Origin: Escherichia phage vB_EcoS_HdK1 | Reading direction: 5' to 3' (one strand) | Sequence record: MK373794.1 | DNA: 64,000 bases | Part shown: one piece after another, positions 1 through 64,000 of the stretch | Numbering within the stretch: the first letter of the stretch is position 1 | Layout of the letters: the number at the start of each line of letters is the position of its first letter | The notes under the pieces: generated by a model | Seen by the model: only the letters and a program-made list of their open reading frames with translations | Told to the model about the DNA's origin: nothing | Database searches by the model: none | Position numbers and translations under genes: made by a program

Positions 1-105
1 TTTATATAAATACACACATATACACATTTTTACCTTATTTTTCATGCACTTACCTCCTTTCATTTCGTATATTAAGCGACAATATACGAGCAATATAAGA
101 AATAT

Positions 106-119
106 TTGTTGCGCAACAA
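106..119. repeat. Perfect 14-bp palindrome TTGTTGCGCAACAA in the non-coding control region (second copy at 60798..60811)
   Basis: Read directly from the sequence; lies in the ~1.07-kb non-coding region spanning 60336..60692 and 1..678. Confidence 0.6.
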
Positions 120-617
120 CGAGGCGCTCACAAGCTCGCGCACGCGCATAATGCGGGCACGCGGTCTAACACAAAAGAAAATTGAATTGCAAGCGATTTT
201 TGCTGAGGTAACTCTCGAAGCGAAAGCGATTTGCGAGTTTGAAATTTTGTAGCCCGAAAACGATTCTATTTTATGGTATAAATGTCGGATTTTTCGGTGA
301 AAGGTGGCTTTTCGGTGAGGTTGGGTGGCTGGGATCGGTGTAACTGGTAGCCCATAAAGCGAAAATAGCCGCGAAAACGGGGCACGCAGCGCGATTAAAT
401 GGTTGGATCAGTGTAAGGGTGGCGGTGAGGGGGCGAAAATGCCGCAAAATCGCTTACAGGGATGCAGGGAGTGGGCCGCTGTAAGGGCGTATAAGGCGAT
501 TAAATTGGAGTCTATGGTAATGTATGGAAGATGGATTTAGGCTCTTAGAGCGCGAATGGTGGAGCTATGGGTGAGGAATATGTGGTCAGCAGGGTAGCGC
601 GGGAGGTTATGCAGGTA

Positions 618-660
618 CAAAAACGAAAGCGCCCCGTTGGACTTCAACAGGGCGCGGATT
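618..660 (-). terminator. Rho-independent terminator ending the leftward early operon
   Basis: GC-rich inverted repeat GCGCCC..GGGCGC directly downstream of the stop of the 679..927 gene; on the minus strand it is followed by a T-rich tract. Confidence 0.55.
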
Positions 661-678
661 GTATAATGCTTTTAGAAG

Positions 679-927
679 TTATTTACTAGTTAATAATACC
701 GCCCAGGTATTATCTGGAAGCGTACCAACTCCGAGTATCTTAAACTGAAGCGACTTGTTCTGCATGTTGTAGTTGTCGAGTAACTCCTGGGCAGCCGCAG
801 CAGCGTTCGCTTCACCGTTCAGGTTGTAGTCGTTTGCAGTTATTGCACACATACCGAGACCGACCGCTTTGAAGCGCATACCTTTGGATTGAGTCGGTGC
901 AAGTGCTTTAACATGGATAGCGTTCAT
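679..927 (-). CDS. Hypothetical early protein, 82 aa (paralog family A)
   Basis: ORF track; shares an AAAA(Q/E)EL..F(K/E)ILG/SGG..P(D)..(W/Y)A pattern with the 1458..1703 product. Confidence 0.5.
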   Translation of the reverse strand: MNAIHVKALAPTQSKGMRFKAVGLGMCAITANDYNLNGEANAAAAAQELLDNYNMQNKSLQFKILGVGTLPDNTWAVLLTSK

Positions 928-956
928 ATTATTTATCTCCGTTACAATTTGAAAGG

Positions 957-1220
957 TTAGCAGTTTTTTAACAGGTTGATGAAGCCCACCAGCGTGGACG
1001 CTGTTGCAACCAGGCGGCCCATAGTATGCAGTTCCGCGTAAACTTTACCGTCGTCAAACACAGTTAAATAAACGTTAAGACCATTGCAACGGACGCGATA
1101 TTTGCGCGAGTTATTACCAAAAGTTTCCAGCTCTGCGGTGATAGTCGCAAGATTAGCTATACGTTTGCCGATAATGCGGCGAGTGATAGTGGACTGGTTT
1201 AATACTGTAGACATAATCAT
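957..1220 (-). CDS. Hypothetical early protein, 87 aa (paralog family B)
   Basis: ORF track; N-terminal motif STITRRIIGKRI matches SQITKRIIGKRL of the 2529..2835 product; AGAGG ribosome-binding site upstream. Confidence 0.5.
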   Translation of the reverse strand: MIMSTVLNQSTITRRIIGKRIANLATITAELETFGNNSRKYRVRCNGLNVYLTVFDDGKVYAELHTMGRLVATASTLVGFINLLKNC

Positions 1221-1245
1221 TTCCTCTGTTAACTATGCGAAGTGC

Positions 1246-1274
1246 ATATTATTGCCCACTGTTACTATGGGCAA
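1246..1274 (-). promoter_or_regulatory. Sigma70-like promoter (minus strand: -35 TTGCCC, 17-bp spacer, -10 TAATAT) overlapped by an inverted repeat (candidate operator)
   Basis: Hexamers and spacing read from the reverse complement; inverted repeat TTGCCCA-N9-TGGGCAA at 1252..1274 covers the -35 box and spacer; lies 26 bp upstream of the 957..1220 start. Confidence 0.45.
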
Positions 1275-1282
1275 TGTATATG

Positions 1283-1447
1283 TCACTCAGCGGACACATA
1301 TTCTAACGCTTCTGATAGTGTAGCGAAGTAACCATCGCTCACCAGATTAATAGCGTACTCAAGTTGATCGCGGGTCAGGTTGCGAAACTTGTTACGGATG
1401 TGATAGCAACGACCGCGATAAATAACCTGGAAATAGTTGCGTTCCAT
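1283..1447 (-). CDS. Hypothetical small protein, 54 aa
   Basis: Internal ATG of the 1283..1603 track ORF preceded by AAGGGG; the longer track ORF would overlap the neighbouring gene. Confidence 0.4.
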   Translation of the reverse strand: MERNYFQVIYRGRCYHIRNKFRNLTRDQLEYAINLVSDGYFATLSEALEYVSAE

Positions 1448-1457
1448 AATTATCCCC

Positions 1458-1703
1458 TTATGCAACGATGAACGCGTAACCGCTTTGATCCGGGAGTTCA
1501 CCACCGGAAAGAATTTCAAACTCAACGCCCGCTTTATCGCTGAACTTTTTGATAAGCTCTTCCGCTGCGGCGCGGTGGTTGCCGTAAACACCAAGATCGT
1601 CACGCCACGTGATAGTCAAGGAGCCGTTCCAACCTGTTGCTTTTACGCGCGGGTTACGGGTGGCAGTCGGGTTCATGAATTTTGTGATGATAGCTTGAGC
1701 CAT
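1458..1703 (-). CDS. Hypothetical early protein, 81 aa (paralog family A)
   Basis: ORF track; paralogous to the 679..927 product. Confidence 0.5.
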   Translation of the reverse strand: MAQAIITKFMNPTATRNPRVKATGWNGSLTITWRDDLGVYGNHRAAAEELIKKFSDKAGVEFEILSGGELPDQSGYAFIVA

Positions 1704-1708
1704 GATAA

Positions 1709-1894
1709 TTACTCCGGTAAAATTACAGTGACGTTAATATTTGCAAGGCGAGCGCACTCGCGGAAACCTTTTACATAAGCATCCATTTCGTCATAGGATG
1801 CGAAAGTTGCGTCCGGGACTGGTCCGTTGTTAATATTCACGCAATATTCGTGTTCGTCCAGGTCAACCCAACAAGTCAGAACGATAGTTTCCAT
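1709..1894 (-). CDS. Hypothetical small protein, about 61 aa
   Basis: Internal ATG (METIVL..) preceded by GGAGGG; acidic, Cys-containing. Confidence 0.4.
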   Translation of the reverse strand: METIVLTCWVDLDEHEYCVNINNGPVPDATFASYDEMDAYVKGFRECARLANINVTVILPE

Positions 1895-1972
1895 ATTATT
1901 TGCCCTCCGTATAATACAGACCCGCAACTATTGGAGCTCCGAAAACTAAGAAAGCTAATAAATAGAACATAA

Positions 1973-2452
1973 TTAGTTACCCCCTTTATTGTTGAGCCCG
2001 TTGAATTTACGCCATGCGTAGAATTCAATCGTTGCATTATTAATATTCCAACCATTAGCTTTCGCAAGGTCACGGACGTTACCAATAGTTGGCACACCAT
2101 CAGGCAACATATTATCCAGGGCATTCCAAACGTCTGCGCATTTACCTTTAATCGGGCGACGAACCCCGTTGCGCGTTTCGCTGCGCGTTTTGCTCTTGGC
2201 TGGAGCGACCGGAGCTTGTTGTGTGGTCACTTCCACGACAGTCGCTTTATCAGCTTCCACCAGATCGCTAGCTGCCTTATTAACCGCGCTTTCGCTGTAC
2301 CAGTAGCGACCACCGTCTTCGTGCGGTTCCTGGTGAATAAAGCTATTTGCTGTCGCAGTGTCCACATCCAGAACCTTTTTTAAGGCACGGCGAGCGTTAG
2401 ACATAGTGGCGAAGAAGCGAGCGTCTTTTGCTACGCGAGTGATAGTAACCAT
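1973..2452 (-). CDS. Hypothetical early protein, about 159 aa
   Basis: ORF track; start placed at the ATG preceded by GGAGAT; no recognisable catalytic motif. Confidence 0.45.
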   Translation of the reverse strand: MVTITRVAKDARFFATMSNARRALKKVLDVDTATANSFIHQEPHEDGGRYWYSESAVNKAASDLVEADKATVVEVTTQQAPVAPAKSKTRSETRNGVRRPIKGKCADVWNALDNMLPDGVPTIGNVRDLAKANGWNINNATIEFYAWRKFNGLNNKGGN

Positions 2453-2492
2453 TGTGAATATCTCCATGTTGTTCTAGCGGATTGCTAGTGGG

Positions 2493-2513
2493 AGCCCACT
2501 GTTACAATGGGCA
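2493..2513. repeat. Second copy of the conserved inverted-repeat element GCCCACTGTTAC(A/T)ATGGGCAA
   Basis: Near-identical to 1252..1274; both sit in intergenic gaps between leftward early genes. Confidence 0.55.
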
Positions 2514-2528
2514 ACCATTAGCACGCTA

Positions 2529-2835
2529 TTATTGTTGAATAGCTTTATCTATCATTGCGATGAAGCAGAACACAGACCAAAGGCTATTCGCTTGGCATAC
2601 TGCGCGACCATACATTACGCTATAAGAGCTGACAGTACCGTCCTCGTTAATGCGAATATATAACGCGGTGCTGGAATACTTTTCGTTGCCCGGGAGCATT
2701 ACTAAATACTCGTCGAAACCCCAATCCCCGTCGACTTTTTCCGCAGTAAGGCCCAGTTGGTGCAGTCGCTTGCCAATAATGCGCTTAGTAATCTGAGATT
2801 GGGACATGGAACGCGGTAAGTAGATAATGGACATA
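2529..2835 (-). CDS. Hypothetical early protein, about 102 aa (paralog family B)
   Basis: ORF track; start placed at the ATG preceded by AAGGGAG; paralogous to the 957..1220 product. Confidence 0.5.
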
Positions 2836-2909
2836 ATGCAATCTCCCTTCGGGTGAGGCGGGCGCGGAACCCGTGTCCCGCTTAACAACCCCCTTAACCC
2901 TACACAGTT

Positions 2910-2938
2910 ATAGTATGACAACGGGGTATCAGATGCAA
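2910..2938 (-). promoter_or_regulatory. Sigma70-like early promoter for the leftward operon (minus strand: -35 TTGCAT, 17 bp, -10 TACTAT)
   Basis: Hexamers and spacing read from the reverse complement, about 75 bp upstream of the first leftward gene. Confidence 0.4.
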
Positions 2939-3014
2939 CTATTATCTGCAATATTTTAGAACTTTTTTAGTTGTGTTTCATAATAATAACATCCGGGACT
3001 ATGCGGTAGATGGT

Positions 3015-3088
3015 GTGCCGGAAATACCAGGTAGCGCGAGCGTGCCGAAAATACCAGGTAACAGCACGCGCCGAACATACCAGGTAGC
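3015..3088. repeat. Three tandem ~27-bp iteron-like repeats (core ATACCAGGTA) followed by an AT-rich tract; candidate origin or protein-binding array (second copy 63707..63780)
   Basis: GTGCCGGAAATACCAGGTAGC / GTGCCGAAAATACCAGGTAAC / CGCCGAACATACCAGGTAGC read directly; AT-rich stretch at about 3130..3230. Confidence 0.55.
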
Positions 3089-3476
3089 ACATACATAGAC
3101 AGCACATAGTGGGCAGGTGGATAGTAACAGATGCAATTATACTGGACGGTACAGTATAGTCATGTAATAGATAGCATACTAATTAAATAAAAAATAATAA
3201 CGCGTGTAACAATAAACAACGTTACAGTAGAGCGCGCAACAGTCACATGACGTAACAATCACCTCACTGACGATCACGGGACGTTATAGTAACGCCGCGG
3301 GGCGGCTCTTAGATCTCTGCCAAGGATTCTAGACGTAAACATTGAATCGCCACTAGACTATTTACATCACAACCTCACTCCTCACACAATAATACATAGA
3401 ATTTAAATCCGTATATAAATACTCGAGATAGTATCTACATATTCGAGGATGAGTGCTCAATCATTGTAGGTTATAA

Positions 3477-3956
3477 ATGCGTATCAATTGGTGTGATTAT
3501 TTCTCTTACGAAGATGGTAGACTTTACTGGAAGGCCAGTAGAGGAAGAATACGAGTAGGTTCAGAAGCCGGAAGCGAGGACCAACAAGGTTACATTGTGG
3601 TCAGGTTAAACGGGAAAGATTATAAAGCCCACCGCATCATTTGGGAAATGCACTATGGGCCGATACCAGAAGGAATGGAAGTTGACCACATTTGGCATAA
3701 CCGAAAAGATAACCGGATTGAGAATCTGCGGTTAGTGACGCGTACAGGTAATGGGCGTAATCAGTCTAAATTTGCGACAAATACATCAGGTGTAACTGGT
3801 GTGAATTGGAATAGCCGGGCTGGTAAATGGAGAGCGGAAATTTATGTTGATGGAAAGCATATATCTCTTGGTTTATTCACAATCTTTAATGATGCTGTCT
3901 TAGCGCGTAAATCGGCCGAGGCTAAGTATGGTTTCCATAAAAATCATGGCGAGTGA
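3477..3956 (+). CDS. HNH endonuclease with a C-terminal AP2-like DNA-binding domain (homing-endonuclease type)
   Basis: HNH motif region AHRIIWEMHYGPIPEGMEVDHIWHNRKDNRIENLRLV, then a GVTGV..W.A.I pattern typical of AP2 domains. Confidence 0.8.
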   Translation: MRINWCDYFSYEDGRLYWKASRGRIRVGSEAGSEDQQGYIVVRLNGKDYKAHRIIWEMHYGPIPEGMEVDHIWHNRKDNRIENLRLVTRTGNGRNQSKFATNTSGVTGVNWNSRAGKWRAEIYVDGKHISLGLFTIFNDAVLARKSAEAKYGFHKNHGE

Positions 3957-4016
3957 GCATGTTAATCAACTTGCGTATCCTGTTATAGTTATTCCGTTAA
4001 CGTTAAAGGGGTTTAT

Positions 4017-4382
4017 ATGAACGAGAATATAGTTAAAGCCTGGTCTATCTTACGACCACAGCTGAAAGACGATCATGTCGCTTTTGTTTTATGTCCTGCT
4101 AACGAATATCGCCGGAAGCTCGAAGAAGTGTTGCGCGAAGATCCTGAGTTCGTTCGCTGTGTGCAACTGTCGCGCGAGTCATCTGTGGTACAGTTTGATC
4201 GTTTCCATCTTCGTTTGGTTTCTCATCACAGAGCATCGTATGAAGACACTGTTATTCGTACGAGTGGCTTTCATTGCGATATTGCAATTCTTGACTGCAA
4301 ACTGGACATTGGGCAGAAACAGGATTTATATAATCTCGCTCGTGAACGTCATGGTGAATTGTTAATTGTGGAAGTGCAATAA
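4017..4382 (+). CDS. Hypothetical protein, 121 aa
   Basis: ORF track; AAAGGGG ribosome-binding site; stop/start coupled to the next gene. Confidence 0.45.
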   Translation: MNENIVKAWSILRPQLKDDHVAFVLCPANEYRRKLEEVLREDPEFVRCVQLSRESSVVQFDRFHLRLVSHHRASYEDTVIRTSGFHCDIAILDCKLDIGQKQDLYNLARERHGELLIVEVQ

Positions 4383-4720
4383 TGGCCAAAGATATCGTTA
4401 TTCCGAAAATGTATTGTCAGCTCCGTGATACTTTATTACAGAGCGGCTGGATTATTAGTCACAGCGATGTAAATGACACTTATATCGTTCTTATACCACC
4501 TGAAGGAACGATATCTTGCATTTTGCACTATATGCCCGAAGCAAAGACGGTTTATCCGAACGGGTCGTTCTTGCTTCGTCTGCGCTCCGACACATGGAAG
4601 ATCCAGACTGATACCTGTGCAATTGACGAGAATACCAGTAAAGAGTTTATTCGCAAGCTAACTCAGCTGAATAAAATCTACGAGCATGTTAAATTTGATT
4701 TGTTTAAGGAAGTGTTCTAA
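4382..4720 (+). CDS. Hypothetical protein, 112 aa
   Basis: ORF track; start/stop overlap coupling. Confidence 0.45.
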   Translation: MAKDIVIPKMYCQLRDTLLQSGWIISHSDVNDTYIVLIPPEGTISCILHYMPEAKTVYPNGSFLLRLRSDTWKIQTDTCAIDENTSKEFIRKLTQLNKIYEHVKFDLFKEVF

Positions 4721-5160
4721 TGGTTACTATTAACGATCGCATCACACATAAAACTCAGCCGACAATGATGTCTTGCATGGCAGCCTGTTTGGCTATGCTT
4801 CTTGACAGGGATGTTGAAGAGGTTGACAACGAATTCAGCCTAGACTACGTTCGTGGGTATATTGATGTTGCTACTTATCTATATCGACAAGGTATCTTTG
4901 CACAGCCACATATCACTGCCGGTATGCACCAAATATATCCAGGGCGCTTGTATCTTGCGACTGTACCTTCTTTGCAGTTACCTGGGCTTTTCCATCAGAT
5001 CATTATTGACGCTCGTTTTGACGGTGTAACCGTATACGATCCAGCTAAAGGTCTGGAAGGGAAACAATATTATTCCTATGACCACATTGCAGAAGAAAAC
5101 GAGCTGGCGTATCCTTTGCGGTCTTTCTTGATTGATTACGAAATTATATTACCGGAGTGA
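4720..5160 (+). CDS. Putative papain-like cysteine peptidase (C39-like)
   Basis: N-terminal Q-x5-C-x-A-A-C-L-A-M-L pattern (QPTMMSCMAACLAMLL) resembles the catalytic Gln/Cys signature of C39 peptidases; downstream His in a hydrophobic context (GLFHQIIID). Confidence 0.45.
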   Translation: MVTINDRITHKTQPTMMSCMAACLAMLLDRDVEEVDNEFSLDYVRGYIDVATYLYRQGIFAQPHITAGMHQIYPGRLYLATVPSLQLPGLFHQIIIDARFDGVTVYDPAKGLEGKQYYSYDHIAEENELAYPLRSFLIDYEIILPE

Positions 5161-5163
5161 TTC

Positions 5164-5517
5164 ATGAGCTTGCAACGTTTTGACAATGCAGAACTCGCGT
5201 GTGAATTTGCAAAGCGCAAGTTCGCTAAAACAGGTACGCCGCGATGCGTGCACGCGGCTATTGGGCAAAATGGGGCAAAGTATTGGTACGTTGGTACAGT
5301 AGCTCAGATCAAGCGAAGATTCGCGACTACGCTCGAAATGCGCCGGCTTGGGTCCCCTACACTTGTACGAAACAGGCACTTGGATAAAGAGGAAATTTAT
5401 CAATTTCTCAGAAATTACACTGGTAAAGAGAATAGATTTCAGGTTGCAGCGAAAGAGTTTAATATTGGTCTTTCCACTGCTTATAAAATTTATCACATAT
5501 ATGGGCGTTTAATATGA
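5164..5517 (+). CDS. Hypothetical protein with a C-terminal helix-turn-helix-like segment
   Basis: Segment AAKEFNIGLSTAYKIY fits an HTH pattern. Confidence 0.35.
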   Translation: MSLQRFDNAELACEFAKRKFAKTGTPRCVHAAIGQNGAKYWYVGTVAQIKRRFATTLEMRRLGSPTLVRNRHLDKEEIYQFLRNYTGKENRFQVAAKEFNIGLSTAYKIYHIYGRLI

Positions 5518-6017
5518 CCGCAATTGCTTATCGTAATGGGATATTAGCTGTAGATCGACAGGTTACATGGGGTAATATTGCAACGACTACGAATAAAGTT
5601 CATACTATCAGTATTCCAGGGATTGGTCTGTGTCTTGTTGCCATGTCTGGTAAACTACGTGCTGTAGATGACATTGTAGAACATTTACAAACTACGTCAC
5701 GTGGACGCAAAGAACCTTTCTCAGATTTAAACCCAGATTCGCGTTATGGTATTGCTGTGACGCAGGAACTTGTCGTATATCCTATCTACGGGGATGGTAA
5801 ATTAGGTCTACCGGACACTAACGAATTTATTGCGGAAGGTAGTGCGTTTGAGTTCTTGATGGGTGCAATGGCGGGAGGTTGCACCGCCGAAGAGGCTGTA
5901 CGACTGGCGTGCGTATACTGCGACAGTTGTGGTCAAGGGGTTAAGTTCTATGACGTAGCTTATACTCTAAAGTGGCGCAGTGTAAAATCGAGGAGAAACC
6001 ATTTTGAAGAAGCCTAA
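5514..6017 (+). CDS. Putative Ntn-hydrolase peptidase (HslV/proteasome-like)
   Basis: N-terminus MTAIAYRNGILAVDRQVTWGN parallels the HslV N-terminus with Thr directly after the initiator Met; G-rich hydrophobic cores follow. Confidence 0.4.
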   Translation: MTAIAYRNGILAVDRQVTWGNIATTTNKVHTISIPGIGLCLVAMSGKLRAVDDIVEHLQTTSRGRKEPFSDLNPDSRYGIAVTQELVVYPIYGDGKLGLPDTNEFIAEGSAFEFLMGAMAGGCTAEEAVRLACVYCDSCGQGVKFYDVAYTLKWRSVKSRRNHFEEA

Positions 6018-6195
6018 GACTGGTCTGTTCCTTTGTGTTGGTGGACCTTTTGACGGTAAGCGTATACGCTTAACAACATCAGATTTGTATCCAAGTTCTT
6101 CCGTTTTCTCTGTTCCATCCTATAAAAACGGTGAGAAGGGGAAATACGTCTGGAATGATGAAATTCGAAACAGTGTAATCTGGAGAACATCGTGA
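6004..6195 (+). CDS. Hypothetical small protein, 63 aa
   Basis: ORF track (TTG start). Confidence 0.3.
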   Translation: MKKPKTGLFLCVGGPFDGKRIRLTTSDLYPSSSVFSVPSYKNGEKGKYVWNDEIRNSVIWRTS

Positions 6196-6419
6196 GTGAT
6201 TCTACAAATGCGCAATTAGCCGCTGCAAGAGTGTATATGCGCGGAGCTGCCGCTGAGATTGATGCTTTGCCACAATTTGAAAAGCATGTACAGCAACTCG
6301 AAGATAAATTTAAGACTCTTAAAGATCTAGGGGATACGAAAGATGCTATAGCCTTTCTTCTTGCTATCCAATACTTGTCTATGGGGGTTGGTGACAAAGT
6401 ATGTTCCTTAGAAGAATAA
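6192..6419 (+). CDS. Hypothetical small protein, 75 aa
   Basis: ORF track (GTG start). Confidence 0.3.
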   Translation: MSDSTNAQLAAARVYMRGAAAEIDALPQFEKHVQQLEDKFKTLKDLGDTKDAIAFLLAIQYLSMGVGDKVCSLEE

Positions 6420-6931
6420 TTGGTATTGTTGCACCTTGGATACCACTTGTCATAATTGTTATTCTAGCCAACTGGGCTTATGACAATGCCATAGAATCAG
6501 CTAGAAAGGAGGGTTTCGATGCCGGTGTGTCGTACCAAAAAGAAACTCAGAAAGCGGTTGATTTCGAGGAGGAGAAACGAAGAGCGTATGAGAAAGACAC
6601 TATCGAACGTCAGTACAGATCTCGTATTGAATCTTTGGTTGCGATCTTAATAATTATCGCGCTACTAATGACAGGTTGCACAACGAAATCGCAACCGTCC
6701 GTAAGTACCTCGGTGACGCTACCGGCCCTCAGCCCGACAGCAAGACAACCGCCCAGATCGCCCGTGTGCTCACCGAGCTGTATTCAGAAAGCGTCACAGA
6801 ATACAGACAAGTGGCAGAAGAGGCTGAAAAGTATCGTATTGCCGGCGAGCAGTGCGAACTACAGTATGATGCAATGCGAAATCCGCGTAAAGAAAAGTGA
6901 TAAACTGCAAAGTCCTTGCCGGGTTGCGTAA
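6401..6931 (+). CDS. Candidate spanin locus: N-terminal transmembrane protein (i-spanin-like) whose frame also carries an internal lipobox and Pro-rich segment (o-spanin-like)
   Basis: N-terminal TMD IIGIVAPWIPLVIIVILA, charged helical region, then LLMTGC lipobox followed by a Pro/Cys-rich tail; sits directly upstream of the endolysin-like and holin genes. Confidence 0.4.
   Translation: MFLRRIIGIVAPWIPLVIIVILANWAYDNAIESARKEGFDAGVSYQKETQKAVDFEEEKRRAYEKDTIERQYRSRIESLVAILIIIALLMTGCTTKSQPSVSTSVTLPALSPTARQPPRSPVCSPSCIQKASQNTDKWQKRLKSIVLPASSANYSMMQCEIRVKKSDKLQSPCRVA
6676..6900 (+). CDS. Embedded alternate-frame ORF with coiled-coil character (possible C-terminal part of the i-spanin)
   Basis: Charged helical sequence lying wholly inside 6401..6931 in another frame; this frame is open from 6631. 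Confidence 0.3.
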   Translation: MHNEIATVRKYLGDATGPQPDSKTTAQIARVLTELYSESVTEYRQVAEEAEKYRIAGEQCELQYDAMRNPRKEK

Positions 6932-7022
6932 CTAAACGTTCAATCTTAATTGCACATAATTGATTGTGTACATGTGATAATTCAACTATGCTCTATTCGG
7001 TTTAACTGAATGGAGCTTTTTT

Positions 7023-7457
7023 ATGACTGTGCAACCACGAGGTATCCGGAATAACAATCCGGGAAATATTCGTTGGGGTGATAATTGGAAAGGTCTTGTT
7101 CCTGAAAACAAACGGACTGACCGTTCCTTCTGTCAATTTATCGATGTAAAATACGGTATTCGCGCCATTGCGCGTATTCTACTAAACTACCGCAACCGCG
7201 AAGGAATGAAACGTGTCGGAAACAAAGGGATTGACACTGTACGGGAGATTATTTCGCGCTGGGCTCCGCCGAATGAAAATAACACTGAAGCCTATATTCA
7301 ATCTGTGGCTAAGGCTTGTGGTGTTGGTGCAGAACAGCCGATTTCAGTGACCGATGATAAAATCATGCTTGCAATCGTGAAAGCGATTATCAAACATGAG
7401 AACGGTGTGCAACCTTATTCTGATGAAGTTTTGCTCGCGGGTATTCACATGGCATAG
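7023..7457 (+). CDS. Putative endolysin (peptidoglycan hydrolase), 144 aa
   Basis: Conserved N-terminal GIRNNNPGNIRWGDNWKG motif; position between the spanin candidate and the holin; GGAG ribosome-binding site. Confidence 0.5.
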   Translation: MTVQPRGIRNNNPGNIRWGDNWKGLVPENKRTDRSFCQFIDVKYGIRAIARILLNYRNREGMKRVGNKGIDTVREIISRWAPPNENNTEAYIQSVAKACGVGAEQPISVTDDKIMLAIVKAIIKHENGVQPYSDEVLLAGIHMA

Positions 7458-7470
7458 TAAGAGGTTATAA

Positions 7471-7779
7471 GTGTCGCCGAACTGGGATTGGAATATAGTT
7501 TTTATTCTCACTGCCATTGCGATGGTAGGGGGTTCCCTTGGCTACGCTGCAAGAACCCATGATGCTAAAGAAAGGTTCAGACTTAGTGTCTTCATTCAAG
7601 AGGGTGCTTTTTCTGCATTCTTTGGTTTCTTGATAGGTGTAATTAACGTGGAACATGGTGTCTCACTGGGGCTCAGTGGGGCGTTCATAGGCGTGTTATC
7701 TTGGTCCGGTTCAAGAACCATGCTAAAGTTTCTACGGAGAAAGACAGAAGCATGTGACCGAGAAAAGGAAAGAGGTTGA
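7471..7779 (+). CDS. Putative holin, 102 aa
   Basis: Small protein with at least two hydrophobic helices and a charged C-terminus, adjacent to the endolysin-like gene. Confidence 0.55.
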   Translation: MSPNWDWNIVFILTAIAMVGGSLGYAARTHDAKERFRLSVFIQEGAFSAFFGFLIGVINVEHGVSLGLSGAFIGVLSWSGSRTMLKFLRRKTEACDREKERG

Positions 7780-8018
7780 TTATGCGTCACTTCATCAATG
7801 ATCTTCTTATATTGTGTAAGAAACCGCGATTGCTTTTCATCTATATGATGATTGGACTTGCACAAATTGGAGTCAGTGCTATCGCCATTGATCAGATGCA
7901 CAAGAAACACAGGGCAAACCTGCAACCTTCAACACCACCTGTTTATGTGGTCAATAAGGTTGAACAAATCAAACAAGACATCCGGGAGATAACGTACATT
8001 CCTAAAGTTGAAATGTAG
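7776..8018 (+). CDS. Small membrane protein, 80 aa (possible antiholin or lysis regulator)
   Basis: Single hydrophobic helix; translationally coupled to the holin. Confidence 0.4.
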   Translation: MIMRHFINDLLILCKKPRLLFIYMMIGLAQIGVSAIAIDQMHKKHRANLQPSTPPVYVVNKVEQIKQDIREITYIPKVEM

Positions 8019-8033
8019 ATTGGTTTATAAGTA

Positions 8034-8071
8034 AAGCCCGCTCCTTGAATTTATATCGAGCGGGCTTTTTA
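8034..8071 (+). terminator. Rho-independent terminator after the lysis cassette
   Basis: AGCCCGCTC..GAGCGGGCT stem followed by TTTTT. Confidence 0.65.
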
Positions 8072-8101
8072 TTGACATTTGCTATAACCCTTGCAATTAA
8101 T
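8072..8101 (+). promoter_or_regulatory. Possible sigma70-like promoter upstream of the terminase genes (TTGACA, 18 bp, ATTAAT)
   Basis: Consensus -35 hexamer directly after the terminator; weak -10. Confidence 0.3.
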
Positions 8102-8147
8102 TAATCCACCGCTTATATTCGTGTCAAGAATCGACAGGAGTAACGTT

Positions 8148-8699
8148 ATGGTAAAGCCTATTCTACCTTGGACACGTAGCATTGAATACGAAGCCGATCT
8201 CACTAAAGAAGAGATGGCTATACGTGACTCTGTCGTTGAAGAATATCTGTTCGATTATGATTGGGTTAATGCGTGTAAACGTGTAGGCATGAGCTCCGCA
8301 ATGGCGTTTGATTATGCTAAACGTTTTCAGGATGATAGCTATTGCCAAAGACGAATTAAAGAACTTCAACAGCAGAAAGCAAGAAGTGCTCAACGTGACA
8401 GCAAATATGAAATAGAACAAGAGCGCCAGCGCATCATTGAAGGTCTTAGATTTGAATCCACTTATCGTGGTCCTGGATCTTCTCAAGCTGCTCGTGTTGC
8501 TGCATATAAACAATTATGTAGCATCTTTGGATTTGAAGCTCCTAAGCAACAGAAGATGGATGTTGGTGTATCTACTGGTGTTATGCTGGTTCCTATGGTT
8601 GGTTCTATGGATGATTGGGAAAGAGTTGCTGGGGAGTCTCAGACTAAGCTGCAAGAGGATACTTTAAATGGACTCAATGATTCAGACACCGTCCACTAA
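8148..8699 (+). CDS. terS: Terminase small subunit (putative)
   Basis: About 183-aa gene immediately upstream of and overlapping the large terminase; CAGGAG ribosome-binding site. Confidence 0.55.
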   Translation: MVKPILPWTRSIEYEADLTKEEMAIRDSVVEEYLFDYDWVNACKRVGMSSAMAFDYAKRFQDDSYCQRRIKELQQQKARSAQRDSKYEIEQERQRIIEGLRFESTYRGPGSSQAARVAAYKQLCSIFGFEAPKQQKMDVGVSTGVMLVPMVGSMDDWERVAGESQTKLQEDTLNGLNDSDTVH

Positions 8700-10266
8700 G
8701 GTAGTATGGAAACCACATCCAGGATCTCAGGTACTGGCACTGAGTTGTCCAGCGGATGAGATTTTATATCATGGTACTCGTGGCCCTGGAAAGACCGATG
8801 CCCAGTTGATGCGTTTTCGTCGTTATGTTGGCATGGGGTATGGTAAACACTGGCGCGGTATCATTTTTGACCGAGAATACAAAAACTTAGATGACTTAGT
8901 TGCAAAGTCACAGCGTTGGTTTCCTGAATTTAATGATGGTTGTAAATTCTTATCTTCCAAGTCAGATTATAAATGGGTATGGCCTAGCGGCGAAGAACTA
9001 ATGTTCCGTGTTGCTAAAAAGCCTAAGGATTACTGGCTGTACCACGGTCAGGAATTTCCATTTATTGGATGGAACGAATTAACTAAATATCCCGATAGTG
9101 GGCTTTATGAAGCAATGAAGTCTTGTAACCGTACATCCTTTGTTGCAGAAGAAAACCCGATAATTATTGACGGTGACGTGTATCAGAGAACTGGGCGTCT
9201 TGTGCTTGTTCAACCGGACCATGAATACGCAATGCAGTTCATACTACCACCTTTGCCGTTGCAGATCTTTTCTACGACTAACCCATTTGGGGTTGGACAT
9301 AACTGGGTCAAGAAATATTTTATTAACTCCTGTCCTCTTGGGTCCATGAAGAAGGAAGTAACAAACGTCTTCAACCCGCGTACACAGAAACGGGAAGACG
9401 TAGTTCGAACTCGCTGCCATATATTTGGTTCGTATCGAGAGAACCGCAACTTGACACCCGAGTATGTTGCGCAGCTTGTAAACATTGACGATCCTAACCT
9501 CCGTATGGCATGGCTCGGTGGTAGCTGGGATATTACGTCAGGTGGAATGTTCGACGACCTGTGGCGCCAGAATATACATGTGGTCAAACCATTTCCAATA
9601 CCTCACTCCTGGAGAATTGATAGATCATTTGACTGGGGCTCAAGTAAACCGTTTTCTGTCGGTTGGTGGGCAAGAAGTGATGGTAGCGATATCGTGTATC
9701 CAAATGGGCGTCGTGTACGAACAGTACGAGGTGACTTATTTAGGATCATGGAGTGGTATGGTACTAACGGGAAACCGAACGAAGGTTTAAGATTATTGGA
9801 TTCTGAAATTGCTCGTGGTATCATCGTCAGGGAAATTGAAGCTGGTTTATACGGTCGCGTAGTTCCAGGCCCTGCTGATAACAGCATTTGGGACGTTAAG
9901 GATGGTAACAGTACCGCAGCAACAATGTCTAAACCAATAACCATCAATGGTCGGTCTTATCCAGGTGTACAGTGGATTCGAAGTGATAAATCTCCTGGAT
10001 CTCGTAAAGCAGGTTGGAAACGAATGCGGGAATATTTAGCTGCTTCAATTCCGGATCCTAAGGTTGCCGCTTTACGTGAAAGACCTTCTATGTTTATTTT
10101 TGACAACTGTCATCACTTTATAGATCTTGTTCCAACTCTTGCCAGAGACGAAGATGATCTTGATGATGTCGATACTGATTCTGAAGACCACATTGCTGAC
10201 GAAGCTCGTTATCGCGTAGCCAACGAAGCACGTGGCGGTAGTATCGGTAAGACTGTGGGGACATAA
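8668..10266 (+). CDS. terL: Terminase large subunit
   Basis: 532 aa; N-terminal ATPase region with HGTRGPGKTD Walker A-like motif; C-terminal nuclease-type acidic residues; synteny with portal. Confidence 0.85.
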   Translation: MDSMIQTPSTKVVWKPHPGSQVLALSCPADEILYHGTRGPGKTDAQLMRFRRYVGMGYGKHWRGIIFDREYKNLDDLVAKSQRWFPEFNDGCKFLSSKSDYKWVWPSGEELMFRVAKKPKDYWLYHGQEFPFIGWNELTKYPDSGLYEAMKSCNRTSFVAEENPIIIDGDVYQRTGRLVLVQPDHEYAMQFILPPLPLQIFSTTNPFGVGHNWVKKYFINSCPLGSMKKEVTNVFNPRTQKREDVVRTRCHIFGSYRENRNLTPEYVAQLVNIDDPNLRMAWLGGSWDITSGGMFDDLWRQNIHVVKPFPIPHSWRIDRSFDWGSSKPFSVGWWARSDGSDIVYPNGRRVRTVRGDLFRIMEWYGTNGKPNEGLRLLDSEIARGIIVREIEAGLYGRVVPGPADNSIWDVKDGNSTAATMSKPITINGRSYPGVQWIRSDKSPGSRKAGWKRMREYLAASIPDPKVAALRERPSMFIFDNCHHFIDLVPTLARDEDDLDDVDTDSEDHIADEARYRVANEARGGSIGKTVGT

Positions 10267-10278
10267 GGAGTTCAACAG

Positions 10279-11805
10279 ATGGCCATTTCTTCGGTTCATC
10301 CTAAATATTTACAGTTTAGTGCATTATGGTTGAAGATGCGGGACTGTTTCCTTGGAGCTGACCACGTTAAGGCTCAAGGTACTTTGTATCTTCCACCGAC
10401 ACCTGCTATGCGTTATGACGGTATGAAACCAGGCGAAGATGGCTATATCCGTTACAACGATTATAAAGACCGTGCAGTGTTCCCGGAGTATGTCGCTGAT
10501 GCAGTAGTTAATCACAGTGGTATGCTTCATAGTAAGTCAGCTATTATTCAGTTGCCTGCTGCAATGGAACCCCTTCGTCAATCTGCTACCAGCAAGCGCG
10601 AAGGTTTAGATCAGCTATTACGCCGCATAAACGAGCTACAGCTACGCGATGGTCGTCTTGGCCTTCTGTTGGAGCTGCCAGCGGGAAGTACCCGTGACAC
10701 GCTCCCGTACATTGCGGTATACGAGGCGTTAAGTATACGAAACTGGGACGACGGTGAGGATGATCTTGGTTCACTTAACCTTAACCTAGTTGTTCTGGAT
10801 GAGTCCAAAGAAGTAATGGACAAGACTTCATTTGATTGGACTTATAAAGTTCAATACCGAGTTCTTGTTCTTGGAAGCGCCAATGTAGATGAACCATCAG
10901 ATAGCGGTTACGTGTATGGGCAGTACATGACAGAACTGCTTCCTGGTGAAGATGACGAACCAGAAGAGGTGAGCTCTGACGTTGTAGTTCCTCAATATAA
11001 AGGTACTCCGCTTGAGCAGATACCTTTCGTATTTTGTAACGCTATGGACTTAGTCCCAGAACCAGATAAACCACCGCTACTCGCATTAGCAAACAGATGT
11101 ATTTCCATTTATCAGGGTGAAGCTGATTATCGACAGGCTTTGTTTATGCAGAGCCAGGATACGCTGGTTGTTCGTGGTGGTATTACGAACAGTGACGCAG
11201 TTGATGATAAAGCTCCTGTTCGTGTCGGTGCTGGTGCTCGTATTGATGTATCTCCGGACGGTGATGCCAAATACATTGGTACTAACTCGCAAGGTCTACC
11301 GGAGCAACGTAAAGCACTTGAAGCTGACCATAAAGACGCTCAGACCCGTTCCGGGCATTTAACCAGTGCAGAAAGTGCTTCTCAAGAGTCCGGCGACGCA
11401 CTGGAAACACGTCTTATCACTAAGACTGCTTCATTAGTTGGTATTGCTAAGACTGGTGCTGCTGCGTTAGAAAAAATCCTTCGTATTTGCGCTATATGGA
11501 TGGGATTAAATCCAGACGAAGTTAAAGTTACACCTAACCTTGACTTCAGCAAAGCTAATATTGAAGGCCAGGAATTGGTGCAGGTGCAGACTGCCAAGAA
11601 TCTTGGTGCTCCGTTATGTGCTGAGTCTATGCACAACTGGTTGCAGGATAAGGGGATGACCTCTTTGACGTTTGAAGAGGAGATGAAACGGCTTGAGGAA
11701 GAGCGCAAAGAATACCCGTTCCTTTTACCTCAAGTTAAAAACGATCAGAACCAGATCCAGCAAACAACTGGAGAACAGACGGGGAATGAAAACGCCGCTA
11801 AGTAA
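10279..11805 (+). CDS. Portal protein
   Basis: 508 aa, directly downstream of the large terminase; AAGGAG ribosome-binding site. Confidence 0.75.
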   Translation: MAISSVHPKYLQFSALWLKMRDCFLGADHVKAQGTLYLPPTPAMRYDGMKPGEDGYIRYNDYKDRAVFPEYVADAVVNHSGMLHSKSAIIQLPAAMEPLRQSATSKREGLDQLLRRINELQLRDGRLGLLLELPAGSTRDTLPYIAVYEALSIRNWDDGEDDLGSLNLNLVVLDESKEVMDKTSFDWTYKVQYRVLVLGSANVDEPSDSGYVYGQYMTELLPGEDDEPEEVSSDVVVPQYKGTPLEQIPFVFCNAMDLVPEPDKPPLLALANRCISIYQGEADYRQALFMQSQDTLVVRGGITNSDAVDDKAPVRVGAGARIDVSPDGDAKYIGTNSQGLPEQRKALEADHKDAQTRSGHLTSAESASQESGDALETRLITKTASLVGIAKTGAAALEKILRICAIWMGLNPDEVKVTPNLDFSKANIEGQELVQVQTAKNLGAPLCAESMHNWLQDKGMTSLTFEEEMKRLEEERKEYPFLLPQVKNDQNQIQQTTGEQTGNENAAK

Positions 11806-11877
11806 AGGCGTGCAACGTAAAGCAAAAGCCAAGAGTAAAAAATAGTTGCTTCATTCTTAATGATGTATTAGTCTTTA

Positions 11878-11909
11878 TAGCGCGGTAGAACGGTCTATCG
11901 CGCTTTTTA
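11878..11909 (+). terminator. Hairpin plus T-run after the portal gene (terminator or attenuator)
   Basis: AGCGCG..CGCGCT stem followed by TTTTT. Confidence 0.5.
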
Positions 11910-11936
11910 GTGGAACGGTCCACAATGGAGAATTTT

Positions 11937-12815
11937 ATGAACAAATATCACATTCATCTAGCGGTAGCTTATTCCGCTGGCTTCTTCCAGTCCATGCCTC
12001 GTTTTGGTGCATTGGAACTTGAATATACTTCTGAGGATGAAATCCCGGAAAACGCTCGTGAGTATTATTCCCAAGAAGGTGATAAGTGGATCCTCACTGG
12101 TGTAAAGGGTGGCGGCAAACAGAATATTGACAGGTTGCAATCCGCACTTGAAAAAGAACGCAACGATCATAAAGCGGTTAAGAGTAAGCTAAGTAAGCTG
12201 AACGGACGTGATATTGACGAACTCTTGCAGCGCGACGCTGAATATGAAGAGCTTAAACTGCGTGCGGATAAAGTTGATGATGAAAAGTTGGAGCAGATCA
12301 TTAACGTGCGAATCCGTAACAAGTTGACTCCGCTTGAGCGTGAACGTGACGAGCTGAAAAACAAACTTTCCACCTATGAGAAGCAAGTGGAAGAGCTGAC
12401 CACAAAAGAGAAGAACCGCATCGTTAAGACCGCTCTGAGCAAGGCTGCAATGTCTGCTAAAGTGATCACGGAAGCTATCGACGATGTGGAACTGATTGGT
12501 TCTCGTTTGTTTGAGCTCACCGAAGACGGTCAGGTTGTAACACGCGACGGTGTGGGTGTAACTCCGGGCATCACTCCAGAAATGTGGTTACAGGACATTC
12601 AGGATAAGAAACCTCACTGGTTCCCTGGAAACGTTGGCGGTGGTGCTGGTGGCTCCCGTACTCCTGGCGCGGCTGGTAAGAACCCGTGGAGTGCTGACGG
12701 TTGGAACCTTACTGAACAGGGTAAAATTCTTCGTGAAAATCCTGAAAAAGCAGGCCGTCTGGCAGCCATGGTTGGCGTGGACTTGAAGCGTCCAGTACGT
12801 CCAGTTAAAAAATAA
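11937..12815 (+). CDS. Putative scaffolding protein
   Basis: Charged, coiled-coil-like, Gly/Pro-rich C-terminus; between portal and major capsid; start placed at the ATG preceded by GGAG. Confidence 0.5.
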   Translation: MNKYHIHLAVAYSAGFFQSMPRFGALELEYTSEDEIPENAREYYSQEGDKWILTGVKGGGKQNIDRLQSALEKERNDHKAVKSKLSKLNGRDIDELLQRDAEYEELKLRADKVDDEKLEQIINVRIRNKLTPLERERDELKNKLSTYEKQVEELTTKEKNRIVKTALSKAAMSAKVITEAIDDVELIGSRLFELTEDGQVVTRDGVGVTPGITPEMWLQDIQDKKPHWFPGNVGGGAGGSRTPGAAGKNPWSADGWNLTEQGKILRENPEKAGRLAAMVGVDLKRPVRPVKK

Positions 12816-12822
12816 TAAAATT

Positions 12823-12871
12823 TGTTGACACTCCCTCCGGTTGGTGCTAGTTTTACATCAACCGGAGCACG
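12823..12871 (+). promoter_or_regulatory. TTGACA hexamer plus 9-bp stem-loop upstream of the major capsid gene
   Basis: Inverted repeat CTCCGGTTG..CAACCGGAG at 12833..12871. Confidence 0.35.
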
Positions 12872-12953
12872 GGCTCCGATCAATCAAGGATTATTGGAGC
12901 CTCCCACGGCGGTAGAGTTCCAAAGTAAATCGATTAACTTTGCGGAGACTACC

Positions 12954-14071
12954 ATGTCTAAAATTCTGTCAGCTCCGATGCTTAATTTGCGAGCTACCAA
13001 TTCAATTCTTCTGTCTGCTGTTCGTCGTGGTGCAATCACTGAACTTGCAGATGTTATCGTTCCAGAGATCTTCGTACCGTATGTGCAGAACCGCACAACT
13101 GAAAAGTCCCGACTGATCCAGTCTGGTGCTATTGAGATTTCTGAGCGTCTTAACGCTGCATTGATGGGTGAAGGTACTACCTTTAACCAGCGTTTCTTCA
13201 AAGATCTGGATCGTGACGAAGAAAACGTTTCAAGCGCAAGCGATTCAACCGATTCTACTCCTGGTGGTATCAAATCTGGGCGTGAAATTCAGATCCGTCT
13301 GTCCCGTAACCATTCCTGGGGTTCTGCGGACCTGCTGGACAGCCTGATCTCCCCGGACCCGCTGGATGCTATCATTAACTTAGTGGCAAGCTACCGTCAG
13401 AGCCGTCTGCAACGTGCATTCGTTGCAACTGTCAGTGGTGTGTTTGCTATGAACGCCGCTGCTCTCCGGTTGGTTCCGGTGATAAGAAGTCTACCCATGT
13501 TCAGAACGATATGACCCATGATATCTCTGGTTCATCCTTCACTGATGGTGTGACTAACTTCAACCCGGCCGGTGTTATCCTGGCGGCTGGTACTATGGGT
13601 GACTCCCTGAACGACCTGTCCATGATGATGGTTCACAGTGTGGTTTACCAGCGTATGCAGCTGATGAACCTGATCGACTTCATCCCGGATGCCCGTGCTG
13701 AAGTAATGATCCCAACTTACATGGGCCGTGAAGTTATCGTTGATGATATGATGCCTCACGATAGCGGTAAGTACGAAACCTGGCTGGTCGGTCGTCGTGG
13801 TGCATTCCAGTTAGGTGTTGGTTCACCGAAAGTTCCTGTTGAAACTGAACGTAAACCTGCGTCCTACAAAGGTGGCGGTTCTGAAATCCTGTTCCACCGC
13901 TGGGAAAACATCATTCACCCTGTCGGTCACGCATGGGTTGGTACTGCTGCTGAAGGTGGCCCGGATAACGCCGCTCTGAAGACTGCTGCCAACTGGGCTC
14001 GTGTATTCCCTGAGCGTAAACAGATTAAGATTGCTCGCCCTGATCACTCGCGAACACGCTTAATGCTTTAG
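12954..14071 (+). CDS. Major capsid protein, split into two frames by an apparent frameshift near 13455..13510
   Basis: Track ORFs 12822..13514 and 13511..14071 are contiguous in different frames; alternate frame reads VGSGDKKSTHVQNDMTHD across the junction; position after scaffold; flanked by terminators. Confidence 0.7.
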
Positions 14072-14083
14072 CCATGTAATTAA

Positions 14084-14107
14084 AGGGGCCTATATGGTCC
14101 CTTTTTT
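14084..14107 (+). terminator. Terminator-like hairpin after the capsid gene
   Basis: GGGGCC..GGTCCC stem followed by TTTTTT. Confidence 0.5.
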
Positions 14108-14120
14108 GTTAGGAGGAAAC

Positions 14121-14555
14121 ATGCGTTATCAACGTCATTCAAGACATCGTCGTTATGTACGTCATGAACGTCACGGTTCAGATGCAACACCTAAAGCGAA
14201 GATTAAGACTGTAGGTAAAGTTCAGTATTCAGCTGATGGTGAAAGTGGTTGGCAAGATACAATCCCTGAAGGTCTTATGAAAGTAAGTACACCACTGACT
14301 TTCTACATTCGTGCTAAAGAAGTAGATCCAGAGGATGATGGTTCTTATATCTACAAGTTTGAAATTGCTGCTGGAACTGGTGATGCGTTGTCCCTTCAAA
14401 ATACGGACGTCAACAAAGCAAAAATCTCTGGTACGGCTCCAGAAGGTATGCTGAGTAAAACGTTCAGTGTGAACTGTACTGTTGAAGACAGTTATGGGAC
14501 AGAAGTTACGGGAACTGCATTAACGCAAGCCTGGTCTGCAGCTTCCGAAGTATAA
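14121..14555 (+). CDS. Putative virion protein with Arg/His-rich N-terminus and beta-rich (Ig-like) C-terminal region; possible head decoration protein
   Basis: AGGAGG ribosome-binding site; followed by a strong terminator; composition typical of Ig-like decoration domains. Confidence 0.4.
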   Translation: MRYQRHSRHRRYVRHERHGSDATPKAKIKTVGKVQYSADGESGWQDTIPEGLMKVSTPLTFYIRAKEVDPEDDGSYIYKFEIAAGTGDALSLQNTDVNKAKISGTAPEGMLSKTFSVNCTVEDSYGTEVTGTALTQAWSAASEV

Positions 14556-14579
14556 ACGTTAAATTGCTAGATGTTTTAA

Positions 14580-14615
14580 AGGGTGTTACACTTCGCTTGT
14601 AACACCTTTTATTTT
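14580..14615 (+). terminator. Rho-independent terminator
   Basis: GGTGTTACA..TGTAACACC stem followed by TTTTATTTT. Confidence 0.7.
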
Positions 14616-14625
14616 GAGGAATGAA

Positions 14626-15298
14626 TGATGAAAGACAAGATCATTGAAGGGCTTCGTAAACTCAACGTTGAGAATGACAATCATTGGACTGCCGATGGCC
14701 TGCCTAAAATTGAAGCATTGAAGTTTACAGTTGGCCCGTCCGTCACGCGAGAAGATGTCAATTCTGTTGCGCCTGGGTTCACTCGTTTCAAATCCTGTAA
14801 TTGAGGACGTCGAACATGAAGAAAAGCATGACACTTCCTCATTGCAGGAAACCGAACAGACGGAAGTTGTTGCAGATACCGACAATGCACAATATGAGTC
14901 CTTATCTAAGGCTGAAGCAGATAAGGAAACTGTTAACGGTAAATCGATTGTCACTACGCGAGTAGCTTTAGAAGTCAACGTGAGCGATGCAGTTAAAGCA
15001 ATGCTCAAAGATATTCCAGATATTGACTTTGACACTGTTTCTGTGGAAGAGCTTAAAGAATATGAAAAAGTTCTTTTCGGAACAAGTCAACGCAGACAAC
15101 CAGATGTTATCTGCAATGCACGAACTTGTTGAATCTCGTGCTAAACTGTACGCAAAAGTCAACACTGAAATTGAACGTCGTAAGCCTAAGACCGAGCTGG
15201 CTCACACGTTAGCATCTTTCCGCGATCAGATGGCACAAATCCCACATGTAGTCAATCAGCCTCGTATGGTTGTTCGTAACGGTATTCGCACTCGTTAA
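14626..15298 (+). CDS. Hypothetical structural protein, fragmented by two apparent frameshifts (near 14790 and 15075)
   Basis: Three consecutive frames each read as plausible protein (MMKDKIIEGL.., ..NPVIEDVEHE.., ..EQVNADNQML..); the second junction lies in a GAAAAAGTTCTTTTC homopolymer context. Confidence 0.4.
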
Positions 15299-15306
15299 GG
15301 TGACAT

Positions 15307-15636
15307 ATGGCATTTCGAACAGACAAAAAGTTCTTGTTTCATATGATGCAACGTAACAGACGTCGTCGAGATGCCACGTTGAACCCTGTAAGCGGTGTCC
15401 TGGGGTGGGTAACGCCGCCCCCGTCGACAGGTGTGGTAGATACCGATTACGTTACAACGTGGCAGAATGGACAAACACCTTACGTTGTACAGGTCTTTAA
15501 AGATAAAGAATTGGTCTCACAGAATCAGTCTGATCTGCAGACCTTCACAATTAACGAATCGTCTGCTGCAAGGTATGACATTAAAATTATAAGTGCAGAC
15601 GGTCAGATTCTTAATGGTACAATAGATATTGCCTGA
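15307..15636 (+). CDS. Hypothetical structural protein, 109 aa
   Basis: ORF track; within the head-tail joining region. Confidence 0.4.
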   Translation: MAFRTDKKFLFHMMQRNRRRRDATLNPVSGVLGWVTPPPSTGVVDTDYVTTWQNGQTPYVVQVFKDKELVSQNQSDLQTFTINESSAARYDIKIISADGQILNGTIDIA

Positions 15637-15642
15637 GGTGCA

Positions 15643-16148
15643 TATGACTGTAACTATCATTGTTGAAGATGGGTCTTGTGTACCTAACGCAAATAGCTAT
15701 ATTGATGTCGAATATGCTACGCAATATTTAGAAGACCGTGGATTTACTGTTCCGGGCGGAAGATAAGTTGAAACCTATGCTTATCAACGCAATGGATTTT
15801 ATGGAAAGTCTTAATCGCTATAAGGGTAAGCGCACCAACCAGGATCAGGAACTACAGTTCCCGCGCAGCGGCTTATACAGCGACGGTGTAGAGATTCCAG
15901 GTAATACCATACCCGTAGCAATTAAGCGAGCACAGGCCCAACTGGTCGCGGATACGGTGCAGAGCGGTAAGCCATTATTAAGTAACAGTACCAATTATGC
16001 ACTGAAAAAACGTATTCTTGGACCGCTGACGCTTGAATATGCAGTTGGTCAGAGTGCTGTATTAGAAAGTGCGACACCACACCCGCGTTTCTGGGCTTTG
16101 ATTAATGACTACCTGCGAAGCTCTAGCTCACAAGGAGTAATGCGATGA
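15643..16148 (+). CDS. Putative head-tail adaptor/connector protein, with an apparent frameshift near 15765
   Basis: Short N-terminal frame (MTVTIIVEDGS..) continues in the frame of track ORF 15738..16148; junction at the CCGGGCGG run. Confidence 0.4.
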
Positions 16149-16519
16149 CAATTGCTTCAGAATTTATTGCAATGGCACATGAGATGTTGAACGACCAAGA
16201 AATTGGTTTTGATGGAACACTCATTGTTAAAGTAAAAGAAGATGGAAGTGAATCAAAGCCTTGGGCTCCCACTTTTAAAGAACAAGAAATACCACTGCGT
16301 TTGTTCTATGACGAGCAGTCAAAGACTAGCGTAAACGGTAGTATAGTTCTTCAAGGTGAAAAGGTCTTTATCACTTACGAACCGGACGGTATTAGTCTGG
16401 AAGATTGCATTGGTTTTAAATTTATTGACCACAAAGGGCGCTCGTTCGTTGTTAATGCAGTTGAGCCTATCGGTGCGGGTGGAACTACAATCATTAGTTA
16501 CGTTAAAGTTGGTTCCTAA
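16145..16519 (+). CDS. Head-tail joining protein (putative)
   Basis: ORF track; overlapping-coupled small genes between capsid and tail modules. Confidence 0.4.
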   Translation: MTIASEFIAMAHEMLNDQEIGFDGTLIVKVKEDGSESKPWAPTFKEQEIPLRLFYDEQSKTSVNGSIVLQGEKVFITYEPDGISLEDCIGFKFIDHKGRSFVVNAVEPIGAGGTTIISYVKVGS

Positions 16520-16938
16520 TGGCTAAGAAGAGCTTCCGTGATCAGTTTACCAGTGCTCGATTAAGAGCTATGCAAAAAGCCGCAGGTGAGGTAAAACAAA
16601 GACTTTATGGCTTCGTTAGTGCTGTTGTTGATGACACTCCTGTTAAGGACGGTGAATTACGCGGAAGTTGGCAGATACAGAAATCACCCGACCTTATTGA
16701 GGACAATCTGCCGGAAGACCCGTCCGGAGCTGCTACGAAACAAAGATTGTTTACTATAATAAGATATCTCCCAATCCATCAAGATTGGGATATTTATTTT
16801 GGTAACGGTAAGCCTTATGCTCAGAAGATCGAATATGAAGGTTACAGTAAGCAGGCGCCTAACGGGATGTTGCGTAAGAACATCGCAAGAGGTGGACAAG
16901 CATTCAGTGGATTTAAACTTGGGAGCTTTGATAAATGA
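16519..16938 (+). CDS. Head-tail joining or tail completion protein (putative)
   Basis: ORF track; synteny. Confidence 0.4.
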   Translation: MAKKSFRDQFTSARLRAMQKAAGEVKQRLYGFVSAVVDDTPVKDGELRGSWQIQKSPDLIEDNLPEDPSGAATKQRLFTIIRYLPIHQDWDIYFGNGKPYAQKIEYEGYSKQAPNGMLRKNIARGGQAFSGFKLGSFDK

Positions 16939-17402
16939 TCCCGTATCCGTTTCATTGGGTAGAAGATACCCTGAAATCACACTTAGTGAATAACTATGCT
17001 GAAATGTCACACGCTATGGCGTGGAAGAACTTGACATTTGATGCCAGCGGCTTTAAAGTGTGGTTAAAGATTATCAATACCCCATCCAGTGAAGATCCTG
17101 TAACGTTAGGCCCTTATGGCGATAATGAAATGCGTGGGTTTTTACAGATTGGTATATATTCACAGTTGAATATCGGTATTGAAGAATCTAACGCTGTTCT
17201 TGGGCATGTGAGTAAAATCTTTAGTGTGCCAAGACAGCTCCAGGCACCGGACGGCTGCATGTTAAGACTGACAAGAAAGACGTTTTCCCAGGGCGGGCAG
17301 ACGTCAATTGCAGACTTCACTCGCGGTGGTGTTGAAGGTGTTTGGGATGCTCAATATGTAACAATCTACTGGCTCGCACGTGAGCCTAAACAGAGGATAT
17401 AA
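16935..17402 (+). CDS. Tail completion/terminator protein (putative)
   Basis: ORF track; immediately upstream of the major tail protein. Confidence 0.4.
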   Translation: MIPYPFHWVEDTLKSHLVNNYAEMSHAMAWKNLTFDASGFKVWLKIINTPSSEDPVTLGPYGDNEMRGFLQIGIYSQLNIGIEESNAVLGHVSKIFSVPRQLQAPDGCMLRLTRKTFSQGGQTSIADFTRGGVEGVWDAQYVTIYWLAREPKQRI

Positions 17403-17404
17403 CG

Positions 17405-18586
17405 ATGGCTGAAGGTTCACGTTATAGTAGCTATTACATCAAAGAACAGACCTCCGGTGTCACTCCGTCTAGCGGAACTCTGAAGGTCTTTCGTGCTACT
17501 AAATCGGGTCTTGATATTAAAGTCGCTACTCTGCAATCTGAAGAAATTCGAGATGACGCGGAAGTGGCGGATTTCCGTCTTGGTGCTCGTCACGTAGAAG
17601 GTACAGCAACGGGTGAATTGTCTTATGAGACATTTGACGACCTGTTGGGTGGTGCATTACGTGGTACGTTTGCGGGAGAAGCGTTGACCGCAAGTATCGA
17701 GCGCCAATCTTTTACCTTTATTGACTATAACGCAGATATTCCGGATTTCCCGTATACCATCTATCGTGGTTGTGAAGTTAACAGTCTTGCAATTACTGTA
17801 AGTGCTGAAGCTATCACCAGCGTGGAATTCGGTATCGTTGGTCGTACAATGGAACAGGCTGCTACCCTGCCGTCTGGTCTAAGTAAAGGTACTCGTACGA
17901 CTACGTCACCTATGGATGGCTTCTCTGGTAAGCTAACTATGGGCGATGTGTCTGTTGATGTTATCACTGAGATGGCTATTAACATTGAGAACGGCATCGA
18001 GCCTCGTTTCGTTGTTGGTTCCAAGTTCTCTATCAAGCCAAGCTCTAAACGTCGTCAGATCAGTGGTACACTGACCGCCTACTACGAAGATAACAAACTG
18101 CGTAGTAAATTCCTGAACGAACAGGAAAGCGACCTAACTATCGACATCCTGGACGGAACTACTGGTGCTGGTTATCGTTTCAGTATGCCTCGTATCAAGA
18201 TTACGGAAGCTCCGCGTCCGATCGATGGTGAAGGCGATATCATGCTGAACATGAGTTATACTGGTCTGTTGGACCAAGACGAAGGTTACAGCATTCGTAT
18301 TACTAAACTTCCTCCGATGTCTTTCACGACCGATCTTACAGGAAACAAGACTATCACTAAAGGACAAACACTAACCCTTTCAGTTGTGGTCAAAGGTGGC
18401 GAAGAACCTTATACCTATGTATGGAAGAAAGGTGGTGTTGTTATTCCGGAAGCTAAACAAGCGACATACACTAAATCTAACGCACAAGAGGTGGATGCCG
18501 GTCAGTATGTATGTGAAGTAACAGATTCACATGGTCGTACTATACCGAGCACACCTTGCCTTGTTGCTGTTAATCCTGGTGAGTGA
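17405..18586 (+). CDS. Major tail protein with C-terminal Ig-like domain
   Basis: 393 aa; position upstream of the chaperone pair and tape measure; C-terminal Ig-like pattern (..YTYVWKKGGVVIPEAKQATY..GQYVCEVTDSHG..); followed by a terminator. Confidence 0.7.
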   Translation: MAEGSRYSSYYIKEQTSGVTPSSGTLKVFRATKSGLDIKVATLQSEEIRDDAEVADFRLGARHVEGTATGELSYETFDDLLGGALRGTFAGEALTASIERQSFTFIDYNADIPDFPYTIYRGCEVNSLAITVSAEAITSVEFGIVGRTMEQAATLPSGLSKGTRTTTSPMDGFSGKLTMGDVSVDVITEMAINIENGIEPRFVVGSKFSIKPSSKRRQISGTLTAYYEDNKLRSKFLNEQESDLTIDILDGTTGAGYRFSMPRIKITEAPRPIDGEGDIMLNMSYTGLLDQDEGYSIRITKLPPMSFTTDLTGNKTITKGQTLTLSVVVKGGEEPYTYVWKKGGVVIPEAKQATYTKSNAQEVDAGQYVCEVTDSHGRTIPSTPCLVAVNPGE

Positions 18587-18591
18587 TTGGA

Positions 18592-18613
18592 ACGGGGTGC
18601 AAACCCCGTTTTA
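18592..18613 (+). terminator. Terminator-like hairpin after the major tail gene
   Basis: CGGGG..CCCCG stem followed by TTTT. Confidence 0.55.
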
Positions 18614-18626
18614 TTAAGGAACGATT

Positions 18627-19055
18627 ATGTCTTCAGAAAACAAACAAGTATCCACTGAAGTTGCAAAGAAAGCTGTTGGTACATCTTTCCGTGACTTTAA
18701 CTTGAAAAAGAAATTAGAGAACGCTCCGCTGCTGCATTACCCGCTTGTTTTTCCAGGACAGGGCGATACAGGTCACTGGTTGAAAATTCGCAACCGCCAC
18801 AGCGAAGAATTTCGTCAAGCAGATTTAAAAGCACAACGTCAGATCAGTGCGCTTGTCGTTGCCAACGGATCTTTTGAAAAGATTGATAAGGACATGCTCG
18901 ACGATATCAATATGCGAGCGTTCTGTAAGTTGGTTGCTTCGTGGAGCTTCGAAGAAGAATGCAACGAAGACAATCTTCTTGAATTCTTTGATAATAACCC
19001 GTTTGCGTATGACGACATCAACCGTCTGGCAGCGCAAGATTCCCTTTTTTTCTAA
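18627..19055 (+). CDS. Tail assembly chaperone (G-like)
   Basis: 142-aa acidic protein between major tail and tape measure genes; ends at a slippery T TTT TTC heptamer. Confidence 0.65.
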   Translation: MSSENKQVSTEVAKKAVGTSFRDFNLKKKLENAPLLHYPLVFPGQGDTGHWLKIRNRHSEEFRQADLKAQRQISALVVANGSFEKIDKDMLDDINMRAFCKLVASWSFEEECNEDNLLEFFDNNPFAYDDINRLAAQDSLFF

Positions 19056-19447
19056 GATCCCGCGAAAAGCTAATTGATCACTTACTGCTCGAATGGCAAT
19101 TGCACAGTTGCCCGCCGGGCAGTAAGACTCCAACAATTAAACATCTCCAGCACGTTAAAAAAGTCACTGGTAAGACTCCCTCCTTACTAGCAAAGTACGA
19201 ATCCAGCTCCGTACCACACGAACTCAGATACATTTACAAGTTATTTCTTGACTTTTATAATGGTGATAAATTCAGTTACAGCGAATTTAACGCCTGGCAA
19301 GATTATATAGGTGTAGAACTTGATTTCAGAGAGCGTGAACTAATTCGGGCCAGATTTGTCTTGAACGGCAAGCATTTGATATTAGGCGTCAACAAGAACT
19401 TATGCAACACGCTCAGACCAATAATAAAGGAGGTAAATAATGGCTGA
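19046..19447 (+). CDS. -1 frameshift extension of the tail assembly chaperone (GT-like fusion product)
   Basis: The -1 frame is open from 19013 through the chaperone stop to 19447; slippery heptamer T TTT TTC at 19046..19052; the extension overlaps the tape measure start. Confidence 0.5.
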   Translation, partial: FFLRSREKLIDHLLLEWQLHSCPPGSKTPTIKHLQHVKKVTGKTPSLLAKYESSSVPHELRYIYKLFLDFYNGDKFSYSEFNAWQDYIGVELDFRERELIRARFVLNGKHLILGVNKNLCNTLRPIIKEVNNG

Positions 19448-22400
19448 TGCAGCTGACATCGTCATTAGAGTCCGTGCTGAAGGTATTCAGAATGCTGAAA
19501 CAGCACTGCGACGCTTGCAAGCGGCAGGTGTAAGAGTTGAGACTGTCAGCTCGCGTATGGAGAATGGTTTTCACCGTGCGGCTACAAGTGCTGACGCGTT
19601 CCATCATGCCATTAGTGCAATCTATACGGTAATGACTGTAACCACACTGACATCCTACGTCGGTGGGCTTGCTAAGTTATCGGATGCGTGGCTGGACGTT
19701 ACTAACAAACTGGCTAACGCCAACTCTGCAAACGAGCAGATGGTTGATATTCAAGAGCGAGTATTTGGTATCGCTCAAAGAACTCGTACGAGCCTGGAAG
19801 CTACGTCAACTCTTTATGCTCGTATGGAACGTTCACTGAACCAGTACGGTGTGACTGGTAAACAGGTCGCTCAGATCACTGAAACAATTAACAAGGCAAT
19901 GATTGTTTCTGGTGCAACCACTGCGGAATCCACTGCTGCTATTATCCAGTTCTCACAGGGTCTGCAATCTGGTGTGTTACGTGGGGACGAATTCCGTTCT
20001 GTAATGGAACAAGCTCCTCGTCTTGGTAAGATGATTGCAGATGGTCTTGGTGTTGGTACTGCTGGTCTACGCCAGATGGCTAACACTGGACAATTAACCG
20101 CTGATGTTGTTATTAACTCCATCTCTAAAGCTGCATCAACTATTGACGATGAGTTTAATCGTACAATACCAACGTTCTCTCAGCGAATGGAGATTGCGAA
20201 TAACAACTTAATTAAATTCGCGGGGAACGTCAACCTCGGTACAAACTGTGGTCAATTCAATGGGTGCTGTCATTGAAACTGCTACAGACCACCTCACCTT
20301 GCTGTCTAATGTCGCAATCGGTGTTGCTGCTATTGTTGGCGGTCGAATGATTACTGCACTGGCTGCACAGATTGCGGCATTCATAAAGCTCAACGCGATA
20401 CAAGCAAGTAGCTCGGCCATAAACATTAAGACTATTGATGGTATCACAAGATCCGCAGTAGCTCGATATAATGAAGCACAAGCAACGTTAGCACAGGTTG
20501 CAGCCGAGCGCACCAAGATTCAGGCAGCATTGCAAGCCAACCAAACGTATTATAAAGGTATAGCGACACTCAACGCATACATGCAGAATACGCGGCAGGT
20601 GCGCGAAGCTACGGAAGCGGTTGCTATTGCCCAGACTACCATGCAGGCGCGTATGTCTGCCGCGACCGTAGCGTCCCGTGTGCTTACTGTCACCATGACA
20701 GGACTGCGGACGGTAATGGGCTTGATGGGTGGACCTGTAGGTGTGGTCACATTGGCTGCTGCCGCATGGTTCATGTGGAGTCAAAATAGCAAACAAGCTG
20801 TCCAGGATGCACAGAACCTTGCTTCCTCCCAAGAAGATTTAAAGAACAAGTTAAAAGAAACAACTCTTGAACAGCAACGAGCTCTTAGTGTTCAGTTGCA
20901 ACGTGCCGCTATTACGTTGGACGAACAGATTGCCTCTGAAAACAGGGAGTTGGCTGAATTAAAGAACCGTCTTAGCACAGTAACGCGCTATCAAGCTGAA
21001 GCAACTGAAGGAACAAGCGAGTATAACCGACTCACTAAAGACCGTAAGGAATTAGAAGGTGATGTCGCTATTAAGATTGGTGAAATATCCACTCTTGAGC
21101 AAAAAGCACAACAGATTAAATCTAATTTAACGACTGTACTGAACAATTTAACTGCTGCTGTAATGGGTCACACCGATGCACTCAAAGCAGAAAACGAGCA
21201 GTTATCTATTAATATCAGTTCTGCTGCCGGTCGTTCGAAGGAGCTAGTTAGTGCAATCCAAGCTCAGAATAATGAGCTCGATGTTGCTCAATTGAAGATG
21301 TCTGGTCATGCACGACAAGCAAGCATCTTAAAAGATGCTCAGACAGCTCTTGGTAAGAAGTATAAAGAAAACGAATCGTTCATCCAAGAATTATATTAGC
21401 GGTCACGCTGACGCAACTGCTGTATTAACGGATGAGCAACGAGGACTGGTTGAATTTATCAACTTGTCTGGAAAGAACTATGACGCTCAGAAGAAGATCC
21501 ATGAACAGCAAGAAAAAGAACGTCAGAGTAAGAAAGACAATAAAGCTGCCATACGCTATGCTGAACAATGGGATAAAGCATATGAACGCGTAGAAGCGCG
21601 TGGTGCTACTGGTTTACAGCGTCTTAACTTACAGCAAGAAGCTGAAGTTCGTGCTATTCGTGATAAAGCTGAACGAGCTAAAGCATCTGAAGAAGAATTA
21701 CAGAATGCCTTACTGGCTATTCAACGTAAGTACGATCTGAAACGTGCAGAACTGGCAGAGCAGTACAAGCCAGGCGTTGCAATGGTGCGTGCGTACAAAG
21801 AAGCCCAGCAAGAAATAAATCAGTTGCTTGAAGCTGGTTTATTGACAGAGCAACAGGCATATACGGCTAGATTGAATTTGCAGGCGGATTATTATACAAA
21901 ACGTGCGCAAATGCAATCTGAATTGAACCCCGCTGGACAAGCTGCTGATCAAGAAGCTGCTGAACTTGCAACACTTAAATCCCAGTATGAAACAGCGATT
22001 GAATTAGCTACTGGTAAGGAAGAGCAACTAACCGCTATCAAAGAGAACTATGAGCGCATACGACACGACATTCAGTTGAAGTACGCTCAGAAGCAGATGC
22101 TCGCACAGAACCAGACGGCAATGGCTTACATTGAAAGTCTGAGCTCTATGGCTGGATCAATGACCACAATTATGGCGGCTGCTGGCGATGATGCTAGTGG
22201 TGCTTACAGGGTTATGTTCGCACTGTCTAAATCGTTCAGTATTGCTCAGTCGATGTTAAGTATTACTACCGCACTGTCGCAGGTGTTAGCAGATCCGACA
22301 GCATTGACACCGATGCAAAAGATGGCCAACTACGCGACTATTGCAGCCGCTGGTGCTAACATTATTTCGACATTATCCAGTGTCGCCCTTACTGGTATGG

Positions 22401-22702
22401 CTCACGATGGTATAGCCAACGTTCCAGAAGAGGGTACGTGGCTTCTGAATAAAGGTGAACGAGTTCTTAGTCCCCAACAGAACGCGGACTTTACTAACTT
22501 TATGAAGGGTCAATCAAATACTGGCAATAATTCGGGTGGGGGTGTTATCATTAACCAGAACTTTAACATCCAGGGTAATGGTGATGCAGCTTTGAAAAGC
22601 GCAGTTCAACAAGCTGCGAGAGATGGCGCCCAGCAAGGTTATAACATGGTACTCCAAGACTTTGCTAACCGTGGATCAATTAGAAAATTAGCGTTGGGGT
22701 AA
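19440..22702 (+). CDS. Tape measure protein, fragmented into three frames by apparent frameshifts near 20240 and 21390
   Basis: Three contiguous track ORFs (19440..20276, 20248..21399, 21335..22702), all Ala/Gln-rich and helical; about 1087 aa combined, located between chaperone and distal tail genes. Confidence 0.75.
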
Positions 22703-22704
22703 AG

Positions 22705-23295
22705 ATGGCGATATTAACCTGGCCTGAAGCCTTAAGACCTTCTACGATGGACTGGGATCTCGTATCTAACTCTGTAAAATTTACAAGCCCCTTCAACGGG
22801 GCTTCACAGGTTGTAGGATATCCAGGATCACGTTGGAAGGCGAGTCTTAAATTTAATAACTTGGACGATTGGGAATCCAGAAAGCTGGAAGTCCTTATCG
22901 CTAAGTTGGACGGCATGGTTGGCATGATAAAGTTACACGACTTCGGTAGATGGGGACGTCCACCAGTTGGGACACCTGTGGTCAAAGGAGCAAATAATAC
23001 CGGGACACAGATACAGTCAAGAGGTTGGCTCGCTAAACGCCTTGTTCTACAAGAAGGTGATTACATTACTGTCAACAACGAACTCAAACTTGTTACGGAA
23101 GATGTATGGAGCGACGCGAGTGGCCTTGCTACGGTGTACTTTGCACCTATGTTAAGAAATGTCCCACCTGACGGAGCTAAGATAGAGACTGAAAACCCAT
23201 TTGGATTGTTTCGTTTATCCGATAACACAAATGGCGTGTCCCGTCAACCTGCATTCAATAACTCGTTCACGTTAGAGTTTGAGGAGACTTTTTAA
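22705..23295 (+). CDS. Minor/distal tail protein (putative)
   Basis: ORF track; synteny directly after the tape measure. Confidence 0.5.
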   Translation: MAILTWPEALRPSTMDWDLVSNSVKFTSPFNGASQVVGYPGSRWKASLKFNNLDDWESRKLEVLIAKLDGMVGMIKLHDFGRWGRPPVGTPVVKGANNTGTQIQSRGWLAKRLVLQEGDYITVNNELKLVTEDVWSDASGLATVYFAPMLRNVPPDGAKIETENPFGLFRLSDNTNGVSRQPAFNNSFTLEFEETF

Positions 23296-23880
23296 ATGAT
23301 ATTTAGTCCGTTCAGTGACTCTTTATTGGACTCTATGGAACAACCTAGCGTCACGATGATAATTGCAGTTGCAATTTATTTTGATTCAGGAACAACGAGA
23401 GTCCATTCTGGTACTGGAGTATTATCCATTGATGGCCAGACATTCGTTGGTGTCGGTAATCTTGGTGATGTAGGTGGTGTCACGGAAGAGAATACTACCA
23501 GTGCAAGTACGATGTCTCTTACATTAAGTGGACTTGATATGACACTTGTTGGGCAGACACTCAATGAAAACTGCGTAGGACGCGATGTGAAATGTTATAT
23601 CGCTACTATGGATGAAAGAGGGCAAGTGACTAACGCTAACGTCCTTTTTGAAGGTTTTATTAGTGATACTGCAATGCAAGCTGGCACAACAAACGCTATC
23701 ACATATACGGTGTCAAATATATTTGAAAAGTGGTCTTCCGGTATACCGGATCGTTATACGGATGAAAGCCAACAGCGATTACATCCAGGAGACCGCTTCT
23801 TTAGATATGTTGCACAGATGGCGGAGCGTTCAATTTATTGGGGAAGTAAAAAAGATGCACCAGGATTCAACTACAATTAA
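23296..23880 (+). CDS. Minor tail protein (putative)
   Basis: ORF track; synteny. Confidence 0.5.
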   Translation: MIFSPFSDSLLDSMEQPSVTMIIAVAIYFDSGTTRVHSGTGVLSIDGQTFVGVGNLGDVGGVTEENTTSASTMSLTLSGLDMTLVGQTLNENCVGRDVKCYIATMDERGQVTNANVLFEGFISDTAMQAGTTNAITYTVSNIFEKWSSGIPDRYTDESQQRLHPGDRFFRYVAQMAERSIYWGSKKDAPGFNYN

Positions 23881-24289
23881 GATTCCAGGTTGGCAGACAC
23901 GCTTGCTAACCACAGTTAACTCCCTCAAAGAAGTTCCTTTCCAATGGGGTCAAAATGATTGCTGCATCTTTGCTGCTAAGTGTATTGATGCTCAATATGG
24001 TACAAAGATTGCGGATGAAGTTATCGGTCAATATGACTCCGAGATTAGCTGTAAACGCTTTATGCTAAAACGAGTCAAAGACACATCCTTAGCAATGGTT
24101 CTGGACTCATTCTTACCAGTTCGTGTAGACAGAAAGTTTGCTCAACGCGGTGACGTAGTGACATTTAACGGGGATCTTGGCTTAACTGCTGGGGTACTGT
24201 GGACAGGTTGCATCTGGGCGATGGGCCCGAATGGTGTTGTTACCTTTAAACTGGCGGACGTCGAAATCACAGACGCGTGGAGGGTGTAA
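23855..24289 (+). CDS. Tail assembly protein (lambda K-like, possible NlpC/P60-type Cys peptidase fold)
   Basis: In-frame ATG at 23855 within track ORF 23648..24289; contains WGQNDCCIFAAKCI; directly upstream of the J-like gene. Confidence 0.4.
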   Translation: MHQDSTTIKIPGWQTRLLTTVNSLKEVPFQWGQNDCCIFAAKCIDAQYGTKIADEVIGQYDSEISCKRFMLKRVKDTSLAMVLDSFLPVRVDRKFAQRGDVVTFNGDLGLTAGVLWTGCIWAMGPNGVVTFKLADVEITDAWRV

Positions 24290-27200
24290 ATGCCACCAGC
24301 AATAATTGGAGCTGTAGTTGCTATCGGGGCAGCGGCTGGCGCAGCGGCAGGTATTATCACAGCCACTACCGCGCTTGTGATTGGTATTGCTGCCAGTGCT
24401 GCTGGAGCTCTACTTACAAAAACTCAGAGCTATAACTTTGACTCCTATACACCTCAGAGCGAGCGTAAACAGGTTATTCGTGCCGCCGCTGCATCTAGAA
24501 CTGTGATTTATGGGACAACTGTGTCTAGTGGTGTTCTTGTATTTGCAGAAGAAGAACCAGGAGTACAAGATCCAGATAAACACGGTGAGAACTACGAGAA
24601 GTTGACTCTTGTATTGGCGTTAGCCGGACACGAACTGACAGAAGTAGGACAAGTGTGGTTAGGGGACGATCCAATAGGTACTTATGCTGGAAACGCATCC
24701 TATAAGGTATACAACAACCCTACTACGGTCAGTCAAGACATGTTAAATCGTTGCCCATCATGGAAAAGGGACATGATTGGTAAAGGTATCTGCTGGATGC
24801 AATTGAATCTAGTATATGATTCACAGAAGTTTCCAGCTGGGCTTCCTAATGTCAAATGTGTTAAGAAGGGGAGAAAAGTTCTAGACCCTAGAACTGGTCA
24901 GATGGTGTTTAGCAATAATGCCGCCCTTGTGATTTTGGACTATCTTCGAGTGTATCTTAAACGCGGAGACGATTCAATTCTTTGGGACCAGTTCAAAGAG
25001 GCCGCTAACATATGTGATGAAAGAGTTAAGAACGCGGATGACACGTTTGAATCCCGGTATACTATCAACGGGGAATTTGACATGGATGAAGCACCTTCCA
25101 AGATCCTGGAAGACATGCTTGACGCTTGCGGTGGGGAGTTGACTTATATCGGCGGTAAGCATGGTATCCTAGTAGGTGCATATTACGGGCCTCCTGAATT
25201 AACTCTGGATACGAGTTGCATTGCTGGTGACATTAAAATCACACCAGAGACAGCTTTTAAAGATCGAACTAATACAATCACAGGTACTTACATCGATCCT
25301 CTGCAAAACTATCAAGAAGCAGACTTCCCGTCTGTAAGTGTTTCTGAATGGGTACAACAAGACGGTCAAGAGATTACACAAGACGTCGATTATCGTTTTG
25401 TCACAAGCCCATATCAGGCTCAACGTCTAGCTAACTTGACGTTGAAACGCAAACGTATTGGTCGTTCCATCGAGATACCATGTAACATGCGTGGGTATCG
25501 TTTCCGTCCAGGTATGTATGTCTACGTTGACATTCCTAATATTGGAATGAACAAAGTAGAGATGCGTGTTATTAAGTGGCAGTTTGATCCGAAAGGTGGT
25601 GTCACTGTAACTGTACGTCAAGACTTCCCGGACTTATGGGACGATGCAATTGGCAAACCTGTAGAGCGACCAGATCTAGTGGATTTGCCTACTGGTGGCG
25701 CTATGCAACCTCAGAACCTACAATATGAAGTCTTACAAATTAGCGACGTTGTACAGGGTGTTCTGTCGTGGCAAAATATAATGGCTGTAGCCTACAACAA
25801 CGTAGTAATTAAGAAAGATGGTACTACCGTATTGACGGTGCAAGTACCGGGCCAGAGCACGCGGATTACGGGGCTTATTCGCGGCGCTTATACAGCACAT
25901 GTGAAAGCTGTGGCGTATACCGGCGCAACAAGTCCAGAAGCGTATCTTGAATTCAATATTCAAGCACCTTCCGCTCCTACGTCTGTTGAAGTGACGCAAG
26001 GCTACTTCGCAGTAACATTGAAACCAAAATCTGCAGATCTAGCTAACGTTAGTACACAATATGATTTCTGGACGTCCGGTGAAACAAGATTACCATCCGC
26101 CGCTGTAGACGTTGTAGAACGACAGGCCACCCGTGCTGGTATGGGCACAACGTGGACTTCAGAGGGGTTGCTTAATGACCACACTTATTACTGGTACGTG
26201 CGGGCAATTAATGCTTTTGGTTCTTCTTCATTTGTAGAGGTGGCTGCAAGATGCTTCACAGATGCTGCTGGCCTTATTCCGCAAATTGACACAGAGTTCA
26301 AAGGTACTAACACCTATAAAGAACTTATGGCTGAGATTGGAAGCGTCAGCGATGGTGTCAAGAGTTATGTGGACGACCAAATTGAAACCTCTGAAGGGCG
26401 CTTAACTCAAACAATAGATACAGTGCAACAATCTGTAGTTCTTGTTGACGGTAAAGTGCAGCAACAAGGCGTCACAATCAATGAACAGGGGCAGTTAATA
26501 GATGCTCAAGGTAAGTTAATTGAGACAAACGGCCAACAGATTAATGTGGTCAAAGCTACCGTACAGGAAGTCAGTAAGTCCGTTGTGGATCTTGAAGGTA
26601 ACGTCAACGCTCAGTGGGGTGCCAAGATCCAGGTGGATAGTAAAGGTCAAAAATACGTTGCCGGTATTCAGTTAGGTATGGAAGGTTCCGGTGGAGCTAT
26701 CCAATCTTACTTTATGGTCAACGCCAACAACTTTGCTATCTATAACCCAACTAACAGCACAGCGGATTTAGCATTTGCAGTTAAAAACGGTCAAGTGTTC
26801 ATGAAGGCAGCGTTCATTGAGAACGGTTCTATTGATAATGCTAAGATCGGTAACTATATTCAATCTAACAACTATGTAGCTGGTTCTGCAGGCTGGAAGT
26901 TGAATAAAGCTGGGGATGCTGAACTGAATAATGTTGTCGTGAGGGGTACGGTATATGCCACAAACGGTAGATTCACAGGCGAGATACAAGCAACTAGTGG
27001 GACATTTAAAGGTACAGTTGAAGCAAGTAGATTTATCGGGGATGTAGTCGCAATCTATACTTTCCCAGATATATTAAGTATAGGTACGGATATTTCCGGT
27101 GAGCAATATAAAGTATACACTTATAATGACTCGTCATCCTCCCCACAAGCAAGATCTGTTGTATTTGATTGTATAGTGAGAACTACAAATACTACAAATG

Positions 27201-27418
27201 GATATAAATTAAAACTAACATTAGCAGGTCAATATAGGGAATATGTATTCTATCAAACTAATACTATGATTCCTATAAAATTCGGAGTAAGTGGAGTTAC
27301 AACACGTAGTATACAACTGATTCTGGATACAGATAGGGGTAGTGGTACACATATAGATATAATAGCACCGACATTAACAATAGGGAGAGCTAGTGGTACT
27401 TTCACTGTAAGTGGATAA
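24290..27418 (+). CDS. Tail tip / central fibre protein (lambda J-like) with hydrophobic N-terminal segment and FN3-like repeats
   Basis: 1042 aa; hydrophobic Gly/Ala-rich N-terminus; FN3-like segment (..YYWYVRAINAFGSS..); synteny. Confidence 0.75.
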   Translation: MPPAIIGAVVAIGAAAGAAAGIITATTALVIGIAASAAGALLTKTQSYNFDSYTPQSERKQVIRAAAASRTVIYGTTVSSGVLVFAEEEPGVQDPDKHGENYEKLTLVLALAGHELTEVGQVWLGDDPIGTYAGNASYKVYNNPTTVSQDMLNRCPSWKRDMIGKGICWMQLNLVYDSQKFPAGLPNVKCVKKGRKVLDPRTGQMVFSNNAALVILDYLRVYLKRGDDSILWDQFKEAANICDERVKNADDTFESRYTINGEFDMDEAPSKILEDMLDACGGELTYIGGKHGILVGAYYGPPELTLDTSCIAGDIKITPETAFKDRTNTITGTYIDPLQNYQEADFPSVSVSEWVQQDGQEITQDVDYRFVTSPYQAQRLANLTLKRKRIGRSIEIPCNMRGYRFRPGMYVYVDIPNIGMNKVEMRVIKWQFDPKGGVTVTVRQDFPDLWDDAIGKPVERPDLVDLPTGGAMQPQNLQYEVLQISDVVQGVLSWQNIMAVAYNNVVIKKDGTTVLTVQVPGQSTRITGLIRGAYTAHVKAVAYTGATSPEAYLEFNIQAPSAPTSVEVTQGYFAVTLKPKSADLANVSTQYDFWTSGETRLPSAAVDVVERQATRAGMGTTWTSEGLLNDHTYYWYVRAINAFGSSSFVEVAARCFTDAAGLIPQIDTEFKGTNTYKELMAEIGSVSDGVKSYVDDQIETSEGRLTQTIDTVQQSVVLVDGKVQQQGVTINEQGQLIDAQGKLIETNGQQINVVKATVQEVSKSVVDLEGNVNAQWGAKIQVDSKGQKYVAGIQLGMEGSGGAIQSYFMVNANNFAIYNPTNSTADLAFAVKNGQVFMKAAFIENGSIDNAKIGNYIQSNNYVAGSAGWKLNKAGDAELNNVVVRGTVYATNGRFTGEIQATSGTFKGTVEASRFIGDVVAIYTFPDILSIGTDISGEQYKVYTYNDSSSSPQARSVVFDCIVRTTNTTNGYKLKLTLAGQYREYVFYQTNTMIPIKFGVSGVTTRSIQLILDTDRGSGTHIDIIAPTLTIGRASGTFTVSG

Positions 27419-27423
27419 AAAAT

Positions 27424-27447
27424 AGGCGCTCTATCGAGCGCCTATAA
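27424..27447. terminator. Bidirectional terminator between the convergent J-like gene and the minus-strand secreted-protein gene
   Basis: Perfect 8-bp inverted repeat AGGCGCTC..GAGCGCCT with A/T-rich flanks on both sides. Confidence 0.6.
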
Positions 27448-27448
27448 T

Positions 27449-27739
27449 TTATTTACAACCTTCAGACCAACCAATACGGTTCATAGCCGGTGAGCAATCA
27501 GGTTTGACTTTTTTACCTTTCATCCACTCAGCTTTAGCTTTACCAGCGGTAGTACCTTCGTAGATGGAAGTCTGGTGCTCAATGTTACTTACTCCACCAG
27601 TATGCCCGCCTAATGATGAACCACTACCAGGACCACCAGCTCCACCATTACCTGGACCACCAGTACCACCGGAAGGACCAGTCGCGTAAGCAAAAGTAGC
27701 AGTCATAGAAAGGATAATGGCGCAGATTAAAGTCTTCAT
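27449..27739 (-). CDS. Secreted Gly-rich small protein with signal peptide; opposite-strand insert in the tail module (candidate superinfection-exclusion or moron protein)
   Basis: N-terminus MKTLICAIILSMTATFAYA with AYA cleavage context; Gly-rich segment; two C-terminal Cys; AAGGAG ribosome-binding site. Confidence 0.5.
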   Translation of the reverse strand: MKTLICAIILSMTATFAYATGPSGGTGGPGNGGAGGPGSGSSLGGHTGGVSNIEHQTSIYEGTTAGKAKAEWMKGKKVKPDCSPAMNRIGWSEGCK

Positions 27740-27767
27740 TTCGAACTCCTTTATGTTTGTGTGTAAC

Positions 27768-27796
27768 AACTATATAGGGATATAATTTAAGATGTA
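27768..27796 (-). promoter_or_regulatory. Sigma70-like promoter for the secreted-protein gene (minus strand: -35 TTACAT, 17 bp, -10 TATAGT)
   Basis: Hexamers and spacing read from the reverse complement. Confidence 0.4.
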
Positions 27797-27825
27797 AACC
27801 CCGATCTTATATAAGGGCACAACTC

Positions 27826-30800
27826 ATGGCAATTCGTTTACAAGGTATTTTAGTTGATGGATTGAATAAACCAATCGTCAACGCAAACGTGTTCTTACTT
27901 GCACGAAGCAATACTATTGTAGTTCTAGGTGGAAGTAAAGCGGTATTTAAGACTGATTCGCAAGGTGCTTACGACGTCACAGTGAACACCGGCCACTATG
28001 TGGTTATCATTGGGCCAGAAGGTAAGGAACCGTATAAAGCGGGTGACATTGTAATCTATGCGGATAGCCAGAACGGTTCACTTAACGCATATCTTACTAA
28101 ATGGGCTCCAGAAGAAACCACACCTGAAATACTTCAGGGAAATAAAGCAACTGGTGTCTAACTCTGAGCAATTTGCATTGCAGGCGTCTGAATCCGCTGC
28201 TAATGCTAAGAAGAGTGAGCTTAACGCAGAGACAAGTAAAAACTCTGCTGCAACGGATGCAGCGTCAGCTCTGCTGTCAAAACAGGAATCTGCTGCTAGT
28301 GCGTCTTCCGCATTGCAATCCAAGAACGCTGCGGCTGGTTCTGCTACATCAGCTCAACAAGCTCTTACTGCTGTGCAAGGACTCAAGGCTGAAGTCCAGC
28401 AATTAAAAACCGACACGCAGCATATTAAAGAAGAGGGTGTCGCTGAAGTAACAGCTCTCAAGAATGCTGCAACTACTTCGGCCAACAATGCTAAAGCATC
28501 AGAAACTGCATCTGCTAATAATGCGACTTTGGCTGATACTAAAGCAAAGGAAGCGTCTGTAAGTGCAACCACCGCTAATCAAGCGAAAGTAGCTGCTGAG
28601 GCAGCAAAGGCCGCATCCGAAGCAAGTGCAGTTGAGTCCGCTACTTCTGCCGGTAAATCGCAGACCGCAGCTAATGCAGCTAAGGCAAGTGAGACGGTTG
28701 CAACACAGAAGGCAGCTTCGGCGTCTACGTCTGAAACTAATGCGGCAGCTTCCGCTCAGACTGCGACTAACAAAGCTGGTGAGTCCGCCGCTAGTGCTAC
28801 CGCAGCTAAGGCAAGCGAAACTAATGCTAAAACTTCAGAAACTAATGCTGGTACATCAGCTGGAAGATCTGAGTCTGCTGCTTTACGCTCAGAAGCTGCT
28901 GCCCAACGTGCGGAAGACATTGCTGATGCAATTGGTCTTGAAGATGCAACTTTAACTGTTAAAGGTATCGTTCGTCTTAGCAATGATACTAACAGCACTG
29001 CTGAAAACCTGGCAGCTACGCCAAAGGCTGTTAAAACAGTCATGGACGTTGCTAATACTAAAGCTCCGTCAAATAGTCCTGTTCTAACTGGCGTACCAAC
29101 GGCACCAACTCCAGCACCTGAAGTTAATAACAATCAGATTGCCACAACTCAGTTTGTACACCAAATTATAAGCGCACTGATTGGTGATGCACCAGACGCG
29201 TTAAACACTCTGAAAGAGTTAGCTGACGCTCTTGGTGATGATCCGAATTTTGCAACGACGATAACCACACTTATTAACAGTAAGTTGGCTAAAGATCAAA
29301 ATGGTGCTGACATTCCTAATAAGCAACTGTTCATTGATAACGTTGGTCTACGTGAGACTGTCAACTTAGCTCTCGGTGCATTGAAGAAGAACCAAAACGG
29401 TGCAGATATACCGGATAAAGGTGTCTTCCTTAATAACATCAATGCTGCCAGCAAGACGGATATGGCCGCCAAGAAAGGTATGAGATATACTGTGGTCAAT
29501 GCCCCAGCGGGAGTTGAAGCAGGTAAGTTTTATCCTGTTGCGATTCGTCGTTCTTCTGGATTCAGCAGTGAATTAGCATCCAGGGTGACAATAAGTACAG
29601 GTTCAAGAACGGGAAACCATAGGTTGAACAACTGCGAGTTCAATGGTTTTGTTATGACTGGTGGTTGGACTGACAGGGGACGTTATGCTTATGGAATGTT
29701 CCACGCATATACTGCAAATGAACGTGCTATTCATTCCATTCTGATGAGTAATAAAGATGATGATCTGTGCTCTGTGTTCTATGTCGAAGGTGAAGCGTTC
29801 CCTATCTCTGTATATGTAGAAGAAGGTTTATCTGTTGTTGCACCATCTGCCGACTATGTTGTCGGACAAACGACTTACAAATGGGGTGCTACAGACCCTG
29901 GAACAGAATGCGTGGCCGCTGAAACTGTACTTAATTTCTCCAATGGTAGAGGATTCTATAGTTCGCACGCACTCCTCACAAATGCGGATATTAGTGGCAA
30001 TAAAATTTACGCCAACGGTGAAATCGTAGCTCGCGGTGAGAATCAAGTTCGCATGATTGGTGGGGACTACGGTGCGTTATGGCGTAACGACGGTGCCAAG
30101 ACCTATCTCTTATTTACCGCTAAAGGCGATCAATACGGTGGTTGGAACGATTTAAGACCATTTATGATTGATAACGCTACTGGTGAGTTTACCATCGGTA
30201 CTAAATTGAACGCCGGTCAAGGTGTGAATGGTAACGCATCCAGTGCTACTAAGTTACAAACAGCGCGTAAAATTGGTGGCGCCTCATTTGATGGTACTGC
30301 TGACGTCAATCTTCCAGGCGTTAACATTCAGGGTAATCAGAACACAACTGGTAATGCGGCAACTGCCACCAAACTACAGACAGCACGTAGGATTGCCAAT
30401 GTGCCTTTTGATGGTAGTGGCGATATATCGATTCCAGCTAGAAACGTGAATGCGTTTGCGTTAGGTTTGACTCAAATAGTACAAGATCCAGAAGATGGAA
30501 ATCTATCTAATGGTGTACCTTGGAATGCTATAACCGGTGTTTACAGACAACAAGGTATAGGAGCCTCTAATATTGTTGCTCATTTTTGTGATGGTGGTGG
30601 TTCAACACCTTCTTTGCAGATAAGAGCTATGTATAGGAATGGTGGTCTTTGGTATCGTACATCACGTGATGGTTATGGTTTTGAAGAAAACTGGGATCAA
30701 ATTTACACTAAAAAGAACCCGCCTCCGGCTGGCGAAACCTTACCTGTAGGTGTTCCATTACCGTGGCCCACGGATACACCTCCGTCCGGTTATATTGTAA

Positions 30801-31492
30801 TGCAGGGTCAACCCTTCGATAAAGCTGCATACCCGAAACTTGCTGCTGCATACCCGTCGGGTGTACTTCCAGACATGCGTGGTCAAACTATCAAAGGTAA
30901 ACCAGCAAGCGGTCGTGACGTACTTTCTACAGAAGCTGATGGTGTGAAATCACATACTCACACTGCGTCTACTGCATCTGTCGATCTTGGAAGCAAGACA
31001 ACTTCTAGCTTTGATTATGGTACTAAAGGGACAAGTAGTTTCGACTACGGTACTAAGACGAGTAATAATACTGGTGCGCATACACATGGTATTAGCGGAA
31101 CAGCAAATAGTGCAGGTGGGCACCAACACCATAGTTCTGGACCATATGCGAATTCTAGTGATAGTGATCTCTTTCCTAACGGTTATACCCAGGTTTCAGT
31201 CACAAACAAACCAGTTGTACCACGGCAAGGTGGCGCAGGTATGACCCGTGTATCAGGGAAGACATCATCAGATGGAGCACATACCCACTCGTTATCCGGT
31301 AGTGCCGCAAGCGCAGGTGCTCACGCACACACTGTTGGTATTGGTGCTCACACACACTCAGTCGGTATTGGTGCTCATAGTCATACAGTCGCTTTAGGTT
31401 CACACAGCCACGGTGTTACAGTTAACGCAACTGGTAACACGGAAAACACCGTTAAGAACGTTGCATTCAACTATATTGTGAGGGCTGCTTAA
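27826..31492 (+). CDS. Side tail fibre protein, with an apparent frameshift near 28150..28160
   Basis: Track ORFs 27826..28161 and 28058..31492 are contiguous in different frames; Ala/Ser-rich N-terminal region; C-terminus with repeated His-x-His segments ([16 protein letters not shown]..). Confidence 0.75.
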
Positions 31493-32071
31493 TGTCTTTT
31501 GAAATGAGTAATGAAGACCAGACTGTAACTGTGTACGACTACTCCAATGATACGGGGCGAATATGTGGGAACCCGTGAAGCGTATGTGGTGGCCAACACA
31601 GGTCTTCCAGCATGTTGTACTGATATGGAGCCTCCAGTGGCTCCAGAAAATCATGTGGCAGTATTTAGACCGGAAAGTCAGGTATGGATTCTGCGTGAAG
31701 ACCATCGAGGGAAAGTTGTATATGATAAAGATACAGGACTTCCTTTAGTGATAACCACAATAGGATCTCTTCCGGATAATGTAACCTATATTGCTCCCGA
31801 TGGTGAACACATGAAGTGGAACGGCGATATGTGGGTAAACGATCCGGACGCACAACATGCTAAGTCGGTTGCGGATGCAGCACAACATAAAACGGATCTT
31901 CTTAATTTAGCAGATTATAAAATCAGTATTCTGCAGGATGCTGTGACTTATAATCTAGCTACTGACGAAGAAAGTTCGATGCTTGACTCCTGGAGAAAGT
32001 TTCGCGTACTTGTCAACCGTATAAACGAAAACAATCCACAGAATATTATCTGGCCTGAGTCTCCAGAATAA
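31492..32071 (+). CDS. Tail fibre assembly protein (Tfa-like chaperone), with an apparent frameshift near 31555
   Basis: ATG overlapping the fibre stop (TAATG); N-terminal frame [22 protein letters not shown] continues in the frame of track ORF 31547..32071. Confidence 0.65.
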
Positions 32072-32110
32072 TACCTGTCGTAGTGACCTCCATTAGCTTG
32101 ATATAAATAA

Positions 32111-32154
32111 TTATCCGCTGTAAGTCCAACGACCAGCGGATAATTTTTATTTTC
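32111..32154 (+). terminator. Rho-independent terminator after the fibre/Tfa operon
   Basis: Perfect 10-bp stem TTATCCGCTG..CAGCGGATAA followed by an 11-nt T-rich run. Confidence 0.75.
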
Positions 32155-32265
32155 AATATTTACAAATCATTTTTACGCTTTACCTTGTGATTCCCCACTT
32201 TTGCTATATGCTTGCTCTGTAACGTAAGAGTTACATCAATTTAACAATCTAAATGGGGAATCCAT

Positions 32266-32979
32266 ATGTCTGACATGACTCTTATTCCGGGCGGTTTGGG
32301 TGGCGGTTTCGGTGGTGAAGCTGGCGCAGCGGCCGTTGGCGGTGGTATCGGTGGCTTAATCGGTTCGTGGATCGGAAATGGTTGGGGTGGCAATGTCGGT
32401 TGGGGTGGTCGCGGCGGTTGGGGTGGTGGTGTCGGTGAAGTCCAGGCTTCCGTAGATACTAACGCAATTCTGCAAGCCATCAATAACGGCAACCTGCAAA
32501 ACATCCAGGGCCAGAACGGTACTAACCTGACTGTCGAACGTTCTGCGGCGTCCACCTTCAACGGTATTACTCAACAGAACACTCAGAACATGCTGGCTTC
32601 CGTTCAGGGCTTTGCTGGTCTGAACACTGAAATTCGCACTGGTACAGCGTCTGTCGTAGCTGCTGTCAATGCTGCGGATGTAAACGCGTTGAACCGTTCC
32701 TTCCAAGCTCAGTTAGCTGCTCAGGAATGTTGCTGCGAGACCAACCTGAACATCGAACGTCAAGCGAACGAAACCCGTGGCCTGATCCGCGATCAGTTTG
32801 CTCAGTCTCAGGCTGTTCTGATCTGTGATCTGAAATCTCAGTTGCAGGAAGCTCGCTTTGCGAACTCCCAGCTTCATCAGACCGCTCAGATCGATTGTAA
32901 GATCAATCAGGTTGCACAGCTCGTTAACTTCAAACTGCCAACTCCTCCGACTCCGCCGACTGGTTGTTGTGGTTGCTAA
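32266..32979 (+). CDS. Gly-rich, Gln/Asn-rich protein with C-terminal Cys cluster (..PTGCCGC); unknown function
   Basis: 237 aa; N-terminal 60 aa dominated by GG/GW repeats; ECCCE and CCGC motifs; own upstream region and terminators on both sides. Confidence 0.5.
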   Translation: MSDMTLIPGGLGGGFGGEAGAAAVGGGIGGLIGSWIGNGWGGNVGWGGRGGWGGGVGEVQASVDTNAILQAINNGNLQNIQGQNGTNLTVERSAASTFNGITQQNTQNMLASVQGFAGLNTEIRTGTASVVAAVNAADVNALNRSFQAQLAAQECCCETNLNIERQANETRGLIRDQFAQSQAVLICDLKSQLQEARFANSQLHQTAQIDCKINQVAQLVNFKLPTPPTPPTGCCGC

Positions 32980-33001
32980 GATCCTAAAGTGTGGTCAACT
33001 A

Positions 33002-33025
33002 AACGCCTCTCACGGGGCGTTTTTA
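33002..33025 (+). terminator. Terminator-like hairpin after the Gly-rich gene
   Basis: AACGCC..GGCGTT stem followed by TTTTT. Confidence 0.5.
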
Positions 33026-33041
33026 AAAAGAGGTCAGACAT

Positions 33042-33407
33042 ATGGGTCACATTAAATTAGCAACATTTGCGTTACCACATATCCGTCTTCCAATGATTGC
33101 TTTACCGCATCTGGTTTACAAGACGGGTGAGCACCATACAGAGGAGCATCACGAACATGATAAACTTCATGCTAGAGATCATGAATCTATGGCAGTTATG
33201 GAAGATGTGCATGAGCGGATGGAACAACCTCCGTCAACTTGGGCGGCGTACAGTAGCAAGTCCGGCGGTATGATGTCAATTGTCGAAATGGAGTATCGTG
33301 AACTGATGGAAAAGAAAGCTGAAGGTTCACATACTGGTGTAGAAAAAGAACTAACTGATCTTGCTGCCGCTTGTATTTGTGCGCTCAAGAAAATGAAAGC
33401 GAAGTAA
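33042..33407 (+). CDS. Hypothetical protein, His/Glu-rich; possible all-alpha NTP-pyrophosphohydrolase-like (MazG-like) fold
   Basis: Clustered acidic residues (EMEYRELMEKKAEG..EKELTDLAAA) resemble MazG-type metal-binding helices; weak. Confidence 0.3.
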   Translation: MGHIKLATFALPHIRLPMIALPHLVYKTGEHHTEEHHEHDKLHARDHESMAVMEDVHERMEQPPSTWAAYSSKSGGMMSIVEMEYRELMEKKAEGSHTGVEKELTDLAAACICALKKMKAK

Positions 33408-33423
33408 AAGATAGGAAGCCGAC

Positions 33424-33972
33424 ATGCAGAACATAAACAATGGTATGGGCGTTACTCAATTCAACGGTATGAAACCGAAAAGCTCCATCAGCGTTGGCGG
33501 CGTTGAATGGGCGTTACGTCGGGACGCTACCGATTCAACGACTGCATTTCCGCACCAAAAGGTCAGCTGGCTAAATGCTGGTTGCGAACCTATGGCAGAT
33601 GGTCGGGTTCATTATTGTTGGATAATGGGTGTGATACCACCAACGCCAGGTACTATCGAACGTCCAGTGAATGTGATGTATGTTGGCTTCCACCAGTTTA
33701 AGATCACAATAGCTCCGAACTCCATTAGCCAATCCGATCTTGATCGTATGCACGTATATGTGAGCGATAATTCTGACTTTGCAGGTGAATTCGTAAGTAA
33801 GTTCTTAGGTCTGGAACCCGCGCAGCCTGTAGAATCCCGTGAGAGCATTAGCCCATGGCCACCAACGATAGATCAGAGCGTGTTACACGCGAATCCGCAG
33901 ACTCCAGAACCTCAGGCACAACCTCAACCGCAAACTGTGGTTAAGCCAGAGCAGAAAGGTGAAGTTAAATGA
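33424..33972 (+). CDS. Hypothetical protein, 182 aa, Pro/Gln-rich C-terminus
   Basis: ORF track. Confidence 0.4.
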   Translation: MQNINNGMGVTQFNGMKPKSSISVGGVEWALRRDATDSTTAFPHQKVSWLNAGCEPMADGRVHYCWIMGVIPPTPGTIERPVNVMYVGFHQFKITIAPNSISQSDLDRMHVYVSDNSDFAGEFVSKFLGLEPAQPVESRESISPWPPTIDQSVLHANPQTPEPQAQPQPQTVVKPEQKGEVK

Positions 33973-34238
33973 CGAAGAACGAAGGTATTGATAAAGTAGT
34001 TCAGCAACTGGCAATACGTGCCCACGTTGTAGTAGACGAAGGTCATTCCGAATTAGACATCCTAAAGTCCGCTTTCAATGACTTCAAATCCATGGGCTCT
34101 TTAACTGGTATTATGTCAGTGATGAGCTCAGGTAAATTAACTCAGCAACAAGTTGATGTTGCGCAACGTATTGCTGTAAAGGTCTTGGCTGTGCTAGGCA
34201 TCCAAGAATCAAATAAAAAACAAGAAAAAGAAGAATAA
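33969..34238 (+). CDS. Hypothetical protein, 89 aa
   Basis: ORF track; last gene of the rightward block. Confidence 0.4.
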   Translation: MTKNEGIDKVVQQLAIRAHVVVDEGHSELDILKSAFNDFKSMGSLTGIMSVMSSGKLTQQQVDVAQRIAVKVLAVLGIQESNKKQEKEE

Positions 34239-34274
34239 GCAGAGGCAACGTGCGGCATTTTGGGGCATTTTATT

Positions 34275-34307
34275 GTGGGCCAGTATAAACGTATTGGCCC
34301 ACTTTTT
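34275..34307. terminator. Terminator between the convergent rightward block and leftward replication block
   Basis: GTGGGCCA..TGGCCCAC stem followed by TTTTT, between two convergent gene ends. Confidence 0.6.
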
Positions 34308-34308
34308 A

Positions 34309-36282
34309 TTAAGCGGCGTATGCGAGTTTTTCCAGCAATTTTTCCGCTTTAGCTATGTACACTTCGTGGTTGAGATCTGGCGGTAACTGGTCAGTGAGTT
34401 CCATCATAGGTTTACCCCCTGCTGTTTTACCGACACGACCGCCACTCTTGACTATCAATATCTCAGGTACTTCCTCTTTCGTATAGTACCAACGAACGAC
34501 TTTACCTAATGGTTCATTATTCCATGCAGCACCACCATTAGCAGTCTTGATACAAACAAACTTACGAATGTCCTGACACTCTGTGATGGTTTTGGCAATT
34601 GGTGTACCGTCACGAAGAAGGTTAACCACAGCATCCATAATGATCTCGCCTTCCGCGTTCTTAGCTAGACCAGTCTCGGCAAACCAACCTTTACGCTTGG
34701 CTTTACCATCTGCTTTGATTGCAACGTAGTTGTTAACGTTTGCAGAGTTAAGGCGCAGGTACTGGTTCAACTCCATTTCAAAGCCAGTTGTTTCTTCCCA
34801 CCACTTGATGATATCAGTCATTAATTGCTTCTTAGCTTTGCAAGGTTTAATAACAATACCATCCGTGTTAGCACTGACGACCTGAATACCATTAAGCTCC
34901 AGTGTCTCAATGAGCATAAGCAGAGCTAACTGTCCTGTCAGCGTAGTCTGAATAATAAGATGCGGTGCATACAGAATAGAGAACGGTGAACCGAACTTAC
35001 CATAAGAGCCGTTGATAACGATCTTAAGAGTTTGTGCAGTCTTATCGTCATGAGCCATCTTGGCTGCAATACGTCGTTCTACGATCTTAACGAAGATATC
35101 GATAAAGCGCGGGCCCAGGTGTTCAGGATACAGTTGCTGGTTAATGATACAGATCGGGTAGTATGACGTTACGTCAGCATCCCACATCTCTTCATCTTCA
35201 GATGGTACAATCTCCATTAACTCTTCGCAGGAGTGCAGACCACCGATACCCATGTTGTAAGTTGTCTGGTTGATTGTAAACTTCAAAGAGTTCATTGTAG
35301 ATGGTTGCTTAATTTTACCATCTTCTGCGACTCGGAAGTAACTATCAAGCACAACCTGAAATACGGACTTCATTAGTGGCGTTTGGAAACCTAACCACAC
35401 TGGAGGATTGTACCTAAAGGTTCTGCCGACTTCCACCATACCCTTCTGAGGTACGAAGCCCAACATTTCCTTCATTTCGTGACGGATTACAGCTTCTGCA
35501 ATCTGTGCATCTGATTTAGAGCGAAGGTCCACTTTGTACTCTTCACTCATAATCTCACGTAGATGGATCTGCTCTTCCAGTGAGTTAAACAGAGCCATTG
35601 TTGTATCAAGGTCGTTAATACAGTAGAAGCGCACAATAGCAATCTGTTCTACGGATAACGCCCAATGTGGTGGGAATGGTAAGTCCTGGAGCTTCTGCAT
35701 GTGCATACGGCCACCATACAGCTTCAACGAACCGAAGCCAGGAGCTACCTCTTGAACGTCAATGTGGTCAATCCAAAACTGTTTTACACCAAAACTGTTA
35801 AGAATGTCCCACGGAGCCCACTCTTCCTGGATCATCCTGTCACTTGCTTCTTTCAGCTTGTCAACAGTCAGACCAGCAATGGCAAGGAATGTCATCGTAT
35901 TATCGTAGTTTCTTGAGTTGAAACCAACAGTACGAAAGTTCTTCATTATCCATTCATATTTTTCCGTGTCAAGTGTCTGACCGGCAGTCATTTCTAGATA
36001 ATAGACCTTACCAAACTTAACCCCTTTAAACGCCACAAGAAAATAGTTCTTATAACATTCGATATCGTATACGAACGTTTCTTGTGCAAAATACATCTCC
36101 ACTAATTCACCGTCTGTCATACGCGGATCATTAGCTGCAAAACGCATTGCTGCATCAAGACCTGGAAGGTAGTCCGGACGCTCCCATACTCTTTCAACTG
36201 GTTGACGTTTTACTTTCTGTTTCTTCTCTTTCTTAGCGGGAGGTAAATCCTCCCAAAAGAAACCAATAGCATCTTTTCTCAT
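34309..36282 (-). CDS. DNA polymerase (family B-like polymerase motifs, no obvious exonuclease domain)
   Basis: 657 aa; motif-like segments DADVTSYYP, K..INGSYGKFG and VSANTDGI. Confidence 0.7.
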   Translation of the reverse strand: MRKDAIGFFWEDLPPAKKEKKQKVKRQPVERVWERPDYLPGLDAAMRFAANDPRMTDGELVEMYFAQETFVYDIECYKNYFLVAFKGVKFGKVYYLEMTAGQTLDTEKYEWIMKNFRTVGFNSRNYDNTMTFLAIAGLTVDKLKEASDRMIQEEWAPWDILNSFGVKQFWIDHIDVQEVAPGFGSLKLYGGRMHMQKLQDLPFPPHWALSVEQIAIVRFYCINDLDTTMALFNSLEEQIHLREIMSEEYKVDLRSKSDAQIAEAVIRHEMKEMLGFVPQKGMVEVGRTFRYNPPVWLGFQTPLMKSVFQVVLDSYFRVAEDGKIKQPSTMNSLKFTINQTTYNMGIGGLHSCEELMEIVPSEDEEMWDADVTSYYPICIINQQLYPEHLGPRFIDIFVKIVERRIAAKMAHDDKTAQTLKIVINGSYGKFGSPFSILYAPHLIIQTTLTGQLALLMLIETLELNGIQVVSANTDGIVIKPCKAKKQLMTDIIKWWEETTGFEMELNQYLRLNSANVNNYVAIKADGKAKRKGWFAETGLAKNAEGEIIMDAVVNLLRDGTPIAKTITECQDIRKFVCIKTANGGAAWNNEPLGKVVRWYYTKEEVPEILIVKSGGRVGKTAGGKPMMELTDQLPPDLNHEVYIAKAEKLLEKLAYAA

Positions 36283-37271
36283 AGACGAAATCCTACAATT
36301 ACCCCACGTAGATTTTCACCATAAAAAATAATAGGAGTTGAAAGACCCCTTTCGTCCTTGTCATTGAAACGAGAAGCATCCCAATCCGTTGCAAGTCCTT
36401 TCAACTGCATAATAAGATCTATATTATACACGCCAATTGACTTAGATTCACGGAACATTGCACTAGCACCATCCAACTCGTTGTAATGTGTGCGTACAAC
36501 ACCATTTTCCATGTAAATACGCCCATCCCGCTCACAGAACGGTTTTATCTTTTCTAAGCAATTAAAAAGCTCAGTATCAAGCGTATAAACGTTGGACCCC
36601 TTTTCTGTACGTTCAATTATCTTATCAATATTAGGCCACTTTAATTCCAGCAATTGTGTACGCAACCAGCAACCGTCTTCGTAGTGGAATGTCATGCTGG
36701 TATCTGTACACTGAATTCTTACTGGTGGCTTTTTAATACGCAATAATTCTTTGATGGCCATACGTGGCACAACACAATCCACAGGGAATACAGCACCGAA
36801 CCAATATTGTATAATACTAGCGTTGTTGGTCGCGTACATGCTGCCCTGTTTTACCAGCACGCCGCAAGACCACGGGCGGGAAGCATCGTCGCTTATAAAT
36901 GGCGTTACGCGGCTTAAACCGTTGAGAAAAAGCTGACCGTCTATTTCGTGAATTGTTCCTTCTGGCTCTACGTGTGCAGTTGGTTTCTGAAGAGTATCCA
37001 CACTGACCTTAAAGCCACCAGACTTAATGCTCAACTTACCGTTCGCTAACATTGTCATTTGTACAGCTTCGTCACATGCTGCAATAGCCTTCAACATTGG
37101 TTCAGCTTTAGGAGTACAGTCAATATTCAGCGGCACTGGACTACACAATGAAATAGTTCCGTTAAACCCGCGCACAGTACCGTCAACAATACGGAAGTGA
37201 GTTAAACCTTCCTGAAGTTCTTTCTTAGCTACAGAACCCTGAACAAACTTTAAAGCATCAAGTAAATCCAT
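36279..37271 (-). CDS. Possible sliding-clamp-like processivity factor
   Basis: 330 aa, translationally coupled to the polymerase; residue spacing loosely parallels beta-clamp N-terminal conservation. Confidence 0.35.
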   Translation of the reverse strand: MDLLDALKFVQGSVAKKELQEGLTHFRIVDGTVRGFNGTISLCSPVPLNIDCTPKAEPMLKAIAACDEAVQMTMLANGKLSIKSGGFKVSVDTLQKPTAHVEPEGTIHEIDGQLFLNGLSRVTPFISDDASRPWSCGVLVKQGSMYATNNASIIQYWFGAVFPVDCVVPRMAIKELLRIKKPPVRIQCTDTSMTFHYEDGCWLRTQLLELKWPNIDKIIERTEKGSNVYTLDTELFNCLEKIKPFCERDGRIYMENGVVRTHYNELDGASAMFRESKSIGVYNIDLIMQLKGLATDWDASRFNDKDERGLSTPIIFYGENLRGVIVGFRL

Positions 37272-38234
37272 AAGTAACCTTATTCGTCAAATAAATCCTG
37301 GAGGCGTTCGTTGAACTTCCCATTGTGGTTAGCAAGAATCATAGCGTTGACCACACCATACGCCCATAAATTATATGCAGCGCGTGATTCGTATATCGTT
37401 GAAAGTCGTTCGTATGTGAAACCTGACTCCTCTAAGTAGCGGTAGAACGTTATTTTGTTCTATTTCTGAAAGATTACAGATATGTTGTCCTTGATAGTGG
37501 CGTGACGGTGATTTTTCGGATACCTGCATTGGGCCCCACTTTGGAGTTTCAATAGCACCAAACGCCGCAGATTGAATCCAGGAGGATGAGTCACAGGAGT
37601 ACCACGGGTAACGCTCCATAAGCGGACGGGACGTAATACCAAAACCATGTACTTTAATCTTAGCGCGTCCACTACCGTCTACAAGGTGTTTATCCCATAC
37701 CCTGTCCAACCATACCTGGAGTTGTTGTGTACTCGCTCCAACAAGACCACCAAGAGTGATGTATTCATAATTTCGCACATAATGGTCCAGGTATTCAAAA
37801 GGTTCGCCGGCGTGGAAGCATGGTAAAGGTCTTACACCCCTGGCTTCCATCTCTTCCTGGTTGCGCCACGTTTGAAGTGGATCCCCGATACCATCGAGTA
37901 CAGAAGCCATAAGCGAACCATCTTCTACACGAATAATATCTATGTTTCGTTGGATGTAATCACAGTATTCTTTAACCGATAACGTAACTCCCAAAGTGTA
38001 AGCTGAGAACGCCCCGGAGTCGAGGAATATCTTGGCCCCATCGGCACGCATGGCATCAACATAGGATTGTTTTCCAACGTAGTGCCAGGATTCAAGAATG
38101 TTTGGAATATTCTCGACAACACGTTTTTCTTGTTCGTTGAGTTTAACATAGCGGTTCATTCCTGGTTTATAGCTGTTCGTATATACGGCAGCCATATAAA
38201 TCTGAAAGGTATAGTTGATATCTTGTCTGTGCAT
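37265..38234 (-). CDS. dpdA: DpdA-like 7-deazaguanine DNA transglycosylase (TGT-like fold), with an apparent frameshift near 37440
   Basis: TGT-like fold assigned from overall pattern (KIFLDSGAFS, VHGFG); the C-terminus of track ORF 37371..38234 reads as junk, while the alternate frame continues as KITFYRYLEESGFTYERLSTIYESRAAYNLWAYGVVNAMILANHNGKFNERLQDLFDE to a stop at 37265; junction at an AAAA run. Confidence 0.6.
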
Positions 38235-38303
38235 TGTTCACCTAACAAATAAGCGCCCGTAGGCGCTTATTATATTAAAGATAATGTATGATTCGCAAAT
38301 CAG

Positions 38304-38954
38304 TTACTTTTTACACGCTTCAAGAAATTCCCGACGCCATGTGTCACCAGTTACGTCCGGTAATACACCATCACCCAATGCAGTACGTCCGCGGAATGCT
38401 TTAGTGATGGTTGAGCTTCCGCATACCTGTTTAATACCGCGCGACTCCATGCACATATGTTTTGCATCGATGTAGACACACACAGCTTTCGGCTCTAAAT
38501 GGTCACGGATAGCGTCCGCAATTTGATTAGTCAGACGTTCTTGGACTTGCAAACGTCGAGCAAAAGCATCAACCACACGAGATAACTTACTAAGGCCAAC
38601 AATTTTTCCATTCGGGACATACCCGACCACCGCATGACCAATAATAGGAGCCATATGATGCTCACAATGACTGTAGACAGGGATATCACGGACGATGACC
38701 ATTTCATCACAGTTTTCCCCACCATCCTCAAACGTTTTGAACAGGGATGCAATATCGACAGAATAACCCCCGAACCACGTTTCAAATGCTTTAGCGACGC
38801 GCAATGGAGTTTCAACTAGACCTTCACGCAAGTCATCGCCACCTTCAATCAACTTTAAAATCTTTTCGATACTGTGCGAAATTTCTGCTCGGTTTGTCAT
38901 CTTTGTAAATTCATTCATGGTTTGCAGTTTCCTTGTGTGGTCAATTATTTGCAA
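38304..38954 (-). CDS. folE: GTP cyclohydrolase I (FolE)
   Basis: Signature CEHH (..YSHCEHHMAPI..) and flanking conserved segments. Confidence 0.85.
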   Translation of the reverse strand: MQIIDHTRKLQTMNEFTKMTNRAEISHSIEKILKLIEGGDDLREGLVETPLRVAKAFETWFGGYSVDIASLFKTFEDGGENCDEMVIVRDIPVYSHCEHHMAPIIGHAVVGYVPNGKIVGLSKLSRVVDAFARRLQVQERLTNQIADAIRDHLEPKAVCVYIDAKHMCMESRGIKQVCGSSTITKAFRGRTALGDGVLPDVTGDTWRREFLEACKK

Positions 38955-39481
38955 TAGTTAACATGGCATTTAGATGTTTCTTCAATGGTACATTCTACCA
39001 GTTCAACACCATATTGGTCAAGCAGTTGAGGACCAATTACGTCAACCATATATGCAGCTAAGTTTTCCGCAGTTGGGTTGAATGGTAAAGCTACCAAAGA
39101 ATTAAAGAAAGGATCATAATCTTCATCCGTCACTAAATTGTTCTCGCGCGCAAACTTAGTCGATGCAACAACAATGAGCGAATTAATCAGGCTGTCTTGT
39201 TCCCAATGCAGGAACTTATGATCCCAATTATCTTCCAGCCACTGGCAGAGCGTAGTTTTAACCACACTAAAGTCGATAACGCGGCCTACATCGTCCAGGG
39301 ATCCTTCTAAAGCAAATCCACTTACAGACTTAACGTAACCTTCCGACAATGTTTTCTTTGGTGCGACTTTAAAATGGAACTTATAGTTGTGACCATGAAG
39401 ATGGCGACATTTGCTTTCGTGACCTACAACACGATGACCAGCGCAAATCTCGTGTGTGAAACGAATAACAGTGTAACCCAT
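38945..39481 (-). CDS. queD: 6-carboxy-5,6,7,8-tetrahydropterin synthase (QueD)
   Basis: C-x3-H-G-H motif (CRHLHGHNY) characteristic of the QueD family. Confidence 0.7.
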   Translation of the reverse strand: MGYTVIRFTHEICAGHRVVGHESKCRHLHGHNYKFHFKVAPKKTLSEGYVKSVSGFALEGSLDDVGRVIDFSVVKTTLCQWLEDNWDHKFLHWEQDSLINSLIVVASTKFARENNLVTDEDYDPFFNSLVALPFNPTAENLAAYMVDVIGPQLLDQYGVELVECTIEETSKCHVNYCK

Positions 39482-39483
39482 TT

Positions 39484-40900
39484 TTATTCCTCGTTTTCGT
39501 ATTTAATAACTTCTTGTGCGTTATTAATATTAAACGCAGTCCGGCGCATCATGCAAGGGCCACAAGTACCGCAATGCAAATCCCCGTTACGGTAACAGCT
39601 CCAGGTGTGCTCCAACGGGGCCCCTAAACGCAGACCTGTAGCGACAATCTCGTGCTTCATTAAGTTACCTACAGGCATGAGCACTTCAACGCGCTTACCG
39701 TCCCCTACAGCGAACGGTAACACCTGATTAAAGCGATTAATAAACTCAGGTTCGTTGTCCGGATAGGCTCCAGCTTCTTCTAGGTTGTTACCAAGAACAA
39801 TATAGTCGAAACCGTTAGCTTCTGCGTATGCAGTAGCAACAGAAAGCATCACAAGGTTACGAGCTGGAACCCATTCATGCGCGAACTCAGCGCCTTCTTC
39901 ACCGCCCGCAATTGCAGCATCTTGGTCAAATAACGGGCTATCTTTTTTATCGTAAATTGGGATTGGGAATTCAACTAATGGAACTTCCATCACTTCCGCA
40001 ATTTTACGAATAGCCTTCAACTCGTTAGTTTCTGCACGACAACCATACTGGAAGTTAATTAGAGTGACATCTAAACCATTGGACTTACACATTTGAGCTG
40101 CTACTGTGCTGTCCATACCACCACTGGCGACAACTAACGCACGTTGAGTTTGCTTATTTGGAATAAGATCAACTTCATTACATACATCAGTGGATGTGAC
40201 CACATTACATGAATAAGGCTTCAGCATTTGCTTAATAGCGCGTGTTGGTAGCATGTCTTCCTGGCTGGCGAAATACATACCAGTATCAGTCTTACCAATC
40301 CAGATTGGACGATAATTACATGCTGTAAACACACATCCCGGAAAGGAATCATGTGTCGCAAGGATTGCGAAGCTACCTTTTAATTTGCGAACAACTTCAT
40401 GAAACACACTGTACAGGTAATTAAAGTCAGACAAACACATTTCATCTGCTGAAAGTGTACATTCCGCTAACTGTTCAACAATCGCAGCACTATCAATCTT
40501 AGTCTGTAGGGCATAGGTACGAAGGTCTTTATCGTTCGCAATAGTACCGTTATGAACAATAGTCCAACCATCCATATGATACGGTTGCTGGTCCCACTCA
40601 TTCTTGTCAACGACCCACTCTGTAGTCGGTTCAGCGCGAGCGTTACCAATCATTGTGAAGCTACCAATAGCTCCAGCATGAGATACAATGCGCCCAACTT
40701 TAACAAGACGTTCCAGCGATGTTTTCTTACCGACACTAACAATACGTTGCGGGTGCATACTGTGGTCACCATGCGTAAAGCGTACACCAAGACCATCACG
40801 ACCACGGTTGATACTAGCTTTAATAAGATCCTCAATGTCGTTACGGATAATAAGACTTTCAGGTTGACCGTTAGTAATAACACCAAAGATAGAGCACATA
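39484..40900 (-). CDS. queC: Glutamine amidotransferase (class II, N-terminal Cys) fused to 7-cyano-7-deazaguanine synthase (Gat-QueC)
   Basis: MCSIFG N-terminus typical of Ntn amidotransferases (start placed at the Met-Cys preceded by AAGGAAGG); QueC PP-loop SGGMDS and C-terminal Zn cluster C..CGTCGPC. Confidence 0.8.
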
Positions 40901-41647
40901 TTATTTACCTTCCTTAACCATTTCAATTTCACGCTCAACGGATGCAATAATATCGTTGAGGTCTTCCAGTAAGTCTTTATGACCGCGCTCACCCGCACAC
41001 AGCACTTTCTTCAGTGCATGTTGCATGGGCCCACTGGTTACATTGAATGCTTTAATTACGTCGTACACGTCAACCCATACATCAATTTCAATTGGGCTAC
41101 CATTAATGTCATGGGATTCAAAAGTTTTAATTTTGCGCATATATTTATTCGGACGTGGAGCTTTAATCTCCTGGATACAACCCTTGTCGATAAACGTTTC
41201 TTTAATAAATACTTCAGGATTACCTTCTTTGTCACGATCAACGTTAAAGACATTCGTAAGTAGATCGTCCATGATACTGGTTAATTTCTGAGTAGACGTC
41301 GTATGCTTCACGGTATTCACTTCCTCTTCTGCTTTCTGACTTCTTCTGGCAGAAGTATTGATACGCCATTTGTAAAGTGCATTACGTGGAGGCGTTACAT
41401 GCGTGTTGTAGACCGTCTTTAAGTTCATAAGATCGTGTCCATCCATACCTTCAACAAAGACAGTGAGTGCAGGGCAACTATCGTTCAGAACATCCACCAT
41501 ATACCCTTCTCGAATCACAGATGCAAGAGCTGCATGGGACGCAGCCTGAGAAACTGTGGTTACATAATGTTTTACAAATCCGTCTTCATCAAACAGACAC
41601 TGGTTCAACACATTTTCTGGAACGATTTCACCGAGTAAACTGAACAT
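40901..41647 (-). CDS. Hypothetical protein embedded in the 7-deazaguanine cluster
   Basis: 248 aa, tightly packed between the Gat-QueC and QueE genes on the same strand; no motif assigned. Confidence 0.45.
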   Translation of the reverse strand: MFSLLGEIVPENVLNQCLFDEDGFVKHYVTTVSQAASHAALASVIREGYMVDVLNDSCPALTVFVEGMDGHDLMNLKTVYNTHVTPPRNALYKWRINTSARRSQKAEEEVNTVKHTTSTQKLTSIMDDLLTNVFNVDRDKEGNPEVFIKETFIDKGCIQEIKAPRPNKYMRKIKTFESHDINGSPIEIDVWVDVYDVIKAFNVTSGPMQHALKKVLCAGERGHKDLLEDLNDIIASVEREIEMVKEGK

Positions 41648-41720
41648 ACTTATTCATAATAACCTACCTTATTAGTTGAACATACCATGTCTTCTAGCGT
41701 GTGCGTGAGTATGTATAGCT

Positions 41721-42509
41721 TCACTCTACACCTAAATATTTGTGGATCTGCAATTGCACGATGTAATTGTGCTTCATTGCATATTTAACGACAGCTTGAG
41801 CGTTTGCTTTATTAGCATCGTCGTCCTGTTCATCCATAGGTTGAAGATAAATCTTACCTTTAAAGTGTACAGGCGGACGTGCGATAAATGGTGTCGCACG
41901 GTGATCCAGTGCCTGCAACGGTAAACCATCTTCCTCGTTGACGTTTCCGCTTTTCATTACATATTTGAAAGCATCCGCTCGAGCGGAAACGCTAGGGTGA
42001 ACCTTTGCTGCCTTAGGACTACATACTACCACACAGTTATAGTTGAGTTCACGCGGGATAGGCATAGTTCCGTTAGTTTCAACCTGTACGCGATAACCTT
42101 TCATATCAATAAGGTAATTGATAAAATTAGCAACTTCAGGTTGACGGAAAGGTTCTCCGCCAGTAATGACAACTAAGTTAGTCTTGGCTTCACCAGTAAC
42201 ACGGACAATCTCTTGCCAGATGTCACCGTGATTCATCTTCTTACGATTGGACGTGTAGTTTGTATCACATCCTGGGCATTGCAAATTACAACCAGCTAAT
42301 CGAACAAACACGGCAGGTTGACCACAAAACGGGCCTTCGCCTTGAATGGTATGAAAAATGGAATGCACGTCAAGAATACCACGTTCACGAACTAACTTCT
42401 CAGGTTCCTGAGTATTAATAATTTTCATATGATTTCCAAATTTGGCTTGAGCCCAGTGGTGGGCGATAATGGCTTGTGCAAACATTTGAACCTCGGGGTA
42501 AGATAACAA
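41721..42509 (-). CDS. queE: 7-carboxy-7-deazaguanine synthase (QueE, radical SAM)
   Basis: Motif RLAGCNLQCPGCDTNYT matches the QueE Cys-x3-Cys-x2-Cys-type iron-sulfur cluster signature. Confidence 0.8.
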   Translation of the reverse strand: MLSYPEVQMFAQAIIAHHWAQAKFGNHMKIINTQEPEKLVRERGILDVHSIFHTIQGEGPFCGQPAVFVRLAGCNLQCPGCDTNYTSNRKKMNHGDIWQEIVRVTGEAKTNLVVITGGEPFRQPEVANFINYLIDMKGYRVQVETNGTMPIPRELNYNCVVVCSPKAAKVHPSVSARADAFKYVMKSGNVNEEDGLPLQALDHRATPFIARPPVHFKGKIYLQPMDEQDDDANKANAQAVVKYAMKHNYIVQLQIHKYLGVE

Positions 42510-42548
42510 AGGGGCAGTAAATGCCCCTTCTGAGTTTCCGAAGTATCT

Positions 42549-43379
42549 ACAGATTACTCTGCAGTTTTCTGAGACGGAATTTCTACGTTAGCGGCCGCTT
42601 GTGCAATATTAGCAGGTACTGGAACGGATACGCGACCAGTAATGCCCATGTATTTCTTCCAGCGAGCGTATTCCGCTTTAACGTTGGCTTCGTTCAGGCC
42701 TTTGTCCAGTGCAACAGGCCAGAACGTAGCTGATCGGTGCAGTCTGCCCCAGCTCCAGGGTCACAGCGTCAAAGATATCCCATGCAGCACGGCACAGAGT
42801 ACCAACACCAGGCTTGCGAATACCGTTCTGTTCAGGCTCTTTCTTAGCTTCGCGTTCTGCTGCTTTACGAGCACGCTCTTCGTCCTGCAGACGTTTCTTC
42901 TCAGCGCGTTGTGCGTCACGTTTCGCTTTTTCAGCGGCCTTAGTGGCTTCGCGGGCAGCGGATACACGACCTTTAACATCTTTCAGAGTGGATTCAATGG
43001 AGGAAACCAGATCTTCAGATGCTGCAACGGCAGTTTTCAGCTGATCGTTGTCTTTAACTTTACGTGCTGCCGCTTTAACAGCTTTCAGACCTTCTTTAGC
43101 GGTCTTCAGCTGAGCGGTAACTACGCCTTCAACTGCTTTAACTTCGTCCAGCAATGAACCTTCGTTCAGGGTCGCGAACTGTTCTTTAACAGCGGACGTA
43201 GCACCTTCGATCACATTGTAACCGGCAGTGGCTTCGTTCATTGCGGCGTCAACTTTAGCCTGCAATTCACGTGCTGCTTTTTCTTCAGCTTCACGTTTTT
43301 TCTTTGCTTCAGCTTCTTTTGCTGCTTTCTTTGCTGCTTCTTCTGCTTCCAGTTGTTCTGGAGTTTTCTCTTTAGCCAT
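42549..43379 (-). CDS. Lys/Ala/Glu-rich protein (histone-like N-terminus), with an apparent frameshift near 42725
   Basis: Track ORF 42678..43379; an alternate frame continues plausibly (..ALDKGLNEANVKAEYARWKKYMGITGRV..) to a stop near 42549. Confidence 0.4.
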
Positions 43380-43475
43380 GATTTAAATCCTCACAGTGTG
43401 GTTATTGGTTGTGAACTACGTTCTAAGTGGTTGCACTATAACCCCTCTAAAAGAACTATGCAATATTTTAGTTAA

Positions 43476-44199
43476 TTAATTTAAGCCACGTTCTTTTACC
43501 CAGACCCCTAATGTATTACTTGATGTATTACGCTTCACACCTTGTGCCTCTAAACGATCCATCATTTGTTTTCTAAGCTGAAGGATTTCCTTCTTGTCAC
43601 GAGGTTCACCAGCTTCTTTCCACATTTCGTCAGCAACAGCGAAAATAATATCGCGAGTGCCGGCTGTACGCGACGTTGCGGCACGTTTTTCGTTTGCCGG
43701 TGTGCTAGTACCTTGCCGCTCTCTTGTCGGTGTCCATGCCCCTTGTATGCCCATATTTGTTTGTACGGTTGGGCCGTCAATGATGGCGGATTCCAATGAA
43801 CTATCATTCCGTACTTGAATATTAGGCTCCTCCCCCAAATCTGGAACAGAGCTGCCTTCGCGGTACATGCACTCACCCTCTTTATTACTAGCAATTGCCC
43901 AGTCCGCTTGTTCAGCCACATCCGCATCTATTACTGTCTCCGGTATTTCATTTAAAAAGTAATGGATGATCTTACTGATCATTTTCTTTGGATATAAAGC
44001 ACCTTGCTTATTACCCGTTAAGTTGATGTACAAAAGCTGCATTTGCACATCATCAAACTCTTTATACAGTTCTTCAACTTCTAACGGGAAAGAACTACAG
44101 AACTTTCGCTACAGCATAGAATTCCATACTCATGAAGACGTTGAAAGTTTGGATGTTTGGCTAATACCTGCATCCGATCGTAATCAATTAAGACGTACA
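43476..44199 (-). CDS. Hypothetical protein, with an apparent frameshift near 44090
   Basis: Track ORFs 44081..44278 (MYVLIDYDRMQV..) and 43476..44048 join across a frame change. Confidence 0.35.
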
Positions 44200-44201
44200 T
44201 A

Positions 44202-44441
44202 TTAATCCTTCCACCATTCGGGCCCACAATACATTCCACGTAGTTCTTCACGCATGTAATTTTCAAACTCGTCTTCAATATTGATTACTTGACTTTCGTG
44301 AAAAACTGCTACACCATGAATAAATCGTTTAGCTCTTTCTCCTTTAATTACACCGTAACCTAACGCCTCCCACTCTTTAAAAGTCTTCCATTCACCATCT
44401 TCCGGTGAATAGTCGTCACTTCTAAACGTCATCTTTGCCAT
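44202..44441 (-). CDS. Hypothetical protein, about 80 aa
   Basis: Internal start MAKMTF of track ORF 44202..44609, avoiding overlap with the helicase. Confidence 0.4.
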   Translation of the reverse strand: MAKMTFRSDDYSPEDGEWKTFKEWEALGYGVIKGERAKRFIHGVAVFHESQVINIEDEFENYMREELRGMYCGPEWWKD

Positions 44442-44448
44442 ATAAGCC

Positions 44449-46452
44449 TCAAAACGGAATGTCGTCATCAAAGTCTGGTGGTAGTTCTTTACCGTTACCA
44501 GTAAGAATAGGTTGATTAGACGTAGAATGCAATACTGTCGTACGGGAATCAGTCTGCTCATCTTCATCAAACTTATTCGTATAACTTCCACCAAACTGGG
44601 ACAGACCATTCATTGCTGCAATTTGTACAACCGGACGTTCGTTTGTTGCTTCTTTCTTACCGAATTCACTACCATCATAGCAACTATTCAACACTTCGGG
44701 GAACTTACCCTTCAAGTTGACATATATGTGCGTCGGTACACGAAGCTGGCTGACCACATTGAGTGCTTCGTCAATGTTAGCTGGGATTGCCAAGCTGCAA
44801 TGCTCGCGCCACCAGTTACGCGCTTTCTTACCTGCAAAGCCGGTATGGAACAGGCAAATATATTGTTGAATAGTTTGTGAGCCACAAAGATAGTCCACGC
44901 GAAGTGTCGGTGGCTTAGAACGGTCACCCCTGTTCTCGTGGCGGTAGTAACTCACCATATCAACTTTCAATACCTCAGTGACTGGTAAATCATTCTTGAT
45001 AATAGCTTTCGTACTAGCACTCGCCATTAGTTTCTTCTCAAAAGTAAACTCATGACCGCAATAACCAGCACGGCACGCTTTATTATTCGTAATGGTATAA
45101 CCTAATCCTTGCAGATAGAGTATTTCTTCATGTGACATGCTACTTGTGTCGAATGGTTTTAACCCACCACAGAAGCGAACTGACGCATGGTTCCATGTTT
45201 TACATATTGGGCATTCCTTAACAGGTGCAGCGGATTTTCCTTTCTGCCCTGGACGCTTAGGAATAACAGGGTCATTAATAGGCCCAAGGCGCCTTGTGTT
45301 ACCTGCATAATCCAATACAAGACAGTTCTGTTTATGCGAAGCGGAGATAGCTTGCAAACGACCCTCTGTTGTGGTCAAATCAAAACCATCTGCATAATCA
45401 GGTCGTGTACCACGTCCAAGCATCTGAACCCACAAACGGGAAGATTGAGATGGTCGCATACCAATTATCAAGTCAAGTCCTGGATGGTCAAAGCCTGTCG
45501 TTAATACGTTGTTGTTTGCTATTGCCTGTAAACGACCAGCTTTAAAATCAATAAGATACTGGTCACGCAAGGCTTTCGGTGTATCACCAGTTACAACTTC
45601 ACAACTAATACCGCGCTCGTTGAGGTAGTCCTTGACATCTTTTGCATGGTCTACACCAGCACAAAAGACAAGCCAACTCATTCTATTCTCTTCTTCCGCA
45701 ATACTAATCGCATCATCTAATAAATGGCGAGTTACATCAGGATCGTTTACAACCTTTTGAAGCTCACTTTCAATGAACTCACCGCCTCGAGTATGAACAC
45801 CACTTACATCATACTCTTTCTTTGTTTTACGTGGTACTAACGGAACAAGATAACCCTCATCAATGAACCAGTTGAAGCACTCTACGGTACATGCGTTAAA
45901 TACGATTTCATCAAATAAAGCATTAGGCGCATAATCATCTTTGATAATAGAACCAAAACCAAGACGCCAACTCGTAGCAGTAAGACCGATAATCTTTAGA
46001 TATGGATTCTTTTCACGAATGTGCGCAAAGAACTTCTGGTAACTTGTTTGTTGATTTGGGCTAATAAGGTCACATTCGTCAACTATAATAATATCAACGT
46101 CCTCAAAGTATTTAGCTTGTTTTGCAACAGACTGAATACCCGCGAACGTTATCATTGCGTTCTTATCTTTGCGGCCCATACCAGCACTATAAATACCAGT
46201 CGGTGCTTCAGGCCACAACTTCTTAAATTTATCGTGGTTCTGGTCTATCAATTCTTTTACGTGAGTAATTACCATCATGCGGGTACTACCCCAATTATCG
46301 TGAATTGTCTTTAATAGACCAGCAATTACAAGGGACTTACCAGTCCCTGTAGGCAACAAGATAACAGGATTTCCTGACTTTTCACCATGCTTGATGAAAT
46401 AGCGCAATGTACTGTTTACAGCTTCTTGCTGATAATCACGTAGTTTGAACAT
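44449..46452 (-). CDS. Superfamily-2 DNA helicase (DEAD/DEAH-type) with C-terminal Cys-rich region
   Basis: Walker A LLPTGTGKS, motif II IIVDECD, SAT-like TATSWR; C-terminal zinc-finger-like Cys pairs. Confidence 0.8.
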   Translation of the reverse strand: MFKLRDYQQEAVNSTLRYFIKHGEKSGNPVILLPTGTGKSLVIAGLLKTIHDNWGSTRMMVITHVKELIDQNHDKFKKLWPEAPTGIYSAGMGRKDKNAMITFAGIQSVAKQAKYFEDVDIIIVDECDLISPNQQTSYQKFFAHIREKNPYLKIIGLTATSWRLGFGSIIKDDYAPNALFDEIVFNACTVECFNWFIDEGYLVPLVPRKTKKEYDVSGVHTRGGEFIESELQKVVNDPDVTRHLLDDAISIAEEENRMSWLVFCAGVDHAKDVKDYLNERGISCEVVTGDTPKALRDQYLIDFKAGRLQAIANNNVLTTGFDHPGLDLIIGMRPSQSSRLWVQMLGRGTRPDYADGFDLTTTEGRLQAISASHKQNCLVLDYAGNTRRLGPINDPVIPKRPGQKGKSAAPVKECPICKTWNHASVRFCGGLKPFDTSSMSHEEILYLQGLGYTITNNKACRAGYCGHEFTFEKKLMASASTKAIIKNDLPVTEVLKVDMVSYYRHENRGDRSKPPTLRVDYLCGSQTIQQYICLFHTGFAGKKARNWWREHCSLAIPANIDEALNVVSQLRVPTHIYVNLKGKFPEVLNSCYDGSEFGKKEATNERPVVQIAAMNGLSQFGGSYTNKFDEDEQTDSRTTVLHSTSNQPILTGNGKELPPDFDDDIPF

Positions 46453-47403
46453 TTACTCACCGTAATAATCTGCTGCTTCGTATTGACCACATGCTGCCAT
46501 TTGATCTTCCTTCGTTAACACACCTTCGGTTCCATCGGTGATGTATGCAGTAGCAGAAGCTACTTTGATTGCGCATCTCCAGGTTCCATCTTCAAGCGGA
46601 TAAGAGTGCTTACAGGTGCGGCAGTTAACTTCAGGCATTTTGTTGTTATGGCACACCGCTTTGTGGTCACACCATTTGCATTTATAGTAAGATTTACTTT
46701 CATTGATCTTAGGTGGTGGGCATTCCGCCAGTGCAATTACAAATCCACGGTCTTTGTAGCGTTCTGCTGTTTCTTTATCAAACGGTACAAGCTCTGCCCA
46801 AATCTCGTCCGTGTTCTTATTAACTGCAATATAAAGAGCGGCTGGGAGTCCATAATACAACATGTATTCCTGCATCTGAACATAGTGCTCCCATTTGGAT
46901 TCCATCACACCATTAACGACAAGTTTCTTGAACGAATCGTTATTGTGCGTTTTCATCTCCGTTAAGATTGGTGTAGAAGGTTGTGGCATGTCAGGACAAC
47001 CAATGACAATACCATCTATCGCGGAACCAAAGTGCCCGTTGAGATAGCTGACTCTATACTGGCTGCCATTTTCGTCTTGTTGGATGACTTGCATACCGGC
47101 GGTAAGTAATAAGGCCACGAAGCGACCTTCTTCAAGATGCCCGCGATTGAATAGACGTAAGGTCTTACCGTTAAAGTGTGGTTTTGTTGCCCATCGCCAT
47201 CCGTAGAAGATTGCTCTGCTACACTCCTGCCCGATAAGACTAATCCCAAGATGCGAACGGAATCCGCCATCCCCCTCTCGATATGCGTCTTCAATATGCG
47301 GTAATACTTTTCCGAGCCATACTCTGTAAGCGGATCCTTGATCTCGTTCAATACAGTCATTGAATAACTCCATTGTCTTAGTAGCAGGATAAAAATGTGG
47401 CAT
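46453..47403 (-). CDS. PD-(D/E)XK exonuclease (Cas4/RecB-like) with C-terminal Cys cluster
   Basis: Acidic/Lys nuclease-core pattern and a C-terminal CKWC..C..C..C cluster typical of Cas4-like Fe-S nucleases. Confidence 0.5.
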   Translation of the reverse strand: MPHFYPATKTMELFNDCIERDQGSAYRVWLGKVLPHIEDAYREGDGGFRSHLGISLIGQECSRAIFYGWRWATKPHFNGKTLRLFNRGHLEEGRFVALLLTAGMQVIQQDENGSQYRVSYLNGHFGSAIDGIVIGCPDMPQPSTPILTEMKTHNNDSFKKLVVNGVMESKWEHYVQMQEYMLYYGLPAALYIAVNKNTDEIWAELVPFDKETAERYKDRGFVIALAECPPPKINESKSYYKCKWCDHKAVCHNNKMPEVNCRTCKHSYPLEDGTWRCAIKVASATAYITDGTEGVLTKEDQMAACGQYEAADYYGE

Positions 47404-47465
47404 ATCATAATCCTATATAGAAAAATAAAGCTCCCGGAGGAGCTTTATTATAACATGATTTTTAA

Positions 47466-48386
47466 TTACTGTGCAGCGTCATCGCCTTCGGTGGAACGTT
47501 TCCACGGTGGAGTCTTGGTCTGAGCTGCTTTAGCGATATCGTCCTGGACTTCAGGTTCTGCATGGTTAGCAGTACCAGTGTTCTGAGCTTGAGTTTGCGG
47601 TTGCTCCGCTCCAGGCTGTACCTGCTGAGTTGCCCAGTTAGGCTGCTGTGTGGCTTGTTGCTGCGGCTGCTGCGCACCAGTAGCCCACGGTTGAGATTGT
47701 GCCGCGCTGTTAAAATCAACTGTTCCAGACTGCTGCTGTTGCTGTACCGGCTGCTGCGGCTGTTGTTGCTGCTGCGGCTGCTGGAACCCCTGAGTCTGAG
47801 GTTGTTGCTGCTGTTGCTGCGGCTGCTGCCCAAATGCGCCCGGGAAACCCTGCTGCGGTTGCTGCTGTTGTTGCTGAGCACCACCGAACGCACCGCCACC
47901 AAATGCTGGGGATTGTGCTGCCGCTGCCGGAGTTGATTTAGGCAGGTTAGCCATATCCGCCTTAGTTGCGTATACAACACCTTCCATATTATCAATTGCT
48001 TGATAAATCTGAGGTTCGTTGTTTGGCTCATAGCCGGGTTGCTGACGAACTTTCACTTTCAGGTTAAACGGGATACCGTGCAGTTGTTCAGTATCGTTCC
48101 AGACTGGAACTTTAACAGCACGAGACAGCTCTGCCAGTTCTTCCATTGCAATCTGTACAGCGACAGGGTTCGCGTTCTTGACGTTGTAACCGCCAAACAT
48201 TACACGACCAGCAAAATCACCCTGCATAATCTTAAACTGAAGATTCAGACGCGCACCGCCTGGAGTTTTAGTCGGTTTGATTTCAGAGTTTACAATCTGA
48301 ACAACATACCAACCAGCGGGCATCAAGCTGTTGTGTTGACGCTCTGCGTGTTGTCCAGCGTTAAATTGCATTCCTAAACCGGCCAT
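47466..48386 (-). CDS. Putative ssDNA-binding / recombination-associated protein with long Gln/Pro-rich low-complexity C-terminal region
   Basis: Structured N-terminal ~130 aa; then repeated Q and P with an acidic tail; adjacent to the Sak4-like ATPase. Confidence 0.45.
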   Translation of the reverse strand: MAGLGMQFNAGQHAERQHNSLMPAGWYVVQIVNSEIKPTKTPGGARLNLQFKIMQGDFAGRVMFGGYNVKNANPVAVQIAMEELAELSRAVKVPVWNDTEQLHGIPFNLKVKVRQQPGYEPNNEPQIYQAIDNMEGVVYATKADMANLPKSTPAAAAQSPAFGGGAFGGAQQQQQQPQQGFPGAFGQQPQQQQQQPQTQGFQQPQQQQQPQQPVQQQQQSGTVDFNSAAQSQPWATGAQQPQQQATQQPNWATQQVQPGAEQPQTQAQNTGTANHAEPEVQDDIAKAAQTKTPPWKRSTEGDDAAQ

Positions 48387-48407
48387 TATTGTACCCCTTT
48401 GATTTTG

Positions 48408-49136
48408 TTAATGATTGCACCGAGATGTGGATATTCCATCTGTTCTAACGAACGAACCAGAACGATCTTTACATACATTTGACAGATCTGGTCTTGTCAG
48501 CAGATAACGAAAATCTGCTTGAGTATTTTGGTCTTTACCAACACTAATCTTGAACACTTCGTCAAAAAAGTATGGTAATTCTGGACCTAATTTTGCACCA
48601 GGCATAGAAGGACCATAAGACGTAATACCTGTTAACTCGTCCTTATTACGGGACATTTTAGCTGCCATGTATACGTTAAGTCCAGGGATATCTCGAAAAG
48701 CACGAACCAACGTTTGCATCTTCTCAATGAGATCCCCATAAGCCTGACGCGGATCCTTTACAGTACGCTTCGCATTGTTAAGGCACTTTTCAGCAATCTC
48801 AGTAAGTGAATCCAGCGCAAGAGATTGAAAGCGCGGTAAACCATCTTCACCTACAGGATTGTTTGCAGGATTAGTTGCCCAAACATAAGCCTGCTCCACA
48901 TCCTGGATATTTTCAACCGTGATGGTTGGAATATCGTAACAGATATCTGGTCTGTTTTCACCAAACACACGAGCAATGTTATTCGGTGTTAAAGACAGAA
49001 GCCCAGACTCTGCAGAAATCAGCAACGGTCTTGGAAGAGTTGCTGTAAGCATGGTCTTACCCATACCGGATTCACCATACACAAGCATCTTGACACCAGT
49101 GTCCAAAACTGCCTGCGCGGTAGTTGTAAATTGCAT
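48408..49136 (-). CDS. RecA-like / AAA ATPase (Sak4-like recombination protein)
   Basis: N-terminal Walker A VYGESGMGKT; size of about 240 aa. Confidence 0.55.
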   Translation of the reverse strand: MQFTTTAQAVLDTGVKMLVYGESGMGKTMLTATLPRPLLISAESGLLSLTPNNIARVFGENRPDICYDIPTITVENIQDVEQAYVWATNPANNPVGEDGLPRFQSLALDSLTEIAEKCLNNAKRTVKDPRQAYGDLIEKMQTLVRAFRDIPGLNVYMAAKMSRNKDELTGITSYGPSMPGAKLGPELPYFFDEVFKISVGKDQNTQADFRYLLTRPDLSNVCKDRSGSFVRTDGISTSRCNH

Positions 49137-49200
49137 AAGTTGTTCCTTGTGTGGTTACGGTTGCAATACTAGGACCTAATTAACCTGAATGCAAACGTGA

Positions 49201-50145
49201 TTATTCACTAATATCTGTTGGATCACGGAAACTTTGATGCGTAGGAATACGCAATTTGTCTTTCATACCGTGAGCAAAGAATTTCCATTTAGAAATCTTC
49301 CCAATGAATTCATCAGGATGCTCAAAATAATATTTACGTTCTTCGTGCGTAAGACGACCAGCACCTACACGCATCTCTTGCCCGACTTCAATAAGATCTT
49401 CAAGGCCTTCTGGTACTGTAAGCACACGTACATCAAATGAGCCGACCATACCATTTGGAACCATATTAGCTTGATGGCTTGAACGATAAGTCTGCCCTAA
49501 CTCATTAATCTGGGCTTCATTCCCATTGGTGCAACCTTCGATAATACGAATGATCTCACCTTCACCATCAGTGAAACGCTTAATGCGGAGATAACCGCCT
49601 TCACGCTGCGTACTACGACCCCATTTATATTTCGCTTCAAGGTCACGAATAATAACACCTTCGTATCCCATATCGAGCCAAATATTTTCCCACTCCAAGA
49701 GTTCTTGTTCGTTGTTGACCACATACAGTGGCACAAGTTTCACGTCCATTAACTCACCGTTAGCGTGGCATTCGTCCACGTACTTCTTGAGCATGTCATA
49801 ACGCTCTTTGTACGGTAGATGTGCAACATTCGGTTCGCATAAATCGAACACATGCCACGTCCAAACGTATTCAGCTTCGATTTTAGATGTTGCACTACTT
49901 GTCTTGCGACATAAATCAAAGTCTGTTTCGTCCCCAACGGCAAGCTCACCGTCCATACCATCATAGATGGGAGATCCAAATACCTTTGCGACCTGCTTAT
50001 TTGCAAAAGATTTAAGACTTCGTCCAACAAGCTCCCCAAACGGTTTCATCCCACGAACGCCGTCAATTTTAGGCATGATACCTACAGGGTATTTCTGTTT
50101 AGCTGAATCCCAATCTGTTGCTAGATAAGGTTTAAATCGAGCCAT
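49201..50145 (-). CDS. ATP-dependent DNA ligase
   Basis: Motif I KIDGVRG (K-x-D-G-x-R), motif IV-like EGVIIRD, motif V-like YLRIKR. Confidence 0.8.
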   Translation of the reverse strand: MARFKPYLATDWDSAKQKYPVGIMPKIDGVRGMKPFGELVGRSLKSFANKQVAKVFGSPIYDGMDGELAVGDETDFDLCRKTSSATSKIEAEYVWTWHVFDLCEPNVAHLPYKERYDMLKKYVDECHANGELMDVKLVPLYVVNNEQELLEWENIWLDMGYEGVIIRDLEAKYKWGRSTQREGGYLRIKRFTDGEGEIIRIIEGCTNGNEAQINELGQTYRSSHQANMVPNGMVGSFDVRVLTVPEGLEDLIEVGQEMRVGAGRLTHEERKYYFEHPDEFIGKISKWKFFAHGMKDKLRIPTHQSFRDPTDISE

Positions 50146-50722
50146 TGAAATTTACCTTTGTGTGTTCCCGAACAAGAAGTTTTAACTTCCTAACCCAAGA
50201 TTGCTGTTTCTCAATGTTAACTTTCTTCGGTTTAGGAATAACGGATTTTGCTGTATCTACTTTTAATTTATCGTAGTCCATGCGTCGTCTACCTGTTCGC
50301 ATGTGCATACCCGCAATTTCATCGCACTTGTCTTGTGCAAGACTACGGGGATCCATCCTACCCGAATGACCTTTAACATGACGGAATTGGAAACTAAGCC
50401 TATTCTCGACAATAGTATCCATGAACCATTTATATACTTGCTGTTCTTCTCCTCTCGGTGGACGTTTACCTTCGAACATATGGATTGCTGCTTTGCAATC
50501 CGTCTGGAATAATATAACGTCGTTTGTGTAGATAAGTCCAGCTTCTATGCCGTGATATAAACCGTTAGCTACTGCAATACATTCAACTACGGTATTATCT
50601 GTGTGACCATGTGCAGGGCCACCAAAAGCCTTCTTACCCCGTTTGGAGGCTACCCAAATCCCATAGCCTCCACATTTAGTACGGTGACAAAACGACGCAT
50701 CCGATATTATCGTGATGAGCAT
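50132..50722 (-). CDS. Ribonuclease H
   Basis: Pattern ..TDNTVVECIAVANGL.. and HVKGHSG resembling RNase HI conserved segments. Confidence 0.7.
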   Translation of the reverse strand: MLITIISDASFCHRTKCGGYGIWVASKRGKKAFGGPAHGHTDNTVVECIAVANGLYHGIEAGLIYTNDVILFQTDCKAAIHMFEGKRPPRGEEQQVYKWFMDTIVENRLSFQFRHVKGHSGRMDPRSLAQDKCDEIAGMHMRTGRRRMDYDKLKVDTAKSVIPKPKKVNIEKQQSWVRKLKLLVREHTKVNFNGSI

Positions 50723-51148
50723 TTAACCCTTCTTAACAGCGATCTTAACCTGTGGAGAACCTGGAGTTGTGGTCACACATTCATCAAAGATTGCCAACTG
50801 TTCCGGTGTTAACTGACGGTATTTAGCAACTCGAAGTTCTACTTTAGTTTCAGTAACTTCGTTGACGTCAACTCCAGCTTTTACAAGATCTGGAAGGATT
50901 TGACTAAAGATAGCCTTATCAACTTTACGAGTATAAGGTTGAGTAACAACAAGATCGTCACCTGTATCAAGTTTGATCTTGTTAGTATTTTCATTGAGAC
51001 CATCTGGAAAGAAGACGCTAACCACACTCTGGCGCAGTGCGCGTTCTTGCGCTTGCACTTTGGTTAATTCTTCTTTCTTAGAATACCAGTTGTAAAGGAG
51101 TTCGTACTTCTGCTCTTCAGTTAAGTTCATTTCTGGTAACTGGACCAT
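50723..51148 (-). CDS. Hypothetical protein, 141 aa
   Basis: ORF track. Confidence 0.4.
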   Translation of the reverse strand: MVQLPEMNLTEEQKYELLYNWYSKKEELTKVQAQERALRQSVVSVFFPDGLNENTNKIKLDTGDDLVVTQPYTRKVDKAIFSQILPDLVKAGVDVNEVTETKVELRVAKYRQLTPEQLAIFDECVTTTPGSPQVKIAVKKG

Positions 51149-51223
51149 GTTATTGCCCTCGTTGTTTGCTAATAGGGGTATAATACTTAGAATTAAATTC
51201 CTTGTAAATACCCCTAAATATGA

Positions 51224-51742
51224 TTACAACTTACCAGTAGAACCAAAACCCCCGCGGCCTGTTTCTTCTACAATACCAGAAACAATGCGCGTACGAACCA
51301 ACTCCACAAGACGTGCCTGTGCAATACGTTCGCCAACCTGGACTGTGTAAGGTTCACAAGAGTCGTTATGTAGACGTATTTTCAACTCATCACGGTAATC
51401 ATGATCGATGATACCAGTACAGTTACCTAAACGAATCCCGTGTTTAAACCCGTGACCGCTACGTGAATAAACTTCCAGGCCATAACCATGAGGGATCTGT
51501 AGCTTAATACCCGTGCTGAACGTATACGCACGACCTGCATAGATAGTTACGGGCTCTGGTTCATCCGCATAGATATCAAAGCACATAGAACCTGGAGTGG
51601 CAAATCGTGGCATTTGAGCAGTGTCCGTAAGGAGCTCCACGATTAGCTGTTGCACAGCGCCATCTTGAACCGCAATAGTACCTTTGACAGTTACATCTTT
51701 GATAATATTAGACATATCGCCTTTGTTAGTCATGTTTTTCAC
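51224..51742 (-). CDS. dut: dUTP diphosphatase (dUTPase)
   Basis: Motifs RSGHGFKHG, GIIDHDYRDE, GERIAQ and C-terminal RGGFGSTG. Confidence 0.85.
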   Translation of the reverse strand: MKNMTNKGDMSNIIKDVTVKGTIAVQDGAVQQLIVELLTDTAQMPRFATPGSMCFDIYADEPEPVTIYAGRAYTFSTGIKLQIPHGYGLEVYSRSGHGFKHGIRLGNCTGIIDHDYRDELKIRLHNDSCEPYTVQVGERIAQARLVELVRTRIVSGIVEETGRGGFGSTGKL

Positions 51743-51881
51743 TCTCTTTATCGGACAGACGTTGTTCCCACTGTTGCTTTAACTGATAATAACGATAAGC
51801 GTCCTCACCAGTTTCAGCTTCCCGTTGCATACGTTCACACCATTGAACGGGACTTTCCTCACTACTCACTTCTTACACCTC

Positions 51882-52343
51882 CTAAGCGTGGCCGTTTCTC
51901 TTAATGTATTCGTAAGCATGTGATTTAAAGATCATTCGAAAATCTTCCAGGGATATTTCACATCTTGGGGGATCTTCTTTGTGATGTTTCGCTTCATCAG
52001 CGAAAAGCATGATAGGGTTCATATACAGGACTACGCGCCAGGACTTTTTATTTTGACGGTACATAAGAACTGGAAACTTGTCTGCTTCCAATGCACTCTT
52101 AACACACTGCGCCCACCATGTGTTAATTGATAGCTGCTCCTGTCGTTTAACTTCTACCGCATAGAAACAGGTATTTGTGATATCACAACCACCTACAGCA
52201 CTCTGATTCTGGTTACGTTGTGCTATGGGCTTTTCTGGATAAGTCATTCCAAGAGCGGCGTAAACTTCTTCGTAGATATCATTAAAGAATTTACAAATTT
52301 CACGCTCACCTGTTTGACCTTTAGTACGAGGATTAGCTCCCAT
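51882..52343 (-). CDS. Putative PD-(D/E)XK-type nuclease (possible Holliday-junction resolvase)
   Basis: Pattern KGQTGERE ... DITNTCFYAVEVKR; start placed at the ATG preceded by GGAG. Confidence 0.4.
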   Translation of the reverse strand: MGANPRTKGQTGEREICKFFNDIYEEVYAALGMTYPEKPIAQRNQNQSAVGGCDITNTCFYAVEVKRQEQLSINTWWAQCVKSALEADKFPVLMYRQNKKSWRVVLYMNPIMLFADEAKHHKEDPPRCEISLEDFRMIFKSHAYEYIKRNGHA

Positions 52344-52528
52344 GTTATAAATCTCCATCCAAAAAATAGGGGTACACAAGTACCCCCGAAAGCGAAGCAT
52401 ATAATAGATAATAACATGTCAGCGAGAGGCAGCCTTCGAAAAGGGGTAATCTACCAACCACTCTCGCAAATAATGTTAACCTGTTTACGTGTTTGATTAC
52501 AATACACGAATTCGTCAGAATTCACAGG

Positions 52529-52804
52529 TCATACCGTACATTTTTGCCAATGGCCCATAGAAAATGACAGCGAAGTGCAGACAACTTCCAACCCGTCATC
52601 ATCACGTACCACGGGCAAAGCTAGGCCGCTGCGGGCGTTATGTACAGTGCGGTGTACTCTATACACAGAGTTATGCGTAAAGCGCCGCGTGTTCGCGTTT
52701 GTGCAGCGTAATAACGATCCGATATGCACAAGTGGAGCAGGCATAGTAAAACCAATCATTAGATCCTTCTCTTTCTTATTAGGCTGGCGTACAGTTACAT
52801 TCAT
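52529..52804 (-). CDS. Hypothetical protein, 91 aa
   Basis: ORF track. Confidence 0.35.
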   Translation of the reverse strand: MNVTVRQPNKKEKDLMIGFTMPAPLVHIGSLLRCTNANTRRFTHNSVYRVHRTVHNARSGLALPVVRDDDGLEVVCTSLSFSMGHWQKCTV

Positions 52805-52979
52805 TGTGTCGTCCCCTCATTTAAAGATTCCAGGCGCCCACCTAACAAAATGAGCGATTTAATTTGATGCGGTTTCTTACCAAGATGTTCAGCAATGTGG
52901 TTATAAGTAAAACCTTTCTCCCGCATACGATAAGCAGTAATGGCGGCATTGCGATTGCGGATATCGGTTTTCTTACTCA
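52800..52979 (-). CDS. Small HTH DNA-binding protein (Ner/Nlp-like), 59 aa; below the ORF-track size cutoff
   Basis: Manual translation MSKKTDIRNRNAAITAYRMREKGFTYNHIAEHLGKKPHQIKSLILLGGRLESLNEGTTQ; HTH-like core. Confidence 0.3.
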
Positions 52980-53285
52980 TGGTAAACTAGCTCCCCTTAA
53001 TTTAGCTTCAATACGATTAATTAGCATCGACATACTACGATCTGCAACCATATGATGCGGTTCGTAGTAACCATATGCCCAATAGTTTACCTCTTGCCCA
53101 CAATGATTACAATTAATCTTTGACTCGCATACAGGCGAATAGTAGCCATCCACTTGATCTACGACAATCTCTGTAAACTCAGTGTGACCACACTTTGGGC
53201 ATCGTATGCACTTCATTTTCTTGTCGTAGTTTGAGCGAAAAGTATAAGGCTTCCACCCTAACACCTTGTATATTTTGCTAGGCAT
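52977..53285 (-). CDS. Zinc-ribbon protein, 102 aa
   Basis: Two C-x2-C pairs (CIRCPKCGH ... CNHCGQ). Confidence 0.4.
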   Translation of the reverse strand: MPSKIYKVLGWKPYTFRSNYDKKMKCIRCPKCGHTEFTEIVVDQVDGYYSPVCESKINCNHCGQEVNYWAYGYYEPHHMVADRSMSMLINRIEAKLRGASLP

Positions 53286-53509
53286 TAGTGTAGATTCTCT
53301 TTAGGTTGTTCTTCGCTCGTCATAAGGTGAGCTAATACGCTACATGTGTTTGATTTCTGCCAGGCTTTCTCAATTTCATCTAGCGAGGATTCTGGTTTAC
53401 ATAAGCGATAGGCTTCCATGAAGGAATTCTGGGCTGCTTCAATGATTGCCAAAGACACCAACACTCTTTCGTCTATCATTGTCATCATTTCTTCACATTT
53501 ATCACACAT
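53285..53509 (-). CDS. Hypothetical protein, 74 aa
   Basis: ORF track. Confidence 0.35.
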   Translation of the reverse strand: MCDKCEEMMTMIDERVLVSLAIIEAAQNSFMEAYRLCKPESSLDEIEKAWQKSNTCSVLAHLMTSEEQPKENLH

Positions 53510-53526
53510 ATTATTTCTCCAGTGTC

Positions 53527-53748
53527 CTAATCATCAATTAATGTGATATCATCCACAAAAAATAAGCTATCGTTCTGGATACATTTACGTCGATTGATAA
53601 TATCGTCGACATTGTAGTCCATCAAGGAAGGGTACTCGACCTCATCCTTCATACAAGGCCCATACACACTCAGACCCAACTCAGCCAAATGTTGCATGAA
53701 TCCTTCAAGAGATTTTTTAGTATAAATTGTCGTTTTTAATTTACCCAT
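53527..53748 (-). CDS. Hypothetical protein, about 73 aa
   Basis: Internal ATG (MGKLKTT..) preceded by AAGGAG. Confidence 0.4.
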   Translation of the reverse strand: MGKLKTTIYTKKSLEGFMQHLAELGLSVYGPCMKDEVEYPSLMDYNVDDIINRRKCIQNDSLFFVDDITLIDD

Positions 53749-53783
53749 CGCCCACTCCTTAAATCTTAATGGTAAACTGGAAG

Positions 53784-53981
53784 TTAAAAGAACGTACCAG
53801 TTAACACATACAGCACAGCGTCGCGCAGTGTTGGTAACAAAGGTGAACAATTAGGAACGCTGTAGAATTTACGTGATCCCACTTTAACACTCACTATTGT
53901 AATAGAACGTTTATTGCGCTCTACTGCGTAGAGACCACCACCGAGACGACGGACTTTATATAGAGGTTGATGCTTTTGCAT
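53784..53981 (-). CDS. Hypothetical small protein, 65 aa
   Basis: ORF track. Confidence 0.3.
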   Translation of the reverse strand: MQKHQPLYKVRRLGGGLYAVERNKRSITIVSVKVGSRKFYSVPNCSPLLPTLRDAVLYVLTGTFF

Positions 53982-53998
53982 GTTTTAACTCCTTTCTT

Positions 53999-54277
53999 TT
54001 ATTTGCTGACACGTATGGCTCTACCTGTTAAGAAGGTGTATCCACAGTGCCGCATTAAGTCACGTTCTTCTATTACACTTCGTAACTGGCGTGACAGCGT
54101 TTCATAGTAAGGACGGACTTCGTTCTTACTTATAGCTAAAGCATAGGCGAACAGTTGTTCCGAGTCAATACGATTAGACTTGATTCTTTTGATCGCCTGC
54201 TCAATTCCTGGGAACTCCTCATCCTGGTATAGAGCACCGTACACAATTTTAATAGCTGCTAGATTGTAACTGGACAT
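53999..54277 (-). CDS. Hypothetical protein, 92 aa
   Basis: ORF track. Confidence 0.4.
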   Translation of the reverse strand: MSSYNLAAIKIVYGALYQDEEFPGIEQAIKRIKSNRIDSEQLFAYALAISKNEVRPYYETLSRQLRSVIEERDLMRHCGYTFLTGRAIRVSK

Positions 54278-54312
54278 TTGACCCTCGGACGTAAAATAAT
54301 TCTTGATACCTA

Positions 54313-54340
54313 TTGCATTCCTAAGGAAATGCTCTATAGT
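54313..54340 (+). promoter_or_regulatory. Sigma70-like promoter (TTGCAT, 16 bp, TATAGT) for the plus-strand moron
   Basis: Near-consensus hexamers about 35 bp upstream of the 54376 start codon. Confidence 0.45.
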
Positions 54341-54375
54341 ATGTATTATACAGTTTGTAAGCGGAGGAACACAAA

Positions 54376-54606
54376 ATGACTCACCAAGATCTTATAAAAA
54401 GAAACATCAGAACTGCAATGAACAAGTCAGAGGAATTCTCACATAACTGTACTGATGGTACTCATAAAATTAGATACGAATATATGGGATCCTCAACTGT
54501 GGTTAAGTTTGAGAAAGATGAGTATCACGTTGGAGATTTTTCAACACCAGATTACGACGAGATGTTTGAATACGTTGTATGTGGGTTCTTAAAATTGCAC
54601 GAATAA
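54376..54606 (+). CDS. Hypothetical small protein, 76 aa; lone plus-strand gene inside the leftward replication block (moron-like)
   Basis: GGAGG ribosome-binding site, own promoter and own terminator; opposite orientation to all neighbours. Confidence 0.45.
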   Translation: MTHQDLIKRNIRTAMNKSEEFSHNCTDGTHKIRYEYMGSSTVVKFEKDEYHVGDFSTPDYDEMFEYVVCGFLKLHE

Positions 54607-54610
54607 TATA

Positions 54611-54636
54611 ATGGGCGCATATAGCGCCCATTTTTT
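54611..54636. terminator. Terminator after the plus-strand moron (also downstream of the primase-like gene end)
   Basis: ATGGGCGC..GCGCCCAT stem followed by TTTTTT. Confidence 0.6.
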
Positions 54637-57201
54637 ATAACTTAATAACTTCGTTCATTCTCTCAATATCTACCAAATAACACTTCATTCTCGGTGGTGT
54701 AAACTCTGCGCCGAAGAAATTTGAAAAGTCCATTGGCCTCATCTCGGTAAGAACTTCCATAGACATCAAACCATAGATTGTATTGTCTATGACCTGTAGG
54801 ATGTTGTCATTTCTTGTCTGTTTAAAAGCCTTGAACTGGCGACATACTGTGCATAGATCACTCCTTGTGACAATAAATGCGTCCTTAAACATGGGAAACC
54901 GTTTATATACACCAGCTTTAACTTCACCATCCAAGAACTTCTTAATGGAGTTCAGCATTATCTTCTCACGACTTGTACTGTCCGTAGAACCAATCTGCCC
55001 ACTGTTACGCTTCTCTAAGAAACGCTCGTTACCCTGATCGATAAATGACTCAGCCCAACGATAATGTTCCATAGTGACAACAGGACGCTCACTGTTATCT
55101 GCAACAGCAAGAAGAGAAGCTATACGCAATACCTTCAACGCCTTCCTTGTGTACATCTGACGAATTACTTCGTCTTGCACCTGCTCACCATCATTGCCGC
55201 TGTTCAGGAACTTCGCAACAATATTATCAAGATTATCAAACGCTTCGTGTACCTCTGCTTCCATTTCAACATAACACGGAGCAGTCCCTGACATAATACG
55301 CACAGCTTGTTTATAGATAGCTCCAATAGTGCGCAGTATTGCTTCTGGATATTCCAGGAGCATACTCTTATTCATCAATGGGCGGTTAGCTGTACATTCC
55401 CATGCGATAATACGGGACATGAAACCACTCGACATCATGCGGTCATCTACGTTCCCGTAAAATTCATCTGGTGTTGTTTCACCTGCAAAACTATACGCCT
55501 TAACCTTACCGCCAGCAGTCGTATTATCTTTACTAGAGTGCTTTGAACCACCAGAGAAAGCATAGAAATGCCCCTTGTCATAAAGGGAAAGCATTTCATC
55601 CATAATGTCTTTAGCTTTACCGACTTCCATCTTACCGTTACGGAAAAAATGCACCGACTTCAGTCTTATAGTTAATGGATGAGCCACAAGACATAACGGA
55701 CGTATCCATTATGACATCCTTGCGCAATGCAGCATCAGACGCATAGGTACTTGTATCCAAGACACGTTCGATACCAAATATCTGCTGACCGTCTTGACCG
55801 CCATAATTGGATACTTGAGAAAAAAAAGAATAGTTTCAATGTTGGAGCGAAACGCTTCTTTACCAATACCAGAACGTGCAATTAGTACAAAGTAGTTATT
55901 CAAACCACTTCGTGTGACTGTGTTCCACGCCTTACCGCACATACCACTAAATAAAGCAAGCGCAGACAGAATACTAATGTCTTTAATAGGCAACAAGCTC
56001 GCTTTATACATATTACGCGCAACCTCGCCCATAAAGCCCGGAGGCCAAGCCAAACCGTCTGCCTGCTCTTCAGTGTAATTACCATCTGTAGTCAACACTT
56101 CTTCAGGTGGGCGTTCTGGTGTAGTTGCTTGACGTAGTTTTTCCGTGCGCTCTATAGCTGCATTAACGTTATTCTGAACTATCTGCATAAGTCCCATAGA
56201 TTTAACATGGGCATCGTAGCGATAGTTGCGAATCATTCTATCCAGGTGGTACGGACGTTTAATTTTTTCACCAGGCATACGACGGGGAATCATCGTAACG
56301 GCTACTCATTGGTGAATACATGAATAGACGTCTTACCTGGAAATTGTACTTACTCTTAAAGCAAAGAAAGTCAATTAATGCAAATTCTGCTTCAGACTGA
56401 GAAGGGAAACAACGTTCACCGATTAGAAGTATCAACTTCTTCAGCTCTCCAACGACCCTCCCATAGCTGCTTAAACAATGTTCCGTTTTCTTGTTCGCAC
56501 AACTGAATATAGACATCCTGGTCTTCCATTGCATATGGGTCGTTACTAAAATCTTCTTCAGTAAGTTCCAGCATTTGGAAGCCATCAGACTCATTAATCT
56601 CACTCATCTCAGACATAAGTTGGATGAATGAGATTAGCGATATACCCTTCGCTTTCACTGCCTGGAGCACCAGACACAGTGCGCGGGAGTAAAGTAACAT
56701 CCCAGTGATCCCCTGTACAGATAATAAAACGATACTGGGAATACACTTCCACACCGTCACGGCGCTTACCAGCCTGAGGGGATGGAATAAATCCATGTGT
56801 GCAACCCATCACCGCTTCTGGAAATTTCCGTATAGCTATGGAAACGATTCAACAATCTTCTTATATCGCTCACCAGCAACTTTCTTTTCCATTTCAGACA
56901 TGGTATCTTTAATGTCCATGTCGATACAACAGAACGGGTCACTTGGAAGTAGATAGAAACCTAAACGCAAGTTATGACCAATCTCGTTATAATAACGAAC
57001 GCAGCGTTCAGCATCTTCAAAAGACATAAGTAAATGCAGGTTAGACGGTTTCTTATCATTACCGTCTTTACGAAGTGGGACCATATCCCCTAAATCATCG
57101 TCCCATACATAAGGTTGTTTTTCTGATGATGTACCCGGATGGAAACCGCAGACAGCCCACTGTTCGTATTGTTTAATTTCTTGAGGAAAAAGTTCCAGCA
57201 T
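54635..57201 (-). CDS. Putative bifunctional DNA primase-polymerase (AEP-type N-terminal domain plus C-terminal domain), fragmented into at least five ORFs by apparent frameshifts
   Basis: Track ORFs 54635..55687, 55709..56293, 56416..56796 and 56836..57201 plus alternate-frame readings form one continuous coding region; AEP-like motifs CIDMD and RSGDGLH; frame changes at plus-strand A6 (55645..55650) and A8 (55821..55828) runs. Confidence 0.45.
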
Positions 57202-57210
57202 GTTATTACC

Positions 57211-57447
57211 TTAAAACGTAGCGGGATTAATTTCAAATAACGAACGTGATGGTACAACATCAAAGTTGACATCTACCAGCTTAAAAGAATTCGTGTAAAC
57301 ACACCATGTACCGACTTTTTCATTAAAGACGGGCTTGTCATTATTAAATGCGTACACGCAACCATCAGAATCTGTTGCAATATATCTTGTGTCTTTTGGT
57401 ACTTCTACATCTGAACCATAATAGTGAACGATAATTAAATCTGACAT
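57211..57447 (-). CDS. Hypothetical protein, 78 aa
   Basis: ORF track. Confidence 0.4.
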   Translation of the reverse strand: MSDLIIVHYYGSDVEVPKDTRYIATDSDGCVYAFNNDKPVFNEKVGTWCVYTNSFKLVDVNFDVVPSRSLFEINPATF

Positions 57448-57520
57448 GTTATTCTCCTACGATCCATTAGGACACACATAGTATATACTGATGGATCGCA
57501 GGGGGCTAACCCCCTGCAAA

Positions 57521-57919
57521 TTATGGTACTAAGACCCAACGACAGGTGATAGGTTTACACGTTACTTGTTCTTTAGAGATAGTAATTCTGTCCCTGAACA
57601 TTATTCTCGGATAAAAGTATTGCATGTAATTATCCGAATCCGTTTTACATTGTGCATTCAATATGCGGGAGCTAACAATAAACTTTAAATCCGCCCAATC
57701 CTCCATAGAATCAGAAAAAGATAGGATACGCCCATTTCCACGAACTTTAGCCGTTGACTCAGCTGGTAGTCTGTGGTTAATATCACACGGTAAATCTAAA
57801 GCAGGTAGCTTCCCTTTGATTAATTTATCGGTATTAAAAGAGCCAATTTCTAAAGTATGAATATTCTGACCTTTAATTGGTTCTTCAAACTTAACATCAA
57901 CAACAAGTTTGACTAGCAT
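57521..57919 (-). CDS. Hypothetical protein, 132 aa
   Basis: ORF track. Confidence 0.4.
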   Translation of the reverse strand: MLVKLVVDVKFEEPIKGQNIHTLEIGSFNTDKLIKGKLPALDLPCDINHRLPAESTAKVRGNGRILSFSDSMEDWADLKFIVSSRILNAQCKTDSDNYMQYFYPRIMFRDRITISKEQVTCKPITCRWVLVP

Positions 57920-57933
57920 AGCTTACCCTATAA

Positions 57934-58203
57934 TCACCATAAAATTTCTACACTTTCAGTATCCAGCTGACTTAATGGTTGCTTATATGAGATTGTATAT
58001 CCAAATGATACCAGTTGTTCAGTTACCTTTCTCATTACAGGACGTGCATTAGGACTACCGATTTCACTATATGGCTTTTTAAATAATTTAATATGATCCC
58101 TGCCATCTAGAGATGCTTTAGTAATCCATTTATCCAAATCATCAAGATATGCACTGGTATCCAGACTTTCACTATTTGTACGGGCTTCTTGTGCTGTAAT
58201 CAC
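57934..58203 (-). CDS. Hypothetical protein, 89 aa
   Basis: ORF track. Confidence 0.4.
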   Translation of the reverse strand: MITAQEARTNSESLDTSAYLDDLDKWITKASLDGRDHIKLFKKPYSEIGSPNARPVMRKVTEQLVSFGYTISYKQPLSQLDTESVEILW

Positions 58204-58205
58204 GA

Positions 58206-58514
58206 TTATTGCTCCATAGCTTGTTTCATCAATGCGTCATAGATACGTTTCGTGCTAGACGCGTTCCACAGTTGTTCGTCTGTCTGAACTTCCTGGTTCC
58301 ATTGCTTGTCCAATAAACCTTCTTCATACGCATCTTTAATACGCTTGCACAAAGTAAGGATGTCTGTTTGAAGAATATCAATTTCTTCTTGAGTTAACGG
58401 AGCATTCTTAAATGGCTCTTTAACTACTGCAATAATTGCTTCATAAATGCTGTATGCAATGCCGCCGCAACAATGTGCCTCCCGCGCAATAGCTTCACCA
58501 ATGTCGTCTGTCAT
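58206..58514 (-). CDS. Hypothetical protein, 102 aa
   Basis: ORF track. Confidence 0.4.
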   Translation of the reverse strand: MTDDIGEAIAREAHCCGGIAYSIYEAIIAVVKEPFKNAPLTQEEIDILQTDILTLCKRIKDAYEEGLLDKQWNQEVQTDEQLWNASSTKRIYDALMKQAMEQ

Positions 58515-58546
58515 TTCACGCGGGATAATAACAGGATCTGCAAGGA

Positions 58547-58756
58547 TTAGATAGAGCGAAGAGCCTGCAACTCTTTCTCCAATTGGTCGATTCGCATATC
58601 ACGATGTCCCAACTCCGCAGCAATAGCACTTTTACTATGCAGTTGTTCGGACGTCATTGCCATAACGTGACGAGAATAAAAACCACCAGCTTTATCTAAT
58701 TCAAAAGCGTCACGCTCTTGATATAAACGCACACATTCTTTACTCATCTTTGCCAC
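58547..58756 (-). CDS. Hypothetical small protein, 69 aa
   Basis: ORF track. Confidence 0.35.
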   Translation of the reverse strand: MAKMSKECVRLYQERDAFELDKAGGFYSRHVMAMTSEQLHSKSAIAAELGHRDMRIDQLEKELQALRSI

Positions 58757-59099
58757 CTTCTTTATTCAGTTGACTACATGCTGGAGTCCATTGTCCGTTC
58801 AATGTCCGCTTAAGATCATCTTTGCGCATACGTTCGAACCATTCAGTGTGGTCATGAGGATTGTCGCTTACTTTATAGTCAATATTAACACACGTTTCTT
58901 TGAAATCCATACCTTCCAGGTCCACGTTATAACAGATATCTATTTCAATACCTGGCTCAGTTAATACCCAAAAACCATCGCCATCGATACATTCGCACCA
59001 CTGAGGCTCATTCTCGAACGCAGTTAAAGTACCGTCCTCGTCGACCGCAAGGTATTTCGCCCACACTGGAACAAACAACACTTCACCGAAGTATCGCAC
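58740..59099 (-). CDS. Hypothetical protein, 119 aa
   Basis: ORF track. Confidence 0.4.
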   Translation of the reverse strand: MRYFGEVLFVPVWAKYLAVDEDGTLTAFENEPQWCECIDGDGFWVLTEPGIEIDICYNVDLEGMDFKETCVNIDYKVSDNPHDHTEWFERMRKDDLKRTLNGQWTPACSQLNKEGGKDE

Positions 59100-59116
59100 A
59101 GCCTTCTGGAGTAAGA

Positions 59117-59446
59117 TTAATTTGCATGTTCACCTCGAAGCAGACGCTCGAGCTTCGATTTATTTTTGATAAGCTGATATTGCCGATCCACCACAAGCGC
59201 CTTCTGACGGTTACGCATAAGGTATTCGAACGCACTTTGAAAATCTTCGACTTTACCTTCATAACCTAAAGCCTTGGCGACGTGCGACACGCGATGGAAC
59301 AGAAAGTCCGCAAAGTCCATAATTTCCATCGCATTGACAATAGCGTCAAGTAAATCAGGATTTATATTCGGGTCCACCTTTTTAGCTTGTTCAAGAAGTC
59401 GCACCTTTGCTTTATATAAAGGTGAATTGCTTACTGTTTGCATCAC
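59117..59446 (-). CDS. Hypothetical protein, 109 aa
   Basis: ORF track. Confidence 0.4.
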   Translation of the reverse strand: MMQTVSNSPLYKAKVRLLEQAKKVDPNINPDLLDAIVNAMEIMDFADFLFHRVSHVAKALGYEGKVEDFQSAFEYLMRNRQKALVVDRQYQLIKNKSKLERLLRGEHAN

Positions 59447-60335
59447 TTCCTCCAGATATCACGCGATTCTTTAATACGGATGTTATACCGTATAAGTTGC
59501 TGCATAACTTTATGCAGGTCATCGAGATGCTTCCTTAAACGAAGACGTTTCTTGATAGCCCACAAGTTCTTCATATCCGTTCGTTGGAGATCCTCCCTTA
59601 AATACAATGAAAAGTCAGTCTGGTGATCTAAGATAAATTGGATACGCATCAAAGTATCCGACTTACGATAATCAGGATACCACTTAGGAAGCACATCTTG
59701 TTCGCCAATCATCTTACGCTCCAAACTGATCAATGTATTCAATGAGCTCTTGCAATTCTTGCTGTAACTGCACATTACCACTATTATTCGTCTGAAGTCT
59801 AACGAGGCGTTCCTTGATATGTGCAATGTGGTTAGTGCCCATCCGACGCTTCTGTACATCACACCAGCGAACAACACCATCTTCAATATATGCACGACGG
59901 GCTTTACCACGCGGGTATCGCAGCGGCGCCGAATTTCACACTTATCGCCCACCCACTTAAAGCCCAGGATCATAACAGCGTTACCTTCCGTATCAGGACA
60001 CACGTCAAAACAACTGTTGAACCCTTTACTGCGCATATACTCGTCGAGCGGAATCACCTTATCAGGCGACAACCATTGATACCCGAAGTAAATATCGACA
60101 GTGAACACCGTACCCAACATCGGAGCCGACCAGCACATATACATCCGCCCGTCATCCAACTTCTTGACCGCATTCGGCCCGCAACACGAGGCCAGCCGCC
60201 TTCCACGCTTTGACCACATTAATCGTGTTGTCCTGCTCCTGAAAGATTGCGTCTGCCTGCATATATGTAGGCGCGTCCCAGCCCGAACATTTCCTTTACA
60301 TGAGCATTAGTGATTTTAACCTTTTGATTGCGCAT
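59443..60335 (-). CDS. First gene of the leftward replication-block operon; hypothetical, with apparent internal frameshifts
   Basis: ATG at 60335 preceded by AGGTGAGG; protein-like reading switches frame at least twice before joining track ORF 59443..60219. Confidence 0.3.
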
Positions 60336-60414
60336 AACCTCACCTTTGATGATAATAAATCGATTAATTTTGAAATTCAGTTGCCGGTTTTATGTTTATT
60401 TTACGCAATGTGTT

Positions 60415-60545
60415 TTGCAATACAATATTGATATATTTTGTTTTTGCATTGCAATGTTTTTGTATTGCAAAAATTACAACAGTCTGAAGGTGAGAAATTG
60501 CAAATTTATAAAGATTGGTGAAAAAATGCACAATTTATAAAGATT
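60415..60545. promoter_or_regulatory. Early control region with four ATTGCAA/TTGCAAT half-site motifs (one perfect palindrome ATTGCAAT at 60448..60455) and a 14-bp direct repeat AATTTATAAAGATT (60503..60516 and 60532..60545)
   Basis: Motifs read directly from the sequence in the AT-rich region upstream of the leftward replication operon. Confidence 0.45.
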
Positions 60546-61309
60546 CAGCAATATACGAAACGGCGAAGCGAAGTGTATGAAAAATAAGGGAAAATTTCGA
60601 GAGTTGGGAGGTTTGTAGTGATTTATATTATTTATAAAGGGGTCTCGTGGGGTCGTCAGTAGACAACTCAAAAATAAAAAATCTTTATAAAATTTATATA
60701 AATACACACATATACACATTTTTACCTTATTTTTCATGCACTTACCTCCTTTCATTTCGTATATTAAGCGACAATATACGAGCAATATAAGAAATATTTG
60801 TTGCGCAACAACGAGGCGCTCACAAGCTCGCGCACGCGCATAATGCGGGCACGCGGTCTAACACAAAAGAAAATTGAATTGCAAGCGATTTTTGCTGAGG
60901 TAACTCTCGAAGCGAAAGCGATTTGCGAGTTTGAAATTTTGTAGCCCGAAAACGATTCTATTTTATGGTATAAATGTCGGATTTTTCGGTGAAAGGTGGC
61001 TTTTCGGTGAGGTTGGGTGGCTGGGATCGGTGTAACTGGTAGCCCATAAAGCGAAAATAGCCGCGAAAACGGGGCACGCAGCGCGATTAAATGGTTGGAT
61101 CAGTGTAAGGGTGGCGGTGAGGGGGCGAAAATGCCGCAAAATCGCTTACAGGGATGCAGGGAGTGGGCCGCTGTAAGGGCGTATAAGGCGATTAAATTGG
61201 AGTCTATGGTAATGTATGGAAGATGGATTTAGGCTCTTAGAGCGCGAATGGTGGAGCTATGGGTGAGGAATATGTGGTCAGCAGGGTAGCGCGGGAGGTT
61301 ATGCAGGTA

Positions 61310-61352
61310 CAAAAACGAAAGCGCCCCGTTGGACTTCAACAGGGCGCGGATT
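61310..61352 (-). terminator. Second copy of the early-operon terminator (same as 618..660)
   Basis: Within the terminal duplication. Confidence 0.55.
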
Positions 61353-61370
61353 GTATAATGCTTTTAGAAG

Positions 61371-61619
61371 TTATTTACTAGTTAATAATACCGCCCAGGT
61401 ATTATCTGGAAGCGTACCAACTCCGAGTATCTTAAACTGAAGCGACTTGTTCTGCATGTTGTAGTTGTCGAGTAACTCCTGGGCAGCCGCAGCAGCGTTC
61501 GCTTCACCGTTCAGGTTGTAGTCGTTTGCAGTTATTGCACACATACCGAGACCGACCGCTTTGAAGCGCATACCTTTGGATTGAGTCGGTGCAAGTGCTT
61601 TAACATGGATAGCGTTCAT
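61371..61619 (-). CDS. Duplicate of the 679..927 gene (paralog family A)
   Basis: Identical translation in the ORF track. Confidence 0.5.
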   Translation of the reverse strand: MNAIHVKALAPTQSKGMRFKAVGLGMCAITANDYNLNGEANAAAAAQELLDNYNMQNKSLQFKILGVGTLPDNTWAVLLTSK

Positions 61620-61648
61620 ATTATTTATCTCCGTTACAATTTGAAAGG

Positions 61649-61912
61649 TTAGCAGTTTTTTAACAGGTTGATGAAGCCCACCAGCGTGGACGCTGTTGCA
61701 ACCAGGCGGCCCATAGTATGCAGTTCCGCGTAAACTTTACCGTCGTCAAACACAGTTAAATAAACGTTAAGACCATTGCAACGGACGCGATATTTGCGCG
61801 AGTTATTACCAAAAGTTTCCAGCTCTGCGGTGATAGTCGCAAGATTAGCTATACGTTTGCCGATAATGCGGCGAGTGATAGTGGACTGGTTTAATACTGT
61901 AGACATAATCAT
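61649..61912 (-). CDS. Duplicate of the 957..1220 gene (paralog family B)
   Basis: Identical translation in the ORF track. Confidence 0.5.
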   Translation of the reverse strand: MIMSTVLNQSTITRRIIGKRIANLATITAELETFGNNSRKYRVRCNGLNVYLTVFDDGKVYAELHTMGRLVATASTLVGFINLLKNC

Positions 61913-61974
61913 TTCCTCTGTTAACTATGCGAAGTGCATATTATTGCCCACTGTTACTATGGGCAATGTATATG

Positions 61975-62139
61975 TCACTCAGCGGACACATATTCTAACG
62001 CTTCTGATAGTGTAGCGAAGTAACCATCGCTCACCAGATTAATAGCGTACTCAAGTTGATCGCGGGTCAGGTTGCGAAACTTGTTACGGATGTGATAGCA
62101 ACGACCGCGATAAATAACCTGGAAATAGTTGCGTTCCAT
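61975..62139 (-). CDS. Duplicate of the 1283..1447 gene
   Basis: Within the terminal duplication. Confidence 0.4.
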   Translation of the reverse strand: MERNYFQVIYRGRCYHIRNKFRNLTRDQLEYAINLVSDGYFATLSEALEYVSAE

Positions 62140-62149
62140 AATTATCCCC

Positions 62150-62395
62150 TTATGCAACGATGAACGCGTAACCGCTTTGATCCGGGAGTTCACCACCGGA
62201 AAGAATTTCAAACTCAACGCCCGCTTTATCGCTGAACTTTTTGATAAGCTCTTCCGCTGCGGCGCGGTGGTTGCCGTAAACACCAAGATCGTCACGCCAC
62301 GTGATAGTCAAGGAGCCGTTCCAACCTGTTGCTTTTACGCGCGGGTTACGGGTGGCAGTCGGGTTCATGAATTTTGTGATGATAGCTTGAGCCAT
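62150..62395 (-). CDS. Duplicate of the 1458..1703 gene
   Basis: Identical translation in the ORF track. Confidence 0.5.
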   Translation of the reverse strand: MAQAIITKFMNPTATRNPRVKATGWNGSLTITWRDDLGVYGNHRAAAEELIKKFSDKAGVEFEILSGGELPDQSGYAFIVA

Positions 62396-62400
62396 GATAA

Positions 62401-62586
62401 TTACTCCGGTAAAATTACAGTGACGTTAATATTTGCAAGGCGAGCGCACTCGCGGAAACCTTTTACATAAGCATCCATTTCGTCATAGGATGCGAAAGTT
62501 GCGTCCGGGACTGGTCCGTTGTTAATATTCACGCAATATTCGTGTTCGTCCAGGTCAACCCAACAAGTCAGAACGATAGTTTCCAT
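62401..62586 (-). CDS. Duplicate of the 1709..1894 gene
   Basis: Within the terminal duplication. Confidence 0.4.
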   Translation of the reverse strand: METIVLTCWVDLDEHEYCVNINNGPVPDATFASYDEMDAYVKGFRECARLANINVTVILPE

Positions 62587-62664
62587 ATTATTTGCCCTCC
62601 GTATAATACAGACCCGCAACTATTGGAGCTCCGAAAACTAAGAAAGCTAATAAATAGAACATAA

Positions 62665-63144
62665 TTAGTTACCCCCTTTATTGTTGAGCCCGTTGAATTT
62701 ACGCCATGCGTAGAATTCAATCGTTGCATTATTAATATTCCAACCATTAGCTTTCGCAAGGTCACGGACGTTACCAATAGTTGGCACACCATCAGGCAAC
62801 ATATTATCCAGGGCATTCCAAACGTCTGCGCATTTACCTTTAATCGGGCGACGAACCCCGTTGCGCGTTTCGCTGCGCGTTTTGCTCTTGGCTGGAGCGA
62901 CCGGAGCTTGTTGTGTGGTCACTTCCACGACAGTCGCTTTATCAGCTTCCACCAGATCGCTAGCTGCCTTATTAACCGCGCTTTCGCTGTACCAGTAGCG
63001 ACCACCGTCTTCGTGCGGTTCCTGGTGAATAAAGCTATTTGCTGTCGCAGTGTCCACATCCAGAACCTTTTTTAAGGCACGGCGAGCGTTAGACATAGTG
63101 GCGAAGAAGCGAGCGTCTTTTGCTACGCGAGTGATAGTAACCAT
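62665..63144 (-). CDS. Duplicate of the 1973..2452 gene
   Basis: Identical translation in the ORF track. Confidence 0.45.
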   Translation of the reverse strand: MVTITRVAKDARFFATMSNARRALKKVLDVDTATANSFIHQEPHEDGGRYWYSESAVNKAASDLVEADKATVVEVTTQQAPVAPAKSKTRSETRNGVRRPIKGKCADVWNALDNMLPDGVPTIGNVRDLAKANGWNINNATIEFYAWRKFNGLNNKGGN

Positions 63145-63220
63145 TGTGAATATCTCCATGTTGTTCTAGCGGATTGCTAGTGGGAGCCCACTGTTACAAT
63201 GGGCAACCATTAGCACGCTA

Positions 63221-63527
63221 TTATTGTTGAATAGCTTTATCTATCATTGCGATGAAGCAGAACACAGACCAAAGGCTATTCGCTTGGCATACTGCGCGAC
63301 CATACATTACGCTATAAGAGCTGACAGTACCGTCCTCGTTAATGCGAATATATAACGCGGTGCTGGAATACTTTTCGTTGCCCGGGAGCATTACTAAATA
63401 CTCGTCGAAACCCCAATCCCCGTCGACTTTTTCCGCAGTAAGGCCCAGTTGGTGCAGTCGCTTGCCAATAATGCGCTTAGTAATCTGAGATTGGGACATG
63501 GAACGCGGTAAGTAGATAATGGACATA
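63221..63527 (-). CDS. Duplicate of the 2529..2835 gene
   Basis: Identical translation in the ORF track. Confidence 0.5.
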
Positions 63528-63706
63528 ATGCAATCTCCCTTCGGGTGAGGCGGGCGCGGAACCCGTGTCCCGCTTAACAACCCCCTTAACCCTACACAGT
63601 TATAGTATGACAACGGGGTATCAGATGCAACTATTATCTGCAATATTTTAGAACTTTTTTAGTTGTGTTTCATAATAATAACATCCGGGACTATGCGGTA
63701 GATGGT

Positions 63707-63780
63707 GTGCCGGAAATACCAGGTAGCGCGAGCGTGCCGAAAATACCAGGTAACAGCACGCGCCGAACATACCAGGTAGC
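63707..63780. repeat. Second copy of the three tandem iteron-like repeats (same as 3015..3088)
   Basis: Within the terminal duplication. Confidence 0.55.
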
Positions 63781-64000
63781 ACATACATAGACAGCACATA
63801 GTGGGCAGGTGGATAGTAACAGATGCAATTATACTGGACGGTACAGTATAGTCATGTAATAGATAGCATACTAATTAAATAAAAAATAATAACGCGTGTA
63901 ACAATAAACAACGTTACAGTAGAGCGCGCAACAGTCACATGACGTAACAATCACCTCACTGACGATCACGGGACGTTATAGTAACGCCGCGGGGCGGCTC

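Follow-up and report, generated by a model that had tools for sequence, protein, structure and literature searches.

The untranslated gap at the terminal repeat

The window, meaning the whole 64,000-nt stretch analysed here (MK373794.1, Escherichia phage vB_EcoS_HdK1), derives from a Nonagvirus (9g-like) phage with a genome of 60.7 kb (GC 0.44) and contains both copies of a direct terminal repeat (DTR) of ~3.37 kb (Table 1). Comparison with the deposited ends of HdSG1 (first bases TTTATAAAGGGG..., last bases ...GGCGGCTC, the latter being the window's end) places the right terminus at window base 64000 and the deposited left terminus 62 nt to the left of window base 1. This puts the G-rich segment studied here, which a first-pass annotation had assigned to the terminal repeat, ~340-660 bp in from the left end of the DTR; a second, identical copy of the segment occupies 60972-61292. 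In phage 9g, the right DTR boundary is marked by a pile-up of read starts (PMC4276943).

The segment forms the right half of an untranslated gap of ~1 kb, bounded on the right by the terminator of a small leftward early operon and on the left by the left terminus and an AT-rich stretch before the replication-gene operon. A large helicase-primase is annotated as phage-encoded, and the position of the gap just upstream of the helicase-primase operon is retained in five lineages. The AT-rich left half carries four copies of TTGCAA (P = 9e-5) and the genome's only copies of TTTATAAAG, three direct and one inverted, with the copy at 60631 coinciding with the deposited left terminus. Low GC content continues into window positions 1-74 (GC 0.24), and the block from -62 to +74 around the terminus is the most conserved sequence (identity 0.97), being near-invariant. 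The cumulative GC skew reaches its minimum at this junction and its maximum at 33.5 kb, a pattern that coincides with gene orientation.

In agreement with the absence of a credible ORF in the first-pass annotation, the annotations of 12 relatives all leave the segment free of any CDS. A hidden small gene was rejected because, besides this lack of annotation, the short ORFs do not survive in relatives: G runs carry indels of 1-3 nt, PD328 has a +1 insertion, and ChristophMerian has lost a start codon (ATG>ACG). A captured host element or prophage was likewise discounted, as a search of 5,426 E. coli genomes gave no match.

Table 1. Features of the terminal repeat and the untranslated gap (window coordinates)
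Feature	Position	Strand	Remarks
Left DTR copy	1..3308		100% identical to 60693-64000 (self-comparison)
Highly conserved block upstream of the segment	166..282		Pairwise identity 0.96
P1, extended -10 promoter-like TGgTATAAA	274..282	+	Points rightward into the G-rich segment; predicted start ~289
Flagged G-rich, ORF-free segment	280..600		Actual feature reaches ~628
Two direct TTTTCGGTGA copies	291..318	+	18 nt apart
Bipartite unit 1, GCGAAAAT-A-GCCGC-GAAAACGG	359..380	+	Two GCGAAAA half-sites; in invariant run 359-383
GCGATTAAAT copy 1, GCGAWWW half-site	391..400	+	Copy 2 at 496-505
Bipartite unit 2, GCGAAAAT-GCCGC-AAAATCGC	433..453		Half-sites 433(+), 447(-)
G-quadruplex-type motif GGGATGCAGGGAGTGGGCCGCTGTAAGGG	459..487	+	Only one on the genome's + strand
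Intrinsic terminator of leftward early operon	629..655	-	11-bp stem then UUUCGUUUUU; annotated in HdSG1, SP8
P2, rightward promoter-like TTGTATAATGC	659..669	+	Aims into 3' end of leftward operon; identical in all outgroups
AT-rich left half of untranslated gap	60341..60692		GC 0.30
Right DTR copy	60693-64000 in window		True extent 60631-64000

Repeats, half-sites and strand composition

The short repeats described in the first-pass annotation all occur where it had placed them, with TTTTCGGTGA at 291 and 309 (the sole two copies in the genome), GGTGAGG at 314, 424, and 570, and a gapped repeat in two versions, GCGAAAATAGCCGCGAAAACGG at 359-380 and GCGAAAATGCCGCAAAATCGC at 433-453. Further repeats include GCGATTAAAT at 391 and 496 and GTAAGGG at 413 and 481. 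Repeated k-mers are more numerous than in 1000 dinucleotide-preserving shuffles at every k from 6 to 10 (P = 0.006, 0.005, 0.003, 0.014, and 0.03, respectively); the longest exact repeat, 10 nt, is alone unexceptional (P = 0.12), and TRF detected no tandem array in the segment.

Both repeat families collapse to a single half-site, GCGAWWW. This half-site (GCGAWWW/WWWTCGC) occurs eight times in 166-628 against 0.47 occurrences expected from the rest of the genome (17-fold, P = 4e-8) and six times within 280-600 (P = 1e-6), and an unbiased k-mer scan returned the same families (CGAAAA, P = 3e-8; GCGATT, P = 3e-7). Seven of the eight half-sites share one orientation, the total rises to 11 when the CCGAAAA/TTTTCGG sub-type is included, and the right arm of bipartite unit 2 forms an inverted repeat with AAGCGATTTT at 191. 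With few sites and modest P values, the half-sites are roughly phased at 10.5 bp (R = 0.69, P~0.02 for eight sites; R = 0.60, P~0.01 for 11 sites). Neither the half-site motifs nor the conserved block at 257-274 recur at other promoters of the genome.

The half-site is also enriched in the equivalent gaps of other lineages, including the Klebsiella type (8 vs 1.4 expected, P = 9e-5), L188 (14 vs 1.1, P = 2e-11), and L053 (P = 0.02, with TTTCGCGAAA). Perfect loop-less palindromes of the form W2-3TCGCGAW2-3 are present in all three, and the L188 gap holds six W2TCGCGAW2 palindromes, four of them in a tandem array with a spacing of 16-19 bp, while the HdK1 window contains half-sites only and no full palindrome. 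The palindromes in these sister lineages indicate a double-stranded DNA site for a dimeric protein. Together with the enrichment of GCGAWWW and the rough helical phase, they favor the protein-binding array among the three options offered in the first-pass annotation. The palindromes of L188 lie to the left of a terminus-like sequence and the sites of HdK1 to the right, so the positional equivalence between the two is loose. The repeats themselves differ between lineages, with an array of ~7 GCTAAC copies at the 291-318 spot in the Klebsiella-type lineage, mixed GCTAA/TTTTTCGG elements at the same spot in L053, and, in the gap of CAjan, a CCCTATA/TAGGG array together with a stretch of 19% GC.

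The identity of a binding protein was sought among the neighbouring small proteins, which have no Pfam match and belong to PHROG families of unknown function; a search against PDB sequences and an AlphaFold model built from the single sequence of a 164-aa protein (pLDDT 42) were uninformative.

The plus strand of the segment is indeed G-rich, as first described, with 122 G against 45 C giving the strongest skew of the genome (+0.46); the top ten 321-nt skew windows in the 60.7-kb genome all fall at 221-321 (genome mean 0.00, sd 0.13). There are 12 runs of G3+ and one of C3+, and the counts of G runs and of GGA/Shine-Dalgarno-like motifs equal the expectation calculated from composition only. 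The mRNA-sense strands of the genome generally have more G than C. Part of the skew, though probably not all of it, follows from the shared orientation of the G-containing sites. Across lineages that have only ~50% sequence identity, the strand composition is kept (G 0.30-0.41, C 0.14-0.18), and the same-sense skew is retained in L053 and the Klebsiella type. A double-stranded DNA-binding array needs no such composition, which suggests an additional single-strand or transcript-level constraint. CAjan was set aside as support for the skew, its own being unexceptional genome-wide, as were L185 and L188 as independent evidence of downstream C-richness, the stretch in question being antisense HNH coding sequence. 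Other readings of the composition were discarded, as the segment contains no Chi sites that could protect ends (the best local 8-mers have at least two mismatches) and is not enriched in deazaguanine contexts (GA/GGC, 0.18 in the segment vs 0.27 genome-wide). GA/GGC is the deazaguanine insertion motif of CAjan (PMC10484667).

Conservation, transcription signals and RNA structure

Pairwise identity across the segment is 0.92-0.94, compared with 0.83-0.84 at third codon positions, a difference that shows constraint on the segment. The first-pass annotation had named conservation across related phages as a check on its reading; the comparison was run and the segment is conserved, so an absence of conservation does not count against it. 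The block immediately upstream, with GCGATTT half-sites at 193 and 226, includes a 38-nt invariant run (245-282). The core of this run, AAAACGATTCTATTTTAT (257-274), is unique in the genome and is shared unchanged by all outgroup lineages; a further invariant run of 25 nt covers 359-383. The G residues (C on the leftward RNA) are not singled out, as their per-site conservation is not above that of A or C. A 17-mer, AAACGATTCTATTTTAT, proved too AT-rich as a metagenome probe, with nearly all of its matches due to chance; filtering of these matches with nhmmer recovered L053, L064, L106, and L141.

The genomes of JenP1 and L188 look viable and lack 450-678; half of the segment is therefore dispensable. 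The HNH cassettes of both sit within bipartite unit 2. The untranslated gap has repeatedly received an HNH homing-endonuclease cassette, the natural deletion marking the dispensable half.

P1 (TGGTATAAA) matches eight of the nine positions of a TGnTATAAT-like sigma-70 extended -10 element and shows no variation among 13 Nonagvirus genomes or among 19 distinct sequences. One arm of the inverted repeat CCGAAAA (254-260)/TTTTCGG (291-297) stands on each side of it. P1 has no -35 hexamer, and its -10 is only loosely retained in the outgroups, with -10-like hexamers (A at -11, T at -7) within 1 nt of its place in L053 and the Klebsiella type and none in L188; the part of the conserved block that the outgroups share lies upstream of the -10 and not within it. 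The rightward HNH gene of JenP1 and L188 has a near-identical TGGTATAATGC in front of it, and CAjan has a TTGTGA-18-TATAATGC element at the place equivalent to P2. A leftward promoter in the invariant block was considered and dropped, with TAGAAT and TAAAAT present on the minus strand and no -35 at a workable spacing. A simple scan from the terminator to the next operon turned up no leftward sigma-70 promoter of canonical form. The terminator itself stands just outside the flagged 280-600 and is the only RNA structure of the region with clean compensation, GC>AU changes having occurred on both sides in two of its pairs; its hairpin is not followed by a U-tract on the plus strand.

A structured non-coding RNA, another option of the first-pass annotation, was not borne out. 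Rfam returned no match at E<=1 for either strand of window 1-3000, and single-sequence folding was not more stable than that of shuffled sequences (z = -0.78 for the plus strand and -0.52 for the minus strand, the latter with a fold of -67 kcal/mol over 377 nt that includes the terminator). The RNAalifold consensus fold is weak (-35 kcal/mol), with column-shuffle z scores of -1.8 (plus) and -1.9 (minus) that fall to -0.7 and -0.1 within Nonagvirus, and one candidate helix is swapped between lineages for a non-complementary A-tract. The shuffle and slide controls of the covariation tool are biased toward impressive values, because the structure came from the same alignment and nearly all of the double changes represent the split between Nonagvirus and the outgroup. 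A structured RNA was rejected on the basis of single-sequence z scores, RNAalifold, pair counts, and the column-shuffle null on both strands.

Alternative readings and a candidate origin

In one rival reading, the segment would act on the leftward transcript as a Rho-loading (rut) zone that catches polymerase passing the 655-629 terminator, insulating the terminus and origin region and separating immediate-early from replication-gene expression. Rut sites are C-rich, G-poor, unstructured stretches of at least 70-80 nt, and the minus-strand RNA from 628 to 280 shares with those of lambda tR1 and trp t' an untranslated, C-rich (38%), G-poor (14%), and weakly structured (z = -0.5) sequence directly downstream of the last gene of an operon. 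Its median C/G in 78-nt windows (2.62) exceeds the 99th percentile of the genome (2.47), YC dimers reach 21.8 per 100 nt vs 10.3 genome-wide, the same-sense skew persists in L053 and the Klebsiella type, and the absence of a canonical leftward promoter before the next operon fits control of read-through. Against this, a strong intrinsic terminator already precedes the segment, ~350 nt is far longer than needed, and a rut zone requires none of the nucleotide-level conservation, oriented motifs, palindromes, or helical phasing seen here; G per site is no better conserved than A or C, and the skews of CAjan and L188 lend no help, the first being unexceptional and the second coding in origin. On balance, a rut zone is rather unlikely. 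In another reading, P1 would yield an unstructured, G-rich non-coding RNA of ~340 nt that starts at ~289 and ends at or reads through the 629-655 hairpin. Its action could be antisense or transcriptional interference with the leftward early operon, R-loop priming, or sponging. The invariance of P1, the occurrence of a like promoter type before the HNH genes of JenP1 and L188 co-oriented with the transcript, the persistence of -10-like hexamers in L053 and the Klebsiella type, the general G>C bias of mRNA-sense strands, and the 12 G3+ runs (against one C3+ run) with one motif of the quadruplex or R-loop-initiation type are consistent with such an RNA. A candidate promoter that leads into a G-rich non-template strand whose G runs are clustered also recalls R-loop-primed origins (ColE1 RNA II, T4 oriF/oriG, and the mitochondrial CSBs), although in HdK1 the number of G runs matches the expectation from composition, the quadruplex-type motif is absent from JenP1, where it is dispensable, and G-run positions are not conserved between lineages. 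The absence of a -35 for P1 and of any -10 in L188, the location of the outgroup-shared block upstream of the -10, the lack of structure, covariation, or Rfam signal, and the hairpin's missing plus-strand U-tract make this RNA unlikely. A more specific version, in which the RNA is encoded twice per virion genome and serves as a cis R-loop primer that would fire an origin embedded in the repeat, or as a trans sponge acting through its many GGUGAGG/GGGAGG-type motifs, is very improbable; if true, it would constitute a new class of phage regulatory RNA whose hallmark is composition, not fold.

Readings that, like the preferred one, take the sites as bound DNA differ in what the bound protein does. 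The packaging recognition region proposed in the first-pass annotation would correspond to a terminase small-subunit array just inside the left repeat end that recruits the packaging enzyme, and the array is a unique locus that falls within the DTR, to the packaged side of its left terminus, with repeated short sites, some of them palindromic in sister lineages, near terminus-like sequence in L188. Site clusters near a terminus on the packaged side are also a feature of lambda cosB, next to cosN, and of the phage P1 pac hexamer arrays that flank the cut. In HdK1, however, the array lies 250-560 bp from the deposited cut (the sites beginning at ~250 bp and the segment at ~340 bp), the terminus is marked instead by TTTATAAAG, which with the -62 to +74 block is the better candidate, and nothing similar is found near the right DTR boundary at 3308, so that packaging recognition by the segment itself lacks support and is distinctly unlikely. 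A purely transcriptional operator array, at which a phage regulator switches P1 and/or P2 or blocks leftward read-through, would suit the placement of sites upstream of P1 (193, 226), overlapping it (the 254/291 inverted repeat), and downstream of it (359-496), and palindromic sites are typical of repressor operators. The motif is nevertheless absent from the main divergent early/late promoter gap (2951-3495) and tandem arrays of at least four sites beside AT-rich DNA are more iteron-like, leaving an operator array quite improbable. A different parallel comes from T5, whose terminal repeat has at its inner end a non-coding region of repeats that has been discussed as an injection-stop signal. 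In both phages a long terminal repeat with small early genes has an untranslated, repeat-dense stretch along its inner edge, but there is no sequence similarity between them, and we know of no two-step DNA entry in 9g-like phages.

The explanation that we tentatively prefer is that the segment is a non-coding, cis-acting protein-binding array within a control region proximal to both the origin and the terminus. The half-sites lie on both sides of the invariant, rightward P1 element, and a sequence-specific dimeric protein, probably phage-encoded, would bind them cooperatively and assemble a single locus-specific nucleoprotein complex. As a committed guess, we infer that this complex belongs to the replication origin, in which the initiator sites would adjoin the AT-rich stretch as the site of unwinding and rightward transcription from P1 across the G-rich non-template strand may assist.

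Such an arrangement resembles the iteron-type phage origins, including lambda ori, which combines O-protein iterons, an AT-rich stretch, and transcriptional activation, and P4 ori/crr, which is bound by the alpha primase-helicase. Likenesses include short repeated sites that adjoin an AT-rich stretch and are palindromic or tandem in some lineages, a location just upstream of the replication genes of a phage that encodes its own helicase-primase, a promoter that reads across, and a repeat sequence that varies by lineage while its position is retained. The candidate origin of HdK1 differs from these systems in that its half-sites form no compact tandem array but are scattered across ~300 bp, and in its location within the terminal repeat, which provides two copies per genome.

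The 9g-like phages and related phages with 7-deazaguanine-modified DNA are models of DNA hypermodification and candidates for therapy; to our knowledge, the replication origin, the packaging signals, and the early-to-middle switch of these phages are unmapped. The present analysis defines a conserved control region of ~1 kb at the inner edge of the terminal repeat, distinguishes within it a part near the terminus, a promoter block, and an array of binding sites, and supplies a concrete motif (GCGAWWW/W3TCGCGAW3) with testable coordinates. Were the array neither an origin nor a switch, it would be a well-delimited regulatory spacer of an ordinary kind; if it is truly either of the two, it would offer a handle for the engineering of 9g-like phages.

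Terminal repeat, termini and layout of the gap

Bases 1–3308 of the window are identical to 60693–64000 in a self-comparison, giving a genome unit of 60,692 bp followed by a long direct terminal repeat (DTR). Bases 1–1300 matched 17 phage records at 88–97% identity, all belonging to Nonagvirus (9g-like, Queuovirinae). The related record HdSG1 (63,595 bp; DTR ~3,363 bp) starts with TTTATAAAGGGGTCTCG and finishes with GCCGCGGGGCGGCTC, exactly the sequence with which the window ends, and TTTATAAAGGGG is present at 60631 in the window's right DTR copy. This makes base 64000 the right terminus and puts the left one 62 nt to the left of base 1, the left DTR boundary being that given by database deposits only. 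In phage 9g, 91 read starts piled up at one position in a divergent-promoter gap (Kulikov et al., PMC4276943), which corresponds to the right DTR boundary of the window. The G-rich region at 280–600 does lie within the terminal repeat, as the first-pass annotation had placed it, ~340–660 bp inside the left DTR end and with an identical second copy at 60972–61292.

In the concatemer, this region is part of ~970 bp of untranslated sequence (60341 to 61320; see table). To the left, across the junction, is a leftward operon that includes the helicase-primase, and to the right, wholly inside the repeat, seven small genes form another leftward operon; operons on both sides were classed as 'early' in the 9g paper (PMC4276943). 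The cumulative GC skew has a clean Λ shape that coincides with gene orientation, reaching its lowest point at this junction and peaking at 33.5 kb.

Features of the untranslated gap (window positions)
Feature	Position	Strand	Detail
AT-rich part	leftmost in gap		GC 0.30; four TTGCAA; three TTTATAAAG plus one inverted
TTTATAAAG copies	60505, 60534, 60631	+	60631 coincides with the deposited left terminus of HdSG1
TTTATAAAG copy	60683	-
Near-invariant block	around terminus		pairwise identity 0.97
Hypervariable patch	75–165		pairwise identity 0.67
Very conserved block	166–282		pairwise identity 0.96
G-rich segment	283–628		pairwise identity 0.92–0.94
Intrinsic terminator	655–629	-
GCGAWWW half-sites	193, 226, 359, 371, 391, 433, 496	+
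GCGAWWW half-site	447	-

Several other features were observed in and near the repeat. The hypervariable patch (GC 0.52, with three or more unrelated alleles) sits between near-invariant non-coding blocks and resembles a hotspot of recombination or replacement a short way in from the terminus. The only TRF-detected array of the first 3.4 kb (score 97) consists of three ~26-nt direct repeats at 3015–3089 (GTGCCGAAAATACCAGGTAGC..., with ACCAGGTA at 3026, 3053 and 3079), within the divergent early/late promoter gap and ~220–290 bp inside the right DTR boundary. On the minus strand, position 986 carries a canonical Chi site (GCTGGTGG), ~1 kb from the left terminus and oriented to be active for RecBCD entering from the left end; the sole plus-strand Chi is at 12645. 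The small operon carries two paralogous pairs (679–927/1458–1703 and 957–1220/2529–2834; phrog_3199 and phrog_13865 each occur twice) and its second gene is present or absent depending on the relative, while none of its seven proteins had a Pfam match or an assigned function. The helicase-primase (54635–57201) is split into about five ORFs, versus one 849-aa CDS in HdSG1, and the 206-aa gene adjoining the gap (59443–60337) differs from all relatives by 1- and 2-nt indels, reflecting either sequencing errors in the assembly or real pseudogenes.

Composition and conservation of the G-rich segment

The short direct repeats described in the first-pass annotation were all found at their positions, and repeated k-mers (k = 6–10) exceed dinucleotide shuffles (P = 0.003–0.03), with no tandem array detected in the segment by TRF. 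The reported G-richness of the plus strand also held (122 G versus 45 C), with the ten most G-skewed 321-nt windows genome-wide all located here (+0.46 to +0.48; mean 0.00, s.d. 0.13), and the only quadruplex-type motif on the plus strand of the genome is in this segment. Likewise, the region lacks a credible ORF, with no CDS annotated in 12 relatives and its short ORFs broken by indels and start-codon loss. A comparison with 5,426 E. coli genomes gave no counterpart of the segment. Its invariant 24-mer occurs in an orphan 902-nt contig of a Dyella japonica assembly (NZ_JPLA01000135.1), most likely through phage contamination of the assembly.

Conservation in relatives, which the first-pass annotation had set as a check, is evident in an alignment of 13 genomes, where the segment scores 0.92–0.94 and the third codon positions of two well-aligned flanking genes score 0.83–0.84 (first, 0.92; second, 0.94–0.98), indicating that the segment is constrained, though below the terminus block and the 166–282 block. 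Three ~60-kb phages (Klebsiella Kpn2-P2 and K9PH25C2, and Escherichia Ec1-ASingh) were identified through a homolog of the neighbouring 82-aa gene; all share this synteny and have a gap of 1.25 kb. Metagenomic contig L053 was found by pattern search. These gaps align partially to the window at ~50% identity, keeping the terminator with GC>AU compensation and the blocks CAAGCGAT, AAAACGATTCTATTTTAT, AAAATCGC, GTGGTCA and TGTATAATGC, and have the same sense of composition (G 0.30–0.34, C 0.17–0.18; 11–13 G3+ versus 0–2 C3+ runs). In the Klebsiella type, an array of seven GCTAAC copies occupies the site of the window's two TTTTCGGTGA copies; in Kpn2-P2 (3600–3730; same in L023 and L024) the ~7 direct GCTAAC/GCTAAT repeats, spaced at 13–18 nt, directly follow the conserved AAAACGATTCTATTTTAT block and are absent from Nonagvirus. 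CAjan, from the sister genus Seuratvirus, has an equivalently placed gap of 630 bp with a CCCTATA/TAGGG repeat array (a dozen repeats in both orientations, 970–1250), then a stretch of 19–25% GC (1250–1420), a classical origin-like layout, and ~200 G-skewed nt, a skew that is unexceptional within the CAjan genome.

In JenP1, a rightward HNH homing-endonuclease cassette (2921–3394) stands in place of window ~450–678, and this cassette recurs at the same site in the metagenomic lineage L185/L188 (L188, reverse complement, ~2024–2497; insertion point within window 444–453). The 3' half of the segment and the terminator are thus replaced in two different lineages, and the right half, which takes in one GGTGAGG and one GCGATTAAAT as well as the G-quadruplex-type motif and the terminator, is dispensable or replaceable. 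The cassette has its own TGGTATAATGC promoter and a GGGAGG ribosome-binding site.

Half-sites and promoters

An unbiased k-mer comparison of 166–628 with the rest of the genome recovered CGAAAA/TTTTCG (6 versus 22, P = 3e-8) and GCGATT/AATCGC (5 versus 17, P = 3e-7). The palindrome TTTTCGCGAAAA in L053 and the Klebsiella type, and six AATCGCGATT-type palindromes in L188, four of them tandem at 16–19 bp spacing, indicate that both families are half-sites of one dyad, W3-TCGCGA-W3. A palindrome without a loop cannot form an RNA hairpin and is the mark of a double-stranded DNA site for a dimeric protein. The half-site GCGAWWW occurs eight times in 166–628 versus 0.47 expected (P = 4e-8). Three other lineages also show enrichment in their gaps (Klebsiella type, P = 9e-5; L188, P = 2e-11; L053, P = 0.02); the CAjan gap does not. 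The 20-nt gapped repeat is a half-site pair around GCCGC, in two copies 74 bp apart. Half-sites are roughly in phase at 10.5 bp (R = 0.69, P ~ 0.02; R = 0.60, P ~ 0.01 with the CCGAAAA/TTTTCGG sub-type added). The protein-binding array raised in the first-pass annotation is supported by this enrichment, its recurrence in three sister lineages and the palindromes there.

The longest invariant run (245–282) ends in TGgTATAAA, an extended -10 element directed rightward into the segment and flanked by the inverted repeat CCGAAAA/TTTTCGG. It has no -35 element, the -10 is loosely kept in outgroups, and the shared core (257–274) occurs nowhere else in the genome. A further element at 659–669, TTGTATAATGC, shows no change in any outgroup and is directed into the 3' end of the leftward operon; the corresponding place in CAjan (~1488–1520) holds TTGTGA-18-TATAATGC. 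The rightward TATAATGC promoter-like element is conserved in four lineages, a sign that the leftward early operon may be subject to antisense transcription or transcriptional interference. In the HNH cassettes, TGGTATAATGC lies ~30 nt ahead of the start codon, supporting this sequence type as a working rightward promoter in these phages.

Alternative readings and significance

A structured non-coding RNA, as had been proposed, is not borne out: Rfam had no match for the segment, folding z-scores are weak (-0.8 plus, -0.5 minus), and the consensus fold of 23 sequences reaches -35 kcal/mol versus -114 for a single sequence. Against a column-shuffle null, the signal is marginal and equal on the two strands (z of -1.8 plus and -1.9 minus; Nonagvirus only, -0.7 plus and -0.1 minus), which is what a few DNA inverted repeats produce. 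A hairpin could form at CCCGAAAA...TTTTCGGG in L053 and the Klebsiella type; there, Nonagvirus has GAAAACGGGG instead of CTTTTCGGGG, an A-tract replacing the T-tract such that pairing is lost and the 'A/T-tract plus CG' element is kept. The flagged part is also probably not the packaging recognition site first suggested, as the terminus is ~340 bp away and has the best-conserved sequence and a gap-specific repeat at the terminus itself. That repeat, TTTATAAAG, is confined to the gap (four of four genomic copies, counting the inverted one) and is a better candidate terminase cut or recognition motif; no similar sequence was found at the right DTR boundary. TTGCAA, itself palindromic, has four copies in 60415–60498 (P = 9e-5). 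Binding of terminase by the array is improbable.

Motif evidence is stronger than any other and gives the sole cross-lineage signal at the sequence level, and the segment is tentatively read as a double-stranded DNA protein-binding array around a rightward promoter, in an origin- and terminus-proximal control region. We infer the origin assignment from the adjoining AT-rich stretch, a location upstream of the replication operon, the skew minimum and the iteron-like arrays, which are lineage-specific and occupy the same gap in five lineages; a purely local operator is very unlikely. The array does not explain well the strand composition kept across lineages, making a superimposed transcript-level layer likely. 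The segment's leftward RNA is 38% C and 14% G, with a median C/G ratio above the genome's 99th percentile and twice its YC dimer density; textbook Rho-loading sites have this C-rich, G-poor make-up, and a rut zone on this RNA is conceivable if somewhat unlikely. A G-rich rightward RNA or R-loop is a rather unlikely form of this layer. G is no more conserved per site than A or C, and G-run counts are at compositional expectation. A search for the binding protein found no informative family among neighbours, a PDB sequence search was blank and a single-sequence model was unusable.

The segment is a real, conserved, non-coding cis element, neither an artefact nor a structured RNA, and, judged from sequence, would be an array of protein-binding sites, of regulatory or origin type, within a phage control region, a known kind of element. 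It opens a concrete, testable route towards mapping the origin, switch and packaging signals of the deazaguanine-modified phages.

What the first reader, a model, noticed from the sequence alone, without database searches (positions are those of the whole stretch)
679..2835. Two families of paralogous small proteins in the leftward early operon
The 679..927 and 1458..1703 products share an AAAA(Q/E)EL..F(K/E)IL motif, and the 957..1220 and 2529..2835 products share an N-terminal S(T/Q)IT(R/K)RIIGKR(I/L) motif. Intra-genome duplication and divergence of early genes is characteristic of host-takeover or anti-defence loci under diversifying selection.
Basis: seen in the sequence. Interest (0 to 1): 0.45.

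Follow-up and report, generated by a model that had tools for sequence, protein, structure and literature searches.

The report
Paralogous small early phage proteins
A 9g-like coliphage carries two copies each of two families of small proteins of unknown function in a short early-type operon inside its long terminal repeat; the paralogy is real but old, and the result is mainly a good set of candidates for experiments, not a surprise.

Summary
Both similarities are real. A1 (679-927) and A2 (1458-1703) are 37% identical (E=7e-11, shuffle z=14.7). B1 (957-1220) and B2 (2529-2834, not 2835) are 34% identical (E=4e-8, z=13.0). PHROGs already groups each pair: phrog_3199 and phrog_13865, both of unknown function.

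The window is a Nonagvirus (9g-like) genome. The seven-gene leftward operon lies wholly inside a ~3.3 kb direct terminal repeat.

Family A is very large (about 2,000 clusters at 50% identity), found in many unrelated virulent phages of Proteobacteria, and has no Pfam or PDB relative. Family B is confined to Queuovirinae.

The "recent duplication under diversifying selection" reading holds only in part:
- A1 and A2 are never sister lineages (0/200 bootstraps).
- Gene-wide dN/dS is 0.09-0.25 for all seven genes.
- B1 and B2 are 89-99% conserved between phages.
- A1 and A2 are hotspots of allele replacement: 60-70% identity classes inside flanks at least 95% identical.
- B followed by A is a conserved gene pair in relatives, overlapping by 4 nt in 4 of 5.
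- The A1 allele type tracks B1 presence in 13 of 13 genomes.

Function is unknown. Early host-directed binding proteins are the best guess.

The parts
1..3308 (.). Left copy of the long direct terminal repeat. It contains the whole leftward operon and its promoter region.
   Evidence: Window 1-3308 is identical to 60693-64000 (0 mismatches). The independent record HdSG1 carries the same operon at both ends, giving a 3,363-bp repeat that ends at the equivalent intergenic point.
60693..64000 (.). Right copy of the terminal repeat. Second copies: A1 61371-61619, B1 61649-61912, A2 62150-62395, B2 63221-63526.
629..655 (-). Intrinsic terminator that ends the leftward operon.
   Evidence: 11-bp stem with 8 G-C pairs, followed by TTTCGTTTTT. 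Folding energy -21.7 kcal/mol, z=-5.3. Annotated as a terminator in HdSG1 and SP8.
679..927 (-). A1, 82 aa, family A (phrog_3199). It is the divergent paralogue and the last gene of the operon.
   Evidence: GGAG lies upstream of the ATG. Present in 13/13 Nonagvirus genomes, in three allele classes of 60-68% identity.
957..1220 (-). B1, 87 aa (85 aa if started at 1214, as annotated in relatives), family B (phrog_13865).
   Evidence: Present in 9/13 Nonagvirus genomes, always together with A1 allele class I.
1243..1284 (-). RNA stem-loop 2 (core GCCCATAGTAACAGTGGGC at 1254-1272), between C and B1.
   Evidence: -15.7 kcal/mol, z=-3.5. The motif occurs only twice per genome, against 0.03 expected. 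95-100% conserved in 12 relatives.
1283..1447 (-). C, 54 aa, phrog_18706, unknown function.
   Evidence: Absent only from ChristophMerian.
1458..1703 (-). A2, 81 aa, family A (phrog_3199). It is the canonical-type paralogue.
   Evidence: Present in 12/13 genomes in several allele classes of 65-86% identity. AF2 model pLDDT 79, topology beta3-alpha-beta2.
1709..1894 (-). D, 61 aa, phrog_5461, unknown function.
1973..2467 (-). E, 159-164 aa (the likely start is 2452, where GGAG lies upstream), phrog_17772. Conserved in all Queuovirinae loci examined.
2483..2523 (-). RNA stem-loop 1 (core GCCCATTGTAACAGTGGGC at 2494-2512), between B2 and E.
   Evidence: -23.2 kcal/mol, z=-5.0
2529..2834 (-). B2, 101 aa, family B (phrog_13865), first gene of the operon.
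   Evidence: Intact in 12/13 genomes and 89-99% identical. AF2 model pLDDT 79, alpha-beta5-alpha.
2953..3163 (-). Promoter/leader region. It holds two sigma-70-like matches (3163-3136 ATGACT-16-TATAAT and 2981-2953 ATGAAA-17-TAAAAT). Three 23-nt direct repeats (3014-3089) lie between them.
   Evidence: These are consensus matches only. BPROM promoters are annotated at the equivalent place in phage 9g.

Best explanation
The region is the early-type accessory operon of a Nonagvirus (9g-like, Queuovirinae) coliphage. It has seven small genes, in the order B2-E-D-A2-C-B1-A1, read leftward from host-type promoters to an intrinsic terminator. The whole operon lies inside a ~3.3 kb direct terminal repeat. 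Two conserved RNA stem-loops divide it into B2 | E-D-A2-C | B1-A1.

It holds two members of each of two small-protein families.

Family A (phrog_3199, about 80 aa, beta3-alpha-beta2 fold) is a very large, uncharacterised family of virulent phages of Proteobacteria. In T7-like phages it sits among the class I early genes. A1 and A2 are old, separately derived lineages of this family, not a recent duplicate pair. Both keep the family-wide invariant polar residues (T13, R19, N42, G68, P71). Both are replaced as whole alleles between otherwise near-identical phages.

Family B (phrog_13865, about 90-100 aa, alpha-beta5-alpha sandwich with conserved terminal helices and a more variable sheet) exists only in Queuovirinae. 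Its ancestral position is directly upstream of, and usually overlapping, an A1-type gene. B then A is therefore a conserved two-gene module. The coli/Salmonella Nonagvirus lineage carries an additional B (B2) and an additional A (A2).

Inferred mechanism, not shown: these are non-enzymatic binding proteins made by host RNA polymerase immediately after DNA entry. A engages a conserved host ligand or macromolecule through its invariant loops, with an exchangeable specificity surface. B acts with the adjacent A as a partner or adaptor. The two copies cover different variants of the target.
For: Identity of the phage: 90-96% DNA identity to JenP2, HdSG1, 9g and others.

Operon anatomy: ORFs with Shine-Dalgarno sequences, promoter matches and a terminator, stem-loops.

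Terminal repeat. A related Pseudomonas Queuovirinae phage has experimentally determined terminal repeats (PMC10484667).

Paralogy.

Family A:
- Size and spread: 1,995 clusters at E<=1e-3. 123 phage records across Escherichia, Pseudomonas, Klebsiella, Salmonella, Vibrio and Roseobacter phages.
- Position: between the genome end and the 0.7 kinase/RNA polymerase genes in Klebsiella T7-like phage RCIP0028.
- Absent from 72,556 plasmids. Only one hit to the canonical motif in 185,579 bacterial genomes.
- Fold: (BFVD models of relatives, TM 0.8-0.9).
- A1 and A2 are not sisters: and (0/200 bootstraps).
- Invariant residues shared by A1 and A2 and by the family.
- Allele replacement confined to the A genes.

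Family B:
- Restricted to contigs of about 60 kb of Queuovirinae type.
- Helices are more conserved than the sheet: 0.80-0.88 against 0.55-0.72.
- B followed by A in 5/5 B-bearing relatives, overlapping by 4 nt in 4 of them.
- A1 class I goes with B1 in 9/9 genomes, and other A1 classes go with no B1 in 4/4.

Purifying selection on all seven genes.
Against: - No expression data: 'early' rests on promoter-like matches, position and analogy.
A2 and B2 are not adjacent. 9g-type phages have A1 without B1, so A clearly works without B.
- The association between A1 class and B1 could simply reflect co-inheritance of neighbouring DNA.
- The neighbour-joining tree uses only 81 columns, and A1 is a long branch. 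From A1's side, its best non-self matches are A2 alleles (41.5 bits), so an ancient in-lineage duplication followed by fast divergence of A1 is not excluded.
- The terminal repeat is taken from deposited records, not from read data.
Confidence: 0.55

Rival explanations
1. Each pair arose by duplication within this phage lineage and has since been driven apart by positive (diversifying) selection in an arms race with host defences.
For: - Family B exists only in Queuovirinae, so B1 and B2 must have diverged within that lineage.
- From A1's side, its closest non-self relatives are A2 alleles.
- The A genes are by far the most variable genes of the operon.
Against: - The A1 and A2 clades are never sisters (0/200), and A2 is closer to Pseudomonas-phage homologues (49%) than to A1 (37%).
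- dN/dS is 0.09-0.22.
- B1 and B2 are 89-99% conserved.
- Variation in A comes as discrete classes with sharp boundaries at the gene ends and saturated dS (up to about 2). That is the signature of imported alleles, not of in-place divergence.
Confidence: 0.12
2. B and A form an obligate two-protein complex (effector plus chaperone/adaptor, or a toxin-antidote-like pair). The genome carries two such systems, B1-A1 and B2-A2.
For: - The B-then-A order is conserved in 5/5 relatives, with a 4-nt start/stop overlap in 4.
- B1 presence co-occurs perfectly with one A1 allele class.
- Both families are doubled in the same operon.
Against: - Family A occurs in more than 100 phage records that have no B.
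- Four Nonagviruses have A1 without B1. ChristophMerian has B2 without A2, and FritzHoffmann has A2 without intact B2.
- B2 and A2 are separated by two genes and an RNA stem-loop.
Confidence: 0.25
3. Family A proteins are anti-restriction or other anti-defence proteins. A2 (or its neighbour C) protects against a type I R-M-linked barrier.
For: - In T7-like phages the family occupies the early-gene slot where Ocr-type genes lie.
- The allele-replacement hotspot pattern fits counter-defence genes.
- In the BASEL phenotyping, ChristophMerian (Bas19) is the only Nonagvirus sensitive to EcoKI (PMC8594841). It is also the only Nonagvirus of the 13 compared that lacks A2 and C.
Against: - Only two Nonagviruses were phenotyped.
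- The BASEL table lists 0 EcoKI sites for Bas19, so its reduced plating is itself unexplained.
- Queuovirinae resistance to R-M is already attributed to deazaguanine DNA modification.
- No similarity to any Pfam anti-restriction family.
Confidence: 0.12
4. Family B (and perhaps A) proteins are small phage transcription or nucleic-acid-binding regulators that control the early-to-middle switch, rather than host-directed effectors.
For: - B has a conserved basic N-terminal helix (ITRRIIGKR).
- There are weak local matches to lambda Cro.
- The A fold resembles HicB-N and dsRBD-like RNA/DNA-associated folds.
- Direct repeats lie between the two promoter-like sites.
Against: - All these matches are below any significance threshold: Cro scores 11.9 bits against a cut-off of 32.7, and the PDB E-value is about 1.
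- B1 is dispensable in 4 of 13 phages and B2 in 1 of 13. That is unusual for a core regulator.
- The repeats were not shown to bind anything.
Confidence: 0.1

Closest known systems
PHROG families phrog_3199 (A) and phrog_13865 (B)
   Same: Both A genes match phrog_3199 and both B genes match phrog_13865 with strong E-values. The grouping of each pair is therefore already implicit in a public resource.
   Different: Both PHROGs are labelled 'unknown function'. No paper mentioning either was found. The gene-pair arrangement, the allele turnover and the terminal-repeat location are not recorded there.
Early or pre-early gene blocks at phage genome ends: T5 pre-early genes in the ~10 kb terminal repeat, the SPO1 host-takeover module in its terminal redundancy, and T7 class I genes 0.3-0.7 (from general knowledge)
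   Same: A cluster of small, mostly orphan proteins, read from host-type promoters, placed at the genome end and here inside a long direct terminal repeat. A family A member sits in the T7-like class I region of a Klebsiella phage. The inter-gene RNA stem-loops recall the RNase III sites of T7 early mRNA.
   Different: No sequence or clear fold homology to any characterised T5, T7 or SPO1 early protein. Timing, two-step injection and host shut-off are untested for Nonagvirus.
HicB N-terminal domain / UPF0150 (TTHA1756), a partial RNase H-like fold
Small alpha-beta-sandwich protein-binding modules: TriTu immunity protein, PsiB, frataxin/CyaY, type III secretion chaperones, MotA C-terminal domain
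   Different: No sequence relationship. The hits have mutually unrelated functions, so the fold alone gives no function.

Membership tests
phrog_3199 (family A) | Significant full-length match to the family HMM. | tested here: met
   A1 E=1.1e-25 and A2 E=1.4e-28, residues 1-80 on profile positions 1-80. A profile of A1 and A2 recovers 1,995 clusters.
phrog_13865 (family B) | Significant full-length match to the family HMM. | tested here: met
   B1 E=6.9e-37 and B2 E=2.1e-60.
Recent in-genome paralogues (duplicate pair) | The two copies are each other's closest relatives (sister lineages) within the wider family. | tested here: not met
   Family A: the A1 and A2 clades are sisters in 0/200 neighbour-joining bootstraps, and A1 ranks 149th of 155 among A2's matches. 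Family B: B2 lies outside (B1 + Klebsiella-type B) at 33-34% against 50-63% identity, so this is also not a recent duplication. Its origin within Queuovirinae is nevertheless likely.
Genes under diversifying (positive) selection | dN/dS above 1 gene-wide or at sites. | tested here: not met
   Gene-wide NG86 dN/dS is 0.09-0.25 for all seven genes. Site models were not run. dS between allele classes is saturated, so the test is weak for A1 and A2.
HicB-type antitoxin (N-terminal domain / UPF0150) | Sequence match to the family. | tested here: not met
   No Pfam hit for A1, A2 or 40 diverse relatives. No PDB sequence hit.
HicB-type antitoxin (N-terminal domain / UPF0150) | Shared fold. | tested here: inconclusive
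HicB-type antitoxin (N-terminal domain / UPF0150) | An adjacent HicA toxin gene. | tested here: not met
Known anti-restriction / anti-defence families represented in Pfam (for example Ocr, ArdA, KlcA/ArdB) | Sequence match to a family model. | tested here: not met
   Pfam scan of all seven operon proteins at E<=1 gave only noise. No dedicated anti-defence HMM library was available, so newer families were not tested.
Lambda Cro family | A Pfam Cro match above the gathering score. | tested here: not met
   B1 scores 11.9 bits against a cut-off of 32.7. The B profile against PDB Cro gives E about 1, over one beta-hairpin only.
T5-type pre-early (first-step-transfer) gene block | Genes located in a long direct terminal repeat at the genome end. 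| tested here: met
   Window 1-3308 equals 60693-64000. The HdSG1 record has the same 3,363-bp repeat.
T5-type pre-early (first-step-transfer) gene block | Two-step DNA injection, and expression before the rest of the genome. | not testable with these tools
   No transcriptome or injection data for any Nonagvirus were found.

The most novel reading that the evidence does not exclude
Family A (phrog_3199) is a previously unrecognised, very widespread class of early counter-defence or host-takeover effectors of virulent phages of Proteobacteria. Whole alleles are swapped between phages to track host variation. In Queuovirinae it works with a lineage-specific partner (family B) as a translationally coupled two-gene module. 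This phage carries two functionally distinct sets of the module in its terminal repeat, which may be the first DNA to enter the cell.
Probability: 0.15. Interest if true: 0.6.

Novelty: new member of a known kind. Interest (0 to 1): 0.3.

Why it matters
Small orphan early genes are where most phage counter-defence and host-takeover functions have been found, and most remain uncharacterised.

This analysis turns a vague 'paralogues' remark into testable material:
- Family A is a phage family of about 2,000 clusters with no Pfam entry, no solved structure and no published function. It has a confident fold model, invariant polar loops and a clear signature of allele turnover.
- There is a conserved B-then-A gene pair to test for interaction.
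- Natural knock-outs exist in the BASEL collection: Bas19 lacks A2 and C, and Bas20 lacks intact B2. They can be compared directly.

If the genes turn out to be ordinary dispensable accessory genes, little is lost. As it stands, the finding is a routine feature of phage early regions.

Tried and rejected
- Pfam, NCBIfam and PADLOC scans of all seven proteins gave nothing above noise. Pfam on 42 diverse family A members gave 0 hits.
- PDB sequence searches with single profiles and with deeper profiles gave nothing significant.
- Names from sequence sources were all 'hypothetical protein' or absent.
A back-translated TKYLGPTNTRG pattern hit only one MAG contig among 185,579 genomes.
- The similarity of the B beta-hairpin to lambda Cro (..YLTV.DDGKVYAE.. 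against ..FLTINADGSVYAE..) was rejected as local and non-significant.
- Literature on Bas19/Bas20 (retron, Zorya/Druantia/ARMADA and AbiA papers) gave no escape mutants or triggers mapping to these genes.
- The Bas19 EcoKI lead was kept only as a weak hypothesis. Only two phages were phenotyped, and the BASEL table lists zero EcoKI sites for Bas19.
- Rfam found no known RNA family in 1-3600.
Full report
**What the window is.** The first 6 kb match Nonagvirus (9g-like, Queuovirinae) coliphages at 90-96% DNA identity. JenP2, HdSG1, JenK1 and ESCO3 are the closest. Window 1-3308 is identical to 60693-64000, so the unique genome is 60,692 bp. This is not just a wrap-around artefact. The independent record of phage HdSG1 (63,595 bp, linear) carries the same seven genes at both ends, at 745-2888 and 60977-63120. 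That is a 3,363-bp direct terminal repeat whose inner end falls at the equivalent point of the divergent intergenic region. The paper describing HdSG1 and HdK1 gives Nonagvirus sizes 'up to 64 kb' (PMC6563267). A Pseudomonas Queuovirinae phage has experimentally determined terminal repeats (PMC10484667). The window is probably HdK1 or a close relative; this is an inference.

**Check of the observation.** On the minus strand the region holds seven ORFs with Shine-Dalgarno sequences. In order of transcription they are:
- B2, 2834-2529
- E, 2467/2452-1973
- D, 1894-1709
- A2, 1703-1458
- C, 1447-1283
- B1, 1220-957
- A1, 927-679

A1 and A2 are 37% identical over 73 residues (E=7e-11). B1 and B2 are 34% identical over 77 residues (E=4e-8). 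Against 1000 shuffles the local alignment scores are 14.7 and 13.0 standard deviations above the mean, and no shuffle reaches them. All other pairs among the seven proteins are unremarkable, the best being C against D at z=5.3. The only errors are that the end of B2 is 2834, not 2835, and that A2 has AAAEEL rather than AAAAEEL. PHROGs assigns A1 and A2 to phrog_3199 and B1 and B2 to phrog_13865, both 'unknown function'. A six-frame search of the whole window finds no further member of either family apart from the terminal-repeat copies.

**Operon anatomy.**
- A strong intrinsic terminator (655-629, -21.7 kcal/mol) follows A1.
- Upstream of B2 there are two sigma-70-like matches, at 3163-3136 and 2981-2953. 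They share a similar -10/start region, and three 23-nt direct repeats (3014-3089) lie between them.
- Two stable RNA stem-loops share the core GCCCAT(A/T)GTAACAGTGGGC. This motif occurs nowhere else in the genome. They fold at -23.2 and -15.7 kcal/mol and are 95-100% conserved in 12 relatives.
- The stem-loops split the transcript into B2 | E-D-A2-C | B1-A1. By analogy with the RNase III sites of T7 early mRNA (general knowledge), they may be processing or stabilising elements.
- Rfam has no match in this region.
- 'Early' is an inference from this anatomy, from the terminal-repeat location, and from the position of a family A gene among the class I genes of a T7-like Klebsiella phage. No transcriptome was found.

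**Family A.** A word-indexed search found only Nonagvirus orthologues. A profile of A1, A2 and orthologues searched against 1.84 billion representatives found 1,995 clusters at E<=1e-3 and 102 at E<=1e-10. Nearly all are proteins of 75-110 aa. The family consensus is MQAIxTKYLGPTNTRGxRxKAT...NHxAAAxAL...GxLPDGxGYAFV, with T13, R19, A22, N42, A46/47, G68 and P71 nearly invariant. A1 and A2 both keep these residues.

tblastn finds family A in 123 phage records. They include Pseudomonas myophages, T7-like podophages, chi-like and rV5-like phages, Seuratvirus, and Vibrio, Aeromonas and Roseobacter phages. All are annotated as hypothetical. The family is absent from 72,556 plasmids. A back-translated canonical motif hits one MAG contig in 185,579 bacterial and archaeal genomes. 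It is therefore essentially a family of virulent phages.

**Are the pairs recent duplicates?** For family A, no.
- A2 is 41-55% identical to members from unrelated phages, for example 49% to Pseudomonas phage Pyxpy01, but only 37% to A1.
- Among 155 family members, A1 ranks 149th in A2's hit list.
- In a neighbour-joining tree the A1 clade (195/200) and the A2 clade (171/200) are each supported but are never sisters (0/200).
- The caveat is that A1 is a long branch whose best non-self matches are A2 alleles. An old duplication with accelerated A1 evolution therefore cannot be excluded.

For family B, the restriction to Queuovirinae implies divergence within that lineage. Even so, B2 (33-34% to all others) lies outside B1 plus the Klebsiella-type B proteins (50-63%), so this split is old too.

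**Selection and turnover.** I compared the operon across the window and 12 other Nonagvirus genomes. Gene content varies:
- B1 is missing from 9g, SE1, SP8 and JenP1.
- A2 and C are missing from ChristophMerian.
- B2 is not intact in FritzHoffmann.
- BRET, PD328 and SP8 have an extra 88-aa gene.

Pairwise Nei-Gojobori dN/dS is 0.22 (A1), 0.19 (A2), 0.15 (B1), 0.09 (B2) and 0.11-0.25 for C, D and E. These values are similar to those of five genes of the rightward operon. All seven genes are therefore under purifying selection overall.

A1 and A2 nevertheless have a mean dS of about 0.7, against 0.09-0.37 for their neighbours. Their proteins fall into discrete classes of 60-70% identity, while B1, B2, C, D and E stay 89-100% identical. 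Nucleotide identity to the window drops to 69-74% strictly within A1 or A2, while adjacent genes and the stem-loops remain 95-100%. This is allele replacement by recombination. It is a pattern seen in counter-defence and receptor-binding genes, but it is not itself evidence of positive selection.

**A conserved B-then-A module.** In the Klebsiella Queuovirinae phage K9PH25C2 and in four metagenomic relatives retrieved through their B protein, the gene immediately after B is a family A member of the A1 type. It overlaps B by 4 nt in four cases and is separated from it by one 63-aa gene in the fifth. The pair ends the operon. In the 13 Nonagviruses, A1 allele class I is present exactly where B1 is present (9/9). 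The other A1 classes occur where B1 is absent (4/4). This suggests a functional pair, but it is equally what linkage would give. A also occurs without B in most phages.

**Most likely mechanism (inferred).** These are small, non-enzymatic early proteins expressed from host-type promoters on the terminal repeat.
- A uses its invariant polar loops to bind a conserved ligand or host macromolecule. By the model's secondary structure these loops are the beta1-beta2 loop GPTNTRGSR, the NH at the start of the helix, and LPD between beta4 and beta5. A also has an exchangeable surface.
- B acts with the adjacent A.
- The second copies extend the range of targets.

I put about 0.55 on the descriptive and evolutionary account and about 0.25 on this mechanistic part. 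The rival explanations are listed separately.

**A weak lead.** In the BASEL phenotyping, ChristophMerian (Bas19) is the only Nonagvirus with reduced plating on EcoKI (PMC8594841; raw data about 0.03). It is also the only one of the 13 genomes lacking A2 and C. However, only two Nonagviruses were tested. The BASEL table also lists zero EcoKI sites for Bas19, so the phenotype is itself odd.

**Novelty and verdict.** The paralogy is real but already implicit in PHROGs, and paralogous orphan genes in early accessory regions are common in phages. The refinements are useful but not surprising to a specialist: old rather than recent paralogues, allele-replacement hotspots, a B-A gene pair, the terminal-repeat location, and a very large phage-only family without a Pfam entry or a structure. 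Interest is 0.3. The most novel reading not excluded is that family A is a new widespread class of early counter-defence or takeover effectors with a Queuovirinae-specific partner. I give that a probability of about 0.15 and an interest of about 0.6 if true.

Noticed in passing
window 1-3308 and 60693-64000: These two stretches are an exact 3,308-bp repeat, so the unique genome is 60,692 bp. The HdSG1 record has the equivalent 3,363-bp direct terminal repeat. The whole leftward operon is therefore diploid in virion DNA and sits at the genome ends, as with T5 pre-early genes.
   Followed up: partly
window 1243-1284 and 2483-2523 (minus strand): Two stable RNA stem-loops share the core GCCCAT(A/T)GTAACAGTGGGC (-15.7 and -23.2 kcal/mol). 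The motif is unique to this operon and 95-100% conserved in relatives. The stem-loops have no U-tract. They may be RNase III-type processing or mRNA-stabilising elements that split the operon into three segments.
   Followed up: partly
window 2926-3163 (minus strand): Three 23-nt direct repeats (3014-3089, spacing 26-27 nt; consensus on the transcribed (minus) strand approximately TACCTGGTAT(T/G)TTCGGC(A/G)CG) lie between two promoter-like sites. Those sites share a near-identical -10/start segment (ATAAT(T/A)GTTGCATCTG(T/A)TAC at 3140-3124 and 2942-2926). This could be an operator array or tandem promoters.
   Followed up: no
window 3477-3956 (+): The first rightward gene is an HNH_3 + AP2 homing endonuclease (Pfam E=1e-22). 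JenP2, HdSG1, 9g and others have an unrelated 288-nt gene at this position. The surrounding intergenic DNA (3171-3500) is only about 83% identical to all relatives.
   Followed up: partly
window 60220-61370, including 60439-60545 and 60674-60703: A gene-free stretch of about 1.15 kb spans the left boundary of the terminal repeat. It contains short tandem repeats (16-nt and 29-nt units) and an AT-rich ATATAAAATCT repeat exactly at the boundary (60692/60693). A similar gene-free gap of 1.0-1.2 kb follows the A gene in all related loci. This may be the terminus or packaging region.
   Followed up: no
ChristophMerian (L012) and FritzHoffmann (L011) against window 1283-1703 and 2529-2834: These are natural knock-outs in the BASEL collection. 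Bas19 lacks A2 and C. Bas20 has only a 174-nt remnant in place of B2. In the BASEL data Bas19 shows plating efficiency of about 0.03 on EcoKI although its genome is listed with zero EcoKI sites.
   Followed up: partly
window 1283-1447 against 1709-1894 (minus strand): Proteins C (54 aa) and D (61 aa) show a marginal similarity (Smith-Waterman z=5.3, 1 of 1000 shuffles). They may be a third, very diverged pair, or this may be chance.
   Followed up: no
BRET (L009 2042-2308), PD328 (L010 2041-2307), SP8 (L013 1753-2019): An extra 88-aa gene is inserted between A2 and D in three relatives. It is absent from the window and matches neither family A nor family B. This is further evidence that the operon is a mosaic of small cassettes.
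   Followed up: no
window 1973-2467 (minus strand): Protein E is the only operon member conserved in every Queuovirinae locus examined, including Seuratvirus CAjan. Its C-terminal 70 residues match four further PHROGs of unknown function, so it may be the core gene of the operon.
   Followed up: no
bioRxiv 10.64898/2026.07.11.737809: The preprint calls Bas20 and Bas21 'Markadamsvirinae (T5-like)'. By GenBank taxonomy they are Nonagvirus and Seuratvirus. Their shared sensitivity to retron-Kva2 with T5 therefore needs another explanation.
   Followed up: no

Follow-up and report, generated by a model that had tools for sequence, protein, structure and literature searches.

The early RNase III sites of phage T7 (R0.3, R0.5, R1, R1.1 and R1.3) are intercistronic elements of a polycistronic phage mRNA, as are the stem-loops presented here. 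Folded in the same way as these stem-loops, all five T7 sites have 20-25 bp in total, with 9-13 bp in the upper stem and, beyond an asymmetric internal loop, about 9-10 bp in a lower stem that is interrupted. The T7 cleavage coordinates used here are reportedly those of Dunn and Studier (1983), and according to these coordinates the cut is on the 3' side of the internal loop. The annotated record of T7 lists no RNase III cleavage features. It is also important to consider the N leader of phage lambda, where nutL boxB and an RNase III-sensitive leader hairpin are located upstream of a small regulatory gene near the divergent early control region. In a similar manner, the structured RNA described here directly precedes a small gene close to a divergent early region, and some relatives have sites in both divergent operons.

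The third comparison is with the PeSL cassettes of the T4-type phages RB49 and phi1. These have G·T pairs in their stems and are tied to variable small genes and to chimeric elements made by recombination, as is the case here (PMC2839356). However, PeSLs have sigma70 promoters of consensus strength and short G/C-rich terminator stems (PMC2839356), while the elements described below have a promoter match that is weak or absent in most members and a two-turn helix without a U-tract.

Copies of the repeat and their setting in the operon

The window, that is, the whole stretch of 64,000 nucleotides analysed, is a complete Nonagvirus (9g-like) genome. The pattern GCCCACTGTTACWATGGGCAA has exact matches in it at 1254-1274, 2494-2514, 61946-61966 and 63186-63206, and the same repeat was recovered independently of the pattern search by a repeat-family search of the window. 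In 100 dinucleotide-preserving shuffles there were 0 matches, so that none is expected by chance. The recurrent and duplicated 21-bp inverted repeat reported in the initial annotation is thus real. The copies at 61946 and 63186 exist because positions 1-3308 are repeated at 60693-64000 (a terminal repeat of 3,308 bp). As the terminal repeat accounts for two of the four matches, there are two independent copies per genome. Neither a fuzzy pattern search nor a covariance-model search with filters off found a further copy in the window. The copies are located as follows.

1237-1291, minus strand: full stem-loop of copy 1, 21 bp, 2 of them G·U (RNA fold and covariance model)
1252-1274, no strand assigned: inverted repeat TTGCCCA-N9-TGGGCAA, apical stem of copy 1
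2475-2528, minus strand: full stem-loop of copy 2, 21 bp (RNA fold)
2494-2514, no strand assigned: second 21-mer, apical stem of copy 2; as RNA, 8 bp including one U·G, with a 3-nt loop
61929-61983, minus strand: duplicate of copy 1 in the right terminal repeat (pattern, repeat and covariance-model searches)
63167-63220, minus strand: duplicate of copy 2 in the right terminal repeat (pattern, repeat and covariance-model searches)

Some details of the element differ from those first given. The arms of 7 bp and the loop of 9 nt are correct for 1252-1274 (TTGCCCA/TGGGCAA, 9-nt spacer) and incorrect for copy 2, where the repeat is GAGCCCA...TGGGCAA with perfect DNA arms of 5 (2494-2512). The second copy had been placed at 2493..2513, off by one from the exact 21-mer at 2494-2514. 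The inverted repeat itself was confirmed, while 21 bp is not its full extent, the whole hairpin being about 55 nt long.

Both unique copies are located inside a leftward (minus-strand) operon of small genes, which is closed by the terminator at 629-655. The flanking features, all on the minus strand, are listed below.

629-655, minus strand: intrinsic terminator, 11-bp GC-rich stem and U run (terminator scan; annotated terminator in HdSG1)
957-1214, minus strand: 85-aa gene downstream of copy 1, phrog_13865, function unknown; AUG 22 nt past the hairpin base, Shine-Dalgarno sequence GAGGA
1283-1285, minus strand: UGA stop of the 55-aa gene that precedes copy 1 (1283-1450), located within the lower stem of the hairpin
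1973-2452, minus strand: conserved 159-aa gene downstream of copy 2, motifs NARRAL...IEFYxWRKF, phrog_17772
2529-2531, minus strand: UAA stop of the 101-aa gene that precedes copy 2 (2529-2834), directly adjoining the hairpin on its 5' side

Each hairpin begins at the stop codon of the gene upstream. About 10 nt after the hairpin comes the Shine-Dalgarno sequence of the downstream gene, and the next start codon is found about 20-24 nt past the hairpin end, the distance being about 22 nt for the two copies of the window. This spacing of stop codon, hairpin, Shine-Dalgarno sequence and AUG is the same in every lineage examined, and in every one of them a hairpin copy is located directly upstream of the 159-aa gene. 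In Providencia phage PSTCR4 three successive intercistronic gaps contain one hairpin each. The searches of Pfam, PHROGs and PDB sequences gave no functional clue for the operon proteins; the 159-aa protein has no match in Pfam or among PDB chain sequences and matches only PHROG families without known function.

Hairpin structure and its conservation in relatives

According to the folding model, the repeat is the apex of an interrupted RNA hairpin of about 55 nt and about 21 bp, which corresponds to roughly two helical turns. The apical stem consists of 8-11 bp. Below it there is a small asymmetric internal loop, which in copy 1 has AC on the 5' side and A on the 3' side. A middle stem of 4-7 bp, rich in AU, then leads to a bulge and to an outer stem of 4-6 bp, which overlaps or abuts the stop codon of the upstream gene. 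In the mRNA sense, copy 1 is GC-U-GAGUG-A-CAUAU-AC-AUUGCCCAU[AGUAACA]GUGGGCAAU-A-AUAUG-CACUU-C-GC and copy 2 is UAGCG-UGCUA-A-UGG-UU-GCCCAUUG[UAA]CAGUGGGC-UC-CCA-C-UAGCA-AUC-CGCUA. The complementarity reaches about 15 nt beyond the repeat on each side, through sequence that is non-homologous between the two copies. Copy 2 has a 2x2 internal loop after 8 bp, while the type-1-like members have an asymmetric loop after 9-11 bp. The helix length ranges from 16 to 25 bp across 17 family members and is 21 bp in both copies of the window.

Folding of the leftward transcript, which had been proposed as a check, gave a long single sense-strand hairpin for both copies, with z-scores of -4.3 to -4.9. For copy 1 the folding energy is -25.8 kcal/mol (z -4.9) when an 81-nt context is folded and -20.9 (z -4.7) when the fold is restricted to the 53-nt core; for copy 2 it is -29.3 kcal/mol (z -4.3). 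Copy 2 is the most stable of 30,318 windows of 56 nt on both strands of the whole genome, and copy 1 is in the top 0.1%.

A motif search in related genomes had also been suggested, and the element proved to be conserved across several phage genera, with compensatory changes. The hairpin is retained in Nonagvirus, in Seuratvirus, in a Klebsiella-phage group and in PSTCR4, and among the compensatory stem variants are GCCCA/UGGGC, GCGCA/UGCGC, GCACA/UGUGC, GCUCA/UGAGC and UGGGCA/UGCCCA. The divergent relatives were reached by tblastn against phages and by a profile-based metagenome scan, while the locus search with single proteins gave near-identical relatives only. A flank-anchored scan of IMG/VR (TAATGGTTG-N14-26-CCACTAGC) gave 76 loci, the new ones all being chance matches with the exception of L082. 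No match was found in Rfam at E<=10 for positions 1-4000 on both strands.

In the apical stem of 16 distinct relatives, aligned from sequence only (MAFFT), 95.1% of the cells are paired and 7 of the 9 pairs are changed on both sides. None of 500 shuffles reached the observed values on any of five measures, and slid controls for the same alignment gave 33-49% paired. Across genera, MAFFT puts the outer and middle stems out of register because indels differ between the arms; in this unbiased alignment the apical stem only was counted, and the outer stems were assessed by folding each sequence. The covariance-model alignment (27 distinct members from 44 loci) has 93.4% paired and 9 of 14 pairs compensatory, values that lean towards structure as the alignment is fitted to the model. 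In the type-2 copies (n=12), 91.7% of the cells are paired, one pair is seen as C-G, G-C and A-U, and the type-2 copy L117 has its 3-bp stem UGG/CCA changed to CAG/CUG.

The stem adjoining the internal loop is AU-rich in all members. In the 3' arm GGUGGGCAAUAAUA(A/U)G and in the internal-loop bases, the sequence conservation exceeds the needs of pairing, across genera. The hairpin loops are hypervariable among relatives, and the stem sequences differ widely among the copies of PSTCR4. The gene content on either side of the element varies, and a deletion in ChristophMerian ends at the element. FritzHoffmann is a chimera of a type-1 5' half and a type-2 3' half, in which GAUUG/CAAUC is found in place of GAGUG/CACUU and a perfect long hairpin of 25 bp is retained. 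A model of two tandem small hairpins (the repeat with UAUGC-loop-GCAUA or CUAGC-AAUCC-GCUAG) was rejected, being broken by this chimera, which keeps the long hairpin. Three pairs of that model are compensatory between the two copies. The small hairpins are a possible alternative conformer.

The strand on which the structure is formed can also be assessed. In the 27-member alignment, one-sided changes of C-G to U·G are common in the stem and non-pairs inside it are rare; where the palindrome is imperfect, the exceptions are almost always G·U as read on the gene-sense strand. The C-G to U·G switches pair on the sense strand only. Fold stability also favours this strand: in 15 of 17 members the antisense fold is the less stable one, and the mean difference is 2.9 kcal/mol. 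The covariance model gives 62 bits for sense and 19 bits for antisense (copy 1: 62.1 bits at 1238-1288 on the minus strand, 18.9 bits on the antisense strand). In Seuratvirus-like contigs, the copy in the divergent operon is located in the sense orientation of that operon. Structure, strand, position and conservation are thus shown across at least four phage lineages. It is highly probable that this structure truly exists as an RNA element under selection. The RNA hairpin, offered as an alternative in the initial annotation, is supported by the covariation, the sense-strand bias, the fixed geometry from stop codon to hairpin, Shine-Dalgarno sequence and AUG, and the orientation that follows transcription.

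Promoter, operator and other readings

The repeat of copy 1 had been described as overlapping a sigma70-like promoter. The hexamers TTGCCC-17-TAATAT are indeed present on the minus strand, with the -35 at 1274-1269 and the -10 at 1251-1246, as in the following feature.

1246-1251, minus strand: TAATAT, candidate -10 (hexamer match; RNA fold)

However, the match is weak (8/12), absent at copy 2 and missing from half of the family. This score is under the threshold of the promoter scan, which does not list it. The absence of a good -10 at the second copy had been stated correctly, no promoter match being found there. In the RNA, the first U of TAATAT closes the apical stem, the A after it is the 3' base of the internal loop, and the other four bases belong to the AU-rich middle stem, on its 3' strand. 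An acceptable sigma70 match (-35 and -10 at a spacing of 16-18 bp) occurs in about half of the 27 type-1-like members and in 0 of 12 type-2 members, while the hairpin is found in all. The TTG of the -35 is replaced in the Klebsiella-phage, Seuratvirus copy B and PSTCR4 copies, the hexamer in relatives being GCGCCC, GTGCTC, CTGCTC or AATGTG with complementarity retained.

Other signals were considered and rejected. A sigma54 site (GG-N10-GC in TGGGCAATAATATGCA and TGGGCTCCCACTAGCA) has its GG in the stem, where it covaries (UGCGC, UGUGC and UGAGC in relatives), and the -24 box fits at the wrong spacing only. A -35 at GTGACA/TTGACA upstream of the repeat has no -10 at 16-18 bp, as the place where this -10 would be is in the variable loop. 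Neither copy was listed as an intrinsic terminator by the terminator scan, and the 3' flanks UAAUAUGCAC and UCCCACUAGC have no U-tract after the stem.

The main reading of the initial annotation was an operator at the -35 box, taken here as a site on double-stranded DNA to which a dimeric repressor would bind. The palindromic sequence does overlap the promoter-like match at copy 1, and symmetric changes of half-sites could in principle mimic compensatory changes. However, the distance of 16 bp between the centres of the half-sites corresponds to about 1.5 helical turns, and a promoter is absent from copy 2. The half-sites differ between copies of one genome, and judging from sequence such differing stems argue against an operator. 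In addition, the asymmetries are overwhelmingly sense-strand G·U and not random, the complementarity continues for about 15 nt per side through non-homologous sequence, and the orientation tracks transcription. The operator is very improbable, and as the reason for conservation it is not supported, given the weak promoter, the replaced -35, the differing stems in one genome and the sense-strand G·U pairs. Rather similar in layout to copy 1 is a composite cassette of the PeSL type, where TTGCCC-17-TAATAT would be an internal sigma70 promoter, the stem-loop in its spacer would attenuate read-through from upstream, and the cassettes would also be recombination sites for gene shuffling. A repeated stem-loop from stop codon to Shine-Dalgarno sequence, flanking variable ORFs, and recombinant chimeras were found here, with differing flanking gene content, the FritzHoffmann chimera and the ChristophMerian deletion. 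Although the loop lengths differ, the match also keeps its spacing of 17 bp, scoring 8/12 for copy 1 of Nonagvirus and 9/12 for copy A of Seuratvirus. Nevertheless, a strong consensus sigma70 promoter, as in PeSLs, was not found, the match being sub-threshold; about half of the type-1-like members and all 12 type-2 members retain the hairpin without an acceptable match, and the two-turn interrupted helix with no U-tract differs from a short G/C-rich stem and from an intrinsic terminator. This makes the cassette an unlikely explanation.

The RNA could also be a site for a phage-encoded protein, perhaps the 159-aa one, and could act in nut-like antitermination or as an operator at the level of translation. 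This possibility has a low probability. The internal loop and the 3' arm are conserved across genera beyond pairing, a copy is always ahead of the 159-aa gene, whose product has an invariant N-terminal NARRAL motif, and Seuratvirus-like copies are found in both divergent operons, as are nutL and nutR of lambda. On the other hand, apical stems vary within PSTCR4 and loops are hypervariable, and therefore protein recognition would rest on shape and the internal loop. Unlike in lambda, there is no boxA, no boxB-like 5-bp stem with pentaloop and no Rfam match, and the Pfam, PDB chain and PHROG searches of the 159-aa protein give no hint or evidence of RNA binding. The stricter form, in which the hairpins are sites for a phage RNA-binding regulator (best candidate the 159-aa protein) and the relevant partner is not host RNase III, is quite unlikely. 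If true, it would mean a hitherto undescribed circuit, either of N/nut-like antitermination or of translational autoregulation, common to Queuovirinae and related siphophages, with its sites in both divergent operons. A passive, uncut intercistronic stem-loop, acting as a barrier to 3'-5' exonucleases or to RNase E scanning, or as a pause site for RNA polymerase, would give differential stability of the segments. Hairpins right after stop codons are a common layout of stabilisers, and the same folding and covariation evidence applies to this reading as to RNase III. However, a simple barrier has no need of a helix of two turns, of an internal loop conserved at a constant distance from the apex, or of a middle stem that stays AU-rich across genera, and this reading is improbable.

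Proposed RNase III-type processing of the operon mRNA

The best explanation overall, with a probability of about one half, is a conserved cis-acting RNA stem-loop on the polycistronic mRNA that works like the RNase III sites of T7. The copies share with the T7 sites an architecture in which an asymmetric internal loop separates the upper stem from an AU-rich lower stem with interruptions. The site R0.5 is especially close to copy 1: the upstream stop codon is located in the lower stem of both, and both have GCUGAGUGA, GAGUG/CACUU and AC on the 5' side of the internal loop. However, the 3' side of the internal loop has 1-2 nt here and 3 nt in T7, and the conserved T7 motif CCUUUAU|GAU is absent from these hairpins. 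The covariance model of the family has no match at the RNase III sites of T7. The likeness is therefore architectural and does not reflect homology.

RNase III recognizes about two helical turns (about 20-22 bp), with at least 11 bp from the cut to the loop; internal loops confine cutting to one bond, and AU-rich pairs adjoin the cut (PMC1540722). Both copies of the window have the two-turn helix required by the E. coli enzyme, and the internal loop is located about 11 bp from the apical end (9-11 bp in type-1-like members, 8 bp in copy 2). By the loop, all type-2 copies show U-A and U·G, like the canonical distal box (UA, UG), which type-1 copies do not have. The predicted position of the proximal box (GC; AU/UA; AU; AU/UA) in copy 2 is a 2x2 mismatch, and the register relative to the uR1.1 rules is ambiguous.

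In the proposed mechanism, host RNase III would bind the two-turn helix and cut at the internal loop; for copy 1 the predicted cut is on the 3' arm, near 1249-1251, and for copy 2 it is near 2488-2493. The polycistronic transcript would thereby be divided, leaving a protective hairpin at the 3' end of the upstream piece and, on the downstream piece, a 5' end located about 35 nt ahead of the AUG. The stability and expression of the flanking genes relative to each other would depend on these new ends. By analogy, RNase III-type processing or stabilisation may be the function, an assignment that we make tentatively. Judging from sequence conservation, the conserved 3' arm and internal loop could just as well point to some other protein than RNase III as a specific partner. 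A site of mRNA processing or stability, rather than a promoter or operator, is most likely. No transcript maps for the Nonagvirus phage group were found in the literature.

The genera Nonagvirus and Seuratvirus have been studied mainly for the 7-deazaguanine modification of their DNA and are included in the BASEL collection; we know of nothing described on their gene regulation. The elements form a well-supported cis-regulatory RNA family that has no Rfam entry and marks boundaries of expression units in the terminal-repeat operon. The RNase III reading predicts RNase III-dependent transcript ends at defined nucleotides. The promoter and operator reading of these sites is corrected, which is relevant to phage annotation and engineering. 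The elements also coincide with break-points of gene cassettes between relatives and may help to explain the mosaicism of this region.

The leftward operon within the terminal repeat

The window looks like a complete 64,000-bp Nonagvirus genome with a direct terminal repeat of 3,308 bp, because a repeat search finds positions 1-3308 again at 60693-64000 and the physical genome end of phage 9g mapped by Kulikov et al. (PMC4276943) corresponds to about window position 3308, the terminal-repeat boundary. By megablast, 17 phage records match 600-3300 at 90-96% identity, all of them Nonagvirus (Queuovirinae), including HdSG1, JenP2, JenK1, 9g, SE1, BRET and the BASEL phages FritzHoffmann and ChristophMerian. 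The genes around the hairpins make up a minus-strand operon that runs leftward from 2834 to 679 and comprises seven or eight small ORFs. Because the terminal repeat encloses this whole operon together with its control region, both are carried in two doses per virion DNA, an arrangement reminiscent of the pre-early genes in the terminal repeats of T5.

The operon contains two paralogous gene pairs, 679-927 with 1458-1703 and 957-1214 with 2529-2834, from families phrog_3199 and phrog_13865. The region was therefore partly assembled by internal duplication, and the two hairpin copies likewise suggest this. The operon's 5' leader forms a strong G+C-rich hairpin of its own (2845-2900, minus strand, -25.8 kcal/mol), which ranks in the genome's top five local folds for stability, lies right upstream of the Shine-Dalgarno (SD) sequence of the first gene (2834) and is kept with small changes in the metagenome relatives L107-L111. 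In the divergent control region separating the two operons, the 19-nt unit GTGCCGGAAATACCAGGTA occurs three times as direct repeats at 3015-3086 (and 63707-63778), with spacings of 27 and 26 bp, and several short palindromes with GTTAC/GTAAC adjoin the terminal-repeat boundary at 3180-3300; these are possible sites of regulator binding, packaging or replication. Just past the boundary is a homing-endonuclease-like gene with HNH_3 and AP2 domains (3477-3956, plus strand). The first rightward gene in HdSG1, JenP2 and 9g is an unrelated 288-nt ORF, and JenP1 has a homing endonuclease at another position in this region.

A symmetric hairpin at 27405-27460, AAAAATAGGCGCTC-TATC-GAGCGCCTATAATTTATTT with A and T runs on its flanks, looks like a bidirectional terminator near mid-genome; the early and late halves of the 9g genome meet near the genome middle (PMC4276943). 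The irregular GCTGCTGTT/GCGGCTGCT repeats across about 230 bp at 47650-47880 (repeat families D2 and D4) are presumably coding low-complexity sequence.

The inverted repeat and the full hairpins

An exact 21-mer is found at 1254-1274 and 2494-2514, with terminal-repeat counterparts at 61946 and 63186. No chance copies are expected in shuffles, and neither fuzzy matching nor a covariance-model search with filters off found any further copy of the 21-mer or hairpin in the window. The 7-bp arms assigned to both sites in the initial annotation hold for copy 1 (TTGCCCA/TGGGCAA) and fail at copy 2 (GAGCCCA...TGGGCAA). It had also proposed folding of the leftward transcript. Both intergenic gaps, folded as minus-strand RNA, give long interrupted hairpins topped by the repeat; in these predicted folds the element is far larger than 21 bp, and the repeat is its cap.

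Hairpins and terminator of the leftward operon
1291 to 1237, minus strand: copy 1 hairpin, GC-U-GAGUG-A-CAUAU-AC-AUUGCCCAU[AGUAACA]GUGGGCAAU-A-AUAUG-CACUU-C-GC, 21 bp
2528 to 2475, minus strand: copy 2 hairpin, UAGCG-UGCUA-A-UGG-UU-GCCCAUUG[UAA]CAGUGGGC-UC-CCA-C-UAGCA-AUC-CGCUA, 21 bp
655-629, minus strand: good intrinsic terminator, the operon's end

Although unlike in sequence, the outer stems pair in both copies. Fold z-scores against shuffles range from -4.3 to -4.9. When 56-nt folds were slid along both strands of the genome, copy 2 ranked first in stability among 30,318 windows and copy 1 fell in the top 0.1%.

Conservation, covariation and strand

Conservation in relatives, one of the checks named in the initial annotation, extends across Nonagvirus, the Klebsiella-phage group, Providencia phage PSTCR4 and Seuratvirus. 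The stems are invariant across about 20 Nonagvirus sequences, in which substitutions are confined to the A·A mismatch in copy 1 or to the triloop at the apex of copy 2, which reads UAA, UCA, UCG or UUA. At its eighth pair, copy 1 has A-U, G-C (in the loci L007 and L115) or U-A (in FritzHoffmann). The second copy of FritzHoffmann is a chimera, with a 5' half resembling copy 1 (type-1) and a 3' half resembling copy 2 (type-2). The chimera folds into a long hairpin, perfect over 25 bp, with GAUUG/CAAUC in place of GAGUG/CACUU, and it breaks an alternative small downstream hairpin.

Divergent relatives were reached not through the hairpin but through the 159-aa protein encoded directly downstream of a hairpin copy (1973-2452, minus strand), using tblastn and a profile-based metagenome scan. 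Identity of this protein is 52-58% in the Klebsiella phages Kpn2-P2 and K9PH25C2 and in Ec1-ASingh, 39% in PSTCR4 and 33% in Seuratvirus. Every distant group has a hairpin at equivalent positions with different stems. Among these stems are GCGCAUU/AGUGCGC, GCACAUUC/GAGUGUGC, GCGCCCAUC/GGUGGGCGU and GUGCUCAUC/GGUGAGCAU. PSTCR4 has three copies (UUGCGCAUU/AGUGCGCAA, AAUGUGUUC/GAGCACAUU, UUGCAUUUC/GGAGUGCAA), whose outer and middle stems are near-identical and whose apical stems are very different. The Seuratvirus copies have UUGCCUAGUUG/CGACUGGGCAA and ACUGCUCAUC/GGUGGGCAGU, and Seuratvirus-like contigs carry an extra copy in the opposite, divergent operon with an inverted apical stem, UGGGCA/UGCCCA.

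Hairpins in distant relatives (coordinates of the comparison loci)
PSTCR4 (L035), 2265-2317, 2575-2622 and 2777-2826: one in each of three successive intercistronic gaps
L121 918-968, L124 967-1017, L128 1069-1119 and L126 948-996, minus strand: divergent-operon copies

Across 16 distinct type-1-like sequences aligned with MAFFT, pairing at the nine positions of the apical stem reaches 95.1%, and seven of these pairs have changed on both sides; slid controls reach 33-49%, and none of 500 shuffles matches the observed value on any of five measures. The type-2 set (12 sequences) is 91.7% paired with three compensatory pairs, one of them seen as C-G, G-C and A-U; in one locus (L117), CAG/CUG replaces UGG/CCA. 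The covariance model derived from the 16-sequence alignment gave 52 matches (27 distinct) across 44 loci. Their alignment is 93.4% paired, and 9 of its 14 pairs show compensatory change; this alignment is fitted to the model and is therefore secondary evidence.

Such compensatory change could be mimicked by a symmetric operator, the explanation first offered for copy 1. However, an operator cannot account for the G·U asymmetry, the differing stems inside one genome, the pairing through non-homologous flanks and the 16 bp between half-site centres. One-sided changes from C-G to U·G are frequent (three pairs, for example, show them in 7, 5 and 11 sequences), and non-pairs within the stem are rare in the covariance-model alignment; the U·G pairs of the sense strand are A·C mismatches on the opposite strand. 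The sense fold is the more stable in 15 of 17 members, and the covariance model gives 62 bits for the sense strand and 19 for the antisense. In both divergent operons the hairpin is oriented with transcription. Every copy starts at, or directly beside, the upstream ORF's stop codon and ends 19-24 nt ahead of the next AUG, with the SD unpaired. The one-sided U·G changes, strand bias, orientation and this fixed geometry together indicate that the hairpin is an mRNA element, which the initial annotation had given as its alternative.

The sigma70-like TTGCCC-17-TAATAT described at copy 1 is present on the minus strand, but it matches at only 8/12 positions and was unlisted by the promoter scan. 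Among the 27 type-1-like members, 13 match at 8/12 or better (copy 1 of Nonagvirus and copy A of Seuratvirus); none of the 12 type-2 members does. Judged by these matches, a promoter cannot be what conserves the hairpin family, and copy 1 may have some weak promoter activity in addition. Sequence inspection and a terminator scan found no terminator U-tract after either copy.

Possible function in the operon

Intercistronic processing hairpins are a classic kind of element in phage operons. Across genera, the hairpin keeps a helix of about two turns, with an asymmetric internal loop (its bases included) that lies 9-11 bp below the apex, and with an AU-rich stem beside this loop. Folded by the same procedure, the five early RNase III sites of T7 have 20-25 bp in total: an asymmetric internal loop separates the upper stem (9-13 bp) from a lower stem of about 9-10 bp, which is itself interrupted. 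The cut falls on the 3' side of the internal loop at the coordinates that we take to be those of Dunn and Studier (1983), as the T7 record itself has no such features. T7 site R0.5 and copy 1 have in common GCUGAGUGA, GAGUG/CACUU and a 5' AC loop, and GCUGAGUGA places the upstream stop codon in the lower stem of both. This nine-base identity (Ala-Glu-stop; T7 record 1426-1434, window 1291-1283) may be chance or convergence. The family covariance model did not detect the T7 sites, and the likeness is therefore one of design and not of homology. On the basis of these dimensions and the likeness to T7 sites, we propose that RNase III-type processing may occur at the hairpin and would leave the upstream mRNA segment with a hairpin that protects its 3' end.

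Alternatively, the hairpin could be a passive stabiliser or pause site, or it could be bound by an RNA-binding protein of the phage, perhaps the 159-aa protein whose gene is always adjacent. A further candidate is a promoter/attenuator cassette like the promoter-early stem-loops (PeSLs) of T4-type phages. PeSLs have promoters of consensus strength and terminator-like stems (PMC2839356), unlike the hairpins here, but their link to gene-content break-points is shared. Gene content shifts exactly at the hairpin elements in several relatives, and gene 957-1214 is present in some and absent in others.

Break-points at hairpin elements (coordinates of the comparison loci)
FritzHoffmann (L014), 3381-3431: chimeric type-1/type-2 element beside an extra ORF
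ChristophMerian (L015), about 2139-2200: two-gene deletion terminating at the element
L010, about 5615-5665: genes flanking the element on both sides unrelated
L007, 11697-11790: truncated remnant ORF (MQDIHVKALA...) with its start inside the element; genes on either side also differ

By analogy with PeSLs, the hairpin repeats may also serve as recombination points. The hairpins have no Rfam family match, and they constitute an undescribed family found in at least four lineages.

Follow-up and report, generated by a model that had tools for sequence, protein, structure and literature searches.

What do three short tandem direct repeats do in the intergenic region between the divergent early genes of Escherichia phage vB_EcoS_HdK1 (MK373794.1)? 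A sequence-only reading had taken them for a replication origin or a multi-site protein-binding array. The window, i.e., the whole stretch of 64,000 nucleotides that was analysed, is a Nonagvirus (9g-like) genome; its DNA is 90–97% identical to that of the Nonagvirus phages 9g, JenK1, JenP1, JenP2, HdSG1, SE1, BRET, ESCO3, SP8, PD328, ChristophMerian and FritzHoffmann. The repeats (window coordinates) are as follows:

3014–3036, plus strand: repeat unit 1, TGTGCCGGAAATACCAGGTAGCG; core ATACCAGGTA at 3024–3033
3041–3063, plus strand: repeat unit 2, CGTGCCGAAAATACCAGGTAACA; core at 3051–3060
3067–3089, plus strand: repeat unit 3, CGCGCCGAACATACCAGGTAGCA; core at 3077–3086
63706–63781, plus strand: duplicate of the entire array, within the right-hand direct terminal repeat

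The presence of three tandem repeats at this place was confirmed by a repeat search (3014–3089, three 23-nt copies of 83–87% identity at a spacing of 27 and then 26 bp) and by TRF (period 26, 2.8 copies, score 97). They had been described as lying in phase with a 27-bp period; this is correct for the first interval, but the second is of 26 bp, and a spacing of about 2.5 helical turns places adjacent sites on opposite faces of the helix. Every core contains the dyad TACCWGGTA; the 5′ flank of the units, GYGCCGRAM, is asymmetric and partly conserved among them. Exact cores were found at 3024, 3051 and 3077, and further exact matches only in the duplicate (63716, 63743 and 63769); in the unique, non-duplicated genome the triple occurs once. 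At least three exact copies of any non-trivial 10-mer per 100 bp were observed in none of 200 dinucleotide shuffles, and the genome has only one other 10-mer cluster of this sort, a CTG-rich coding repeat at 47.7–47.9 kb. The array (57% GC) forms a GC-rich island flanked by two AT-rich tracts. No prior description of the repeats was found in a literature search on the motif and on Nonagvirus transcription and termini; the element is previously undescribed and of a familiar kind.

Several candidate identities were rejected. A repeated peptide or coding repeat is ruled out by the 27/26 spacing, which shifts the frame, and by unstable ORFs; likewise the small peptides encoded across the array, some of which are annotated in SP8, ChristophMerian and FritzHoffmann, lie in shifting frames and are not conserved. 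CCAGG, the Dcm/EcoRII motif, is present in every core, but CCWGG is not avoided in the genome (125 sites vs 72 expected). The core is not Chi; true Chi sites, GCTGGTGG, lie elsewhere: 986–993 (and 61678–61685), 12645, 24293, 27633 and 58683, six in the window vs 1.25 expected and five in the unique genome, the terminal-repeat copies being the same site, whose orientation would let it act on RecBCD that comes in at the left end. A host regulon element in array form was discarded, no similar array being present in 5,426 E. coli genomes or in an enterobacterial species-level collection; a host factor binding single sites is possible. Matches in metagenomes and viral contigs outside Nonagvirus were unrelated coding repeats or single chance matches.

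The position of the array relative to the DNA end was fixed as follows. Bases 1–3308 of the window are identical to 60693–64000 with no mismatch, i.e., they form a direct terminal repeat of ca. 3.3 kb, and the duplication of the array within it, claimed earlier, was borne out at 63706–63781. The record of HdSG1 carries its own direct terminal repeat (3363 bp) that ends with ...GCCGCGGGGCGGCTC, equivalent to window position 3308; its left start is equivalent to window position 60633, from which we infer that the true terminal repeat is 60633–64000 and that the window start trims about 60 bp from the left copy. In phage 9g a single sharp hot spot of read starts was observed at 28,243, from which the authors inferred a terminal repeat (PMC4276943); in GenBank coordinates this position maps exactly to window position 3308. 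The terminal repeat had been correctly recognised by the earlier reading; its right end is now set at 3308 by the HdSG1 repeat end and the 9g hot spot. The array lies 219–293 bp inside this boundary, and an equal distance separates its right-hand copy from the physical end of the virion DNA. The cut itself is surrounded by a conserved element:

3279–3329, no strand assigned: invariant block at the cut, 51 bp, unvarying in 12 of 12 aligned Nonagvirus genomes; ...GGGGCGGCTC / TTAGATC, cut after 3308

The motif CACCTCAC occurs on both sides of the cut (3261–3268 and about 3373–3380), an arrangement also kept in the sister clade, 148 bp apart there; the 51-bp block and the flanking CACCTCAC motifs are likely a terminase recognition or cut signal.

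The array is located in the only divergent control region of the genome. The neighbouring genes are:

2529–2834, minus strand: first gene of the leftward early operon, 101 aa, phrog_13865; inside the terminal repeat
1973–2467, minus strand: gene of a 164-aa two-domain early protein, conserved beside the region across Queuovirinae and related siphophages
3477–3956, plus strand: HNH homing endonuclease (HNH_3 and AP2-like domain), first rightward gene here; replaces the 95-aa gene of 9g

The non-coding gap, put earlier at 520 bp, measures 525 bp only if the listed ORF is taken to begin at its upstream TTG; with the ATG at 2834, the start in the annotation of relatives, it extends over 642 bp (2835–3476). 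The leftward operon in the repeat comprises seven small genes of unknown function; a terminator is annotated after the last of them in HdSG1, and the operon is therefore a self-contained early unit. It holds two paralogous gene pairs (679–927 and 1458–1703, PHROG 3199; 957–1220 and 2529–2834, PHROG 13865), and its gene content varies among relatives. The rightward block begins with small genes, followed by lysis, terminase and structural genes; the DNA beside the HNH gene (3310–3470) differs from that of most relatives and is partly like the sister clade. The layout resembles the terminal repeat of T5, a long repeat that encloses a self-contained operon of small early genes and has repeat-rich non-coding DNA at its boundaries. 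There is no sequence or protein homology to T5, and Nonagvirus is not known to transfer its DNA in two steps; moreover, the injection-stop region of T5 is situated at the inner repeat boundary, which in Nonagvirus is 60330–61370 and not the array.

The following elements of the control region were predicted around the array:

2937–2995, no strand assigned: AT-rich tract left of the array; promoter-like hexamers on the plus strand at 2955–2984 (TTTAGA/CATAAT) and on the minus strand at 2981–2953 (ATGAAA/TAAAAT)
3170–3215, no strand assigned: AT-rich tract right of the array; 22% GC, 3178–3201 being 8% GC; immediately upstream of a leftward promoter-like site
2910–2948, minus strand: candidate proximal leftward promoter; −35 TTGCAT (2938–2933), 17-nt spacer, −10 TACTAT (2915–2910)
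3136–3163, minus strand: best-scoring leftward sigma-70-like site of the promoter scan; ATGACT, 16 nt, TATAAT, 10/12

An AT-rich stretch had been said to follow the repeats; the tract does exist (3149–3226 overall, 3170–3215 being in the lowest 0.23% of 46-nt windows), but it starts 80 bp past the last unit rather than abutting it. It forms the upstream element of the site at 3136–3163, which overlaps the conserved dyad TATACTGGAC/GTACAGTATA at 3138–3158 and which, if active, would transcribe through the array. In the 9g record a BPROM promoter is placed in the tract equivalent to 2937–2995. The candidate proximal promoter lies within the cross-clade conserved block GATGCAACTAWTATCT (2930–2948); in JenP1 the same place reads TTGCAT, 17 nt, TATTAT in surrounding DNA that is otherwise unrelated, which is read as selection for a promoter there. 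Altogether, 11 sigma-70-like sites were scored in 2400–3900 vs 3.5 ± 1.7 expected; the candidate promoters would start transcripts near 2903, 2946, 2991, 3129 or 3132. The 9g authors placed divergent promoters Pl and Pr in this region and noted a layout that 'evokes temperate phages', the repeats being unmentioned (PMC4276943). Repeated sites with a conserved core, as in an operator array, are thus found between or next to predicted promoters, given the cores, the predicted promoter enrichment and Pl/Pr of 9g. Unlike classical operators, the cores overlap no predicted −35 or −10 hexamer, which speaks somewhat against a regulatory array; core 3 ends 10 bp before a weak plus-strand −35 (TAGACA, 3096–3101; predicted).

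Two further features of the region were recorded. The stretch 2840–2885, part of the 5′ leader that precedes the first leftward gene, is a conserved GC-rich hairpin region, CTCCCTTCGGGTGAGGCGGGCGCGGAACCCGTGTCCCGC; it shows no variation in relatives, JenP1 among them, and overlaps part of the ribosome-binding site. The sequence GTTAYAGTA occurs four times on the plus strand in 1.1 kb (2907–2915, 3221–3229, 3283–3291, 3982–3990), and genome-wide, at one mismatch or fewer, it gives 27 matches vs 17 expected; the JenP1 replacement segment is also rich in TATAGTAAC. GTTAYAGTA may be a −10-like promoter element.

Conservation of the array was assessed in 12 aligned Nonagvirus genomes over 496 intergenic columns. 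Variable columns: cores, 1 of 30; non-core part of the array, 11 of 46; array taken whole, 12 of 76; whole region, 73 of 496. The intergenic region is well conserved overall (85% of columns invariant), and the contrast between cores and spacers hangs on few substitutions (p of about 0.02, a rough estimate). The cores of units 2 and 3 are invariant in 12 of 12 phages and that of unit 1 in all but BRET, where one base differs. Within a single genome the three cores are identical and the 3′ spacers (GCGCGAGC, ACAGCAC and GCACATAC) have diverged; therefore the triplication is old and the cores have been held constant. By this pattern of substitutions the sites are under purifying selection relative to the spacers.

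Eleven Nonagvirus genomes of the database have the same array, as do additional metagenomic contigs of this genus. A distant relative, L034 (60-kb contig; neighbour protein 62% identical), has one displaced unit, 18/18 nt GTGCCGAACATACCAGGT, at its positions 2795–2815; the unit sits in the same intergenic region within unalignable DNA, the identical 18 nt occur in unit 3, and the chance expectation for such a match is about 3e-8 (own estimate). In the sister clade (Ec1-ASingh, Klebsiella phage K9PH25C2 and contig L085), three 10-bp tandem repeats stand exactly at the array position, directly after a shared GGTAGAgGGT; they are of the type GCGCCTTACA, and CATACAGG-like in L085, where they read CGCCTACAGG GGCATACAGG GGCCTATAGG, resembling ATAC(C)AGG.

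The number of units differs in nature: three in most Nonagvirus genomes; one in the Nonagvirus contig L081 (IMGVR_UViG_3300000289_000015), where the array has collapsed to a single unit at 1035–1051; none in JenP1. In the related clade L033 the array is likewise without any unit. In JenP1 (L004/L032) the segment of about 2916–3110 is replaced by ca. 700 bp that contain an extra 102-aa gene and no ATACCAGGTA; the gene is an orphan, and the cassette also has a hairpin with a T-run behind it. The whole segment between the conserved blocks 2930–2948 and 3128–3150 is exchanged in JenP1 and different in the sister clades. At the cut after 3308, JenP1 still has the invariant block. Its small terminase subunit shows 98.9% identity, exactly as does that of JenP2, which bears the array, and its 25-kb replication/early module (99% coverage, 93.7% identity) is within the range of other members. 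Since the array is missing in JenP1 and reduced in L081, it is neither an essential origin for these replication proteins nor an essential site for this terminase; judged from these genomes, it is dispensable in nature.

Of the earlier alternative of origin or binding array, the second half gained support from the conservation data and the first half did not, in view of the skew, the relatives, the lack of DnaA and IHF sites in the region and the lack of an initiator gene among the neighbours scanned. The array would, as an origin, be a set of iterons bound by an initiator, e.g., a primase-helicase of P4-alpha size, that melts the nearby AT-rich tract. Direct repeats do stand near a tract of 22% GC, a DNA polymerase, a processivity factor and a primase-helicase (ca. 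790 aa, DUF3987 type) are all phage-encoded, the region is at the divergence point of two large transcription blocks, and on a coarse scale the sign of the GC skew switches close to the terminal repeat. The P4 protein of this primase-helicase type itself binds the origin repeats. The array also shares with iteron origins (lambda ori, P1 oriR, P4 ori/crr, iteron plasmids) direct repeats of ca. 20 bp, an AT-rich stretch nearby and a variable copy number. Nevertheless, such a role is unlikely. The cumulative GC skew, proposed earlier as a check, has its fine-scale minimum at 60344, about 3.4 kb from the array in the concatemer view, a weak test as phage skew also tracks transcription; the curve stays flat through the terminal repeat and does not climb again until after about 3500. 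Neither a DnaA box (allowing one mismatch) nor an IHF consensus was detected in 2800–3400, and no Rep-, O- or DnaA-like Pfam or PHROG match in ten neighbouring proteins; the primase-helicase is encoded about 8 kb away (concatemer view). The AT tract is just some 25–45 nt long, contains no 13-mer-like repeats and resembles the upstream part of a promoter. Iteron origins have three or more direct repeats of about 17–22 bp, usually at a period of about two turns (about 21–23 bp in the known iteron origins); here three 23-nt direct repeats are present and recur every 27/26 bp, i.e., about 2.5 turns. An adjacent AT-rich element with host-factor sites, an adjoining initiator gene, retention together with the replication proteins and a switch in strand composition, all expected of an iteron origin, are lacking in the array; JenP1 with its closely similar replication module has no unit, L081 has one and the L033 clade none. 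A better-looking candidate was found at 60330–60760 (30% GC, 16-bp and 29-bp repeats), which is nearly invariant even in JenP1.

This stretch is part of a non-coding region of about 1 kb, 60330–61370 (also 1–680), that straddles the left edge of the terminal repeat (60633, by comparison with HdSG1). Its left part carries the tandem repeats (16 bp × 2 at 60439; 29 bp × 2 at 60489), its right part (60960–61300) is strongly G-rich, and the region is almost invariant in JenP1, HdSG1 and ChristophMerian; on this evidence an origin, early promoters or packaging signals would sooner be sought there than in the array. The primase-helicase (PHROG 3022, 788-aa profile), located in 54635–56800, is split here into at least two ORFs (55709–56293 and 54635–55687); in relatives it is one annotated gene, or three pieces in SE1, and the split could be due to an interruption, a frameshift or a sequencing error.

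A part of the DNA-end machinery was considered as well, the units being either small-terminase sites that direct the cut at 3308 or sites of a protein by which the right end is protected or anchored as it enters. The short distance to a precisely defined repeat end speaks for this, and three sites with an AT-rich, possibly bent segment before the cut recall the cosN–cosB geometry; in cosB of lambda (R3-I1-R2-R1), three repeats are likewise found no more than about 300 bp from an exact terminase cut, and AT-rich DNA separates them from it. However, no co-variation of the array with the small terminase is seen, JenP1 having the same protein and cut block and no array; the array itself is not conserved across clades, and what is conserved across clades near the cut is other elements (CACCTCAC on both sides, TAACGCCGC...GGC.TC), so a packaging role is very unlikely. 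The idea of an RNA element, with the array in a structured 5′ leader or in a small RNA from a flanking promoter, is suggested by promoter-like sites on either side that point into the array and by palindromic cores that pair together in the predicted fold; it is highly improbable, as none of 41 predicted pairs shows a compensatory change (covariation term −0.26 kcal/mol), the substitutions in 9g, SP8 and JenP2 break the only local stem and are uncompensated, and no Rfam family was matched. It is rather doubtful, too, that the array has no function of its own, being a triplication by slippage or unequal exchange in a hypervariable spacer, kept through the close kinship of the genomes. Such an origin would agree with a whole array as variable as its surroundings, with unit numbers of 0, 1 and 3, and with the exchange of the segment in JenP1 and its difference in the sister clades; against it, substitutions avoid the cores both between phages and among the three copies in one genome, the identical 18-nt unit persists in distant L034 despite unalignable flanks, and three repeats are independently maintained at this position in the sister clade.

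The conservation of the cores, the 18-nt unit of L034 and the sister-clade repeats argue for a selected protein-binding site, and the three units probably bind a protein. All three would be recognised by a single sequence-specific DNA-binding protein, either an early protein of the phage or a factor of the host, each site being composed of the dyad and the asymmetric 5′ flank. On one side of the array is the leftward 'pre-early' operon in the repeat, and on the other the rightward block running to the lysis and structural genes; occupancy of the sites would tune one or both promoter sets through repression, activation or insulation. The array would be accessory rather than essential, with copy number shifting by unequal exchange between units, and its natural dispensability (JenP1 with 0 copies, L081 with 1) fits a modulator. 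Taken together, the most likely of the explanations considered is an accessory binding array of variable copy number through which the divergent early and rightward promoters are tuned, a reading held tentatively and at somewhat less than even confidence; the opposite-face spacing of 26–27 bp, unusual for cooperative activators, counts against it. The array resembles OR/OL of lambdoid phages in having three imperfect repeated sites with internal dyad symmetry, little over two turns apart, between divergent units. It differs in a symmetric core of 9–10 bp vs 17 bp in lambda operators, in being built of direct repeats with an asymmetric flank that avoid the predicted promoter hexamers, in having no adjacent repressor-like gene, and in belonging to a virulent phage in which the sites are naturally dispensable.

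Candidate binders for such a regulatory array were sought among the neighbouring genes, and no binder was identified. No Pfam DNA-binding domain above threshold was found in 10 proteins scanned (six of the leftward operon, four rightward). A 117-aa protein (5164–5517) of the rightward small genes gave a weak C-terminal HTH match, and its counterpart in K9PH25C2 is annotated as a late transcriptional activator. In the predicted structure of the 164-aa protein (N- and C-terminal domains confident; first eight residues and linker 76–94 not), the C-terminal domain is a three-helix bundle, weakly HTH-like; PDB sequence searches with this protein gave no match. The protein, which has roughly 260 metagenomic relatives, is one candidate binder only, and as JenP1 retains it (93.9% identity) without the array, it cannot be assigned to the array. 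No gene tracking the presence of the array was found among the small early genes compared across relatives: the first leftward gene is different in FritzHoffmann, the 87-aa paralogue is absent in 9g, and PD328, ESCO3 and BRET lack the first rightward gene, which is replaced in this genome. A 233-aa early protein (42678–43379) matches PHROG 11298 and 18634, as does the 164-aa protein, which suggests a second, related copy of the latter in the early region.

Nonagvirus and Seuratvirus are common phages of E. coli and Salmonella and are of interest for therapy, their deazaguanine-modified DNA resisting restriction. For this group, a single map of 500 bp joins the end of the terminal repeat, a promoter-dense control region and a selected three-site array, and so provides targets for experiment; the natural variants with 0, 1 and 3 copies are ready-made controls, and the search for the origin is steered from the array to the invariant AT-rich region at 60.3–60.8 kb. 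It is quite unlikely, on present evidence, that the array and its sister-clade counterparts are a fast-evolving operator, variable in copy number, of an undescribed regulator, with the 164-aa family favoured, that controls a T5-like 'pre-early' operon in the terminal repeat; if this were true, the regulator could decide whether lytic growth follows at once or the phage enters the stable carrier ('pseudolysogenic') state that has been reported for 9g.
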